Source of the DNA: Epithemia pelagica | Lineage: Eukaryota > Protista > Bacillariophyta | Reading direction: 5' to 3' | DNA: 64,000 bases | NCBI GenBank assembly: GCA_946965045.2 | Contig: OX337237.1 | Location: 2,046,001-2,110,000, forward strand | Translations under genes and position numbers: made by a program | Shown: positions 1-64,000 of the stretch, piece by piece | Numbering within the stretch: position 1 is the first letter of the stretch | How the letters are laid out: every line of letters begins with the position of its first letter | The notes under the pieces: model-generated | The model's input: the letters and a program-made list of their open reading frames with translations, nothing else | Databases searched by the model: none | Told to the model about the DNA's origin: nothing

Positions 1-1
1 T

Positions 2-340
2 CAAAAGTTTTGGGACATGCTGAACATTGCGGTGAAGGAAATGGGTTTTGTAGATTTGACAACCAAATTTCACTTGCCAGTGTGGCTTCTCTACGCGGTC
101 GCATACGTGGCCAATGTCGTTGGCGCCCTGACTGGCAAGAAATTCAAACTCAACCCCTTCAATGTTCGAATGCTGACCATTCATCGGTACTTTAGTGTTG
201 AAAGAGCTCAACGTGACCTTGGCTACGAGCCTGTAGTGCCCTTCAAAGAGGCCTGGCCCTCAACGGTGCAATGGTTCAAGAAGAATTGGTTGCCCAAGTT
301 CTTGGAACAACAAACGTCTGGTAAGAAGAAAGTCCAGTAA
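2..340 (+). CDS. 3' end (5'-truncated by window) of a 3beta-hydroxysteroid dehydrogenase/NSDHL-like extended SDR protein
   Basis: Open frame from base 2 to TAA at 338-340. PFNVRMLTIHRYFSVERAQRDLGYEPVVPFKEAW matches the typical C-terminus of 3beta-HSD/sterol C4-decarboxylase family proteins, preceded by a hydrophobic stretch. Confidence 0.7.
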   Translation, partial: QKFWDMLNIAVKEMGFVDLTTKFHLPVWLLYAVAYVANVVGALTGKKFKLNPFNVRMLTIHRYFSVERAQRDLGYEPVVPFKEAWPSTVQWFKKNWLPKFLEQQTSGKKKVQ

Positions 341-479
341 GATTGTAGATGGTACGCGTAACTCTGGTGTAAGTGTTCAATTCAATGGTCTCCTTCCATA
401 ATCTAGGAATGTCCCCACACACAAAGATGATCATAGAAAGCCCGATTCCAATACGCTGTCAGGGTTTTCGAGACTTTTA

Positions 480-2222
480 TCAATTTGTGTTGTTCCATAT
501 TCCTAATGCGGTACGGTCGTCAAGAACGATTGGACGAAGATCCTGGTCAATCAATTGAGAACTGCTGCTGTGCTTTTTGACCTGATCTTGCCAATACGGT
601 CCATCCGGAAACCATTGCCACACCCACGAAGAAAACGGAGGTACTGTACCATACAATTGGTACCATCTCAGCACTTGTCCTGGCAATAAGAAGTAGTCCT
701 GTTTACGCATGGTTTCATTGTGTAGTACCGTTGGACCTCGGCTCCCGTACCGATAAAAATCCCAATGTTCATGCTCCAATGAGAATCCAGGTGCGGGATA
801 GGCAGGTACCATTGTCAAATCCTCCTTGCTGACTTTCGAGCCGCCTTTAGATAAAGTGGCAGAATGCGATGGATTCAGCCAGGCAGATAAATTTGCAATG
901 GGCGTGACATGACATGGATTCAAGAGCAATGGGTGACTGCCCAACCAATGCTCGGATGCAAAGCGTTTGCGACCCATCATATGTGGCATTTGCGGGAAGA
1001 AAAATGTCTGCAGAGTTCCTTGGGTGTCACGAAACTGTTTGAAACGATTGACCACGTTACGGTCCATGATCCGCTCAAAGCCCAAGGGTGGCAGCAAATT
1101 CACAATGTATCGACAGGATGCCACCCACATGTTTCCTGGATAGTGACAACTTGGCAATGGTTGCATCAGCAAGGAGCAGGTATCACAGGCCTTGCCAACA
1201 TTCATCATCTCTCTTTCACTCTTCACTTGTGGGGGTGGTGGATTGGAAGCTGACATGGCTTGTAAACAATGTCGACTTGTAGCTGCCTTGGTCAGCAACT
1301 GTCGCCATCGATCTTGCGTGGCAAATTTGTCTGGTTTACTGCTGCTGTTTGGTGACAATTCAGCCTTGCTGTTGTCCTCAGTGTTTTGCGCATAGTGAAA
1401 GCTGCCCTTGCTGTGAAGGTAGATTGCTTGTGCACTTGGATGAGCGTGACAGAATTCGTACACGTCTTGCAAGGTAAGATCTTCGTTGCCTTGGTCAAAA
1501 TGCTGCCCAAAATGAATTTGAATCTTGTGTCTTTCGCCCCGTTGGGTGACTTGTCGTTGCATCCATTCCCGTTTCAAGATCTTGTCCGTACCAATGGTAT
1601 TGTAGTATAGATGAAGGGTATGATTCGTGCCGAATTTGGTGTCGTGGTCGTCTCCTCCCAAGGCAGCATAGGACGTTCGAACTTGATCCAGTTGTTCAGA
1701 TATAATCGACAGAGCGTGGCGTTGTCCTGCCGTTTCATTGGGAATAAAAATATTGTAAAAAATCATCCATGGAGGAGACTGTGTTCGTAATGGGTCACCC
1801 TTGCCCTTGTCCCACCACGACCAATCCCGAGGTTGACGAGGAATGCTAGTCGACTTCCAATGAAGAAAGGGCCAAGATGACGAGAGGCTCATTTGAGTGA
1901 GAAACAAGAGTTTGGTGGTCGCCAAGGTGATCAAGACCATGCAGGCCAGCAGTGAACGGCTCCGAAGAAATGGTAGAGACTGCAGCCTCCTGAGGTATAC
2001 CGGGGAACAACACATGCTCGTCGAATCGCGATTCATCATCCACACTGTCTTGTTCATGCCGCGAAGTCGAGCACTTGGCAAGGGTGTTTTGCGAGTACGA
2101 GCGGAGTCCAACAAATCAACACAAGAGTTCTGTTGAATGCCGTGGTTGCCTTCGGCATTTTCCACGTCTGTGATTCCAACAACACCATTGCTACTTTCGC
2201 TTCGACGAGATGGTCGCTTCAT
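480..2222 (-). CDS. Uncharacterised diatom-type protein, predicted type II membrane topology, possibly glycosyltransferase-like
   Basis: 598-aa stop-free frame; first in-frame ATG at 2222 (the track start at 2276 is TTG). One N-terminal hydrophobic helix (LLACMVLITLATTKLLFL), then motifs FYNIFIP..IISEQL, IYLHSKGSFH, HYPGNMWVASC and GRKRFASEHWLGSHP, which I recall from an expanded diatom family. Confidence 0.65.
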   Translation of the reverse strand: MKRPSRRSESSNGVVGITDVENAEGNHGIQQNSCVDLLDSARTRKTPLPSARLRGMNKTVWMMNRDSTSMCCSPVYLRRLQSLPFLRSRSLLACMVLITLATTKLLFLTQMSLSSSWPFLHWKSTSIPRQPRDWSWWDKGKGDPLRTQSPPWMIFYNIFIPNETAGQRHALSIISEQLDQVRTSYAALGGDDHDTKFGTNHTLHLYYNTIGTDKILKREWMQRQVTQRGERHKIQIHFGQHFDQGNEDLTLQDVYEFCHAHPSAQAIYLHSKGSFHYAQNTEDNSKAELSPNSSSKPDKFATQDRWRQLLTKAATSRHCLQAMSASNPPPPQVKSEREMMNVGKACDTCSLLMQPLPSCHYPGNMWVASCRYIVNLLPPLGFERIMDRNVVNRFKQFRDTQGTLQTFFFPQMPHMMGRKRFASEHWLGSHPLLLNPCHVTPIANLSAWLNPSHSATLSKGGSKVSKEDLTMVPAYPAPGFSLEHEHWDFYRYGSRGPTVLHNETMRKQDYFLLPGQVLRWYQLYGTVPPFSSWVWQWFPDGPYWQDQVKKHSSSSQLIDQDLRPIVLDDRTALGIWNNTN

Positions 2223-2382
2223 GATTGTGATGGACTGAGAATGTGAGATCTTTCCGATCCCGTCACTCCCTATCAAAAAACGTCATTAATCCATCACATT
2301 CTAATTTGAATTCTTCCTGTTTAACAGACTCAACACGCTGAGTAGTCTCGGAACGTCATCCATCGATTCGCATCTCTCGCAG

Positions 2383-4299
2383 ATGGAAAAGATCGTCTCA
2401 TTCGGAGACGAAATCCAAGAAGCACTATGCATGGTAGAACAGACTAACATGACTGAACCAATTCAGCAAGCATGGCTCAATGTCATCCAAGAATCCCTCC
2501 AAGTTCTTCATGCTGCTTCACAACCAGCAGCCAGAGGACGAGGAGGAGACTCGCACTATCGATCCAATTCTCAACGGAAGCCACGCCACAAGGAGGAGGA
2601 GGAACGAGAAGATCTGCAACACTCCTGGGATCAAAGTTTGCGAAACTTGGCGACATTGGAGACATTTCTGTTGGAGCGACACTCGCATCCTGCATCGCAT
2701 CAAGAGGAAGAAGAACCTATACTACAAGTTGGACTGCTCACATTGGACACAGCGCCCAACGAACTGCCTCCAGTGGGTCCGACGAAACAACCAGAACAGG
2801 ACGATCAGGCGGCTGGAGATGAAGTGTTGCTGCAACCATCTCAGTTGGTCACGGCGACAAGTGCGGTTGCCATGGTTGGTAATCCTGCCAGGAAAGAAAG
2901 CTACACGGCTCGTCGATTGCTCATTCGCATTTACACCGGCCTGGCAGACCTCTATGTCGGATACGGACGATACTTGGATCACGAAAGTCACAAGCTGAAT
3001 TCTGACAACAATGATTCGAGGATCGATCGACAAAAATCAAAAATTGAAACGTGGACGCAAGTAGCGTCCTTGGCCACTCTGGCCTTTGAAAAGGGACAGG
3101 CAGGACTCCTTTTGGCCGATTCTGCCGTCTCCTTGTGGTTTCAGGAACAAGAACAACTCTTAATGGAACAGCAACAAGCAATTCATGAACATTTCCAACA
3201 ACAGAACGATCAAGGAGAAGGGCTTCCGTCGACGTCGAATATGGACCCAACAGACCTCCTTCAACTCAAGCAACAAGTTGGTGGATCGCAACGCAGCATT
3301 CAGCTTTCGGCCTTGACGCAGGACGCGGAAATTGTCGCCGTTGCCATTCATCAGTTGGTCTCCTACAAGGAGCGACTAGAACATGACATATCGAGGGAAC
3401 GCAGTCGATTGCAGAATCGATTGCGTCCCCAATGGAAGACACGAGATCAAGTGAAGCAACGGTTGGGTACCAATTATTGGTACAATAACCCCGCACCCAA
3501 ACACGATCATTCTGCCTTGAGAGAAGAGGACGAAGCTGCGCTGAGACAGCTGGATGATATTTTAAATCAGATGCAACTCTTACAGATTGATGCCCTTTCG
3601 CAATCGGCGTACAACTTACAGCAACGGTTGGAAGGAGTGGACGACAATCTACAACAACCGACAGGCATGGCCATGTCACAGTTGCTACAGGAACACGAAC
3701 AGCAACAATTGCAACGACACAATGGTCTCCGTCCAGGAACAACATCAAGAACTCGCGTATCTCGAGAGGATTTTCCTGATCCAAACATTTTGAATAATGG
3801 GTGGGCATTCACAGGAAGTGAGGAAAATCTCGAAGTTGAGTATTATGAGTTTGAGTTGACGTCTGAAGCATTAGGTGGCACCGTCAGCCTTTTGGAGAAC
3901 AATGGCCGTGCCACTGTTGTCCAACTAGATTGGTTTTATACCAAGGCCACCGTCAAAACAACCTTGTACGTTCCCTCACGACAAGGACATGCAGGAAGGG
4001 TTGTTCCCTTGATAGTGGATGGTACACGAGTTACACCATCTTTGTATCGTTCGATTATTGAAAACCCCTGTACGAAAACGAGTAAGAACGGCGCCGTGGA
4101 AGTGGTTGCTTCGGCCTCGTCTCGAAGAACCAGAGGACCCGACCGTCATCGCGGCGGGAACTCGAATCACCGCGAACGAGGGAGAGGAGCAAGAGGTCGC
4201 AACCGTACAAGACAAAGAGGTGGCCGAGGCCGAGACCAGCGGACGCGGGAGTCTGGTGGAAACTCTACTTCTCATAATGGTTACACACAAAACTTATGA
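2383..4299 (+). CDS. Hypothetical protein: Gln/Glu-rich helical N-terminus, small conserved-looking domain, Arg/Gly-rich tail
   Basis: 638-aa ATG-started ORF. C-terminal module GWAFTGSEE..VEYYE..QLDWFYTKATVKTTL..QG..YRSIIENP, then an RG/RGG-rich tail. Confidence 0.7.
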   Translation: MEKIVSFGDEIQEALCMVEQTNMTEPIQQAWLNVIQESLQVLHAASQPAARGRGGDSHYRSNSQRKPRHKEEEEREDLQHSWDQSLRNLATLETFLLERHSHPASHQEEEEPILQVGLLTLDTAPNELPPVGPTKQPEQDDQAAGDEVLLQPSQLVTATSAVAMVGNPARKESYTARRLLIRIYTGLADLYVGYGRYLDHESHKLNSDNNDSRIDRQKSKIETWTQVASLATLAFEKGQAGLLLADSAVSLWFQEQEQLLMEQQQAIHEHFQQQNDQGEGLPSTSNMDPTDLLQLKQQVGGSQRSIQLSALTQDAEIVAVAIHQLVSYKERLEHDISRERSRLQNRLRPQWKTRDQVKQRLGTNYWYNNPAPKHDHSALREEDEAALRQLDDILNQMQLLQIDALSQSAYNLQQRLEGVDDNLQQPTGMAMSQLLQEHEQQQLQRHNGLRPGTTSRTRVSREDFPDPNILNNGWAFTGSEENLEVEYYEFELTSEALGGTVSLLENNGRATVVQLDWFYTKATVKTTLYVPSRQGHAGRVVPLIVDGTRVTPSLYRSIIENPCTKTSKNGAVEVVASASSRRTRGPDRHRGGNSNHRERGRGARGRNRTRQRGGRGRDQRTRESGGNSTSHNGYTQNL

Positions 4300-4332
4300 G
4301 CACACCACATTCAGAGTGATGGATGGGCGATA

Positions 4333-4359
4333 CCCCCCCCCTGACCCCCCCCCCTGACC
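4333..4359. repeat. C9-TGA-C10-TGA-CC low-complexity tract (G-rich on the minus strand)
   Basis: Read directly: cccccccc ctgacccccc cccctgacc, in the 3' flank of the 2383-4299 gene. Confidence 0.8.
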
Positions 4360-4978
4360 AGCCTGTTTCGACGTTATTGAGCCCTTGCAACAATAGTTTA
4401 ATTGGCCACTGATGTACTTGGTTGCCGCACCAAGTTGTTCCATTCTCTGTTGTGGTTGTCCCATGATACTAGCAAGATCACGATCGATTGTGCGAAATAG
4501 GTGCAAGACAAAGGACCTTGAGAAATCGCCTTGTTTGATTTGTTAATAAACACGATATCCAACTCTCCTCGTCCTTTCCACCCCGGCATAAGTATTATTT
4601 CGATGATAGGCAAGTTGTGAGAAGCCCAATAACTGCGGCGGATCTTCTTTTGTTGTTGGAGTTTGCTTCTTAGGAGTAGGGGTAGGTGCTAAAGTACTGC
4701 TAGCTAGCTAGAGGAGCGTAGGTACGAGTAGACTTTCGAGAAGGGTACCTATGCAAAAAATGGTCTGTCCGGGAACGGGTGGGTGCAAAAGGGGAGCAAC
4801 ACGGAATGACCAAAATGACCACATCCAAACGGTACAAAACCTCCGTAGAAATTCCGTACAACTCATAATAACCCGGAGAGTCATTCAAGTCATCGCTATC
4901 TTCGGCGCATTGTCTATTGTCTTCACATTTTGTGCTCTGCCGCATCTTCCACAAACTCTATCTCTCAACTCTATCATC

Positions 4979-6112
4979 ATGGCTGACGACGAAGATATTG
5001 CCGCCCTTGTCATTGACAATGGTTCTGGTATGTGCAAAGCCGGTTTTGCTGGAGATGACGCCCCTCGATCTGTCTTTCCCTCGTTGATTGGTCGTGCCCG
5101 TCAGCCAGGTATCATGGTCGGTATGGAACAACGTGACGCCTACGTCGGTGACGAAGCCCAAGCGAAGCGTGGTGTTTTGACACTCAAGTACCCCATTGAG
5201 CACGGTATTGTTACTAACTGGGACGATATGGAGAAGATTTGGCATCATACCTTCTACAACGAGTTGCGTGTCGCCCCCGAAGCCCACCCTGTCCTTTTGA
5301 CAGAGGCCCCTCAGAACCCCAAGGCCAATCGCGAGCGTATGACGCAAATTATGTTTGAGACATTCAACGTACCAGCCATGTATGTGAATATCCAAGCCGT
5401 TCTTTCTTTGTATGCTTCTGGTCGTACAACTGGATGTGTGCTCGATTCTGGTGACGGTGTTTCGCACACAGTGCCGATTTATGAAGGTTACGCTCTTCCC
5501 CATGCTGTGATCCGTTTGGATCTTGCTGGACGTGATTTGACAGACTATTTGGTCAAGATTTTGACGGAGCGTGGTTATTCTTTGACGACCACCGCCGAAC
5601 GTGAGATTGTTCGTGATATCAAGGAGTCGTTGTGCTTTGTGGCGGTTGACTTTGAAGAGGAGATGAAGAAGGCCGCCGAGTCGTCTGCTCTTGAGAAGTC
5701 TTTCGAGCTTCCTGATGGTAACATTATTGTGATTGGTAACGAACGTTTCCGATGTCCCGAAGTGTTGTTCCAACCCAACTTGACGGGTCTTGAAATGGAC
5801 GGAGTGGCGGACTCTACCTTCCAAACCATTATGAAGTGTGATGTCGATATCCGAAAGGACTTGTATGCCAACATTGTTCTTTCTGGAGGAACTACAATGT
5901 TCCCAGGTATTTCGGAGCGTATGTCTAAGGAGATTACTGCTCTTGCCCCCGCCTCGATCAAGGTGAAGATTGTAGCACCTCCTGAGCGCAAGTACTCTGT
6001 ATGGATTGGAGGATCTATTTTGGCATCTTTGTCTACTTTCCAGTCCATGTGGATCTCCAAGGAGGAATATGACGAATCTGGTCCATCAATTGTACACCGC
6101 AAGTGCTTCTAA
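4979..6112 (+). CDS. ACT: Actin, copy 1 (377 aa, intronless)
   Basis: [30 protein letters not shown]...[13 protein letters not shown] at 4979 by homology to the other three copies; stop TAA. Confidence 0.99.
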
Positions 6113-7530
6113 GGAATTTCTCTCGTGGTTATTCAGGACATTTCCTGGTTGTTTGTACGTCAATAAAATACTTAGTTCTTTATCCTTGTGGTCATAACCA
6201 TGTCGGTGTGGCGCGGCAAGGTGTTAGATGGAAACATGGAATCCTTTGAAATGGGGTCTGCTTTATTAGCATGGGAAAATTCCTATCTGGTTTTGTCGAA
6301 TACGTGGTGCGCATTAGGCATGGTGTCCTTCGGCGTTATACACGGAAAATTTGATGTTCTCTTGTCCTGTTAATTGAATGTCAAATCGAAATGCGGCGAG
6401 TGAATTGGTTGCTGGAAGTACAGCAGCAACCATACTTTTGAGGAGGAAGCCTGGATCTAAAAATGGATCGACGTCTTTTTTTTTCAATTGCAACATTACG
6501 TCCACTTCTTCTCGAATATCATGCCGTTTTGTTCGTCAAATGAACCCGATTGTGCTAACATTTGGGAGTTGAAGTCTCTCACCATAATGAGTAAGATGTC
6601 TGATTGCAGGTAGAAAGCTAGCACTCGGTAGTCGAAAGATTTTCTGGGCAAAGCAACAGTCGAATTTGAGTCCGATCAAGTGAAGGAATGTCTGACAATG
6701 AAGTCTTGGTACTTCTCTGCGATTGTTCACAGTCGTATGATGAATGTTCGAGCATTTCGCTAGCTACTCGTTGGGTCGCTTCACTGACATGCCCAACACT
6801 CATTGATCTACCTGCCACTCCGATGTTTGTCTAGCGGCAATTATGACTAATGAACGAAATAGACCTAACCAAACAATAATGAATCTGAGCCTGATTATAA
6901 GAAACAGTGAAATACGTCGAACTCGATTTGTCCCCATACCTGTAAGTGCATCCTGACACAAAAGATTTCCAGCTGACTGCCTCCGAGGATACAAACACAG
7001 CGACTATGACAATGTGCAAGCCTTGAAACGATTGGTCATCACGGGTTTAGCACCTCCAAGGACAGCAAAAGAGAACCAGGTGCTTTTGCTCTCATTCTGC
7101 CTCCTCTCGTCCCGAGTTTTCTGTTCTTGCTTCCGAATCCCTGATAAACATCTCTTTCGCACAAAAACTAAAACCGCTCGAAAGTAGTAAAAAAGACAAC
7201 AAATAAAAACCCAATGGAAAAATCATTATGGATGCTAGTCTACCTTGAGATAATAAAAACCTTTCAGTCGTTGCAAGAAAAAGAAGGAAAAATCAGAAAG
7301 GACAAAAAAATACCCATCGGACATCGAGAAACGGTTAACCAAGACCAACTCAAGACAGCCAAACAAGACTTTGCAAGAGTTGGGAGTGGGGACACCTTCT
7401 GCCCCCTCAGGGCGCAAGGACAGATCGGGAAAAACCAAGTCGGGGGTCATTCGAATTCGAAAAGTCATTGTCCAATCTCCAAGGTGGGTTGGCAAATTCA
7501 TAAACTACAAGATCGAACAAATCTGAAATC

Positions 7531-8664
7531 ATGGCTGACGACGAAGATATTGCCGCCCTTGTCATTGACAATGGTTCTGGTATGTGCAAAGCCGGTTTTG
7601 CTGGAGATGACGCCCCTCGATCTGTCTTTCCCTCGTTGATTGGTCGTGCCCGTCAGCCAGGTATCATGGTCGGTATGGAACAACGTGACGCCTACGTCGG
7701 TGACGAAGCCCAAGCGAAGCGTGGTGTTTTGACACTCAAGTACCCCATTGAGCACGGTATTGTTACTAACTGGGACGATATGGAGAAGATTTGGCATCAT
7801 ACCTTCTACAACGAGTTGCGTGTCGCCCCCGAAGCCCACCCTGTCCTTTTGACAGAGGCCCCTCAGAACCCCAAGGCCAATCGCGAGCGTATGACGCAAA
7901 TTATGTTTGAGACATTCAACGTACCAGCCATGTATGTGAATATCCAAGCCGTTCTTTCTTTGTATGCTTCTGGTCGTACAACTGGATGTGTGCTCGATTC
8001 TGGTGACGGTGTTTCGCACACAGTGCCGATTTATGAAGGTTACGCTCTTCCCCATGCTGTGATCCGTTTGGATCTTGCTGGACGTGATTTGACAGACTAT
8101 TTGGTCAAGATTTTGACGGAGCGTGGTTATTCTTTGACGACCACAGCTGAACGTGAGATTGTTCGTGATATCAAGGAGTCGTTGTGCTTTGTGGCGGTTG
8201 ACTTTGAAGAGGAGATGAAGAAGGCCGCCGAGTCGTCTGCTCTTGAGAAGTCTTTCGAGCTTCCTGATGGTAACATTATTGTGATTGGTAACGAACGTTT
8301 CCGATGTCCCGAAGTGTTGTTCCAACCCAACTTGACGGGTCTTGAAATGGACGGAGTGGCGGACTCTACCTTCCAAACCATTATGAAGTGTGATGTCGAT
8401 ATCCGAAAGGACTTGTATGCCAACATTGTTCTTTCTGGAGGAACTACAATGTTCCCAGGTATTTCGGAGCGTATGTCTAAGGAGATTACTGCTCTTGCCC
8501 CCGCCTCGATCAAGGTGAAGATTGTAGCACCTCCTGAGCGCAAGTACTCTGTATGGATTGGAGGATCTATTTTGGCATCTTTGTCTACTTTCCAGTCTAT
8601 GTGGATCTCCAAGGAGGAATATGACGAATCTGGTCCATCAATTGTACACCGCAAGTGCTTCTAG
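7531..8664 (+). CDS. ACT: Actin, copy 2 (377 aa, intronless)
   Basis: Protein identical to copy 1; private synonymous changes (ACA GCT near 8143-8148, TCT near 8596); stop TAG. Confidence 0.99.
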
Positions 8665-8876
8665 TTATCCCCTTTGCCTGTCATACGTTCTAATTCAATA
8701 TACTTAGTTTCATTGCTCACTACGTAGTCTCTTTGCTGAGTTGCAGTAGAAAGTTTTTTTAGTCGCGGATGCGTCGTGGAATCTGGCTACTTTGCGTCGA
8801 AATGTATCTTTGGAGGTGAGAGTATCTTATACGGTCGACGGTGTATTCTTTTTCAAAGAGAGAAAAAGAATAACGC

Positions 8877-9986
8877 ATGGAAACCTGCAAAACGACGGAA
8901 ATGGGTGTTGGCAATCATGCGGCAGGAAGAGATAAGAACTCTCAGCAGTCTATTCGAAGCCGGACTCGGATTCTGAGAACAGACCCTGTTTCTTTTTCGC
9001 TAGCACCTATTTGGCAAGTTACAGCCGCACTGGTGCTTGCAGCATTTGTGGCTCTTTTGGGTGTTGGGTCCGAAAACATCAAAGACAACGTTTTAATTAA
9101 TTTTTTTTCGTCATTATTTCATCAGAGCAAGTTGAATAAGGAGAACTGGAACTTCCGGGAGTCCCTGGGGTCCGAATGGAATCTTCCTCGCGTCTTATCA
9201 TCATCCGAATCATTGACTTTGCTACAAAATGAGCTCGGTCGATTGACTGCGATATCACAAGGGCTGGGAGGTAGCGGGGCAGATTTCTCACCAAAGAGCT
9301 TTGGTACTCGAATTGTGAACTCTTTTGTACACAATCAAACTCTGTTGAAGCACTTAGCACAAGAGACCTTATGGCGGGAATGCTACGAAAAACCCGTTCG
9401 ATGGATTCCCCTTACAATCGCATCGCAGCAAAGTGTGGAGGACCTCTCACCCAGTCGTGGGGAGGAGCTTCCACGACCTGCACGAGCGTTGTCAAACATC
9501 TGGGAAGAATTAGCATACTCGATATGGAAAGACCAGCCTGAATTGACCAGCAAAATAATAAAGGGCTCCGCTCCTGTGCCAGCTAGTGGACTGGAATATT
9601 GGTGCAACATTTTGACACCTGAGACTCCCTTACAATGGCATGTCGACAAGGACGAAGAGTTGTACATGGAATCAAATAACGAGGTTCTGAGAACGCCTAC
9701 AATGGGAGCTGTATATTATGGGTATCCTCACATAGTCCAAGGAGGATACTTGGAGTTGCTTTCATTTGGAGCTGTTGAAAACGACGATCACTCCATGCAC
9801 AGCGTTCCGGAAGATGCTGGACGCGAAATTGAACGTATTCGTCCCGAATACAATAGACTTGTTTTCTTGAATGTGTCCATGTGGCATGCCGTCTCACCCC
9901 TATGGAGTGGGTCGCGGTTTACCCTTGCCGTGAATTTATGGCACGGACCAGCACCTCTTGCTTTTCGGGAAGACAAGAATGAATAG
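8877..9986 (+). CDS. 2-oxoglutarate/Fe(II)-dependent oxygenase (prolyl-4-hydroxylase-like fold) with N-terminal hydrophobic segment
   Basis: HxD motif LQWHVDKD, GAVYY, GGYLEL, P.YNRLVFL, distal His WHAVSP and Arg SRFTLAVNLW form the double-stranded beta-helix signature. Hydrophobic stretch VTAALVLAAFVALLGVG. Confidence 0.85.
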   Translation: METCKTTEMGVGNHAAGRDKNSQQSIRSRTRILRTDPVSFSLAPIWQVTAALVLAAFVALLGVGSENIKDNVLINFFSSLFHQSKLNKENWNFRESLGSEWNLPRVLSSSESLTLLQNELGRLTAISQGLGGSGADFSPKSFGTRIVNSFVHNQTLLKHLAQETLWRECYEKPVRWIPLTIASQQSVEDLSPSRGEELPRPARALSNIWEELAYSIWKDQPELTSKIIKGSAPVPASGLEYWCNILTPETPLQWHVDKDEELYMESNNEVLRTPTMGAVYYGYPHIVQGGYLELLSFGAVENDDHSMHSVPEDAGREIERIRPEYNRLVFLNVSMWHAVSPLWSGSRFTLAVNLWHGPAPLAFREDKNE

Positions 9987-10067
9987 CTTCTCTCCGTTTC
10001 TTTTTCACCATCGCTACTTGACAGGAGCAGAATCCTACAAATTCAAGGTAAATAGTAAACAAGTCAT

Positions 10068-11648
10068 TCAGAGTTCAGTCTCCCATTCAATAGTTTTTTT
10101 ACTTAAGTGATATCGTCTCACGTCACCGTCATCATATTGCACGGTGTGTTTACCATCCAATGCGCTGTAGTCGGTTATGGTTCCAGCATAATACTTGCCT
10201 TTTGCCCATCGTATACGAAGCCGTCGACCAACCATGGCACGAGTATCTGGATGAACCGAAGATATGGTGGAGGTATCACGTGGGACATTGAAGTGCTTTT
10301 CCATCTCATCGCATGCTGACTCAAAAACAGGGGACAGGGTGTCAAGAGCATCCAGCCTTTGGTAGGCAAGCACTACGACGCTGAAGACTTGATTCAACGA
10401 TATTGTTTCCAAAGTATGACTCCCAGTCAACAACTCCATCGCGCCTTCATAATGTAACAACGAGACTTCGTCATCATCAATCAAGAACCATCTTGAAGGT
10501 GGGACGGGGTTTTCGTCGTCAGCTTGCCTATGCTTTGGACATGGAATCAAAGTGACGTAGTGACCGTTCTCTCTTTCCTCGTCGTCATTTTGAGCAGAGC
10601 AGCCCTCTTGTCGTGAGTCCGTATGAAGGATTGCACCAACAAGTGTGTACAAGTTTCCTCCTACCGAGTTGTGTACAGTGACAGAACTTGTCGAGATTGA
10701 ACTCACATTCAGTAACCATGGAATTTGAATATTTCTTCTACGCTGGTAATCAGTCTCGCAGCTCCACGTATGCCTCCTCTCTGTTCCATCCAAATGAAGA
10801 AACCACCAAGGAGGCATAGCCTTGATGTGTTCTTGCCTGATGGTCTTCCAACGCAAATTATTCTCCAAGCAAGATTGTTCGAGATGGATTGGACTGTGAA
10901 ATGAGATATCATCGTTTCCTTGATCATTCAACGCAATGTCACCAGTGAAGTCAACCGTTTCAAAAGTTCCCTCAACCCATTGATAGCCTTCCAAAACCGT
11001 TGGTTTGCCGAACTTCTGTAGAAGACCATTCAACGTCGTCACTCCCTCTGTTTCAACCGACAACGTCAATGGACAAGGTAAAGTCTTGTGTTTCTCTTTC
11101 ACTCGTCTGCTGGTGTCATATACGCCCTCGATTCGAGAGGTCAGAATCCCTGTGCCCAACGCAGCTTGGACAACCGAGGCTACAATCTTGCTTATAGTTG
11201 TTGCTCGATTTCCAACTTGAGACTCTACGTCGAAATTGGAAAGGACATAGACAAGCTTTGACAAGCAGGTGACTGCATCTCCCACATCATCTGCTCTGAC
11301 ATGTAAATATTCCGACAGAATTCGGTAGAAAGGAGCTGTTCGAATTTCGGTATTAGTTGCATGAGGAGTGACGCTCTCGTTTCGCTCTTTCTGGTGATCT
11401 CCAACGTCATTTCTGCAATCATGGGCAAGTTGGTAGAACAAACAACCCAAGTCAAATATAAGACGCCAATGTTGGTCTTCACCTGGACGAATACATTCTC
11501 CTAACCCCAGAGCATGAGTCACAAACTTCAACAGAATTTCCCGAACTGGAGGCACTGCATAGAAGAGAAGAACCACAGCGCTCGAAACATGACATGCCGT
11601 TCCAGCATCGTTGGGCAATCCCTGCACCGAAAGAGACCTCCTCTCCAT
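10068..11648 (-). CDS. Ubiquitin-specific protease (C19/USP)-like protein with C-terminal Tudor domain
   Basis: Cys box GLPNDAGTACHVSS, His box YTLVGAILH...GHYVT and Asp motif WFLIDDDEVS. C-terminal VGRRLRIRWAKGKYYAGTITDYSALDGKHTVQYDDGD is Tudor-like. First ATG at 11648; an upstream exon is not excluded. Confidence 0.75.
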   Translation of the reverse strand: MERRSLSVQGLPNDAGTACHVSSAVVLLFYAVPPVREILLKFVTHALGLGECIRPGEDQHWRLIFDLGCLFYQLAHDCRNDVGDHQKERNESVTPHATNTEIRTAPFYRILSEYLHVRADDVGDAVTCLSKLVYVLSNFDVESQVGNRATTISKIVASVVQAALGTGILTSRIEGVYDTSRRVKEKHKTLPCPLTLSVETEGVTTLNGLLQKFGKPTVLEGYQWVEGTFETVDFTGDIALNDQGNDDISFHSPIHLEQSCLENNLRWKTIRQEHIKAMPPWWFLHLDGTERRHTWSCETDYQRRRNIQIPWLLNVSSISTSSVTVHNSVGGNLYTLVGAILHTDSRQEGCSAQNDDEERENGHYVTLIPCPKHRQADDENPVPPSRWFLIDDDEVSLLHYEGAMELLTGSHTLETISLNQVFSVVVLAYQRLDALDTLSPVFESACDEMEKHFNVPRDTSTISSVHPDTRAMVGRRLRIRWAKGKYYAGTITDYSALDGKHTVQYDDGDVRRYHLSKKTIEWETEL

Positions 11649-11901
11649 TTTCAGTCCTGAGGAATGAACGTTAACTGCTTTCAAAAGAATTGTCGCTCAT
11701 GTTTTCCAAATGAAACGTCGGGGTACTTTCTTCCGTCATGGTCATATGGTCAGCGAAACTGCGACCAAGACAAAAAAAAACAAAAAACCCGGAGGTAGAC
11801 TACCGGTCATTATGAATTATGACTGCGCCTTCCCCGTCAAGCTCCATAATTCGACAATCCCTCCTGCTAGTGAAAGAAGAAGCAAACAACGCTAACTCAT
11901 C

Positions 11902-13035
11902 ATGGCCGACGACGAAGATATTGCCGCCCTTGTCATTGACAATGGTTCTGGTATGTGCAAAGCCGGTTTTGCTGGAGATGACGCCCCTCGATCTGTCTTT
12001 CCCTCGTTGATTGGTCGTGCCCGTCAGCCAGGTATCATGGTCGGTATGGAACAACGTGACGCCTACGTCGGTGACGAAGCCCAAGCGAAGCGTGGTGTTT
12101 TGACACTCAAGTACCCCATTGAGCACGGTATTGTTACTAACTGGGACGATATGGAGAAGATTTGGCATCATACCTTCTACAACGAGTTGCGTGTCGCCCC
12201 CGAAGCCCACCCTGTCCTTTTGACAGAGGCCCCTCAGAACCCCAAGGCCAATCGCGAGCGTATGACGCAAATTATGTTTGAGACATTCAACGTACCAGCC
12301 ATGTATGTGAATATCCAAGCCGTTCTTTCTTTGTATGCTTCTGGTCGTACAACTGGATGTGTGCTCGATTCTGGTGACGGTGTTTCGCACACAGTGCCGA
12401 TTTATGAAGGTTACGCTCTTCCCCATGCTGTGATCCGTTTGGATCTTGCTGGACGTGATTTGACAGACTATTTGGTCAAGATTTTGACGGAGCGTGGTTA
12501 TTCTTTGACGACCACCGCCGAACGTGAGATTGTTCGTGATATCAAGGAGTCGTTGTGCTTTGTGGCGGTTGACTTTGAAGAGGAGATGAAGAAGGCCGCC
12601 GAGTCGTCTGCTCTTGAGAAGTCTTTCGAGCTTCCTGATGGTAACATTATTGTGATTGGTAACGAACGTTTCCGATGTCCCGAAGTGTTGTTCCAACCCA
12701 ACTTGACGGGTCTTGAAATGGACGGAGTGGCGGACTCTACCTTCCAAACCATTATGAAGTGTGATGTCGATATCCGAAAGGACTTGTATGCCAACATTGT
12801 TCTTTCTGGAGGAACTACAATGTTCCCAGGTATTTCGGAGCGTATGTCTAAGGAGATTACTGCTCTTGCCCCCGCCTCGATCAAGGTGAAGATTGTAGCA
12901 CCTCCTGAGCGCAAGTACTCTGTATGGATTGGAGGATCTATTTTGGCATCCTTGTCTACTTTCCAGTCCATGTGGATCTCCAAGGAGGAATATGACGAAT
13001 CTGGTCCATCAATTGTACACCGCAAGTGCTTCTAA
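11902..13035 (+). CDS. ACT: Actin, copy 3 (377 aa, intronless)
   Basis: Protein identical to copy 1; codon 2 is GCC and there is a GCA TCC TTG variant shared with copy 4. Confidence 0.99.
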
Positions 13036-14112
13036 AATTATTAAAGCCATTTCGATATTTCAGTTGGACTGTGTTTTATTTGCGGATCTGTAAGTTACGT
13101 TGATTGGTTTTTAACCACAGTTTACGGCGGTTTTGTGGCATTTGTGTTTCGTCGCCACTACGACGTTCAATTTAGGTTGTAGTAGCTTTAAGGGTTTAGA
13201 AAACGGATTCTTGAAATCGCGCAGTTTTCGGAGGAATGAATGAAGGTATTCTTTTATTGTTGTCTACAACATTATTGACGACAGCAAGTTGTGAGTTTCT
13301 GACTTGGGCAACCCCATGTCATGTGGTCTTTGGGAGGAAGTCATTTAAAATTGATTATCTTTCTTGTTGCCCATGTCTGATCGCCATTGTCCTGAGCCGC
13401 AACACCGATCACCCAACACGCATCACCGAACTCCCAACACCCAACACTGCTGTAAAGGTATAGCTGAAGATTTCAACTCGCTGTTAACGCGTGCCTGACA
13501 GGAGACCTTGTACATCGCCGAAGGGCATTCCTGTTTGACGAAGAAATTCTGGTCGTTCTCTGGTCAGCGTATTGGCTGTCTGAACAGCTCGTTGAAAGAG
13601 CATATAACATCGATAAAGAGTGTTGTCGTGAGCTTCAGATGACACAACAGACAAAACAAATCTTCCTGTGAAAAAGATTCAAATATATGCGAACGCCCAA
13701 GATACAACAGCAAGAAATACAAAGTATCTTTTGGCCCAAAATTACAAAAGCCGTGAAAAACTTTCCAAGACCAAGATCACTTCGAAAATGAGCTGGGCAC
13801 AACGGGGCAATTCAGCAGCATCATGGGGGACTAATGAAAATCATCAGGTCCAAGACCAAAGATGAGAAGGTGACCACTCAACAAGAACCGCGCCCGCGTG
13901 GAACTAGATCGACACTCTCTAGCGCGAAGTGAGAATAATGAGCAACACTGGTACACATACTTCTTACTTTTTCACTCACTGGGAATTGGTTCATTGGTTC
14001 AAAGATCTGGATTCGGGACATCGTGACCACCAAAAGTCATTTGTTGGCGCCTCTTGTGTCGACAACGCATAAAACGAAACTTTGGCAAGCCTTTACCTAC
14101 AAATAACTAATC

Positions 14113-15246
14113 ATGGCTGACGACGAAGATATTGCCGCCCTTGTCATTGACAATGGTTCTGGTATGTGCAAGGCCGGTTTTGCCGGAGATGACGCCCCTC
14201 GATCTGTCTTTCCCTCGTTGATTGGTCGTGCCCGTCAGCCAGGTATCATGGTCGGTATGGAACAACGTGACGCCTACGTCGGCGACGAAGCCCAAGCGAA
14301 GCGTGGTGTTTTGACACTCAAGTACCCCATTGAGCACGGTATTGTTACTAACTGGGACGATATGGAGAAGATTTGGCATCACACCTTCTACAACGAGTTG
14401 CGTGTCGCCCCCGAAGCCCACCCTGTCCTTTTGACAGAGGCCCCTCAGAACCCCAAGGCCAATCGCGAGCGTATGACGCAAATTATGTTTGAGACATTCA
14501 ACGTACCAGCCATGTATGTGAATATCCAAGCCGTTCTTTCTTTGTATGCTTCTGGTCGTACAACTGGATGTGTGCTCGATTCTGGTGACGGTGTTTCGCA
14601 CACAGTGCCGATTTATGAAGGTTACGCTCTTCCCCATGCTGTGATCCGTTTGGATCTTGCTGGACGTGACTTGACAGACTATTTGGTCAAGATTTTGACG
14701 GAGCGTGGTTATTCTTTGACGACCACCGCCGAACGTGAGATTGTTCGTGATATCAAGGAGTCGTTGTGCTTTGTGGCGGTTGACTTTGAAGAGGAGATGA
14801 AGAAGGCCGCCGAGTCGTCTGCTCTTGAGAAGTCTTTCGAGCTTCCTGATGGTAACATTATTGTGATTGGTAACGAACGTTTCCGATGTCCTGAAGTGCT
14901 GTTCCAACCCAACTTGACGGGTCTTGAAATGGACGGAGTGGCGGACTCTACCTTCCAAACCATTATGAAGTGTGATGTCGATATCCGAAAGGACTTGTAT
15001 GCAAACATTGTTCTTTCTGGAGGAACTACAATGTTCCCAGGTATTTCGGAGCGTATGTCTAAGGAGATTACTGCCCTTGCCCCCGCCTCGATCAAGGTGA
15101 AGATTGTAGCACCTCCTGAGCGCAAGTACTCTGTATGGATTGGAGGATCTATTTTGGCATCCTTGTCTACTTTCCAGTCCATGTGGATCTCCAAGGAGGA
15201 ATATGACGAATCTGGTCCATCAATTGTACACCGCAAGTGCTTCTAA
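14113..15246 (+). CDS. ACT: Actin, copy 4 (377 aa, intronless)
   Basis: Protein identical to copy 1; about 10 synonymous differences from copy 1 counted by eye. Confidence 0.99.
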
Positions 15247-15658
15247 GAACTTGTCAGTGGGTTACGAATATTAACACTAATGTATCAAGTATTTAGTTTT
15301 ACGTTGCATGAATTGTTTGTCTCGTAAAGAGAAGTACCTATTCGTTTTTTTCGTAAGACTTCCACTGTCCCTATGTCCTGCCATACTCCTGCTATGAATT
15401 GAGGTCTACTCCTAGAGAGGTCCTTAGTCGCCCTGCGACTGGATGGTTTGTGGACGCTTTTCGGACGCACATCGCGCAACTGTCGCGCGTCGCGTACCCG
15501 CAAACAAAGGGACAAAACCGCAAAACCGAGCTGTCCTCACTCCACACTCTAACAACCAGAAACCAGCAGACACGCCAAGCGCAACAGCAGAGTGCAATAA
15601 TAGATCAAGTCAATTCTTGAGTCGAGGTTAGTGTTCTGGGCTCTGAAGTATCTTGACA

Positions 15659-17356
15659 ATGCAGAGTGGAGACGATGGAGGTCGGGCTGGTGGGGAACCC
15701 CTTCTTCCAGCCCCGACGGTTGCACAACCTCCCCGCAAGAAAAAACCAAAGAAGCGGAAGGTACGTTCTGTGTTGTTGTTTACTGTGACGCTTTCTTTCA
15801 GATTCGGCTTTTGTGAATTCAATATGATAATTTTGCCCCACTATGCAGGCTGGATCCGTTCTTTGCGCTCATTTTGTCCATTTCCGTCGCTTGTTGACGT
15901 CCAGGAAAAACCATCATCGGCGGCCGTAGCCGGTGGTGGAAGCGATGATGTTCCCCGAGGGAAACCAGCGAATATGTCGGCTGCATTGACTTCCCAGAAT
16001 ACAGGAGCTGGAAGTATCAACCCTGGTGTCGCTTCGACTTCCAACAGCCATGGTACGTCCTCCAACCAGGGCAACATCAACAAGAAAAACCGCAAACACG
16101 GACGTCGTCAACAGCCGACCGCTGGAGCAGCGAGCGGTAATTCTACTTCTCGGGCAGGTGGTGTTAACAATGGAAACGATCAAGGAACAGCGCTTGATGC
16201 GGCCCAAAAGGCTGTAAATGATCAAATGCGTCGTGCGTTGGAGGAAGACCAATATTCCGCCATTGGTTCTATTGTGGACGGAGCCGATTCAGAAGAAGAA
16301 GACTTGTTTTTATACCGTGGACAACCAGTACGGTTGGATCGTTCAGCGATGATGCAAACAGCCAAGAAAATGTCGCTTTATTATTGGTATCCATATCAAC
16401 AAGGAGGCAAGAAAAATCGGCAATTGATTCGTCCCGATTTCATGTCGAAAGTTATGAATGGAGGAGATGACTACGATGATCCAGATGCCGACGATAAGGA
16501 TGACGATGAAGATATGGATGGAGGGTACGACCATGGAGGAAACGCTTCGTCCTCGAAGGATTCTGGCCGATCGAAGAAGAAAAGGAAAAAGGAATTGGGT
16601 GGACCATCGCTTCACTTGGGGGGAGTGTCCGCAACCGACATGACCTCATCTACCAGTGCCAGCGGACTAGCAAACGGCGGAGGGGGTTCTACTTGTCCCG
16701 TGGTACCGAATAGTCAGAACCGAGATACAACAACTGACTTTTTGGATCCCGAAGAAGATTTGGACCGTGATGGTGGTTCAATTTTTGGTCAAACTACTGG
16801 TGCCACCAATTCGACCTGGGTTCAATGCGACAAGTGTAAGAAGTGGCGTCGTCTTCGTGGTGTGGTGGACGAGAAGAAGCTTCCAACGAAATGGTTTTGC
16901 AGCATGAATCGCAATGACCCGGAACGGGCCCGCTGTTCGGCGCCCGAAGAAGACTATGATGCCCAACAAACGCCCGAGTCCGCCGCGGACGCTCGTACTC
17001 GAAAACATTTGCGTGTTTGGGTGCGTCGATTGCAGTGCCAAGAAGCCTATGAAGCTCGACAACCTACCCTTACCCGAGGAAAAAAGCGTGCAGCGGCCAG
17101 CTCGATGAAGGTCGCGTACGAGTGGGTCCGTTGTTGCAACCCAAGTTGTGGAAAGTGGAGAGCGGTGTTGCGATTTATGGATGCCAAGTCGTCGGTTCTG
17201 GATCGTGTTGCATCAAGCTCGAGCGGGAAGAAGGAATGGTACTGTGTCATGAATACCTGGGATGAAAAGATCGCGTCCTGTGCCGCTCCTCAGGAGAATC
17301 TTCCAGCTGTTGGATGCCCTCCATGGGTACTTCAGGACGAAGATAATAAGGATTAA
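15659..17356 (+). CDS. Protein with two CW-type zinc fingers (chromatin-reader-like); probable in-frame intron 15761-15904
   Basis: WVQCDKCKKWRRL..KWFCSMN..CSAPEE and WVRCCNPSCGKWR..WYCVMN..CAAPQE are zf-CW patterns; basic NLS-like runs are present. GTACGT at 15761 to TCCAG at 15904 (144 nt, T-rich) removes an odd hydrophobic stretch. Confidence 0.88.
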   Translation: MQSGDDGGRAGGEPLLPAPTVAQPPRKKKPKKRKVRSVLLFTVTLSFRFGFCEFNMIILPHYAGWIRSLRSFCPFPSLVDVQEKPSSAAVAGGGSDDVPRGKPANMSAALTSQNTGAGSINPGVASTSNSHGTSSNQGNINKKNRKHGRRQQPTAGAASGNSTSRAGGVNNGNDQGTALDAAQKAVNDQMRRALEEDQYSAIGSIVDGADSEEEDLFLYRGQPVRLDRSAMMQTAKKMSLYYWYPYQQGGKKNRQLIRPDFMSKVMNGGDDYDDPDADDKDDDEDMDGGYDHGGNASSSKDSGRSKKKRKKELGGPSLHLGGVSATDMTSSTSASGLANGGGGSTCPVVPNSQNRDTTTDFLDPEEDLDRDGGSIFGQTTGATNSTWVQCDKCKKWRRLRGVVDEKKLPTKWFCSMNRNDPERARCSAPEEDYDAQQTPESAADARTRKHLRVWVRRLQCQEAYEARQPTLTRGKKRAAASSMKVAYEWVRCCNPSCGKWRAVLRFMDAKSSVLDRVASSSSGKKEWYCVMNTWDEKIASCAAPQENLPAVGCPPWVLQDEDNKD

Positions 17357-17594
17357 TCGTGGGCTCATTTTGCGGCATTTCCATGGACCCTTGCCTTCGA
17401 TCGAACGTAATGTTCGGATTTTCTTCCATATATGATGGCAAGCTCCTTGTGTCAGTCAAATTGATGCAAACCCAGGGGTGATAGACAGTTTAAGTTAACC
17501 GTATGTTAATAATTTAGTGCTTGCAGCTTTGTGTCGGTCCTTCACCCCCATTGAAAGCGTCATGTTCCATGTTTGTGTGCTCGCATGAAACGAG

Positions 17595-20500
17595 CTACAG
17601 TTCGTCTTGATCATCGGTATCTTTCGTTATCTTGTTGCCTGGTGCTTCCTTCATCATGGGCAGGAGTGACGACTGGTTGGCGAACTGTTGCTCCAATTGA
17701 ATGTCATCGATAGCGGACACCAAATCCGGGCGTTTGTGCATTGTCAACGACACAGTGTCAAACGCGCGTTGAACCGCCACACCAATTCTTGGGCGGTGAC
17801 TAGTGCCCTGCTCCCTCTCCTGCTTCATCAACCAATCGTGCAGTATACGAAGCCTACGGCGGCCTCCGTCCTCATTTAGCTTGGACAGAGATGTCAACAA
17901 GCTTTCACACTCAGATAGGGAACAAGAGGCAAGAAGATGGAGTAATAAAGTTTCCACCTGCTGGATCGTTCTCGGTTGAAGAACAGGTTCTTCGTGAGCT
18001 CTGACTTGAACATCAAAAATCCAATCAAAGCACTTGAGAATAAGAGGGCTAAGGGGAGGTATCAAACAGTCTGTTTGACCAGTACCGGGGATTGTCCTGG
18101 TGACAGTAAATCGGGAAGCACTGAGATCAACGGCACAGAGGGCTGACATAGCCACCATTCCAACTTTGTCATGAAGAGAAGGTAACAGTGAAACACAATC
18201 GAAAAACGTGAGAAGACACCCACGGATCGAGTTACGACATCCCTCATCCAGTAAATCTTCTTGTTGAGGAATATTATTTTGTTTTATCACTGCGGAGAGA
18301 ACTGCTGCCAAAGCATGTCCTGCCCCCCACCCACTTTTATTGATAGCTGATCTTTCTTTCCAACTTCCACTGATCTTTCTCTGGGCCAGTAGTATTGATT
18401 GTTCTACATAGAAGTTCAGGACATTTAAAACCGATTTCAACAAAATTCGCGATTCATCCATCCTTTCTCTTTGGTAGGGATGCTTGTCTGAATATTGAAG
18501 GCACATCACATGGCCCAAAGCGCGGATTGAATTTGTCTGTATCTTGGGATCTGCACACGTCGCCTTCCCTTTTGACCGGAAATCAGAATACTCCAGTAGT
18601 CTCCAGCCCATGTCATGTAACGTCAAAGGCTCGATCACCATGAATTCCACGTCTTGTAAAATTCGTACAAGGTTCCCAACTGTATAGAGAGCCATGCTGG
18701 TGGAAGGAGATTCCTTTTCCAACTCCGACAGGAGAGCGCTGCAAACAGATTCACATATGACTTTGTTTTGTTCCTCGAGAATATGCTGGTTCGCGGCAGG
18801 GGACGAGAAATAATTGGTACATACATCTCCCAGTGCCTTGAACGCGACTTTCTTCACTTTTGCGCTGGATTCTATGTGCTGGCAGTCGCGCAATAACATC
18901 GCGAACTGATCATCCAAACAGCCCTCTCCATTTCTTACTATGTAGTCCCAGTCCCATGAAAGTAGGAATCCACAACATGAAAGTAATGCCAATCTTACGC
19001 TTGTGCGTGTTTCAGCCTTCATGTTACTTTGCAAAAGAGGAAGAATCTCTTCTAGAATCTGCTGAGATGACAACCGAATGATTTTACCACTCTCTTCATT
19101 TTCTTCGTGTTTCAGGATGCACATACGACCCTCCAAGAAAGCAGCCAGGGTTTCAAAGTCTCTATTTAGAGGCATCTGTAAAGTTGTCGGCGTGTTTCTC
19201 CCGTCCCCACCAATAATATCCAGGAGAGGTTCCCAAAGGTTTCGCGAGTTCGTTGGAAGGAAAGGCCCAGGATGAGTTTTCAAAATCGCTCGAATCACCT
19301 TCAGTGAATAACTCTCCTTTGCCATGGCTGATCTCAGGAGAGCGGTAAGGGCATCATGACCTTGGTCGGAGCTCAGGTAATTTTTGAGAGGAAGGCTCAC
19401 AAGGAGTGTGTTCCCCTGAGGAGTTTCATATCCACCAATTGGCTTGAGCAGTGCGTCAGCCATTTGCGACAGCGCTGAGAGGTAAGCCGGAGTGACATGA
19501 TCATTCTGAGATGGAAAGGACTCAACAAGCACGTTCACCAATGAAGCAGACAAGGACATTCCAGAAGCGAGTAAGCTCGCGTCTTCGAACGGTACTCTCC
19601 TTAACAACGTCCCCGCGAGGTTAGCGTGTGAAACTGTCAAATGATGATAGTCCCTTGGGAGCGATCCATTTCGTCTTCGTTCCAGGTTACTTTCACAAAC
19701 ATGCATAAAAGTCATAAAACCACTGTGGATTCTGTCGCAGAAGCTGCCACTTGTCAGACGAGATCTGGGTTTCAACCACTTTCCAAATATTGGCCATGAA
19801 ATGTCCAGTAGCCTTACTCCAAGATCTGCAGCAAGAATGGAACACCGATTTGTCATGAAGGCATTTCCCCCTTTGTTCAGAGCTTCCGTAGCATGGCCGC
19901 AAAGAACTTGGAAAAAATAATGATAGGATATGTCCACCTGGACATCCGACGAACCTGTGGGAACCAGCGATTTCAAACGTATGGATGAAGGGTTTGTTGT
20001 CGTCTTATCTGAGAATGTATTGTACTGTTCCACTACAAGAATGAAACTTGTCAGCTTTGTCGACGTTTCAGGGTGCCGGTCCACTAAAGCGATCAACAGC
20101 TCCAGTGACAGCTCTACTAATCTCAAGTTGGATTGTTGTTGTGTTTGCCAAAACAAATCTTGCAATACGCTGGGATCAACATCGAGTTGGGATCCAAGGG
20201 CGTGTTTGGAAGTTCCCTCAACAGTCCGAGCTGATCTCAGAGTGTCTCGAAGGCACAAGGCGACGCGTCGCTGGAGTTCTTGGTTCTTGTCCGTTCGAGC
20301 CAAGGTTAAACGAAGGAGATTTTGTAACGAGCTGAACATTCGAAGCCGAACTTGATTTGGTTTCTGTTCCTCCATCCCCAAAGCACTCACTTCCAGAACT
20401 AGTGGAGCCATCAAACCAGTTTTGTGTGCGCTCTTTTCTCCCACCAGAAGCTGTAGTGCAGACAAAACTTTGAGAATGGCGTCCATAGTGTTCCCTGGAA

Positions 20501-20966
20501 AGCAACCTGAGCTCCTTGACGACTCATACTGTTGCAAAGAGGACTGATGCAAGGACGAGGAGGTATAATCTTCCAAAAATGAGAGAAATAGTTTGGACAC
20601 AAGATCATCGACAATGTCGCACTCTCCCAGCTCCGCGTAGGGTGTGCGGGAGGAGGCAATGTAGTCGGCAAGTATCGAAAGTCTTTTGGTTTTTGTCGTT
20701 TCTTGGAATACTGGACCACCCTTTTGACTATCCGTCGACAAGAGCTGTTGTAGCAATTCCCGAGGGTTGCTATCCGAGAAGGAATGTTGCGTCTTTCGTG
20801 GGAACGACGGATGTGACACGGAATCGGAACGTGGGTCCCCCTCAGTCGACCTTCTGCTCCCTGTTCTTGCTCGTAGGCCCGAAGACGCAGCACCGCTAGC
20901 AATCCCTCGGCCATTCCGTACAGGCTCTCTCCGCCGATCTTGTCTCAAAGAGTCCCACCGACTCAT
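17595..20966 (-). CDS. HEAT/ARM-repeat alpha-solenoid protein, HEATR6-like
   Basis: Stop-free Leu-rich frame of more than 1100 aa. HEAT-like motifs KVKKVAFKALGDVC, MALYTVGNLV, KIQTNSIRALGHV and SGWGAGHALA. Likely ATG at 20966 (MSRWDSLRQD). Confidence 0.7.
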   Translation of the reverse strand: MSRWDSLRQDRRREPVRNGRGIASGAASSGLRARTGSRRSTEGDPRSDSVSHPSFPRKTQHSFSDSNPRELLQQLLSTDSQKGGPVFQETTKTKRLSILADYIASSRTPYAELGECDIVDDLVSKLFLSFLEDYTSSSLHQSSLQQYESSRSSGCFPGNTMDAILKVLSALQLLVGEKSAHKTGLMAPLVLEVSALGMEEQKPNQVRLRMFSSLQNLLRLTLARTDKNQELQRRVALCLRDTLRSARTVEGTSKHALGSQLDVDPSVLQDLFWQTQQQSNLRLVELSLELLIALVDRHPETSTKLTSFILVVEQYNTFSDKTTTNPSSIRLKSLVPTGSSDVQVDISYHYFFQVLCGHATEALNKGGNAFMTNRCSILAADLGVRLLDISWPIFGKWLKPRSRLTSGSFCDRIHSGFMTFMHVCESNLERRRNGSLPRDYHHLTVSHANLAGTLLRRVPFEDASLLASGMSLSASLVNVLVESFPSQNDHVTPAYLSALSQMADALLKPIGGYETPQGNTLLVSLPLKNYLSSDQGHDALTALLRSAMAKESYSLKVIRAILKTHPGPFLPTNSRNLWEPLLDIIGGDGRNTPTTLQMPLNRDFETLAAFLEGRMCILKHEENEESGKIIRLSSQQILEEILPLLQSNMKAETRTSVRLALLSCCGFLLSWDWDYIVRNGEGCLDDQFAMLLRDCQHIESSAKVKKVAFKALGDVCTNYFSSPAANQHILEEQNKVICESVCSALLSELEKESPSTSMALYTVGNLVRILQDVEFMVIEPLTLHDMGWRLLEYSDFRSKGKATCADPKIQTNSIRALGHVMCLQYSDKHPYQRERMDESRILLKSVLNVLNFYVEQSILLAQRKISGSWKERSAINKSGWGAGHALAAVLSAVIKQNNIPQQEDLLDEGCRNSIRGCLLTFFDCVSLLPSLHDKVGMVAMSALCAVDLSASRFTVTRTIPGTGQTDCLIPPLSPLILKCFDWIFDVQVRAHEEPVLQPRTIQQVETLLLHLLASCSLSECESLLTSLSKLNEDGGRRRLRILHDWLMKQEREQGTSHRPRIGVAVQRAFDTVSLTMHKRPDLVSAIDDIQLEQQFANQSSLLPMMKEAPGNKITKDTDDQDEL

Positions 20967-21880
20967 GTTCGTCACACATGATGTTCTTTCCCAAGCATGG
21001 CATCCGCTCTTTGTTGTTGGGCACCATTTTCCGTCTTTTTGGCAGACAAATCTTTGTCGGTAAAAGAAGGAAGAACCAATCTCAACTGCCATGGAACACT
21101 ACTGACGCTTTCTTTTGCTCGATATTCACTCTTGTACTTTCCAGTCACGAGCGACTGATTGAAGTACTGTACCCCATCACTGTATCGTGAATATTAACAA
21201 AAGGTCTTAGCCATGTACTAATCAAAATTATCGCAATATGGGAGTGTCATGATGGAGTCAGATAACCGACCAAAGTGGTCTCTGTAAAACCACTTCTGAT
21301 GAGACGGGTGAATTGAATCACTAACAAGTAAAACTTGACATACAGGAATAGTTGGTACGATTGAAGAAATCATTGGCTCTAGTTACCCGTCGCCAGCGAC
21401 TCCCATTCGATATACAACTTGAGCAGGCTTAAGTTTTGAGACACGCTTTGCCTTTAAATAAATTACCGTTGGAGTCACGCGATCCCAACCTCACTGCTCA
21501 CTCGAACCGCTTGTAATTTTGTACGACTATCCCAGAGAAGGTACCCAAGCGCTTTTCTTGGCGCGCATGCGCAACCAAGGAATGCGAATCACCTTGTCAG
21601 CAAGTCAGGTCAGTCCCTTCCAGCCAGTGTGTTTGCCAGAGTTTTAGATTTCGCGTAGGTACAAGTACAACCCAGTAGAGGCTCTGCACGAGGGACGAGG
21701 AGAGCATCTCAGTTGGGGACGAGACCAAACAACGCACACACAACCTCGCTCGCAATCTCGCCATTCCCAACGCTTCTTCATTTCCAGCCCTTGAAATAAT
21801 CACCATTTTCAACTACACCCAAGCCAAGTCTTGGGAAACATTTGAATCAGGGACCCCAACTTGGAATAGGAACCACAGTG

Positions 21881-24800
21881 ATGGATGAGCAATCTCCGGC
21901 TCAGGGAAGATCAGGAGCAGCAGCAGCAATAACAGCCGAAGACGACGCCAGCAGTGATAATAGCAGCAAGAACAGCAACAGTTCCACCAACTCTCACACG
22001 AACGAAGGTGGTCGAAATACGACTGCCTTTGAGTCCGAGAATCGTTCCACAGCTTCTGGAATTCGAACCTCCAACGTGAACAACAGCACTATCAACAACA
22101 CAAGCGGTAACAACACAACCTTTCAACGCGAGGTGGAAGAAACTCAAACGGGCGGGCCACGAACGTCTTTGGTTTCGGGCGGTAGCGAAACCTGTTCCTA
22201 CAACACAACCGGAAGCAACAGTAATCGCGCTTTGGCGGATACCTCTCAAGGAAGTGGAGCCTCATCCGTCCTTCCTGTTTCAGGAGGCCGAACCCTTCAA
22301 CCAGGAGGATACCAAGAGTCTGTGAACTTTGGAGGGGATAGTTCTTCGGTGGTATCCAGTCCGAATCGAGCCACTGCGGGTGGAGACGGCTTCTCACGTC
22401 GTGTCACATTGGGTGGTGGTACATCCTCCGCTGCTGGAATGGTCGCAGGGGGTGCCACGACGACATCAACTTCTGTTGGCGTTCTTCCTGGAACGGACAA
22501 TCGCCGAAACTCCTTGAGTAGCTTGAGTCTCATGGATGATATCTTTGGGAAACGGGCGAGTATGGGACTTGGATCCACAGCCGCAACGGCGCTCAGCGCC
22601 ATGGGAACCACAGCCGGTCCGACGGGAGGCATGGGTGCCGGAGTGGGAGGAGGAAGTGGTGGTGGCGGTGATATGGATTCCACCGCCATGATGAGTGTGG
22701 TGGGAAGCGGTGGTCCCAATATTGGGAGTGGAGGATCCATGTTTGGTCGTCGCGGTTCCATGGACAGCACCACTGCAGCCCTGGATGCGGCCATTTTTGA
22801 TTTGACACGACGGCGGTATTCCATGGCCAATTCCTCTTTGGTGGGAAGCAGTGGTGCCGGAGCAATTGGAAATCTGGTGGCGGGTAGCGGGGGTGCCGCA
22901 ACCATTAACTCCTTGTCCGGAGGGGATCGAAGCTACACTGGAATGAGTGGACACGCTACCAATCCCGAATTTGGATCGGCCGGAAACTTTGATTCATCCG
23001 GAAGGGGAACCATGGGAGTGACCTCCGGATCGGATGGTCGCCGTGCGAGTTTGGATGCGGCGAGCGCTGGAGGAGGAGCTTCTGTAGGAGGCATGGGATC
23101 GGGAAGTGGTGGCATGGACTACGATAGTTCGCTGCCCAATGCCACTGGTGGAACGGGCAATATGGGTCTGAATCTACCCGCCGGTGTCACCCCTGGAATG
23201 AATAACTCGGGAATGATGGATCAATTTGTCCAACAACACTCGCAGTCCAGGATGCGAAACATGACCAACAATTTGGCGGCCCGCCAACAACAACTTCAAG
23301 CCCAACAACGGGAATTGGAACGCCGCCAGCGAGAATTGGAGCAACAACGGCGTGATTTGATTGCGAGTATGCAACAGCGGAAACTCATGATGCAGTCACA
23401 GCCCCATCTGCCACAATCCAGCCAATCGTCTCATCTAGCTCATTCGTATGGAACCGGAGGCATGCTGCTTGGCAATGATTCACGCTACGATAGTTTGCTC
23501 CAACAAGGAGGAGCTGGTGGTGGTGGTGGTGGAGCCAACAAGAGTGGTTTCAACGATCCATTGACTGGACCCTATAGCCATTTGAGCGGTGGCAACAGTG
23601 GCATGGGAGGCAACACAAGTGGCGGTGTTGGCGCAAACATGAACAACAACAGTGACCATAGTAGCCGTGGCGGCATGGGACAAGGCACTAATAACAGTGG
23701 GGGAGGTGGCAGCCACAGTTCTGGAAGTCAACAATGGTGGATTTGCCAGGTGTGCAACACCAAGGCGTTTGCATCGCATGATGAAGCCTTGGCCCACGAA
23801 GCTATTTGCGAGCGTGTTCAACAACAGCAGGGAAACACGTTGAGTGGGAGCAACAGCAGCAGCAAGCGGGGACATTACGATCCACAAGATGACTCGCAAT
23901 TCAACTACTCATCGCCTCAATCACAACGACAGCGGGGACCTTCGGGGCGTCATCGGGGTCGTGGAATGGACATGTCCAGCTCCAACAACACAAGCAAATA
24001 CCATGGAAGTGGAATGGATAGTTCTATGCGAACAATACACACCACCGCCACCACAGCGACATCCAATTCCTACGAACCCGTCTTCTCGACAGGGCCTTTT
24101 GCAACCTTGGAGAATCCCTTGCCGCTCGCCATGGTAACGGACAAGGATTGGTTAACGCCCTTGCATTGCTTTGTTCGCAAGCACTGTGTCGAAGTCTTTT
24201 GTGCATCGGAAGCCGACGTTGCAGCGCCATCCAAAGGAAAGCGAAAGCCCATTCAGGTGGGACAGATTGGAATACGATGCCCACATTGTCATCCCAATTC
24301 TCCATCCATGGCCAACATAAAGGCTAAGAGCTCTTCGAGCGAAGGCTCGGGCAAGGCACGGGAACGTGGTTCAGTTTACTACCCCACGACTATTGCGTCC
24401 ATCTATAACGCGACCATGAATTTGCTTCAGCGCCATTTGCACTCTTGTGCCGCGGTGCCGCCAGAAGTCATGTCGCGTTATGAAACTCTCAAGTCGGACG
24501 ATGCTCGCAGTGGAACCTCCAAGAAGTACTGGATTGAGTCGGCCTTGGCCCTGGGACTGGTGGATACGGAAATGGGAATTCGATTCTCCGCGTCCACACC
24601 TCCGCCCTTGCCCCAATTGACAGATTCACAAAAGGATATGCAAAAGCATATCAAAGATCAGACCGATACATCGCCCGGGGACGACGAAGATGAGGATGAA
24701 GAGGGAGAAGGAGGCGCTGCCCGGTCGGGTAATGTGGCTCGTTCTGCTAAAAACGTAGAAGAACTTTCCCCTTTGACAGCACCCGAAGACAAGTCGTATT

Positions 24801-25408
24801 CCACGGCCTTTTCCTATCATTTATTAAGTCAGATGAGACCGTGTGTGTTTACGGAGGCGGATCGATTGGGAAAACGCAAGGGTTTACCACCGGGGTTTCG
24901 GGGATTGGCGTGCCGCTTTTGTTTTGGTGGATATGGATCCGGTCGATTTTTCCCCTCGAGTATCAAGACCTTGTCCGACACAAGTAAAACACTCAATGTG
25001 CTTCATAACCACATGATTCGATGTCGTAAATGTCCGGCGGCGGTTCGTGAAAAACTGGAACAGCTGCGGGGTACCCACGACGAAGAACGGGCCAAAATGA
25101 AGTTTGGTTCTCAAAAGGCCTTCTTTGCCCGCATTTGGGACCGTCTCCATGGAACCGCCAAAGCCTCCGAGAAGTCAAATGTGGTTTCAGACAAGTCTCC
25201 CAAGGCCGCCAAGCAAGAGGGTGGAGAATCCAGTGCAAAAAGTCCAAAACGCAAGGCTCCCCCTTCCTCTTCCGAAAAGCAGGGCTCACCGGAAGGCAAG
25301 ATGGCGGCGACTTCCAATACACCGGGATCAAGTAGCAAAAATCAATCTGAAGAGGATTCCGGTCCAAACAAAAAGGCAAAGGTGTCGAAAGAAGATTCTG
25401 AAAGTTGA
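21881..25408 (+). CDS. Putative nuclear regulator: Gly/Ser low-complexity region, Q-rich coiled coil, C2HC zinc finger and two Cys/His domains of diatom type
   Basis: Long ORF with ATG at 21881. CQVCNTKAFASHDEALAHEAIC finger; domains IGIRCPHC..YYP..HLHSC and GLACRFC..FFP..HNHMIRC; basic/acidic C-terminus. Confidence 0.8.
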   Translation: MDEQSPAQGRSGAAAAITAEDDASSDNSSKNSNSSTNSHTNEGGRNTTAFESENRSTASGIRTSNVNNSTINNTSGNNTTFQREVEETQTGGPRTSLVSGGSETCSYNTTGSNSNRALADTSQGSGASSVLPVSGGRTLQPGGYQESVNFGGDSSSVVSSPNRATAGGDGFSRRVTLGGGTSSAAGMVAGGATTTSTSVGVLPGTDNRRNSLSSLSLMDDIFGKRASMGLGSTAATALSAMGTTAGPTGGMGAGVGGGSGGGGDMDSTAMMSVVGSGGPNIGSGGSMFGRRGSMDSTTAALDAAIFDLTRRRYSMANSSLVGSSGAGAIGNLVAGSGGAATINSLSGGDRSYTGMSGHATNPEFGSAGNFDSSGRGTMGVTSGSDGRRASLDAASAGGGASVGGMGSGSGGMDYDSSLPNATGGTGNMGLNLPAGVTPGMNNSGMMDQFVQQHSQSRMRNMTNNLAARQQQLQAQQRELERRQRELEQQRRDLIASMQQRKLMMQSQPHLPQSSQSSHLAHSYGTGGMLLGNDSRYDSLLQQGGAGGGGGGANKSGFNDPLTGPYSHLSGGNSGMGGNTSGGVGANMNNNSDHSSRGGMGQGTNNSGGGGSHSSGSQQWWICQVCNTKAFASHDEALAHEAICERVQQQQGNTLSGSNSSSKRGHYDPQDDSQFNYSSPQSQRQRGPSGRHRGRGMDMSSSNNTSKYHGSGMDSSMRTIHTTATTATSNSYEPVFSTGPFATLENPLPLAMVTDKDWLTPLHCFVRKHCVEVFCASEADVAAPSKGKRKPIQVGQIGIRCPHCHPNSPSMANIKAKSSSSEGSGKARERGSVYYPTTIASIYNATMNLLQRHLHSCAAVPPEVMSRYETLKSDDARSGTSKKYWIESALALGLVDTEMGIRFSASTPPPLPQLTDSQKDMQKHIKDQTDTSPGDDEDEDEEGEGGAARSGNVARSAKNVEELSPLTAPEDKSYSTAFSYHLLSQMRPCVFTEADRLGKRKGLPPGFRGLACRFCFGGYGSGRFFPSSIKTLSDTSKTLNVLHNHMIRCRKCPAAVREKLEQLRGTHDEERAKMKFGSQKAFFARIWDRLHGTAKASEKSNVVSDKSPKAAKQEGGESSAKSPKRKAPPSSSEKQGSPEGKMAATSNTPGSSSKNQSEEDSGPNKKAKVSKEDSES

Positions 25409-25819
25409 TTTCTGTTGCCTTATTTGAGCGTATCCTTCATTCTCGAGTTCATGTGTTGTTTGTTTATTCTGTGTTGTTCTGTATTTTCTGCATCAATGAT
25501 GGGGTTTCAGGGTTCATGAGGCGATTATTTGGGATCAAGGACAAGTGACATAGAATCTGCATGGTTCCGATTATTTAGTATAGCATGTGTGCATGTGTTG
25601 AAGCTCTAAAGTTATGTACATGAATAATTGGAATCGCAATTCCGTATTTTAACATGATTGTATTTGTTTCACTCTGTCCATTCGTAGGAGAGAATACAAC
25701 ATATCACTCTCTATGAGTCTCATGTAGTTTCGCTGTACGCTTCCTCTTTGCCTTCAAACAAAATAAAACATATTTACGTCTCTAGGTGATCAGCATTAAA
25801 GCACACAAGAACCGATGGG

Positions 25820-26269
25820 CTAGAATTTAGATTGCGATGGGTCGTATCGATACTCCTTTTGTACACGATAGGGTTCTGTGAGAATCCAGTTTTGCTTCTT
25901 CTTCAGCGCCCGAGTACAACATTTCTGATACATCAATATTTGCGATTGACAGACATCGAGCGGGTTGTCGTCTCGTCGTGGTATGTCCATGTCTCGTTCA
26001 TTGTCTGGCTTATCTTGTTGCTCGTTCGCATACTTGGCATATTTTTCGTCTTGGGCCTTCGTTTCGATATCAGGAAAGTACGATTTGTGATAACCAGCTC
26101 GTTCTATATCACGCCGTTTCTCGGTGGCTGGACCCGCCACACACTCAAACAGCTTTTGAGTCTGTGATTCACATCCTTTCGGTTGAACAGGAAAATAGTC
26201 TGGAAGCTGTACGGGTTGCCCCTCCGGCCAACTCGGTTGAGAAACGCCAAACAAACGCCCAAGCACCAT
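25820..26269 (-). CDS. Small twin-CX9C protein (CHCH-like, candidate mitochondrial intermembrane-space protein)
   Basis: 149 aa; CESQTQKLFEC and CQSQILMYQKC each have exactly nine residues between the cysteines. Confidence 0.65.
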   Translation of the reverse strand: MVLGRLFGVSQPSWPEGQPVQLPDYFPVQPKGCESQTQKLFECVAGPATEKRRDIERAGYHKSYFPDIETKAQDEKYAKYANEQQDKPDNERDMDIPRRDDNPLDVCQSQILMYQKCCTRALKKKQNWILTEPYRVQKEYRYDPSQSKF

Positions 26270-28319
26270 GGTAACAATCTCAACAGTATTCAGAAGAGAG
26301 TTGTATGCCGTAACCTTACCCTTACTCAGCCGCAGGGAAAGATTGCAAGTAGGAATAGCGTTTTGGTCTCGTCTCTGTGTTGCGATTTGCGATTGTGTCC
26401 AATTGCGTCATCGTGAGTCACGCCGCTAAATTCAGTCGTAACGACTCAGAGGTAATCCCTCGGTATCAGTGTCCACTGCTTAGCTGTTTTTTGTCTGTGC
26501 CACCTTCATAGGTTCCCAGGTGGACACAGACAGAAAATTTCCTTTTTGACGCAAATGGAAATGACTAAGTTGCAAATTGGCACGCATACCCAGCTGGAGT
26601 TTTCGCAGTTCATGAAACTGACGCATGCCCAGCAAGCGGCCCTGCGTGGATGACGGTTGCAGAATGCGCCATCCAAATTCCAAATCCCCCATAAAATCAC
26701 ACAGAGGCCATCACCCACAATGGCATGGCATGAATTGTCGCCTTTCATGCAGTTGAGGTAAGTTTGAACGTACAAAAATGTCTCCATGACAACAACAGCT
26801 TTTGAACTGTCATTCTAACTTCTCCCTCACACTTGTATTCGTTTTTCTCTTCTGATATTCAACATTCGACAACTGTCTCTCTCTCTGTCCACTTCATTGA
26901 GAGTGAATGTTTGTGCCTATGGAATGTCAATTCTCCATTCGAGCCTCGGCTTAAAATTGGAGACCACATAGAGCTTCTTTCTTTGTATACTACTCCTAGG
27001 AGTTTCTATCAGAAGTTTATTTCCTATCTTATTGATTTTGTAAGATCGTGCGTGTTATTGCCGTGCTTTCAACCACCATGACACTCTGGTGAAGGTTTGG
27101 GGCCATCTTGAAGCAACTGATCGACTGTGTGATCTACGAAGACTAAATTGAGTAGGCCTAGTGGCAACAAGCTGCCTTAGTTTGTTGTCATCTCTAGGTC
27201 TATGTACTTGAGTATCCGACACACAAAGAAAGGTTCTTGATCTGTGATCGACATGGAGATGGACTAAGCGAAGCACAATGATGAGAGTAAAAATCCATGC
27301 TACAAAGATAAGAACACAACCAATATTCAAGGAGCACTACGATTAGAGCAAGGAAAAGTTGTGGCAAACGGCCTACAATGACTTGTCCTCCGTTTGATTG
27401 CGACAAAATCAAAGGAGCACCAACCATCAGCATTAACAGGGACAAAGATTAATGAGAAAACGTGTGAGAAAACTACGCAGGACATGAAAGAAGCTAAGAG
27501 ACAAACAACAAGCAACAAGAGAGAAAAACCAACCAAAATACTGCTTCAGGTCGCAAGGCTTCATAAAGAGCTCGCTTCATGGTCAATGTCGAATGTCGAT
27601 GCTTTTGACACCGCGTGAGATTTTTGTGACAAGACGAGAGTCGTGTGAAAGGATTCCAAATTTGAATCGTGGTCACGGTCACAGGAAGATGCTAACCGCC
27701 AACTGTCACTTGCACGCCGGCATTTCCACCAGGACGAGGAACTATATTGGTGAAAAGGACAGACGAAAAGTGAAATTTTCTGTCTGTGTTCACTTGGGAA
27801 CCTATGAAGGTGGCACAGACAAAAAACAGCTAAGCAGTGGACACTGATACCGAGAGATATTCGCTGTTAAGATTTATATATTCGTCTAAGTTCAGTATGA
27901 ACGCGATGGGTAGGCCGAAGGCTTTGGGGTCTGGGGTGGAACTTCCCAGAATGACCAGCTGTTCTGTCAACGGATGCAGAATAGCAGAAGCAGTACAAAT
28001 GAGAGAAAAGGAGCGTTGTTGAAACCGTTATATATATACAGCTACGAATAGTTTAATGGTGAGTCATGGTATGATTTTGGGGTGCACCGTCAACCGCGTA
28101 ATCTGTGAGTATGGTATTTCCCTAAGCATATCTTTGGTATTAATGTAATACTCCCAACCATCTGTTTATGACTGAAACAGGACTTTTACATTGAATGCTT
28201 GTTTGGGGCGTTATATTTTCGGTATCGGGCCTGCGTTCTCTCCTGTAACGTTCGTGGAGAGTGTTCTGTGCCATGCTTCCCATAACCATTCGTCGTCAGG
28301 TGGAAGCAGAACGAACATT

Positions 28320-28353
28320 GGGAGTGGGGAGTGGGGAGTGGGGAGTGGGGAGT
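28320..28353 (+). repeat. (GGGGAGT)n microsatellite, G-quadruplex-forming consensus
   Basis: GGGAGT followed by four perfect GGGGAGT units, read directly. Confidence 0.9.
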
Positions 28354-28426
28354 TCATGCCTTAAAACTGCTCCCGTACAATCACCAACGTAGAACAGCTA
28401 CATCAGGGCTGGCCTATCGAGAACAG

Positions 28427-29345
28427 GTTATCATTTCCCTACATAACGTATCGGCATAAGACACGAGCAACAAGAAGAATACCATGTTTGTTCGAGTGAT
28501 TGTCGATCGATTGGGATTCCCGAACGAAGAGAGAGAGAGCATGTTTGTTCGAGGGATTGTCGATCGATTGGGATTCCCGAACGAAGAGAGAGAGCATGTT
28601 TGTTCGAGGGATTGTCGATTGATTGGGATTCACGAACGAAGAGAGAGAGAGGAACCAAGAATTCTCATGTGCAGAAGCGCAGTCGTTCAAAGGAGGTTTT
28701 CTTGAGACAGGTTATCATTTCCCTACATAAGCTGGCCACCCAACAAACGACGCCAGTAGCGTATCGGCATACGACACGAGCAACAAGAAGAATACCATGT
28801 TTGTTCGAGGGATTGTCGATCGATTGGGAAACCATTGGCGAATGCGGTTTGCTTTTCACCAAACGGCCCATGGTGTTTTCAAACCAAATGGCGCCCAACA
28901 AAACGGTCGCCAGTAAAACGGCATAAGACACGAGCAACAAGAAGAATACCATGTTTGTTCGAGTGATTATCGATCGATTGGGATTCACGAACAAAGAAAT
29001 AGATAGAGAGAGAGAGGAACCAAGGATTCTTGGTGGAATTGGACATTCTCATGTGCAGAAGCGCAGTCGTTCAAAGGAGGTTTTCTTGAGACAGATATTA
29101 TGGGTATCATCGAGAACTGGTTATCATTTCCCTACCTAAGCAAGACACGAGCAACAAGAAGAATACCATGTTTGTTCGAGGGATTGTCGATCGATTTGGA
29201 AACCATTTCAACACCACCTTCTTGAGGGACCAGAAGTCTTCCGCATGCGGTTTACTTTTCACCATACGGCCCATGGTGTTTTGAAACTAAATGACGCCCA
29301 ACTAACGGTCGCAAGTAAAACCCAACAAACGGTCGCCAGTAAAAC
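28427..29345. repeat. Modular imperfect-palindrome repeat cluster
   Basis: Six copies of ATGTTTGTTCGAG(G/T)GATT(G/A)TCGAT(C/T)GATT at 28484, 28541, 28596, 28797, 28951 and 29168. Additional modules (GACACGAGCAACAAGAAGAATACC x4, GTTATCATTTCCCTAC x3, an ATTCTCATGTGCAGAAGCGC..GAGACAG block x2) occur in shuffled order. Confidence 0.9.
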
Positions 29346-30200
29346 CCTGGACGTCATGATGGTCGTCGGCATCTCGTGAATGACATCAAACATGGTGGCG
29401 GGCGTAAACATGTATTCGGTCACACCGTGCAGGGCACTCCCACCAGATTTGTCCTAGGCGGCCAAAATCCCTTGACCAGGGACCTTAATTTTGGTAACAC
29501 ACAAGGGAGCTGACGAAGACCCATCAACAAGTCTCTCAAGTTTGGAAGGAGATTGTGGAATTGTGTGATGAGAGCTTGAATACCCCCGGCATTGGCCTCC
29601 TTGTCACATCTTGGTTCGAACAATACCACACTTGGCCGCGCGCGTCAATAATTTTCCCAATTGTGGTATTAGGTTGATGAGTTGGACACCACTGTCCCTT
29701 GTCCCATTTCAAAAAGGGCACCACCTTCTTGAGGGACCGCAAGTACTCCGCATTCGACTTTCTTTACACCACATGGCCCATGGTGTTTTCAAACCAAATG
29801 GCGCCCAACAAACGTTAACATGTATTTTCGATCACAGAGTTCCTTCCTTCGACAGTCATGATTGCTGATGGCAATGATCGAGGGGTATATTCTTCAATTG
29901 CAAATTTTGGTGATTCCGATTTTTTTTTCAAGTTCCGTTGTTGCGCGGCCAAGGCCAAATGGAGAGCGTGTACGACTTTGTTGCTCGCACTGGGTCGTCA
30001 AGAGAAGACGGACAAAATTGTTTACTCGTCGGATGTTTCTGTTCTCGCAGTAATGTATGTTTTGCCGACACTGATTGTCGTCCTAAGTAGCCATCAATGC
30101 GGCTAACAACTCTATTTTTCGGATATATAACTACTAGAGCAACAAATAGGGATAACGTGAATCGAAACAAATCTACTATAGATATAATCTAAGTGATCTA

Positions 30201-30734
30201 CTAATCTTCCTTGTTTCCGTCAACAGCAGAGTCTTCAACTTCCTTCTGGTTATCGTTCTTGTTACCAGTTTCTTCATTGCTGGTGTCGCGAATTTCCGAT
30301 TCATTCATCTCACCAAAGGAAGACTCAAAAGATTCTTCGTCTTCTTCTGACCAGTACCAGAGGTGGCGGGACAAAGCCTCCTGGTCAACTTTCATCATCA
30401 CAAGCTCAAGCGTGATGGTGTTATCAATCACATCACTATCCTCGTTGAAGACGTACGAGTTCTTCGGGATCAGCTTGGAATTATCGATACGGCAAAGATG
30501 TGCAAGGTCTGTAAACACACCCAAGAAGTTTTTTACCTGGTTCACGACGTGACCAGCAGTCGTATGTTTTTTAATAACGTCAAGTTTCACTCGCAAACAG
30601 TCACTGACCAAGACATAGCAACCAACGAATTGATGAGGACAGTGAGCCACAAGTGTTTTCATCCGAAATGGTGAAGTCCCCATGGTGGGCATATTACCAG
30701 GGTGATGGATGAATCCAGGACGCTTCGACGACAT
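30201..30734 (-). CDS. Hypothetical 177-aa protein with acidic tail (candidate Helitron cargo)
   Basis: Part of a 253-codon open frame; ATG at 30734 is preceded by ATC as in the actin genes; tail EEDEESFESSFGE..EVED. No homology recognised. Confidence 0.4.
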   Translation of the reverse strand: MSSKRPGFIHHPGNMPTMGTSPFRMKTLVAHCPHQFVGCYVLVSDCLRVKLDVIKKHTTAGHVVNQVKNFLGVFTDLAHLCRIDNSKLIPKNSYVFNEDSDVIDNTITLELVMMKVDQEALSRHLWYWSEEDEESFESSFGEMNESEIRDTSNEETGNKNDNQKEVEDSAVDGNKED

Positions 30735-30819
30735 GATAAAAGCCAATTTGCACAAATATGACACCCATGATCTGCGCCTGTGATGACGTGTACAGATGAC
30801 TTTGTCACCACCTGCCAAA

Positions 30820-30968
30820 CCCTGGTTGAACCCCAAATCCTGATGATGCCCCCGATCTGTCTGGTGGTTGAACCCAATCTGTCTGGTTGAACCCAAATCC
30901 ATCTGGTCGAGCACCAATCCCTTGTTGGACCCAGTCCCTGGTTGAACCACAATCCAACCCACAATCCC
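30820..30968. repeat. Short iterated GGTTGAACC(C)AAATC-type direct repeats between two divergent ORFs
   Basis: Exact GGTTGAACC at 30824, 30866, 30885 and 30940, with degenerate copies near 30905 and 30923. Confidence 0.8.
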
Positions 30969-31001
30969 TGCGCAACAATCAACTGATGTTCCATATTCAT
31001 C

Positions 31002-31870
31002 ATGCCCCCAACGAAGAAGGTAAGTGGTGATTTTGTTTCTTATACTTCATTGAGGCATTTTCATCTAAGTTTGATTGTTGTTTGTGCAAGAAGTTCAAGT
31101 TTGCTACCGCCAAGAAGAAGGGAGTTGCTCCCTCTCCCGGTCGTAACAAGACCAAGGTAACCGAGGTCCATTCCGAACGTTGTGGTCCGAATGGACAGTT
31201 TATTGTTGCATACATGCAACTTGCTGGGACCACGAAGCCCCGATCAGGCTTCATGGAGCCTGTGTTTGAGTTGATAAAGGACAAGGAGTCGCAGCTTTTC
31301 GATGAGTTTGATATCAGAATCGAGAAACTCTATCGTCGTGTTTCCCGTGACAATGATAACACAATGTTGAATGGAAACCCCGACAAGAATGGTCGGGAGT
31401 ACAACTGGTCGGTTGTCGTAGGATTTTGTGAGGATGCCGAAAACGAGCTTCAGAAAGATCAAATGATGAAGAAGATGTGTGAGACGATGGTCAGGGTGAT
31501 GACTGCGGAGGACAAGAAAAATGGGTTTCTACGCACTTACAAGACCAATGAAGCAGGACTTGTGCACTCCAAGAGTCCCCCTCGATCGTTGGACGAAGTC
31601 TTACCAAATGAGAATGTCGCCATGATTGTTGAGAATTATTTTCCACTTGAAAAGTGCCAGGACCTATACGAGTTGTTGGGTGGTGAGGAGGAAGGTGTGG
31701 CCGATTTGGTGTTCTCACGTGACCGCTACGACATGTTCGCGAAATGCGCGGTGGACAAGTGGGGATACCCCAAGGGTGTGCGTGAAAAGCAGGATGCCTC
31801 TCAGGATCAGGAGGAGTGTAGATCAGAGGTTGACGAATCCAAAATTGGCGACGAACCCAATGACGAATGA
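31002..31870 (+). CDS. Hypothetical ~266-aa protein with basic N-terminus (candidate Helitron cargo); probable intron 31020-31090
   Basis: 262-codon open frame 31082-31870. Upstream catcATGCCCCCAACGAAGAAG|GTAAGT donor joins in phase to give MPPTKKKFKFATAKKKG. The acceptor is AAG, so it is uncertain. Confidence 0.55.
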
Positions 31871-32092
31871 AAATGGGCCCAAGGAGAATACAAACAGACA
31901 TAACGGTTGCGACAAAATTAGTAGTAATAACACTTTGGCTGACGAGCCGACGAGCCCCATGTTAGCGAGTAAGCGAAGTTGTCTACTTTCTACTTTCTAC
32001 TTTGCGTCGACCAAATTATGCAAATCTTACTGCCACAAAATTTATGCAGCTGCTTGGTAACACTCAGTGTTTCCATAGCAGGCCTAGCTAGC

Positions 32093-35000
32093 ATGTATGT
32101 TAGAGACTCTTCCATTGAGAAAGGGGTTGCTAAAGCAGCAGCATGCCGTGACTCCCTATTGTATAAAGACGGAGACAAGTTTTTTCCAAAAGTGTGTTGT
32201 GTTTGCGACCAGTTCATCAAGGTTGGACATGAGAAATGTTTGAAACTAGAAGATCTAAAGCACAGACGAATTCAACCCAAGTTTCTGAAGGCAAATCTGG
32301 ATTTCACCCATTGCAGCATCTCAGAAGACAGCAAGAAAATAATCAAGGGGCATTACACACAAAGTTGTTATAATGCAAGAAACACTGCACGATATCGCTT
32401 TCTGCAGCAACTTGTTCTTTCCCCATCTTCATATGCATTGAAAAAGGGGCAGAAAAGTGAAGGACTGGGATGTTGTAGCACTTGTTACAATACTATTATT
32501 CAAATGAAGAAAGAATCATGTGATCCTGACAAGGTCCCCAAATATGCCATATTTAATGGATTGATGTTTGGTCCCACACCTGCCCGTTTGCAAGATTTGA
32601 ATGAAGTTGAGCTGGCTTTGATTTCACCTGCAAGAACAAACAAACATATCTTTTCGTTTACCGCAGGGTCACATAAATCTATCAAGGGGTGGCATGCGTT
32701 GTACTACAATGACCTAAATGCAGTAAATGGAGTGATTAATTGGTGTCGTACAGCAACAGGGCAGAATTCAACTAATGATAATGACACGCAAAATGGGCAG
32801 GAACTCCCTGTACACTGGGCTGAAACTGCATTGTTTGATGAAGAAAGTATTGGTGATGATAATGACAGCAATGAAGATATCGAAAGTACTGCCAACAACT
32901 CCACTACAAATACATCTGAGGGGAACACCGGCAATGACGGCAAAGAAGAAACTGAGCATCATGACGATGAAGACATTCAAGAAGATCCACAGGATTCTCC
33001 ATTACTACCACAAATTGCTGTCATTCTAACAGGACCATTCACACCCAGACAGAAAGCTCTGACATACCAGCGTACAAAGGTTCGTTGGAATAAGGTCCAT
33101 ATGGCAGTTCAATGGCTGAAGGACAACAATCATTTATACAAAGACTTGGATTTGCCGGGCGACAAAATCATTGAGCCAATAATTATTGACAAAAGTGAGG
33201 ACATTGATGAAACAGCTTCATCAAATGTGGAACAAGTCTTTGAAATAACAGCTGTTTTCCCAGACTCCGATGAACCACAGTTAATCAATGGCGGCTGTTC
33301 ATCACAAAATGATTTCAAGCAGGTAACACTTGATTGTCTTTTGGCTGACCACGAGAATAAGGATGCAACTTTGATTTCGCGTTCATCAAAAACATTATTG
33401 AAAGACTATCAGGGCGAAAATCTTCTTAAGGCTTTTCCGCTTCAGTTCCCATTTGGTATTGGTGCATACGACAGTCAAGGTCAACCACATTCTGGCATGA
33501 AATATTTTGAATATCTCATGAGACATTCAACTAAAAGTTTCCATCGTGCCGATTTTGTGTGCATTATTCACAACATGTTTGAGCGACAGAGAATGGTGTC
33601 AAACTCTTATTTGAGAACCAGTGAAGCACAGGCAGAATCATTTGCAACAATCACAGATAAGCAGATTGAGGAAGCTATACAACGACATCTTGATTCCGCA
33701 CAAGGATCAGCTCCAAGTGACAATTTTTTGAAAAAGATGAAAGCAATTACTTCATCAATGGGACACACAGGTGCTGCTGCAAAGAAAGCACGGCAGAATA
33801 TGTTGGCAATGATTGCAAGATTTGGCCTGCCAAGTGTCATGTTTACCATTACACCTGAGGATGCAGTGAATTTCAGAATACGTGTAATGGCAAACAAAAA
33901 AACTGGTGAAAGGAATCCTCCTGATCCAAACACAACACCGGTTCATGACCAAAACAAATATATACTTGAGTGTGGTGGAATTCGGCAAGTTCATCCAGGG
34001 CTTTGTGCCATTGAGTTTGAAAATGTGATAGCAATTACTATTCAGCATCTACTTGGTTGGGATATGAACAAGAGGAAAACATAAAAGATCTTGGAATTTT
34101 TGGTGATCTGATAGCGTGGTGTTATGCAGTTGAGGAACAAGGCAGGAAAACACTTCATGCACATTTCCTGTTGTATCTGATGAAATGGTCTGTGCTACTT
34201 CAAGGACTTGGAGATGAGGCAACAAGAGAACGGTTCTCGGAACAATTGGTTGAATATGCATCAAAAGTTATGAGCACATACATGCATGGTGAAGCCATTC
34301 CTTCCTGTGTTCAACAAGATTGTACTTCAAATGTTTTCGAATTCTGCTCAAAACAAGACATCAGGAATTTGCGCACAAAACTTGGAACTACATCACTTGG
34401 TGGGAAAGCGATTGCCAAGTGCACAACATGTAACACATGTATGACAAGTGAGGATTTGGTTTTCTCCCGATTGAAGGAAATCTTCCAAACAATGACTTTT
34501 ACTCAAGAGCAAAGAGAAAATGAAACCAATGCCGAGTCAGATTTGTCTGACAAAACAAAACTCACCAATGCCATGGAGTTACTCTTAATGCGGGAACAGC
34601 TCAAGAAGCCTTCCCGGATGACAAGCAAAGGCGTATTTGTCATGAACGTATTGCGCAATCTGCATCGTTCAAAACATGCAAATTCCTGCTTCAAGAAAGG
34701 AGAAGAATGTCACATGCATGTTCCATGTGCGTCATGTGACGAAACAGAATTAAAATTTTCAGCAGACACGACTGATTGGTTTGACTGGAAAGGAAAGGAG
34801 CAGTCAAGACAATTGTTCACCTTGAACTCTAAACGGGCCCATGCTGATGCATTTGTCAATATTCACAGTTCCCACGCAAGCAAGCTATTTGGTTGCAATA
34901 CAAATGTTGTCACTGGAGTGGACGGAGGAAGTGTCATGTATATGACATGCTACATTTCAAAGAACACACAAACAGAAGACAATGAACTTTTTACAAATTC

Positions 35001-37974
35001 TGCAAAACATATGATCAAGAAAATGAGAGAGTCCTTACTCCAACTTGAGGACGAGTCTTCGAACACAAATCAAGAGCCAGGAGGAGAAGACAATGAGAAC
35101 GACAGAGTGGCTACAGTGATGAAAACATTGATTGGTGCAATGTTGCTTTCCACCTCTGCTCATATATGCAGTGCTCCTATGGCATCTTTTTTGGTGAGAA
35201 ATGGAGGTTCACGTTTTCATTATTCTCATGATTTTGCATATGTCAATTTGAACCATTTTGAAACAGATGGTCTGAATGATTTGTCTGTTGATTCCATTGA
35301 GGGGACACCTTTTTTGACTTCAAGTGTCGCAAACTACTCATTGCGTCCAGAAGAACTAGAAGGCACTTGTTTGTATGATTTTTTGTCCCAGTTCACAGTG
35401 AGCAGAAGAACAAAAAGCAGTCTGGAATGGATAAAGGACCATCCATCAAAAAATCATCTTGGTGTGCAGGCAAGCAAACACATCAAGGTTCCTGTGGTCA
35501 ATTACAGAGATTTCATGAACACCAGTTCTTTTGGAAACCAACCGATTGATTCTATTGAACTACCTGAAATTCTCGAGGAGGAGCATCATGCTATGGAACT
35601 TTATGCCAAGAAGGCAAACTTACTGTTTCATCCCTTTCGTTCAGTTCAAACGGATTTGACGGTTGCAGGCTCATACGTTAGAAGTTTCCAGGAGGCACTT
35701 TGCAGTGGAATTATAACAGAAGCACATTGTGAGATTCTTGCAAATATTCAGGATTGTCGCAATAGTTTGGAAGCTGGGCGACCGTGTGATTCTCTTGAGT
35801 CTGAAACATCATGCCCGTCAGCTGCTTGTGGCCATGGGTCTTATAATGAGAACAATGCTGAAGAAACCAATCACGATGACATTGACAGTGCATTTGAAGA
35901 ATTGGTTGAAACAATGAATGAACTAAATGACTCAGGACTTCAGTTGAGAACGTTGAACAACATTTATCAGTTTTCCTCATCAATCATCTGAAAATGTGGC
36001 TCTGTAAAATGTGGTGTGCAAAACATTGCGACTCCCAATCTTGGAGAACGTGTGGGTGCAAACGTTTTTGAAACCCAAAGCGAGGAAATGGATCCAGATC
36101 AACAGCATCCAAGTGGTCTAGACGATGATGATTTCATTTCTCGTTATTCAACTTTTGTGACAAAGAAAGCACTTCATGAGCTAGCAATATCAAGAACAGA
36201 AAGGATTACCATGGATGATGGACACGACGAAATAAAAGCAACTGGAACATTGAAGAATATCCGGGAATATGCTGTTCATCACTTCAGAGGTGATGAAGAC
36301 CAGGAATATGCATTCGAGGCCATAATGTCTGCATTTGTACTTCGCCTCCACGATGAAGCAGCAAAAGACACGACTGGACAAGAACAAATGCCTGCATTCC
36401 GTAGAAGAAAAATGAATCACACAAGAGAGACTTTGCAGAAGGTTAATCAAGGATCCCAGTTCATATCCTTTCTTTCTGGAGCAGGTGGATCTGGGAAAAG
36501 CCATGTCATCAAAACACTTGTGAGATATGCCAAAAATCTCTGTTCCAACCTCAAGGTCAGGTATGACAAACGTACAATTGTTGTTACAGCCCTTACTGGT
36601 GCAGCAGCTGTTGGAATCAATGGTGAAACGACACATATGGCTTGTGCATTAAACAGGGAAGTTACCAATGAACCAGAAGAATGGAAGAATGCTTATCTCT
36701 TGATTGTAGATGAAATTTCTTTTGCATCAAGAGATGTTGTTGATAAACTGGATTACAAATTGAGACGCATTTTGAAGCCAGATCACAAATTTGGGGGGAT
36801 TCCAATTGTCTTCGCTGGAGATTTTACGCAGCTCAAACCAGTGAAAGCTCAGCCCTTGTATTTATTCAAAGACTTTGAAAAATGGTATGAATGGGTCCAT
36901 ACTTTTCTTGAGCTAAAAACAAACCACAGGTTTCATTTGGATCCACCTTGGGGTAACTTACTTTCAATATTCCGGGATGAAGGGCCAAGTGACAGAGACG
37001 TTCAGAAGATTAACACTCGGGTTGTTGGTTCAAGAGGTGGACCAACAGAAAGTGATATACCCCCAAATGTGGTATATGCAACAAAAACCAACCTTGATTG
37101 CGCTGCCATCAATGATGCTATTTTAGGGAAACATCTCGAAAACACCCATTCAAAAGATCCAACTGTACAGCCACCACTACACACAGTCTGTATAAAAGCC
37201 TCCAATTTGAAGTGGAGGAAAGCTGGGACACGTTCTGAATACATCAATTTTAACAAGTCGTGCGAAGATATCCTCTATGCAACATGTGGAGAAGGACATC
37301 TACAAGGAAAAGACAACAAAAGATATGACCCTCTGCTGAAACTGTACTATGGAAGACCATTGTGCATCAATGAGAATAAAAAAGTTGATTCATGTATTGC
37401 AAATGGAGCAATGTGTGAATTCAAGGGACTTGTTCTCAAACAAGGTGTTACGATGAATGACATGGAAAAAATAATGATTGATGGGTTCTATGTTTGGAGT
37501 ATAAAGGTCTCCCAACTTGAAGGACTAAAAGTGGAGATGTTGGATGGTGGACGTAACCAACTCGTCATTCTAAAACCAGAAACTGTCTGTCAACAAGTAC
37601 AGTTTCCATTGCCACTGCTTAACATGACAAGAGTTCGGAAAATGATGAAGATGGCCCAGCTTCCTGTGAACGTGTCAAACGCAAGAACCGTCCATAAACT
37701 GCAAGGACGGTCAATTGAGTTCCTCTACATATCGAACTGGGATTACACTGGAAACTGGAACTATGTTTGCTTATCAAGAGTTTGTGAAATGAAGGGCCTC
37801 TTTTGAGCAAAACCTTTGATTGCAGAAAAGTGTAGCGGGATGTCAGCGGAATGTAAAGACTTCCATGTCTGCTTTAGAACTACGAAGCATCCACCACCGA
37901 GGGTTCATATAGATGACAGATATAGCTCTAAAAAAATAGAAGCCATCATATACCTGTATTCGGATGTGGAATAG
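32093..37974 (+). pseudogene. Helitron Rep-helicase (HUH endonuclease + PIF1-family SF1B helicase), interrupted in three places
   Basis: Segment 1 has KVRWNKVHMAVQWLKDNNHLYKDL, AFPLQFPFGIG and FGLPSVMFTITPED. Segment 2 has the HUH motif EEQGRKTLHAHFL and Tyr motif YMTCYISK. Segment 3 has Walker A GAGGSGKS, Walker B LIVDEIS, FAGDFTQL, TVHKLQG and YVCLSRV. There is a frameshift near 34075 and in-frame TGA at 35989-35991 and 37804-37806. Confidence 0.92.
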
Positions 37975-40320
37975 CTTATGCAGTGGGCTATAAGTGACAC
38001 CATTTTCACATTCCAAAACATGTTGATACTAGAGTTGTTCTCACGCGAAACAAATGGCGACAAATCTTATAGTACAATAGCCTCAAGTGGAACAGGAACA
38101 AGTATACCATCAAAGTTGCCGCACCCAAATTGCATTGCATTATCAGATACCTTATGGCGTGGACTATAAGTGACAACAGTTTCACATTCCAAAACCTGTG
38201 GATACTAGAGTTGTTCTCACGCGAAACAAATGGCGACAAATCTTATAGTACAATAGCCTCAAGTCGAACAGGAACAAGTATACCATCAAAGTTGCCGCAC
38301 CCAAATTGCATTGCATTATCAGATACCTTATGGCGTGGACTATAAGTGACAACAGTTTCACATTCCAAAACATGTGGATACTAGAGTTGTTCTCACGCGA
38401 AACAAATGGCGACAAATCTTATAGTACAATAGCCTCAAGTCGAACAGGAACAAGTATACCATCAAAGTTGCCGCACCCAAATTGCATTGCATCATCAGAT
38501 ACCTTATGGCGTGGACTATAAGTGACAACAGTTTCATATTCCAAAACATGTGATACTAGAGTTGTTCTCACACGAAACAAATGGCGACAAATCTTATAGT
38601 ACAATAGCCTCAAGTCGAACAGGAACAAGTATACCATCAAAGTTGCCGCACCCAAATTGCATTGCATCATCAGATACCTTATGGCGTGGACTATAAGTGA
38701 CAACAGTTTCATATTCCAAAACCTTTGGATACTAGAGTTGTTCTCACGCGAAAAAAATGGCGACAAATCTAATAGTACAATAGCCTCAAGTCGAACAGGA
38801 ACAAGTATACCATCAAAGTTACCGCAACCAAATTGCATTGCATCATCAGCTACCTTATGCCGTGGACTATAAGTGACAACAGTTTCACATTCCAAAACCT
38901 GTGGATACTAGAGTTGTTCTCACGCGAAACAAATGGCGACAAATCTTATAGTACAATAGCCTCAAGTCGAACAGGAACAAGTATACCATCAAAGTTGCCG
39001 AACCCAAATTGCATTGCATCATCAGATACCTTATGGCGTGGACTATAAGTGACAACAGTTTCACATTCCAAAACATGTGGATACTAGAGTTGTTTTCACG
39101 AGAAACAAATGGCGACAAATCTAATAGTACAATAGCCTCAAGTCGAACAGGAACAAGTATACCATCAATGTTGCCACACCCAAATTGCATTGCATTATCA
39201 GCTACCTTATGACGTGGACTATAAGTGACAACAGTTACATATTCCAAAACATGTGGATACTAGAGTTGTTCTCACGCGAAACAAATGGCGACAAATCTAA
39301 AAGTACAATAGCCTCAAGTCGAACAGGAACAAGTATACCATCAAAGTTGCCGCACCCAAATTGCATTGCATTATCAGATACCTTATGGCGTGGACTATAA
39401 GTGACAACAGTTTCACATTCCAAAACATGTGGATACTAGAGTTGTTCTCACGCGAAACAAATGGCGACAAATCTTATAGTACAATAGCCTCAAGTCGAAC
39501 AGGAACAAGTACACCATCAAAGTTGTCGCAGCCAAATTGCATTGCATCATCAGCTACCTTATGACGTGGACTATAAGTGACAACATTTTCACATTCCAAA
39601 ACCTTTGGATACTAGAGTTGTTCTCACGCGAAACAAATGGCGACAAATCTTGTAGTACAATAGCCTCAAGTCGAACAGGAACAAGTATACCATCAAAGTT
39701 ACCGAACCCAAATTGCATTGCATCATCAGCTACCTTATGACGTGGACTATAAGTGACAACAGTTTCATATTCCAAAACCTGTGGATACTAGAGTTGTTCT
39801 CACGCGAAACAAATGGCGACAAATCTTGTAGTACAATAGCCTCGAGTCGAACAGGAACAAGTATACCATCAAAGTTACCGAACCCAAATTGCATTGCATC
39901 ATCAGATACCTTATGGCGTGGACTATAAGTGACAACAGTTTCATATTCCAAAACCTTTGGATTCTAGAGTTGTTCTCACGCGAAACAAATGGCGACAAAT
40001 CTTATAGTACAATAGCCTCAAGTCGAACAGGAACAAGTATACCATCAAAGTTGCCGCACCCAAATTGCATTGCATCATCAGATACCTTATGGCGTGGACT
40101 ATAAGTGACAACAGTTTCTTATTCCAAAACCTTTGGATACTAGAGTTGTTCTCACGCGAAACAAAGGGGGACAAATCTTGTGGTACAATAGCCTCAAGTC
40201 GAACAGGAACAAGTATACCATCAAAGTTGCCGAACCCAAATTGCATTGCATCATCAGATACCTTATGGCGTGGACTATAAGTGACAACAGTTTCATATTC
40301 CAAAACCTTTGGATACTAGA
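37975..40320. repeat. 176-bp tandem repeat array, 13 full units plus a partial unit
   Basis: CTATAAGTGAC anchors at 37988, 38164, 38340, 38516, 38691, 38867, 39043, 39219, 39395, 39571, 39747, 39923, 40099 and 40275 (one unit is 175 bp). Confidence 0.99.
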
Positions 40321-40715
40321 ATTCCATAACTACTCCCAGGAGTACAGAGCAAGTTCAGTTACACCGTCTCTCTTTATTCTCACTCCTAAGTAGTCTACAT
40401 ATTTCAGTACTTCTGGTTCGTTCAGTCACGGATTCCACTGCACAGATAACAGATACTGAACTTAGTCGACTCTTTACCGCGAAGCGGTCCAATCTAATGG
40501 ATCAACGCGCTCAGGATTAGCAATATTTCGATAGATGTGCGCGACTGGACTGGAACTGGAAGGGGGAAGAGGTGGGAGCAAGTTTCGGATTTGCTGCACC
40601 AAGTGCACGACTTCGAGAAAACGACGGAGACCTGCACATTGTCGAAACCACCTCCCGTCGACGAGATGAGGACACAAAATACTTACCAGTGATATCAAGA
40701 AAGCGAACAACAAAA

Positions 40716-43124
40716 ATGTCAGAAGGAGAAGACTTTTTTGGAGGTATGGGAGGAATCCAGTCCATGGGAATCCTGAACGCTCTTCGGACGGGTGATCCCA
40801 GAATTGACATGGTCTTGGCCATGTGCTTCCCCTTTATTGTTAAGTTCCTTCTGGATAGCTTTCGTCAAGTTTGGCAGAAAATTCAGGACATGCTGAACTG
40901 GTCTCCAGACATGGGCTATCATGAGCGTCGCATTGTGCACAAGACGAATCGCGATCGATGGGGTGGTGTCAGCAACGATGACGAAGACACACAAAATACC
41001 ATTCTCATCAAGGCAATTGATATGTACCTACATTCCCAGATCAAACTGGATTTGAGACAGGCTAATATTGATCTGACGTCGACAGAAGATAAGAATGCCA
41101 GTGTGGGACAGCGGCACAATTATTACTACTACGACGATTCGGACGATGACGACGACGACAGCAAGACACTTGTTGGAGCTTTGTCAAAATATCGAATTGT
41201 CAAGAAACCTCCTGTCAACGAATGGCATAGTCTTGGGAGCCACGGACCGACAAAACAAGAAGGAAACGACGAGACGATGGACAAAGCAAGCGAAGATGTC
41301 GACCAGTCATGCGAAGATGTCCTTCTTCGTATTGAGAGACAAGAGCATGATAGCAGTGGAAACGACAAGACAGGCAGTGGTAACTCTGGAACTCAGCTGG
41401 TCAATACTTATCTCTTTCAATCGGAGTCTGGGGAGGCCATTGACGCCTTCATTGATAAGGCCTATCAGTGGTACTTGAATGAACTTCGGAAATTGGATGA
41501 CAACTCACGATACCTGTATGAACTAAAGTCAAACTCCTTCAGTCGTAAGGACGATGAAGATGATGGACCTTCGGGTCGTATCTATACCCGATACCGGCTA
41601 TCGGAAGAAAAAACTTTTGGATCGCTTTTCTTTCGTGAAAAGGAATCCCTCCTCAGATTGATCCAACACTTTACAAACCGCTCTGGAAAGTACAGTATTC
41701 CAGGTTATCCACACAAGCTAGGGCTGTTGCTCAGCGGTTGCCCTGGTTCAGGGAAAACCAGTTTCATCAAGGCTCTAGCCCAACACACTGGCCGTTCCAT
41801 CGTTAATGTTCCCTTGGCACGCGTCAGCACCAATGCCGAACTCATGTCAATCTTCTTCAACCATCGCAAATATGTTGAAGGCGAGAATATGCCGGCAAAG
41901 TTAGGTTTCAAGGACGTGATTTTCGTCATGGAGGATGTCGATGCCGCATCTAATGTTGTCAAACGGCGAGATGGCAAACTCAAAGGTGACAGTGAAGAAT
42001 CAGCGGATGAGCAAATTCTTTCCGGAAATGATCTACCGACCCCAAAATCAGTGTGGCAAATGCTTTTGGAAAGTAATGAATCCGATTGCCGGGAACTGGT
42101 GGAGCAGCTAATTGAAAAATCTCCGCGGCTCAAAACCAAGGCGACCCAAGCGAGCGTTCTCACCCAAGCGGTTCACCGATTGCGGGCAATGCCTGGATTG
42201 GGTCTCGTGGGGGCCGTGGAAGTTGGTGATGATCCTGCCCTTGAAAAGATCGGTGCTGATACCCTGTGTACTGTTAACCAAATCATGGATGACACTTCCA
42301 CAGTCGATCGATACTTGGCCTCCCAAGCGCGAATTCTCATGACTCGCATTGAACAAGGGGCAGAAATTGATGACGTATTCGTGGATGCCTTGTTAGGGAA
42401 CAATGCTTTCGGAGATGTTTGCTTATCGCACCTCAAAACGGCAGACAAGACAAGTAGCGACCGTCTCAGTCCAGGGGGGTCCCTGGATCTGTCCAAGTTA
42501 GCAGCCGGGGATGGTGTGTTTTCCGCGATGATGGAAGGGTTGTCAACACCTACGACTGCTGCATCAACCTCGGCCAATACTGAGACTGGCAGCCTCAAAA
42601 ATGTAACCAGCCGAGCTGTTCAAGGTCCAGTTAGTGCCTCATCAGGGGCAGGAAGCAAGACTGTCGGAGGAGGGTTGCTGGATGGATTTGGAAGCAGCCT
42701 CTGGAAACCTGAGCGTGATCAATTGAATCTGAGTGGTTTGCTGAATGTGTTGGACGGCGTTGTGGACTCCCCAGGACGAATCGTAATTATGACAACAAAT
42801 CACGTGGAGCATTTGGATCCGGCACTCATCCGTCCTGGACGTATCGACAAAAAGTTGTTCTTGGGATATATGACGGCGGTGGATGCAATTGCAATGTTGG
42901 AGCACTACTTCCAAATGGCACTTACAGATTCCCAGCGACAGCGTGTAGAAGATGTAATCAATGGAACAGGATCCTTGAGTCAGGGAAAAGCTCGTCCTCT
43001 CTCCTTGACTCCAGCTCAAATTGAACAGATGACGGCGGAGCACGATGAAATTGAGGATATGATCGGTGCGTTGGAAGCGAAAGGATCCAAGTGCTTGTCT
43101 TCGCCAAGACTCGCTCGAAATTGA
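40716..43124 (+). CDS. BCS1-like AAA+ ATPase with long insertion inside the AAA domain
   Basis: Walker A GCPGSGKT, Walker [10 protein letters not shown], then [36 protein letters not shown], which is typical of the BCS1 clade. N-terminal hydrophobic segment; likely ATG at 40716. Confidence 0.88.
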
Positions 43125-43343
43125 ACTCCGACCTGCAAAGTGCGTCTGAAGGGATTGAAAGGAGCCAAGTAGAGCATAGTAAGCGAAAAGTAAAAGCTCA
43201 TACACTTTATCGATTCTCTTTGCGAAGTTGACCGCATGAATTGTAAGAACACCCTGTAGTGTTCAAACATTTTCCAAGAGAACGGCAAAAGCAGAACCGA
43301 CATCGTCTTGGTCGATAACGCCAGCATCGACGCAATTCTCAGC

Positions 43344-44726
43344 TCAGACGGCTGTCTCAACCGCAACAGTTGATCCGGACGATGGAGACCATTTCTGGAT
43401 TACAAGCGCAGTTAAAATGATTAGAAGGGCAACCCAGCTGACAACAGGGATTTTTATTGGCTTCAAAGGGGTCGTACACATGCTCTCATTCGGTGATACT
43501 TCTTCTGTCTGTCTTTCGCGTTCCTTGCTATTACCATCTTTGGTCACACCGTCAATCCAGCGACAAACATCTTTAACCAGCTTTCGTGTCCGTTTGGACG
43601 AGATCTGCTGCTCTTCCCTAATTTGCAGTGTCAATTGGCGCGCCTCTTTCATTGTGGAAACAGATGGTGAGACGGGGTTTTCCGCCTTCAAAATCCGTCG
43701 TGTATCCTCCATTGCGAGGCCGTGCCGGCCTTTCCGAAGCCATGCCTTTGCACGTAACAGCAAAGCTGTAGCAACTAAATGGTTGTCATCTCTGGTATTC
43801 ACTCCATCGCCTTGTCCAAATTGTAGGTGGTAATAATATCCGATTACTTCCACAAGGGAACTGGACAAAACTGCAGAATTGAGAAAAGCTCCTGCTAGCG
43901 CTGGGTTGATCCGATGTGGTATGCGTTCGCCCTCCCTTTCACTCTCTTGACGCTCTGATCCAAGCCGAAGAAAGCAACGCGTCAAATTGAGCAATACCCT
44001 CATTTGAAATCTCAGTTGGTCTGCGGGAAGAATGGTCAAAATGTACTGCTTGTGGGTATCAAAAATCAATGTTTGTTCTTCTTCGTCGTCATTCAAACCA
44101 TTTGGAATCTGGGAGGGATCAAACGTGGCAAGAACGTTGATATCAATCGAAACAGAGCTCGTACTATCGCCAATCTTCTCAACGCAATCAACTTCGGCCA
44201 ACAACAGTTTCCATTGGTCTACGTTCTTCGATAAAACTTGAATCACAACGGTGCTTCCGACTTGGATGTTTGGAGAAGAATCTACGTTTAATGACCGATC
44301 GTAGAAGCTCACGGCAGATTCCTCGTCACCCAACTTTAAAAGCGTATCACCGTGAGATTTCAAATTCATCATTTCGTCCACTGACCGTTTCGCGGAATAT
44401 TTTTCCTCCTTTTCATAAGGTGCAATTTCAAACGGCTGAAGTGCCTGGAGCTGATTCAGTTCTACCGTCACTTCAACCTCAGACGTATCATACGCAGAAC
44501 AAGGTAAAGGAGACAATCTCGCATGCTTCCTGTCAGTGGATAGAGAGAATGAATCGGCCTCGGTTGGGGGCAACAACAGTACGCATGCCTCGTTCAATGA
44601 GAGTGTGGCAACAATTCCACGCCGACAATGCCGCTTGACGGAACGCGATGATAGAAGCGTCACTCGGACGGTCTCTCCGACTCGGAATGGAAAAGTGTGG
44701 GACTCTTGCTTGTTCGACATTGACAT
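43344..44726 (-). CDS. TPR-containing protein with predicted C-terminal tail anchor
   Basis: TPR-like helices LKSHGDTLLKLGDEESAVSFYDRSL, VLLNLTRCFLRL and ALLLRAKAWLRKGRHGLAMEDTRRIL. Hydrophobic VVSWVALLIILTALVI lies near the C-terminus. Confidence 0.7.
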   Translation of the reverse strand: MSMSNKQESHTFPFRVGETVRVTLLSSRSVKRHCRRGIVATLSLNEACVLLLPPTEADSFSLSTDRKHARLSPLPCSAYDTSEVEVTVELNQLQALQPFEIAPYEKEEKYSAKRSVDEMMNLKSHGDTLLKLGDEESAVSFYDRSLNVDSSPNIQVGSTVVIQVLSKNVDQWKLLLAEVDCVEKIGDSTSSVSIDINVLATFDPSQIPNGLNDDEEEQTLIFDTHKQYILTILPADQLRFQMRVLLNLTRCFLRLGSERQESEREGERIPHRINPALAGAFLNSAVLSSSLVEVIGYYYHLQFGQGDGVNTRDDNHLVATALLLRAKAWLRKGRHGLAMEDTRRILKAENPVSPSVSTMKEARQLTLQIREEQQISSKRTRKLVKDVCRWIDGVTKDGNSKERERQTEEVSPNESMCTTPLKPIKIPVVSWVALLIILTALVIQKWSPSSGSTVAVETAV

Positions 44727-45201
44727 TATACCTGCCTCTGTTCTCTGCTCCCGACACATCGACAACAAGAAACAAGGTATCGACAATCGAAATCCTCAGG
44801 ACAGGTCTTATCGAGGCGGAGTTATTGTCCGCATGTGGTCTGACGTGGAGCCTCAAAATTTTGTCTGTCTGTTGTCAGTGGTTTGAAGAGCAGTCCTCAA
44901 CAGATGGGAAATCCCTTTTCATACCAACTTCTTGCGGCAAAACTTGGCGATGATGCAGTAGAGTTCTTTATTGATACATTTCTGAGAGGGCGGGTCTAGC
45001 GGGGTAAGATTTACCATGCTATTTGAGTCCACCACCGTATGCCTCTCTCTTCATAACTTTATACGGGAAACTAGGCTTGATGGGGATATATGCACTCTCC
45101 ACTTCTGCCTGTAAAACTTTTGGGGTGAGTTCCGTGTCTCCATATTCGACGCACGTTAAAAAGTTGGAACTCTTTTTGTCACTCATTTTCTACCTACCAT
45201 C

Positions 45202-48200
45202 TTAAGGGCTTCGTCTTACAATTATCCAATATTTCGCCCACCACCCAGCGTCGTCAACACTTTTTTCGAGAAAGCCAACTTGATACCCAGGCATTGCTTC
45301 TGCAAATGTATCGCTGTTCTTAAAGGTTGCCAAGTTGCTCGTAAAACCATTCGTTTCTAGACTCATAAAAACGTTTCCACCTTGGGCAAGATTGGGTGAA
45401 ACACCCCACCCAAAGAAGAGAACACAGCCTCCTGCATGGAGAATACCTTGAACCGAATCAAATTCACTAGTTGGAATCGTGTAGCACGGGCTTCCTCCTT
45501 CTAAGAGTTTGGTGGATTTTATTTGGATTGGGCCTCCCGTGGCGTTGATCACCCCAACAACTAGACAACGCTTGGAGCTAAGTCCGGAGAAAAAATGACC
45601 CCAGTTGGTGATCAGCGACCAGGCTTCTTCGTCTAATGTCTTGAAATACGTCGTCGAATCGCTTCCCATCCGCTTCACTCTGGCAAAACATTGTTCCACG
45701 ATATCAATCTCATCTTTGATTGTGCTTTCTTGGCGGCTGCGCTCCACGTTACAGCTCCCAAATATGTGATTGACTTGTCGTGCCTTAACACCGGGTATCT
45801 GATGTCGAGAAAGGCTTTCGGACTTTGTTGACAGTAGAGCACTGTTTAACTCAGAAGAATTACCCTAAACGACAACGATTAGAATCAACAGTACAGGCTA
45901 GCAGCATTCGCATTCCAGACCGACTCACCATTTTCTCCGAGTGCATGGCCAAAAGATTGTACAAATCAGCCGCATCTTCTTTCGTTGCAACATGAAAAGT
46001 GTAACTCTTGAGTCCTGTTTTGCTGAACACAACTACCCGAACCCCTCCCTCAACCCGGCTGAAATGGCTGACCTCTTCCCAATTTGCACACCAAGGTTCC
46101 CTGGAACGGCGATCGATCGCCCACAAACATTGATGGCTCGCTATGATCAGATGGCTTGGAATCTGCAGATGACCGTAGTAAACGTCGTCCAAACTTTCGC
46201 CCCCCGTAACAATTTTCTGAGCTTTAGCCGCCCGTTCATCGTATGGAATCAAACGGACGCAGTTTGGTTTTTGCACAGACTGACTTGGGAGTGCTCGTCG
46301 GAGTCGCTTTGGGATTTTTGGAAGAACCTGCTTCGTACTGGTAGCATCAGACATGTGATTCATCACGAGAACCGCTGCATCGCCCATTCCCACAACAGGT
46401 TTCACAACCGCGCCCACAAGAGCTTTCCCGACTCCTTTCAAGAAACCAACCGGTCCATGTTTCGAAGCATACATAGCAGGTTGTTCTACAATTCCAAGTG
46501 CACCACTCCGAAAGCTCCTCGCGACACTGGCTCCTGCAAGATACAATGAATCTCCAAACGATCGCGTAGCAGTCCCTCGGCTTTGAGCATCAGTCAGAAG
46601 ACGTTGATGGGCCTTACGTTCATCGATGAACTCTTCATCAGCCGTGAGGCCGACAAGATTTGCATTGACCAACTCTGTCACGTTCGCGGCACCTCTGACC
46701 ACCCCAACGAAGACGCCTCGTGCAAGACTTTGTGTCCCCGCCTCAAGTCCCTCGATAAACTGCCGTGGTCCATGAACGGCCCCATTGATTGGCTCGTAAA
46801 AAAAATCACGAACACCGGTCCCAACGTTTGTTATAAAGTCAGCTGGAGCTGTAAGAATCGCGAGACTACCCAGGATTCCAAATATCTGTTTGGTCAACTG
46901 CGACGAATAATGCGTCAAAATAACTCGACCGAGCGCCTGAGGTGATTCAAAAACGTGACTGACAACAAAAGAAGTAAAAGTCAATGGCGCTTTCGCGATT
47001 GAGGCCTGAGTAATGATTAGGCGTTTTGTTCTTGGCAATGGTTCAATTTTGGGCAGAATTACGCTTACCATTCCTCGAATAAACTGGAATATCATCACTG
47101 ATTCTGCGCCAGAATCCCATTCCATCCATTCTTGCGTAAAGGTCAGACTTAGCCTCACTGGATGCAAATGCAGCTGAACGCGAAGTATAAGAATGAGAAA
47201 ATGTGGCTAAGCACCGTCGGTAACAGCCAATGCCTGTTTGCGTACCTGTTCGAAATATATCCTTCCGGAGTTAGTACTTTGAATAGCGTTTTCGGATCCT
47301 CCGGGAAGTCGCTCGGGGCCATATCGACTGCTCTCCATTTCTTCGGTGAGTCTTCTTGCCCAGATTGTAGGGTTGTCATGTTCCGCTTCTCTCTGAATAG
47401 TTAGAGGCTCTATGAACTTTGCTATTGTCTCAGCGGTCCGTCTGTCAAGAAATAAATCGACCTCCAGAAGACGAATTGCAGCATAGCGGAAAACGTATGT
47501 GTTGCTATGCATTTGAAGTCGTCGGACTGCCGACATGTGAAGATGAGGTTCGTTTTCATGCAAGGGAGGACAGAATATCTTCACCGACCAACCCGATATT
47601 AGAGGTGAAGTCCAGAGCAGAAAACGAAAGACAAGAAAACTTACCAGGACAGGGTGGATAGATTTATGTACATGATTGTCAACTTGGAAGGACATCAACC
47701 GTAGCTCAAACTCGTGGTAACCCTCTCTTGTTTGAGAGAAGGAAGTGGAGAGTTTGTCGAAATCTGCCAATAGAATCTCCCTTCCGTGAGATGAATGGTT
47801 GGAATTGTCAACAATACTGACGCTCACACCAGGAAGATTCATTCGTATACAAAAGCCAATATCTTCTTCGTCATCGGTATCTTCATGCAGCTCCTTCCCC
47901 GTCAGTACCCCTTCAGTTTTCAGCATCTCCTTATATTGAACCCCCCGGGTCTTCAGTGTGCTGAGTAAATGAGTGTCTGTCGCTGGTGATACTTCAGTGA
48001 ACTCTATAACCTTCGTTGAGTGTTCGGCTCCAATGTGGCATTTCACGTGTTTTCCTCCAGAACGTGCAAGAGTACTAGTCGAACCCATAGCGTCCACTTC
48101 GAGAAATGCTTTCGGACAATGTTCATCGAACTCCCGTGAGTCACTATTCACAAAAGTCCACTCAAGTATGTGAGGTTTCTCGGGATCATCGAAACCGAAA

Positions 48201-51200
48201 CAAACAACGTCGCCACTTCGTACGATCCAAACAAATTCCTCGATTCGATCAAGACCCAAGAACGACAAAATCATGGGACCGACGTCAGTGTGTCCGCAAT
48301 GGAAAATCTGCGATTTGTCACCACAAGCTTCGGCTAGAATTGGAGAATCTTCTTGATTGTCTGAGTCCCCTTTGTCTTCTTGAAGTGGTTGTCTACAAAG
48401 AATCGTATACGGCGTTGTGTTGCGTAAGGAGTAGAGCGGATTATGCATCTTTTCATTGGCGGACCAAACCACTATTACAACTGCAGAGGGTTGTTCTTTG
48501 CTCGCGAGGCGCACCTCCATTTCAATCACCATGGGTATTTTTGTCAAATTGTTGTCCGTAGGAATGCGCAACGAAGAAATCCCCACACGATCAAGCCTGA
48601 CAAGTCCATTTGACCATCGACTCCCTTTCTGCTGGAGGTTAGAGTCTCCCTGGAACGGCGTGCTTAAACGAACCTTGGGCGGTAATCCACCTTTGTCTCG
48701 GTGAAAAGGAATGGCAGATTGTGAAGGAATCAGGATGGAAGCTTCCAGGCATCCCTCTTGCGCTACCACGAGTTCACGATGGAGCAGGTTCACAATTTGA
48801 TATCGAGGTACTAGTGTGATCAGTCGGGTGCGTGAAAATATCCCTGGGCACACATTCACACTGATAGCTAGCTCAAAGCAACGTGTTCCTCCATGTTCGT
48901 CAACCGAAATAATTGTTTTGGGCATGACATTAGATATGTCGATGGGATTTACCCATCTGGATCGTGGACCGGAGTTATGCTTCGTTTCTGATCCTCTGGT
49001 TTCCCTCTCAATAGAAAAGGTAAGCTTTTCTCGTTTCGAGAAGTAAAGTGACATTCCTTTCTCTCCCATGGACCACTGGTATCCAGGAATGGTTTTGTCC
49101 TTCCGGATCATCGAATCTCGGGCGTCATTTACAAGAAGATGGGTCCTTCGTGAAGTTTCTTTGTCTGGTACGGTACCGAGAATATCCTCAAAGCCTTCGG
49201 CAAAATGACAGCCGAACCCTGACTTATCCAGTATCCAAAACTGTGAATACAAACGAACTGTTGGGCAATGTCCACATTCGACACTCATAATAACCAACAA
49301 TGGATCTCCTGACTTTGTCCATCGTTCAAAATGTACGATAGACTTATATTCATCAGCAAAATCTGCGTCGTTCCTGGGTGTGAAATGCCAGTCTTCCTCG
49401 TCCTCTGACGGGCGCCAAGTCTCTGTACTATGCCTTCGATTGATGATTCTCTGCCAAAGCGACCACTTGTAGCCCGGGACTCTAAATGACACGTGAGGCT
49501 TTCTCCAGGGGTTGACGGCTGTAAACGTCCCTTCTTTACCGCATTCTATCGACATTCTTTCCGTCATAGTGATTGGTCGTCCTTTCAACCCAATCGTAGG
49601 TTTTACATCTGGGTTTCTCGTGTCGCTTTTATCCAATTTCTCGCCGACCTGACATTCAAACTGACATGGAAGTAGATTCAGAATTCGAAGAACAGGCTCT
49701 ACAATCACGTCTACAATTCCTCGTTTGCTACGAATCTCCACAAGAAAGTGAAGGACTGTTCCGGATACATCCCCGAGATTCATCGATGTCCTGACGAAAT
49801 TGGAGGACGTTGGGCTCGTGGGAAGAATCACGACTTCCTCGCTGCATCCGGATTCGTCTTCGTGTACGGAAATTTGTCCACTTGAGCACGATCTTCCAAT
49901 TTTCATGTAAATGGCATTTGCCAAAGTCACTGGAACGTTAATATGGGACCCAGGTTCAGCTGTGCCGACGGCCATGTCTTCAGACCAAGAGGGACCACAA
50001 AGGAAAAAGGCAAGAGATCCAGCCGTCGAGTTGATGATCCGCAGGTGGCTGCGAATAACAACACACACATTGCCTTGGTTGTCCGTTGCTGGATCCCAAA
50101 CGAATCGCAATAGTCGATGAGGGTCATCCAACTTTGGAGGTACCACCATACGAGTCCTCGTCCACCGTCTCCTTCTACAAAGACCGCCACGTTCATAGTC
50201 CCTTCGGTTGCGAGTAAAACTTTCAAAATCAGTTTGGTATTCCCATCCGTCGGCGTCAGTCGATTCTCCAAGTTTTCCACTTAAGTCGACGGTCCAATCA
50301 TTGGCCCACATCCAGTCACTGTCCGGAAGCATTACCCGCTCGGGTGTCATTCGAAGTGAACATGTCATGTCCGTCCATTCTGGTGTTTCATTCTGGTATG
50401 GTTTTACCCAATAGCTTTTAGGCACAGCGCCATCCATTCCAGGACTCCGCGGGGAGGCTGGAGGTTGAATGCCCGGTGATTCTGGTCCCTGAGCTCCTGC
50501 TCTAAATGCAGGACTTTCTGTGTGTACATCATCAGCAGGTGACCATACACTTCCAGAAAGAAGGTCACAACCCTTCGGTATACTGTATACATCAGATGCG
50601 AAAGAGCTGAGTCTTTGGTTATGCATGCAAAACTCAACTACAGGTTCTGCAGAGAGGGCGAGGCCAGTTGTTGAAGACTCCTCGGTGAAAACTGTTTCTT
50701 GACTACTCTGCCCAAAGTCCGACTGCGCTGTGATTATTGGTCGCAGTAAGTACAAACGGGCCTCTTGTTTGGTGCCAGGACGGACAGGAAGGTCAAATAC
50801 ACTTTCACGATCTCCAATTTCGTCCACGGCTGATGCAGCCACCCGTACGCTGAACGATATCTCGCTCTCCGAAGATCCAAGCGCTTCAACCGTTTGTGTA
50901 GTGCCGTTTGAAATCAAACCAGATTCCGGAGAGAATGGAGTTGAATCAGGAACTACATGAAGATCGAAACCAGACAAGTTTTTCACCTTTATTGATGGAG
51001 CTTCCGTTGCACGACGAAGGCCGACAGTCGATAACACAGATGGTTTCAGTGCGACGCCGTCTTCGTATGACTTGCCTGATGGTCGGTCTTGGTTGAAATC
51101 AAATTTCATGTCTGCAAACTCACGAAGAAGTACCCCAGTAAGGTTAAGTTGGATGACGTTTCCTCCTTCAAGATGAAGGACGAGCTCATTGGGCATTTGG

Positions 51201-54200
51201 TCAACCTCCACGGATACTTGTACAGGTTCCATGGCATACTCCCAGACAGACGCATCCGTGTTGAAGAAGTTGATAGAAAGTTGAGCAGAAGTTTCACCAG
51301 AAAGTGCCGACATGCAACCTTCAAAACGACCCTTGAGATCACTGAGACAAAAATCCAGAAACTCCGGAGACCCCAGATAAGACTTGTAGGCTTTCAGGAG
51401 AACAAAAGAAACGGCGAGAATTTCAATCCGTATTGCCGTTGCAATGCCAGTGCCTTTCTTTTGGTATCGCAAAAAGGATGAAAGAGAACGCACAGTGCCG
51501 TCACGTGAGGAGGCTTCTTTACGTTCAGGTCTTGAAATTTCTTTTAACCGGTCAATCATGCTGCGACTAATGTTTGACATAATGGTGAAATCATTCGGTG
51601 TCAGACAAATCTTAAGGGCTTCGCAGTCGAGAGAAACATCCTGGGAAATGACACAACCGAGATTTTCTGTCATGTAAACTACCCGAAATTCGGCACCAGT
51701 AGGTCCAATCATCGGAGGAACTTCCGCAGGTGATACAACTTCAAACTCTGTGTTTACCAGCGAGGAAGCATTGTCGATGCTTATGTGAAGAGTTTCACTG
51801 CCCGTTCCATCAAAATTTTCAATGCTTTGGAACATCACCAAAGCACTTGACAGAACCTGGATCACAGCAAATGAAGGTTGATTATTTCGTTGAATTGGAG
51901 ACCCAAAAATGGCTCCAGTGGGTCGGCCCGCCAACAAGGTACTTTCGTTCAAGGTTACTCGAAAGAGGATACTAGAGTCCGAAGGAGCTTTAAGAGAAGC
52001 ATGACTCGTCCTACCCGCTAGGCCCATTCCAGACGAAATGGGGAGGGAGTTCTGGTGAAGACTACCAAAAATGTTTGACTGTCCTTCCGACGAGACCACA
52101 CTATCAGTATTCTCGTCACGCGCTGTCAAAGAGAAATCGTATATTAGATTCTGCATCGCACCACTTACATAATAAAATATCTCTTACCTCCGAGCATCGA
52201 GTCACGTTGTCGAGCTTTCCGTCCCTCCTCGTGGACTTTTCGTTCCATTTCTCTCGTAGCGAGCTGCGTCACTTCAGCAACTCTCCGAAACGCTTTTACG
52301 CAGTCTTTCAGTGTTGTTGTTGTGACTCGTAATACCACCGAGTCAATATCTACCTCGACTTCATCCAAATGATTTTTGCCATCATGAAGTAATGATGCAC
52401 GGAGAACGGGTCCGGTGGGTCCATGTCCAGCGTAGTCGGGTTCCTCAACACTGCTTCGAACCAGGATGCGATACTGAGAGTCCACCACATCTCTCCTTTT
52501 CCGAAGGGGAGCGTAACTGGCGCCGTCACGTAGTCGAAGAATAGATGCATCCTGCGCAGAAAGCCTTGTCACAGCAATAAGCCCATGGCTGGTCCGGTTC
52601 ATCGCGATTTCATCAATTTCTACCAGATATGCTCGAATTGGAGGGGAAGAGTCATGAAGCGAGTCTAGCGATGCCATGCTTCGATCGCAGTCTTCATTCC
52701 TTCGCTTTGAGTGGCCTTCAATAGCGATCTCAACCTTTTCCACGTTGACGGAGACTTGTTGAGTACGATCAACCACGGGTTGCCAGACATGCCCGTTGCT
52801 TGTGTTCATCGGCTCAGCAGTTTCCCGACGTGTTTCACGACGCCGTGACATTCGAGCAACGCTGCGTGCATACCATTTCCCCAATGCACGAGCCAATACC
52901 TCTGCATCCACCAAGTTCAAGCAAATAGGACTAACTCGAATGACAGTAGTCCGCAAGGGCACTTTTTGAACCTGAAAACACGCGTCCAAATTCTTGTCGT
53001 TGATGTCAGTGTATGTTTGAGCATCAATCCTCACGTTAAATGGACGAATAATTGACGTGTCTGCTCCAATCGTACTTTGACCATTCCAAAGCAGAAAATC
53101 ACCAGAGCTACTTCCAATGTTGGGGAAACCCCGGACATTTCGCACAAAGTTAGCCTGGAAAGCATTCGCACTAAAATTCACCGTCATATCTGTCTCTCCC
53201 TCTTGTTTCTCGCCTTTGAGGCGAACCGCACCTGCATCGAGTACGAGAACGCCAGATTCTTGCTCATAAGTAGATGAGACAATTGGAATCCATATTTTTG
53301 GAGCCATGATATTCAGGTGGATTGCCCGTGACCCCGGTTGTATTAGTGCCAATTGTGCTTTCCGCGCAAGAGGTGTGGCAGCATTTCGCATTCTTTGCCC
53401 AAGATCAGGATTTGTTTCGTGGAATCGTTGAATTCCATCCATAAAAGTATTCGTCCAAAGAAACGTTGCTGGGTGAGAAGATATGGAAATTTTATGCGTC
53501 GAAGCGTGCATCCCAGCCACTACTCGGCAAACAACACCGGGTGGTGGTAGATCTAAGAACGTCGATGCCACTTTCAGATCAGGCTTTGCTTCCATATCGG
53601 AATGGACCGGTCCACCTCGTAACAAAGATAGAATGGTTGGAACTCCTTCGTTGGTCGATTCCTCGTGTTGCGACAGGCTCATCGAAGAGAGAGATCTTTC
53701 ACTACCATCCTGGAAGTTCAGTTTGTACGGAAAGTGTTCATCTAGCTCAGTCAGAATATCATCGTCATCTGATTTCACGTAGAGTATCCGTTGATCGCCG
53801 TGCACAATATCGCTTTGTGTTATATCGAAGCAGAGATCACGCTTCCCTCGACCAAATGATCTAACGTTTCCTCTTGCCTTCATCTGTAGACTAGCCAAAT
53901 GGATGTCGTTCACCAACATGCTCACATTCAAACTGATATCGTGGAATCTCCAATCAATGAACCATACTTTGTTGCCCAAGCGGAGGGTCATTGCTTGAGT
54001 CAAGGATACTTGTTGCTGTTGCGATGTAAATTCTGGTGCAGCGGTCATCTCAGTTGTTTGTTCCCCACGATTCTGTTGGAACGAGTCTTCCTCGTCTTCC
54101 GAGCCACTGCTGTTATTTGCCGCAGTGGAACCGCCCAGTTCGTCGTCGATTGAGCTGAATGTGAACTCGCCAGCAGATCCACGAGAATCTTTTCTTCTGT

Positions 54201-56110
54201 GTTTCTTCTTCAGGAAGCGAAATCTCCCCAAACCACGTGATTTCTGTTTTTCTTTGGGTTGTTTCTCATGTTTTCGCGTCTGATATAATTTTCGAAGAGC
54301 TATCAGATGGAAGCTTTGCAAGGCTTCAAGAGGAAGGAGCTCTTCTAACGACAGCAACTCTTCCGATTCAGCGTCGGACAAACCAGCATGGAAGCCATTG
54401 TTGCCACTTGCAACGATCGAATTACCCGATATACGATGCTTGTTTTTTCTTTGGACAAGTTCGATGTACCGAGAGCGGTTCTGACAGATAACGAGAATGT
54501 CCTTCCATGGACGGGAAGTCGGTCTGGCCGTTACGCAGCCAATGGCATATTGCCACCATGCCCTGGGATTTTCCTTCGGTGTGTCCTGTGGACGTTGTCG
54601 CAACATAGTGTCGAATCGCTGTTGACGTTGAATTGCTGCACGCAGTAAATTGTATTGTTTGTATTGATGAGGTCTTAAAGAAAAGTCCCAGTGAAAAGGA
54701 ACAACATCTGCAGAGCAGGATATTGGACCAGGTGAAGTTCGATCACTTGCGCGAACACGAATTTCAGCATCTAGGTCTTTGCAAACATATACGTGTGGAT
54801 AAGTTGCCGAAGTTGTATCGTCCAAAAGAGCAGAAGGAGGTGGTGCACCCAGTGACTGGCGAATTGCTCCACCTGGCTCTTGCTGACGAGAGAGTGATTC
54901 CATGGCAGCTGCGACCCGGGATCTCCATTTGTCGGCAGACAGTTTTTGCTTCTGGCTGCGACATCCTTTCATTAGGTCAGTTTCGGCCAACAGTATCGGT
55001 GGTCCTTGATCCCAGTACATACTGAGTTTGGAAAAATATCCAATCTTATTATTCTTGACAACATAGGGGTTGGGACCAAGGTTGCCCCTTACAGACGACA
55101 TTTGCGAACCATCGAGTGGATTTTTCGTGTCGTGACTTCCTGCTTTCCACTCTTCATTGGCGGTTCGAACAACCAGAGACTCCAACGTAAAACCAAACGA
55201 GAAAGCGTGTTCTTCAAGTAAAAGCTCCCCTTGATGCTCAACGTCACTCTTCGCGGTTTCATCCTTTCGTTGAGGGGCATCGTGGTTGAAATCAAGACCC
55301 CGCTCAGGTACCTCCACCCGAATATGAACGTCGTACATGCTTGCTTCCATGTTTCGCATCATTTTCTCTCTTATCTTGACCTTCCAATCACGTGGTAATT
55401 CCGGAAGATCATTGCCATCTGTATGAAAGAGCCATTCTTCACTTTCTTTGTCCTCGAAAAGAAGGCTTTCCTCACCGTCCGCGTGGGTATTTTGGCCCTG
55501 GTGTTGCTTCTTTTTGAGCATATCTCTTTTGACCTCTTCCACAGCTCTTTGAACCCGCTTCATTGGAGGTCCTCCTTCCTCTGCATATCGTCCGTTCCAA
55601 AAATTTCTTTCCAATCTGGAGAGTAGTAATCTCTTCAACCGAGTTTTCAGCGCACATTGGGGATCCATTTTCGTTCCGGCGCCATATTTCTTGTGAGCTG
55701 TCAAGGGAACCAACGGAACGCACACCATGTGAACTCCTTCCAAAATCATCTTGGACGACTCTTGTTCGAGTTTATTCCACGGAATGATTACATTGATTGA
55801 CTGCACCGAGCATGAAAGAACTCCAAAGGATGTTGATTGCAGCCCAACGGCATTTAGAACATGTGAACCAATCATGTCTCCATCAAGTTGTACATTTTCA
55901 AGCTTGACACGACCACGCAACGCAGCAATTTTCAAATTCTCTTTGGACATATTAAGAATATACTCTCCAAAGAGTTCTTCCATTCCTGTTGACAAAGCGG
56001 TGTAAAGATCAACATGTGAGCGACGAATCTCTTCATTGGAAGAAAACAAAAGGCGGCAACATCGTGAGATGATGTTTTTTCTCACCGGCGATGACCACCT
56101 GCTTCGCCAT
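45202..56110 (-). CDS. VPS13: VPS13-family bridge-like lipid transfer protein (~3500 aa). Predicted exons 56110-56086, 55985-52188, 52122-47246 (possible in-frame intron 47644-47579), 47173-45929 and 45864-45202
   Basis: Spliced N-terminus MAKQVVIAGMEELFGEYILNMSKENLKIAALRGRVKLENVQL is Chorein_N-like. DysF/peroxin-like WMWANDW..DGWEY..RRRRWTR; VAB-type repeats; LHLHPVRLSLTF and ATG_C-like GVRDFFYEP..GFLKGVGKALVGAVVKPV; then a PH-like region. GT-AG introns of 100, 65, 72 and 64 nt restore frame at each ORF break. Confidence 0.93.
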
Positions 56111-56882
56111 GGTTTCAGAACGATCTGATTAGGTTTCGAAATACTGTGAAATAGAGCAATTGCCAGCTTGCTTTCATATGTTCATAGCGTTATCGGTAAA
56201 TTTCATGGTCTAACAACGATGTTGAGATGAAAACTCGGCACAAAGATGAGAAGACGAGCCGACAGCCTCGACTCCCATTGACTTAGGAGTTTCGTAACGG
56301 AAAACAATTTGCCGTTAAAAAGAAAACTTGTCACTACTTCGCGTCACGGCTCGTCGCAGCTCACCGCGCTTCACGACGAAGTGCTACATTTCATTGGATT
56401 GCGACCAACAAAAGGATTTATCATTTAACGGTAAATAACGCTTACACGCTCACTGTTTAGCAACTTATGGGAATGCATGTTTTTATGGCCACCATGGGCT
56501 GTTGGAGGCTGTTGGACATGCGGAACGGTTGACCCTGAGGATTCGTCCTGCTGGAAGAATGCGGCAAACTCTTTTGGGTCCGTGGGGTTCAGAAGTTGCG
56601 CGGACAGGTCAAGTGTTTCGGATGATTGCCGAATACAGATGCCCTGGCTAATACGGGATGGTTGCGGTATTAAGTTGACAGAACCAGTTATGTGCTGATT
56701 GGGAACGAAAGGACGACCAACAAATGGCTCTAGCCCTTCTCGTACCGTATAAGCTGCCGACACTGATGAGCTAGCACTACCGTGAGCATCACTTTGACTC
56801 ACAGGACAAGCCCCCGGAGACGACTGAGATAGCGCCTTAACATGGCCTGGAGTGCCTCCTTCACCTTGCCCTGCATTATTGC

Positions 56883-57374
56883 CTACAATGCCAAGTGACT
56901 GAGAGTATTGACCGTGTGCTTGAATGGATTCCATCGAGGATTGGGCATCCTAGCTGCAGGTTTGCTGTCATTCTCGCGTTCTGCGTTGATCTCCTTGTTT
57001 GTTGTGTGCCAGATGTCCATTTCTCGGTAGTAGCGCTGCTTATCTTTTTCCGCTAGAAGCACATAGGGGGCTTTCTCATCTTGACTTATTGACTTCCACC
57101 TCCTGGCAACGGCACGAGCCATTTCTGCAAAACCGATTTTCCCTTGAACATTCAAAGAACCATGTTGTTCACCAATGGCTTGGAGCATTTTTCGCCTCTC
57201 GTCTTGAAAAAAGAAGTTGTAGGCATTCAAGGGGCGTTGAGGTCGCTCTGAAAATTTAAAAGAGGATTCCATCTCTTGCTTTCCTCCATCTTCGGTGGAA
57301 CTCTGACTGACTGCGTGAGTAGCAGATGTAGATCGATGGAGCGGTTCCCGCTGCTGCCCCAGGCTGGATGACAT
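56883..57374 (-). CDS. HMG-box protein; may extend to 56425 through a frameshift near 56950
   Basis: PQRPLNAYNFFFQDERRKML..IGFAEMARAVARRWKSISQDEKAPYVLLAEKDKQRYYREM is a canonical HMG box. A second 169-codon frame (56425-56934) overlaps its end. Confidence 0.85.
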   Translation of the reverse strand: MSSSLGQQREPLHRSTSATHAVSQSSTEDGGKQEMESSFKFSERPQRPLNAYNFFFQDERRKMLQAIGEQHGSLNVQGKIGFAEMARAVARRWKSISQDEKAPYVLLAEKDKQRYYREMDIWHTTNKEINAERENDSKPAARMPNPRWNPFKHTVNTLSHLAL

Positions 57375-58459
57375 GCACCACACCTTTTCGTACGTGTATT
57401 ATAGTGATTGAGATTCTCAGGAAAAAAGGAAAAGATCATGTCATTGAAAACTCCCTAGGATTGCCAGCCGTGAGATCCAACATCAAAATTGCGCACTGAA
57501 TGAATGTTAGAGGGGATCTCCCACACATTTCTGCTCAGTTTCTCACTGTTTTGTGGGGACATGGGGACTAATCACGCCTGAGCCTGTGCCAGCAGACACA
57601 CCAACTCCGGCTCAATAAGCTGTCCTTGACCTGTATTCATCATGCAGTTTTCATGATGTGGTACACTATGGGATGTCAGTGTGCGTTAATTAGAAAACTC
57701 AGACTCAGGACTCAGATCTTGATCCCTTCCTTGAGGAAATCGATACAGAATCGAGAATGCAGCATGCAGCATACTTCGCAAAGGTTAAAGGGCGTCTGCC
57801 CAAACAGGAATGTGGTGAGTGTTAGGTTTTAGAGGCTGTACCAAAGCCTCAGCAGACAGAGAGCAAAGAGGACAATCAGGAGTCACCAACTACGTAGCCA
57901 ATTCCCCACGGGTCAAGGAAAAGGCCAACAACTACTAGGAGAGTAGGTAGGACACAAAGAGATGTGATGAATGGTGAGATTTTAGATTGCGAGCTTTATT
58001 CTAGATTTGTATGTCTTTCCCCATGGCTGTCTTTGCTGCCACATTAGGTTATTATCCCCAGTACTGGGTACAGAGATCCTACGTGCATTTCTTCCCAAAT
58101 GTACTAAGGCTACGAGGATCTACTGGGTCATATCTCTAATGTACCGTGGCTACGTATCCTGTACGTATCCTTGGATGATTGTCCATTTCCCAATGACCAC
58201 AGGTTCTCACATGTATCTTTGATTCTCACATGTAAGCCAATGTTGGTAGTCCCGTCATGGTCAATGGCGCCAATCTCGTCTTCTATTGCATACCTAGAGA
58301 ACTAGTTATGATAGTTCGAGTCTTGTCTACGGTGTGTTAAGTGAATCAACCACAAGAAGGTGTACTCCTTATCGAGACGACTCGATCGGACAGTACCCTT
58401 CGGGATGGAACGGCTGAGTTCAGTGATCACGCAAAACGCAACCAGAGTGTTGAGTGTTG

Positions 58460-58780
58460 AAGTTCTACTTGACTGTTTTACACTTTTAAGCTTAAATTAA
58501 CAACTTTTAACTTTTTTCATGAAAGTCAAGTCAATTTCCAGCCGAGATCCCATGACTTTTCTCTTTTCTCAGTGAAATCAAGTTGGACAGCACCACATTT
58601 TCAACTTTGACTTAACGGTTTTCATGAAGTCAAGTTCTGAACTATGACCTTCCAACGTCAGCGTGTGCTGCGACTTCTACCATTACTTGTATCTCGAATC
58701 GTGGAAGTCAATAATATCTTAGTTTCTGACTTCTGACTTTAAGTCGACTTTTCTTTCTGAAAAAGTAAAAAGTCAATTTG
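58460..58780. repeat. AT-rich patch with clustered AAGTCA/TGACTT motifs in both orientations
   Basis: About ten motif copies (e.g. 58524 AAAGTCAAGTCAA, 58606 TTTGACTT, 58627 AAGTCAAG, 58724 CTGACTTCTGACTTTAAGTCGACTT, 58769 AAAGTCAA). GC is about 36% by hand count over 58441-58800. Confidence 0.6.
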
Positions 58781-59415
58781 CAGAACTTTTGTGGCAGTTG
58801 AATTGTTCCTTTTTCAAGAATTTGTTGAATTTGTGTGTTCCAAGATCTCTAGTAGAGGTCGGTCCCGCAGCAGCTCATCTCTGCTGGAGTGCGCTGGAGA
58901 GGTCTCTGCTGGAACTAGGTATGCGCATCCGCTGGAGATAAGACTACCTGTGCTACCATGATAAAAATGCCTAGCTAGGGGAGTACTCCTAGTAACTACT
59001 CCTAGAGCACTTATCTTGTATCTTGGTGAGAGCTTTCCTTTCCAGTGGTGGAATAGTTGCTTGGTCTCCAGCAGAATCTTTTTGTTTTGTTGCCATGTCA
59101 ATATTATCTCCTTTCAAGAATACACTGATAGGTGTCCTCTTACAGAACCTTCATTTTTGGGGGTGTGCTTCAGACTGCTATCCATATTGCACTCTTCCAC
59201 AGTTGAAGAGTCATCATTGTTATTGCAATCAGACACTTTGGAAGGCTGTGTGGAGCAAATGAATGACACAGAGGGACCAGTATGAAACTAACAAATGAGA
59301 AAGGATAAAAGTGACCAGTGCAGAGAAAAGAGTACGGTGACTAACGTATACACGCAACAGAAAATCTTTGCTGGGGATTCTCTAGCGCTGAAGATGCGTG
59401 ACTGCTTACTGCTTA

Positions 59416-59935
59416 GGCCGTTCCTATAGCATCGACAAAACCAAACCTGAAGGGTGACACGTCACTAAAAACCCGGAAATATGACGTCAAATCCGGGTTT
59501 TCTGTCATTTCAGGTTTTGCAACGACAAAAGCTGAGCGCAGGTTTTGTAATTTTTTTAACCCTCCAAACCAATTTTTACCATTAGGGATAATCCGAAATG
59601 ACATTAGGGATAGTGTTTCATCTATGCTAGTGTATGTTTTTCCTACAGAAATGACAAATGACGGTTACTATATGCGCGGTGCGCGTTCGACTTCAACGGT
59701 CACCCTAACCCCAATGAGGCTACATGAAACATGCGGGCTTGATGTCCTACTTTCAAAACTTTTAGTATTCAACTATTAATAGTGAATATGGGGACTGTTG
59801 GGGGCCTTGGGGGAATGCAGCGCGGAATCGGGTTTTGGTTTTGCCGGTGCTATAGGACGGCGAAACGCGCCAAAACTGAATTTAGTGATGACGTCACGCT
59901 TCAGGTTTGGTTTTGTCGATGCTAAAGGAACGGCC
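59416..59935. mobile_element. 520-bp MITE, PIF/Harbinger (Tourist-like) superfamily
   Basis: ~55-bp imperfect TIRs starting GGCCGTTCCT(A/T)TAGCATCGACAAAACCAAACCTGAAG. TTA duplicated at 59413-59415 and 59936-59938. No transposase ORF. Confidence 0.92.
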
Positions 59936-60304
59936 TTACCGCAGAACCAAGAACTGACTTCAAAGTTAAAAGCTGAGTTGACTTCATTTATGGGCTGCCA
60001 ACCCGTAATTTGCAAATTCCAGACCCCCCATAGCCCTGGACCCCCCATTTAACTTCAGCGTACATCTCTCCCTCAATTTTTATCTGTAGGCTCTTGACCA
60101 ACTATAGGGTTACCCCCACATTCCTCACTCCTCACGTTCAAGCCTTTCTATCGCAATGGCTCACATAAGACGGGAGTGAATCAAAGAGGAGAAACAAGAG
60201 ATACCACATGATGGGTATTGTAGTTAGGGTTAAGGCTGCGCTTCGAAGCATAGCCTTTCTGGATTCTAGTTCATCCAACTTCTTTAGGCTATCTCCACCC
60301 GAGC

Positions 60305-61026
60305 GCCGCTATGCTGACGTATTGGGGCTTTCTGATTGGCCTCGCTATCCGGATAGCGGATTAGCGGAGCCAAAGGGAAAAGAACTCCACGATCACCGTT
60401 AAAAGAACGCCGCTATCGTACGCATTGCGCATATGCCCTCTCTTGTTTCGGTTAAAAAGGGGTGCGGCTTGCGGAATTCAAACAAGACAATCAACCAGAG
60501 CACCCAAAGCATAAACCAAAGATGGAGGACTTGTTGTTTTCCCTCTTCATTGTTGACTGTCATGGTGAATCATGTTGTTGTTCATGGCCAATGTAGATGT
60601 AGGTTGTAGGTTGCAGTCCAATCTTCCTATTGTATTCCCTGTCCGATTTCCGATTGATTGTCTGATAATCGAACACATCAATAGTTTGAATGATGCATTT
60701 GTTTGATTGTTGCATTCCTTCCGATCCGTGATCCTCGAATCATCTTGCTGTGCATGGTTCTTGTCCCATTGTAGGAAGTAGGGAACACAACAATGGAAAA
60801 AGAGATGGTAAGCGATCGTCACAAATCAATACGTGCCATTGCCATGTTTTCGACAAGAGAGATACTGTTGGCAGCGACGTTAATTTATTTATGCCGGCGG
60901 TTATATTTTGCTCCGCTATCCGCTATTTTCCCCGCTATTCCTGGCGGCAAAAATAGCGGGTAGCGGAGCTGTTTAGCGGTTAGAGGAGATGGTGGAGTTT
61001 GATAGCGGTTTTTGGACCTTTAGCGG
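60305..61026. repeat. Two clusters of CCGCTA(T)/(A)TAGCGG motifs with a 16-bp palindrome and a 20-bp-arm hairpin
   Basis: CGCTATCCGGATAGCG at 60343-60358; GCTCCGCTATCCGCTATTTT..AAAATAGCGGGTAGCGGAGC at 60910-60969 (one mismatch). Confidence 0.75.
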
Positions 61027-61301
61027 CCCCGGGTGGAGATAGCCTTACACCCCCGATGTTGAACATGAAAGTTACTATGAAATTTAAATTGTGATGATTG
61101 AAAATTGCCGGCCACCAAAGTCGATTCATTTGCTTCGGATGATGGGCAGACGACTATGTCATTCATGACTGAATCCAAGACTCAGATCCAATTTGCAATG
61201 GATACTCCAATGGAGTCGACTTGGACTCCAGAGATACTAGGGGTAGCTATGATGGCAACCAAACTGGAGTCGACATGGATCATACTTGATGCAATCAAGT
61301 A

Positions 61302-63233
61302 CTCCCTCCTGCCCAAAATTATCGCAACAAGTTACTAAAAATGACGTAACTTCTCACGCGCAAGCCCGTTGGCGCTAAAAATTATATAGATCGATAGCTT
61401 ATTACACGACTCAAATTTCCATGTATAATTTATATGTTCCATCTCACAATCCTGGAGAGTTACAGGGAACTAAACGAGGTGAAAAAAGAAACTCAGACTT
61501 TGGCGTACCGGTTCTGGCCCTACAGGCATACCCAAGCCATGCCACCTTCAGGGGAGGCCCGCAAGGGGGTAAAGTACAAGGAATTGCGGAGAGAAGACCG
61601 CGGACGTGCCATGGCGATCCTTCTAACCTTCAATCTGAATGGCACCTTGCCCAGAGGTGTTTTGTCAGGCGTCGCTGAAATGTTTGGTGTGCATCGATCC
61701 ACCATAAGCCGACTTTGGGAGCGCGCGCAGAAATCGCGCGTGGAGAACGTAATTAACTCTCCTGAAATTTCATCCAATGCACGCGCGCGCGGAAGACTCC
61801 CTATTTGTTCTTCACCAGACGTTAGAGAAGCTGTTAAAAATGTCCCATTGATGAAGAGACGAACCCAGGAACAACTCTCTACCGTTCTGGGTATGTCAAG
61901 AAGCACAGTGCAGCGATTCGTGAAGAAAGGCACTCTACGATGCCATACCAACACCCTAAAACCCTTCCTCACTGAAACCAACATGATGGCAAGATACCTG
62001 ATGGCACAATCCTTTGTAAACCCCTTGAAACCCGGTGAGTACCAAGACATGATGGACATGATCCATGTCGATGAAAAGTGGTTTTTTGTGACGAAAGATG
62101 CACAGCGCTTTATCTTGACCGACGATGAAGAGGATCCACAGAGGACATGCAAACACAAGAGCCACATCACAAAGGTAATGTTCTTTTGTGCTGTGGCTCG
62201 TCCTCGCTTTATTCCAGCTATGAATCAATGGTGGGATGGTAAACTGGGCATCTGGCCCATTGGTGAGTGGGTCCCTGCGAAGAGGAGCAGCGTCAACAGG
62301 GAAAAGGGGACTATGGTATGGAAGAACATTACTGTTAACAGAGAGGTCTACAGGGATTTACTTGTGGAAAAACTAATGCCAGCAATATTGGAGAAGTGGC
62401 CACAAGCAGACAGAAACAAGAGAACCATAAGGATTCAACAGGATGGCGCCAAGTCCCATATCAAGGATGGAGACATGTACTTTGTGGAGTTCCTGAGATC
62501 CATGAAAGAGTTGGGAGTGAGGGCAGAGTTCTTTACACAAGCTCCCAACAGCCCAGACACAAACATTTGTGATCTGGGCTTTTTCAGGGCTATCCAGAGT
62601 CATGGTTTGATTGTTGGGTCGAGCGAGGCACAGCTGCTTGAATCTGTACAGAATGCTTTTGATTCCTATCCAAGAGACAGACTAAACCACACATGGCTCA
62701 CCCTCCAATCTTGCTTCAATGAAATCATTAAAGCAGGAGGAGGGAATGACTACAAAATACCCCACATGAATAAACAGGGGCTGGAGAGGAGAGGGGAGCT
62801 TCCCCATGTGCTGCCAGTTGCAGACGACCTCTGCAGCCCTACAAGCAGCAATCTGCAAGACTAGACATTAATAGACTAGTCAAATGAATACCTGGTCGAC
62901 CTCCACTGAACCAGGAGGCGACCAGGGGCCACGGCCAATGATCGTCACCCTAGTAGGAGTAGGATCATTGTGTGTGTTGTGTCGTTGTTCCTGCCATTCG
63001 TGATTTTTCAGTGTTGGTGGTGGGAGATGAGTGAGGTCTTGTACCGTTGGGGAGTGACGATTGAAGGGCTGGATAGATTTTTTAGCACGTGTCACGGTGA
63101 ATGTTCATCTCCAAAATTCGACTCCGAATGAGCCGGCCATCCTCCTGTAGAAATGTACCAGGGCCTACGAGAGCTTTTTGTGCGACTACTATGACTAAAA
63201 AAACTTGTTGCAATAATTTTGGGCAGGAGGGAG
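61302..63233 (+). mobile_element. Full-length Tc1/mariner DNA transposon, plant-mariner (Stowaway-mobilising) type, 1932 bp
   Basis: 32-bp TIRs CTCCCTCCTGCCCAAAATTAT(C/T)GCAACAAGTT with one mismatch. TA duplicated at 61300-61301 and 63234-63235. The empty-site sequence CAAGTAGGAAC is seen in the next array unit at 63590. Confidence 0.97.
61434..62864 (+). CDS. Mariner transposase, intact, DD42D catalytic spacing
   Basis: 476 aa. N-terminal HTH (VAEMFGVHRSTISRLW); catalytic motifs IHVDEKWF, IQQDGAKSH and QAPNSPDTNICDLGFF; GGNDYKIPHM tail typical of the DD39D clade. Confidence 0.96.
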   Translation: MFHLTILESYRELNEVKKETQTLAYRFWPYRHTQAMPPSGEARKGVKYKELRREDRGRAMAILLTFNLNGTLPRGVLSGVAEMFGVHRSTISRLWERAQKSRVENVINSPEISSNARARGRLPICSSPDVREAVKNVPLMKRRTQEQLSTVLGMSRSTVQRFVKKGTLRCHTNTLKPFLTETNMMARYLMAQSFVNPLKPGEYQDMMDMIHVDEKWFFVTKDAQRFILTDDEEDPQRTCKHKSHITKVMFFCAVARPRFIPAMNQWWDGKLGIWPIGEWVPAKRSSVNREKGTMVWKNITVNREVYRDLLVEKLMPAILEKWPQADRNKRTIRIQQDGAKSHIKDGDMYFVEFLRSMKELGVRAEFFTQAPNSPDTNICDLGFFRAIQSHGLIVGSSEAQLLESVQNAFDSYPRDRLNHTWLTLQSCFNEIIKAGGGNDYKIPHMNKQGLERRGELPHVLPVADDLCSPTSSNLQD

Positions 63234-64000
63234 TAGGAACCGAATAGATACGTGGGACCTATTGTACTCAATCCTAGCTACCAAGAGATTGCTGCTTTCC
63301 TACCAAAACCAATTGGTGACAATCACCAGAATCTAGGTCCGGATCTATTCCTCCCTCTTCTGAGCGTAGCTAGCGGTCTACTAGATAGCATAGCTACTCA
63401 CTACTCATACAACCACCCGGATGTGATTCGGATGATGGGCAGAAGACTATGTCATTCATGACTGAATCCAAGACTCAGATCCAATTTGCGATGGATACTC
63501 CAATGGAGTCGACTTGGACTCCAGAGATACTAAGGGGTAACTATGATGGCAACCAAACTGGAGTCAACATGGATCATACTTGATGCAATCAAGTAGGAAC
63601 CTAATAGATGCGTGGGACCTATTGTACTCAATCCTGGCTACCAAGAGATTGCTGCTTTCCTACCAAAACCAATTGGTGACAATCACCAGAATCTAGGTCC
63701 GGATCTACTCCTCCCTCTTCTGAGCGTAGCTAGCGGTCTACTCTAGATAGCATAGCTACTCACTACTCATACAACCACCCGGATGTGATTCGGATGATGG
63801 GCAGAAGACTATGTCATTCATGACTGAATCCAAGACTCAGATCCAATTTGCGATGGATACTCCAATGGAGTCGACTTGGACTCCAGAGATACTACAAGGG
63901 GTAGCTATGATGGCAACCAAACTGGAGTCGACATGGATGATACTTGATGCAATCAAGTAGGAGTAAGAACCTAATAGATGCGTGGGACCTATTGTACTCA

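Follow-up and report, generated by a model that had tools for sequence, protein, structure and literature searches.

A 176-bp tandem array is an internal module of a Helitron2-like transposon in the diatom Epithemia pelagica

Introduction

In the diatom Epithemia pelagica a Helitron-type gene is followed downstream by a tandem array with a 176-bp period, and the locus raises the question of what this array is: a chromosomal satellite in contact with a transposon, a product of the transposon's own terminus, or a part of the transposon itself. The units of plant and animal centromeric satellites are 150–180 bp long. Canonical Helitrons start with TC at the 5' end, finish with CTRR at the 3' end, carry a hairpin ~11 nt before that end and insert into an A|T target. 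An original prediction, made from the DNA of this locus, brought these two backgrounds together and proposed that rolling-circle replication had reiterated a terminator-like segment at the 3' end of a Helitron gene, and had thereby seeded a satellite of centromeric length that the element could spread.

Elements of the Helitron2 type have asymmetric terminal inverted repeats, palindromes near both ends and a Rep-helicase without endonuclease, and they make no target duplication (Thomas et al, 2014, PMC4067079). Motif 2 of Rep occurs in a Helentron S form, with S between G and P, and a Helitron L form (PMC4067079). HINE, DINE-1 and Cg_HINE elements are derived from Helentrons and hold central tandem repeats, often of 140–180 bp, between a left and a right module; the right module of the HINE type consists of an inverted repeat and a 3' palindrome, and a spread of satellite-like DNA by such elements has been proposed (PMC4067079, PMC7492417). 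The size range of these central repeats takes in 176 bp (PMC7492417). Helitrons are also known to capture host DNA (PMC7492417).

Here, the array and its surroundings were analyzed in a stretch of 64,000 nucleotides, referred to as the window (contig 10, positions 2046001–2110000; its element copy is called C10), and compared with the 60.5-Mb, 23-contig assembly. Positions are those of the window unless another contig is named.

Results

Structure of the array and of the surrounding element

Tandem Repeats Finder (TRF) placed the array of the window at 37971–40320 (176-bp period, 13.4 copies, 95% matches, 0% indels), and a manual split gave 13 units, one of which was 175 bp long, and a 62-bp final partial unit. 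The predicted 176-bp array is thus real, with a unit likeness of ~95%. The core motif expected in each unit or as a close variant, GATACTAG, occurred unchanged in 13 of 14 units of the window and took the form GATTCTAG in the remaining one, and the array was confirmed to end directly after GGATACTAGA, the last letters of the partial unit. Its start had been placed at the stop codon of the helicase; in fact it lies 165 bp past this codon (TGA, 37804–37806). The unit includes some stretches of 15 bp with almost no variation. Searches of the unit against Rfam and for tRNAs gave no match at E ≤ 1, and an origin from a tRNA or a known RNA was dropped on this basis. A conserved 27-mer of the unit had zero exact matches in the metagenome collection. 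A motif of the GTTCAGT type recurs in the termini of the element but is absent from the unit.

The array lies within an element with the following features:

27881–40493, + strand: whole Helitron2-type element of 12,613 bp, with a sharp 5' boundary in 5 copies and a sharp 3' boundary in 8
27882–27902, + strand: 5' terminal inverted repeat TCGTCTAAGTTCAGTAT (27882–27898), the reverse complement of 40453–40469 at 16 of 17 bases, with a nested hairpin, GTTCA-GTA-TGAAC (27890–27902), in the DNA fold
28416–29321, + strand: 5' block of short sub-repeats, found by TRF and many BLAST self-matches, including a 57-bp tandem of three copies at 28483–28651
30204–31961, both strands: three accessory open frames without Pfam match, 31031–31867 (+, 279 aa), 30204–31046 (−, 281 aa) and 31494–31961 (−, 156 aa), with matching positions in copies
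31979–37806, + strand: Rep-helicase gene, broken here (Pfam DUF6570, Helitron_like_N, PIF1)
37807–37970, + strand: unique spacer from the helicase stop to the array, without significant similarity to the unit and conserved in other full copies
37971–40320, + strand: 176-bp tandem array, 13 units and a 62-bp partial unit, by TRF, manual split and unit comparison
40321–40493, + strand: conserved 3' tail of 173 bp, 94–100% identical in 8 copies, with the inverted repeat ATACTGAACTTAGTCGA (40453–40469), the hairpin ACCGC-GAA-GCGGT (40476–40488, by folding) and CCAA(T) (40489–40493)

The limits of the element were drawn from the comparison of copies. The 5' boundary at ~27881 is common to five copies with 97–99% identity, and the flanks beyond the 3' boundary at 40493 are unrelated among the eight copies in which it is sharp. 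The GC content of the element is ~40–41% from about 32000 onward, as against 45–50% in the flanks. The 5' end reads (T)TCGTCTAAGTTCAGTAT, and the inverted complement of this 17-mer, ATACTGAACTTAGTCGA, sits 24–40 nt from the 3' end. The 3' terminus is GCGGTCCAA(T) in the eight copies, one of which has a C-to-T change, and the 3' hairpin is conserved in all eight. Hence the array is not the terminus of the element, as the original prediction had supposed, since 173 conserved bases follow it. No CTRR terminus was found, the CTAG of the array being internal to the element by 173 bp. With this Helitron2 design (PMC4067079), the canonical TC...CTRR premise of the terminator idea does not hold.

The base before TCGTC was T in both copies where it was read and the base after CCAA was T in all eight, and the T at both junctions fits a T|T target rather than the canonical A|T. 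No target-site duplication was seen, as there was no direct repeat in the flanks of C10 and C2c, the two copies with both flanks. Flank searches for an empty site of the window insertion found none: the sequence on the right is single-copy, and that on the left belongs to a different high-copy repeat, which ends at 27854. The end of this repeat covers 27481–27854 and stops 26 bp before the 5' end of the Helitron; it gave >200 first-look candidates with 89–99% identity. On the other side, an open frame for an AAA ATPase (40572–43124) starts 79 bp past the end of the element. Members from giant viruses (Nucleocytoviricota) predominate in the protein-atlas clusters nearest to this ATPase, which is a lead only and uninformative on taxon.

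At the 5' end, the unit of the 57-bp triple repeat is partly palindromic. The first 300 bp of the element were matched in at least 35 other places at 71–79% identity (247 first-look candidates), for example at 1394686 on contig 3 and 1891509 on contig 8. Since the 3' tail has only eight copies, these wide matches indicate that the 5' module is common to a far larger set of elements.

The predicted Helitron gene upstream of the array was recovered as a Rep-helicase, but a broken one. It consists of three open frames (31979–34084, 34057–35991 and 36016–37806) with DUF6570, Helitron_like_N (E = 1.4e-10) and PIF1 (E = 6e-22) domains, and its lesions in the window copy are a 1-bp deletion at ~34075 and an in-frame stop at 35989–35991. 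The natural helicase stop, TGA at 37804–37806, marks the real C-terminus, because related families in the same genome align to the last residue. The helicases of these sister families have identities of 75–80% and 57–59% to that of the window. Motif 2 of the Rep HUH domain is VEEQGRKTLHAH (RKTLHAH, with HAH present), which matches neither the S form of Helentrons nor the L form of Helitrons. Neither the 596-aa window frame nor the 1310-aa frame of the C17 copy had a match to an endonuclease (Exo_endo_phos-type) at E ≤ 0.1, and on the Pfam domain content of these two frames the element does not fit a Helentron in the strict sense.

A further claim was that the first unit of the array grades into the coding tail. 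It rests on a ~13-nt match, ATCATATACC versus ATCAGATACC, and found no backing in alignments. Local alignment of 37807–37971 with a unit dimer gave z = 0.6 against shuffles, and alignment of the 173-bp tail with the unit gave z of about −0.6, both at chance level. A degenerate unit before or past the array was rejected accordingly.

The terminator-like hairpin, TCCAAA-ACC-TTTGGA, is present 2 nt before CTAG as described, but it is perfect in only 5 of the 14 window units. Genome-wide, the perfect stem occurs in 40 of 160 units, and the most frequent variant (CCTGTGG) does not fold better than shuffled sequence.

Copies of the element in the genome

Of ten first-look candidates for regions with the unit, nine were scored, in assembled sequence only. 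Nine arrays with a total of ~30 kb were found on 5 of the 23 contigs, and one contig alone has five of these arrays. All nine arrays lie inside copies or fragments of one element family, and free-standing arrays were not found among the scored regions of the assembly. The genome-wide map therefore bears out the linkage of the unit to the Rep-helicase family, and with it the proposal that the satellite is part of a Helitron-type element which spreads it. The prediction of a centromere-like satellite is not supported, given this small total, the few contigs and the five arrays on one of them; there is no major array on each chromosome.

The assembly contains five near-identical helicase genes (98–100% amino-acid identity), and four of the five have an array in the same orientation 146–168 bp downstream. 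Five copies are full-length, with a common 5' end, a Rep-helicase gene and the 173-bp tail, and measure 12.6 kb (window), 17.0 kb, 18.6 kb, ~25 kb and ~46 kb, the last two with nested insertions. In four of them the order is Rep-helicase, spacer of 146–168 bp, array and tail. In the fifth, on C2, the helicase (~6.09 Mb) and the array (~6.05 Mb) have ~26 kb between them, mostly unread. The 173-bp tail directly adjoins an array in eight of eight genomic copies. Flanks differ between copies on both sides, and the coding regions of the copies diverge by 0.6–1.5%.

The array of the fifth copy is split by a 5.4-kb LTR retrotransposon (contig 2, 6052545–6057921), whose 755-bp LTRs are 100% identical and which is bordered by a 5-bp target duplication, ACAAG; this insertion looks very recent. 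The short arrays besides the five full copies are 3' fragments severed by later insertions or duplications. Two of these are the halves of a ~12-kb tandem duplication on contig 2 (~2167458–2172350 and 2179438–2184330), each containing an array fragment, the tail and flank, with 99.97% identity over the 3.9 kb upstream of the array. Both fragments were severed by a sequence whose end resembles the LTR end of the 5.4-kb retrotransposon, and the duplication could be an assembly artefact. Contig 13 has its short array in a segmental copy of the C17 3' end, 1.5 kb long. Short non-autonomous derivatives with the unit were not found, and there are only eight tails genome-wide.

The Rep-helicase is broken in all four copies that were read through. 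The 1-bp deletion at ~34075 is common to the window copy and the C17 copy, which are closest relatives and differ by 0.59%, so at least one of the two descends from an already defective parent. This shared defect suggests that the element may have been mobilised in trans. The three accessory frames are open in C10 and C17, although the Rep-helicase is broken there; the C2c copy has two of them, at different lengths, and the third was not found there. A search of the accessory frames against Pfam found no family.

Array length and unit variation

Based on the assembled contigs, in which repeats may be misassembled, the number of units per array was 13 (window), 38, 48, ~40 and ~20, with 2–5 units in fragments. 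The edges of the array are identical across copies over this full range of 2–48 units. The first unit is one and the same odd variant in four of four full copies read, and the final partial unit is one odd variant in six of eight copies, which indicates that the array edges are inherited by descent. Units within an array diverge by 5–8%, compared with 0.6–1.5% between the coding parts of copies; most unit variation therefore predates the copies. Far more units than expected from array size have their nearest neighbour within the same array, and the unit tree has 35 changes of array label versus ~86–90 in the shuffles inspected, with arrays that are far from monophyletic. This clustering of units by array points to local homogenisation as well.

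A higher-order step of 352 bp had been suspected from alternating variants in the middle of the window array. It is absent: unit identity is flat over lags 1, 2 and 3, with values of 95.7%, 95.1% and 95.0%, respectively. A 6-unit higher-order repeat is present in the C6 copy, the only copy with such a peak (94.1% at lag 6 versus 87–91%). The same copy has a 194-bp variant unit produced by an 18-bp junction duplication. The 18 extra bases were also considered as a relic of a 20-nt segment before the array, which was rejected in favor of local duplication at the unit junction.

C10 and C17, which are sister copies, hold 13 and 48 units, respectively, and are collinear at the first unit only, in spite of the 0.59% difference between them. 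Turnover between these two arrays is faster than simple inheritance predicts.

Discussion

The array is an internal and inherited module, with the gene on one side and the 3' cis signals of the element on the other. We consider it highly probable that it represents the central-repeat module of an autonomous-type Helitron2-like transposon, copied passively, later resized and most likely neutral. The array sits between the stop codon of the Rep-helicase and the 173-bp 3' cis module with its subterminal inverted repeat and hairpin. Because it is located between both termini, it would be copied passively at each transposition, as expected from the known Helitron mechanism. Once inserted, and perhaps already during insertion, arrays would grow, shrink and become partly homogenised by unequal exchange or replication slippage, as the patterns of copy number and variants imply. 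Neutrality is assumed here, and the array would most likely be a neutral passenger. The fast turnover between the arrays of C10 and C17 counts against this reading.

The origin put forward in the original prediction, in which rolling-circle replication re-used the hairpin and CTAG as a terminator-like segment and thereby made the array at the 3' end, draws on three features: CTAG or a near variant in each unit, the 6-bp hairpin 2 nt before CTAG in some units, and the closure of the array right after CTAGA. In eight of eight copies, nevertheless, the element continues for 173 bp past the array and closes with another hairpin and CCAA(T), and its termini are inverted and of the Helitron2 type, not CTRR. 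Moreover, the hairpin is imperfect in three quarters of all units (perfect in 40 of 160) and in the last unit of six of the eight copies, and both tail and spacer are unrelated to the unit. This origin is largely refuted, and we give it next to no credence. Hardly more credible is that the unit is a host satellite, possibly centromeric, which a Helitron captured or preferred as an insertion target. The 176-bp period does belong to the classical satellite size class, and capture of host DNA by Helitrons is known (PMC7492417). However, every array scored occurs together with the element tail or spacer, save for pieces severed by later insertions, the junctions are identical in all copies, and arrays are confined to 5 of 23 contigs with five on one; the conserved 27-mer also lacked an exact match in the metagenome collection. 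A centromeric or chromosomal satellite was rejected on the distribution and constant transposon context of the arrays in the assembly.

The array might instead be a working part of the element, as a protein platform, a nucleosome-positioning or heterochromatin block, a source of small RNAs, or a needed spacer between the gene and the 3' signal. The recurrence of 140–180-bp units at the same position in unrelated families of the Helentron/HINE kind from insects, mites and bivalves would agree with a function, as would the retention of the array in every copy and the near invariance of some 15-bp stretches. Full-length copies range from 13 to 48 units, though, the unit lacks the GTTCAGT-type motif of the termini, and the copies are all young, so that retention proves little. 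We regard a working part as improbable, and there is no support for a function of the array in this analysis. A rather unlikely addition to the passive module concerns the timing of its changes in length, namely that array length is reset during rolling-circle transposition when slippage or a switch of template occurs on the single-stranded intermediate. If so, the 13 versus 48 units of C10 and C17 without collinear order would be the footprint of this process, and transposition itself would drive the expansion of the satellite as well as its dispersal.

As an internal module of this kind, the array belongs to an element whose classification is supported by several characters. A Rep (HUH) domain fused to a PIF1-type helicase and the absence of a target duplication place it in the Helitron superfamily, and inverted termini, palindromes and an endonuclease-free Rep-helicase place it in Helitron2. 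Like Helitron2, it combines asymmetric inverted termini and palindromes at both ends with the lack of an endonuclease and of a target duplication; unlike Helitron2, it has extra 5' open frames and a long satellite-like array, and its Rep motif 2 is RKTLHAH instead of the usual RG(S/L)(P/L)HxH. With canonical Helitrons it shares Rep and PIF1 helicase, TC at the 5' end and the missing target duplication, whereas its 3' CCAA(T) in place of CTRR, the T before the 5' end in two of two copies and the inverted termini set it apart. The closest structural parallel in arrangement is with HINE, DINE-1 and Cg_HINE, which likewise have a left module, a central array and a right module; their right module, too, combines a subterminal inverted repeat and a short 3' palindrome. 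The T at both junctions, which fits TT-type targets, and the dispersal of a repeat by the element are further likenesses. In contrast to the short non-autonomous carriers of the HINE type, the carriers here are full-size (12.6–46 kb) and hold the Rep-helicase gene, and the arrays are long, with up to 48 units and 45% of the element. Compared with centromeric satellites, the array is similar in unit length, in partial concerted evolution and in the higher-order repeat of one array, but it differs in amounting to ~30 kb on 5 of 23 contigs and in always lying in a transposon flanked by genes.

The array has no bearing on diatom centromeres. With it, an alga joins insects, mites and bivalves in a known pattern, the dispersal of 140–180-bp arrays by elements of the Helentron/Helitron2 type. 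What makes the case slightly unusual is that the carrier is full-size and retains its transposase gene, and that the arrays have up to 48 units. The element offers a clean system for asking why this position in such elements breeds satellites, and whether arrays within elements later seed chromosomal satellites.
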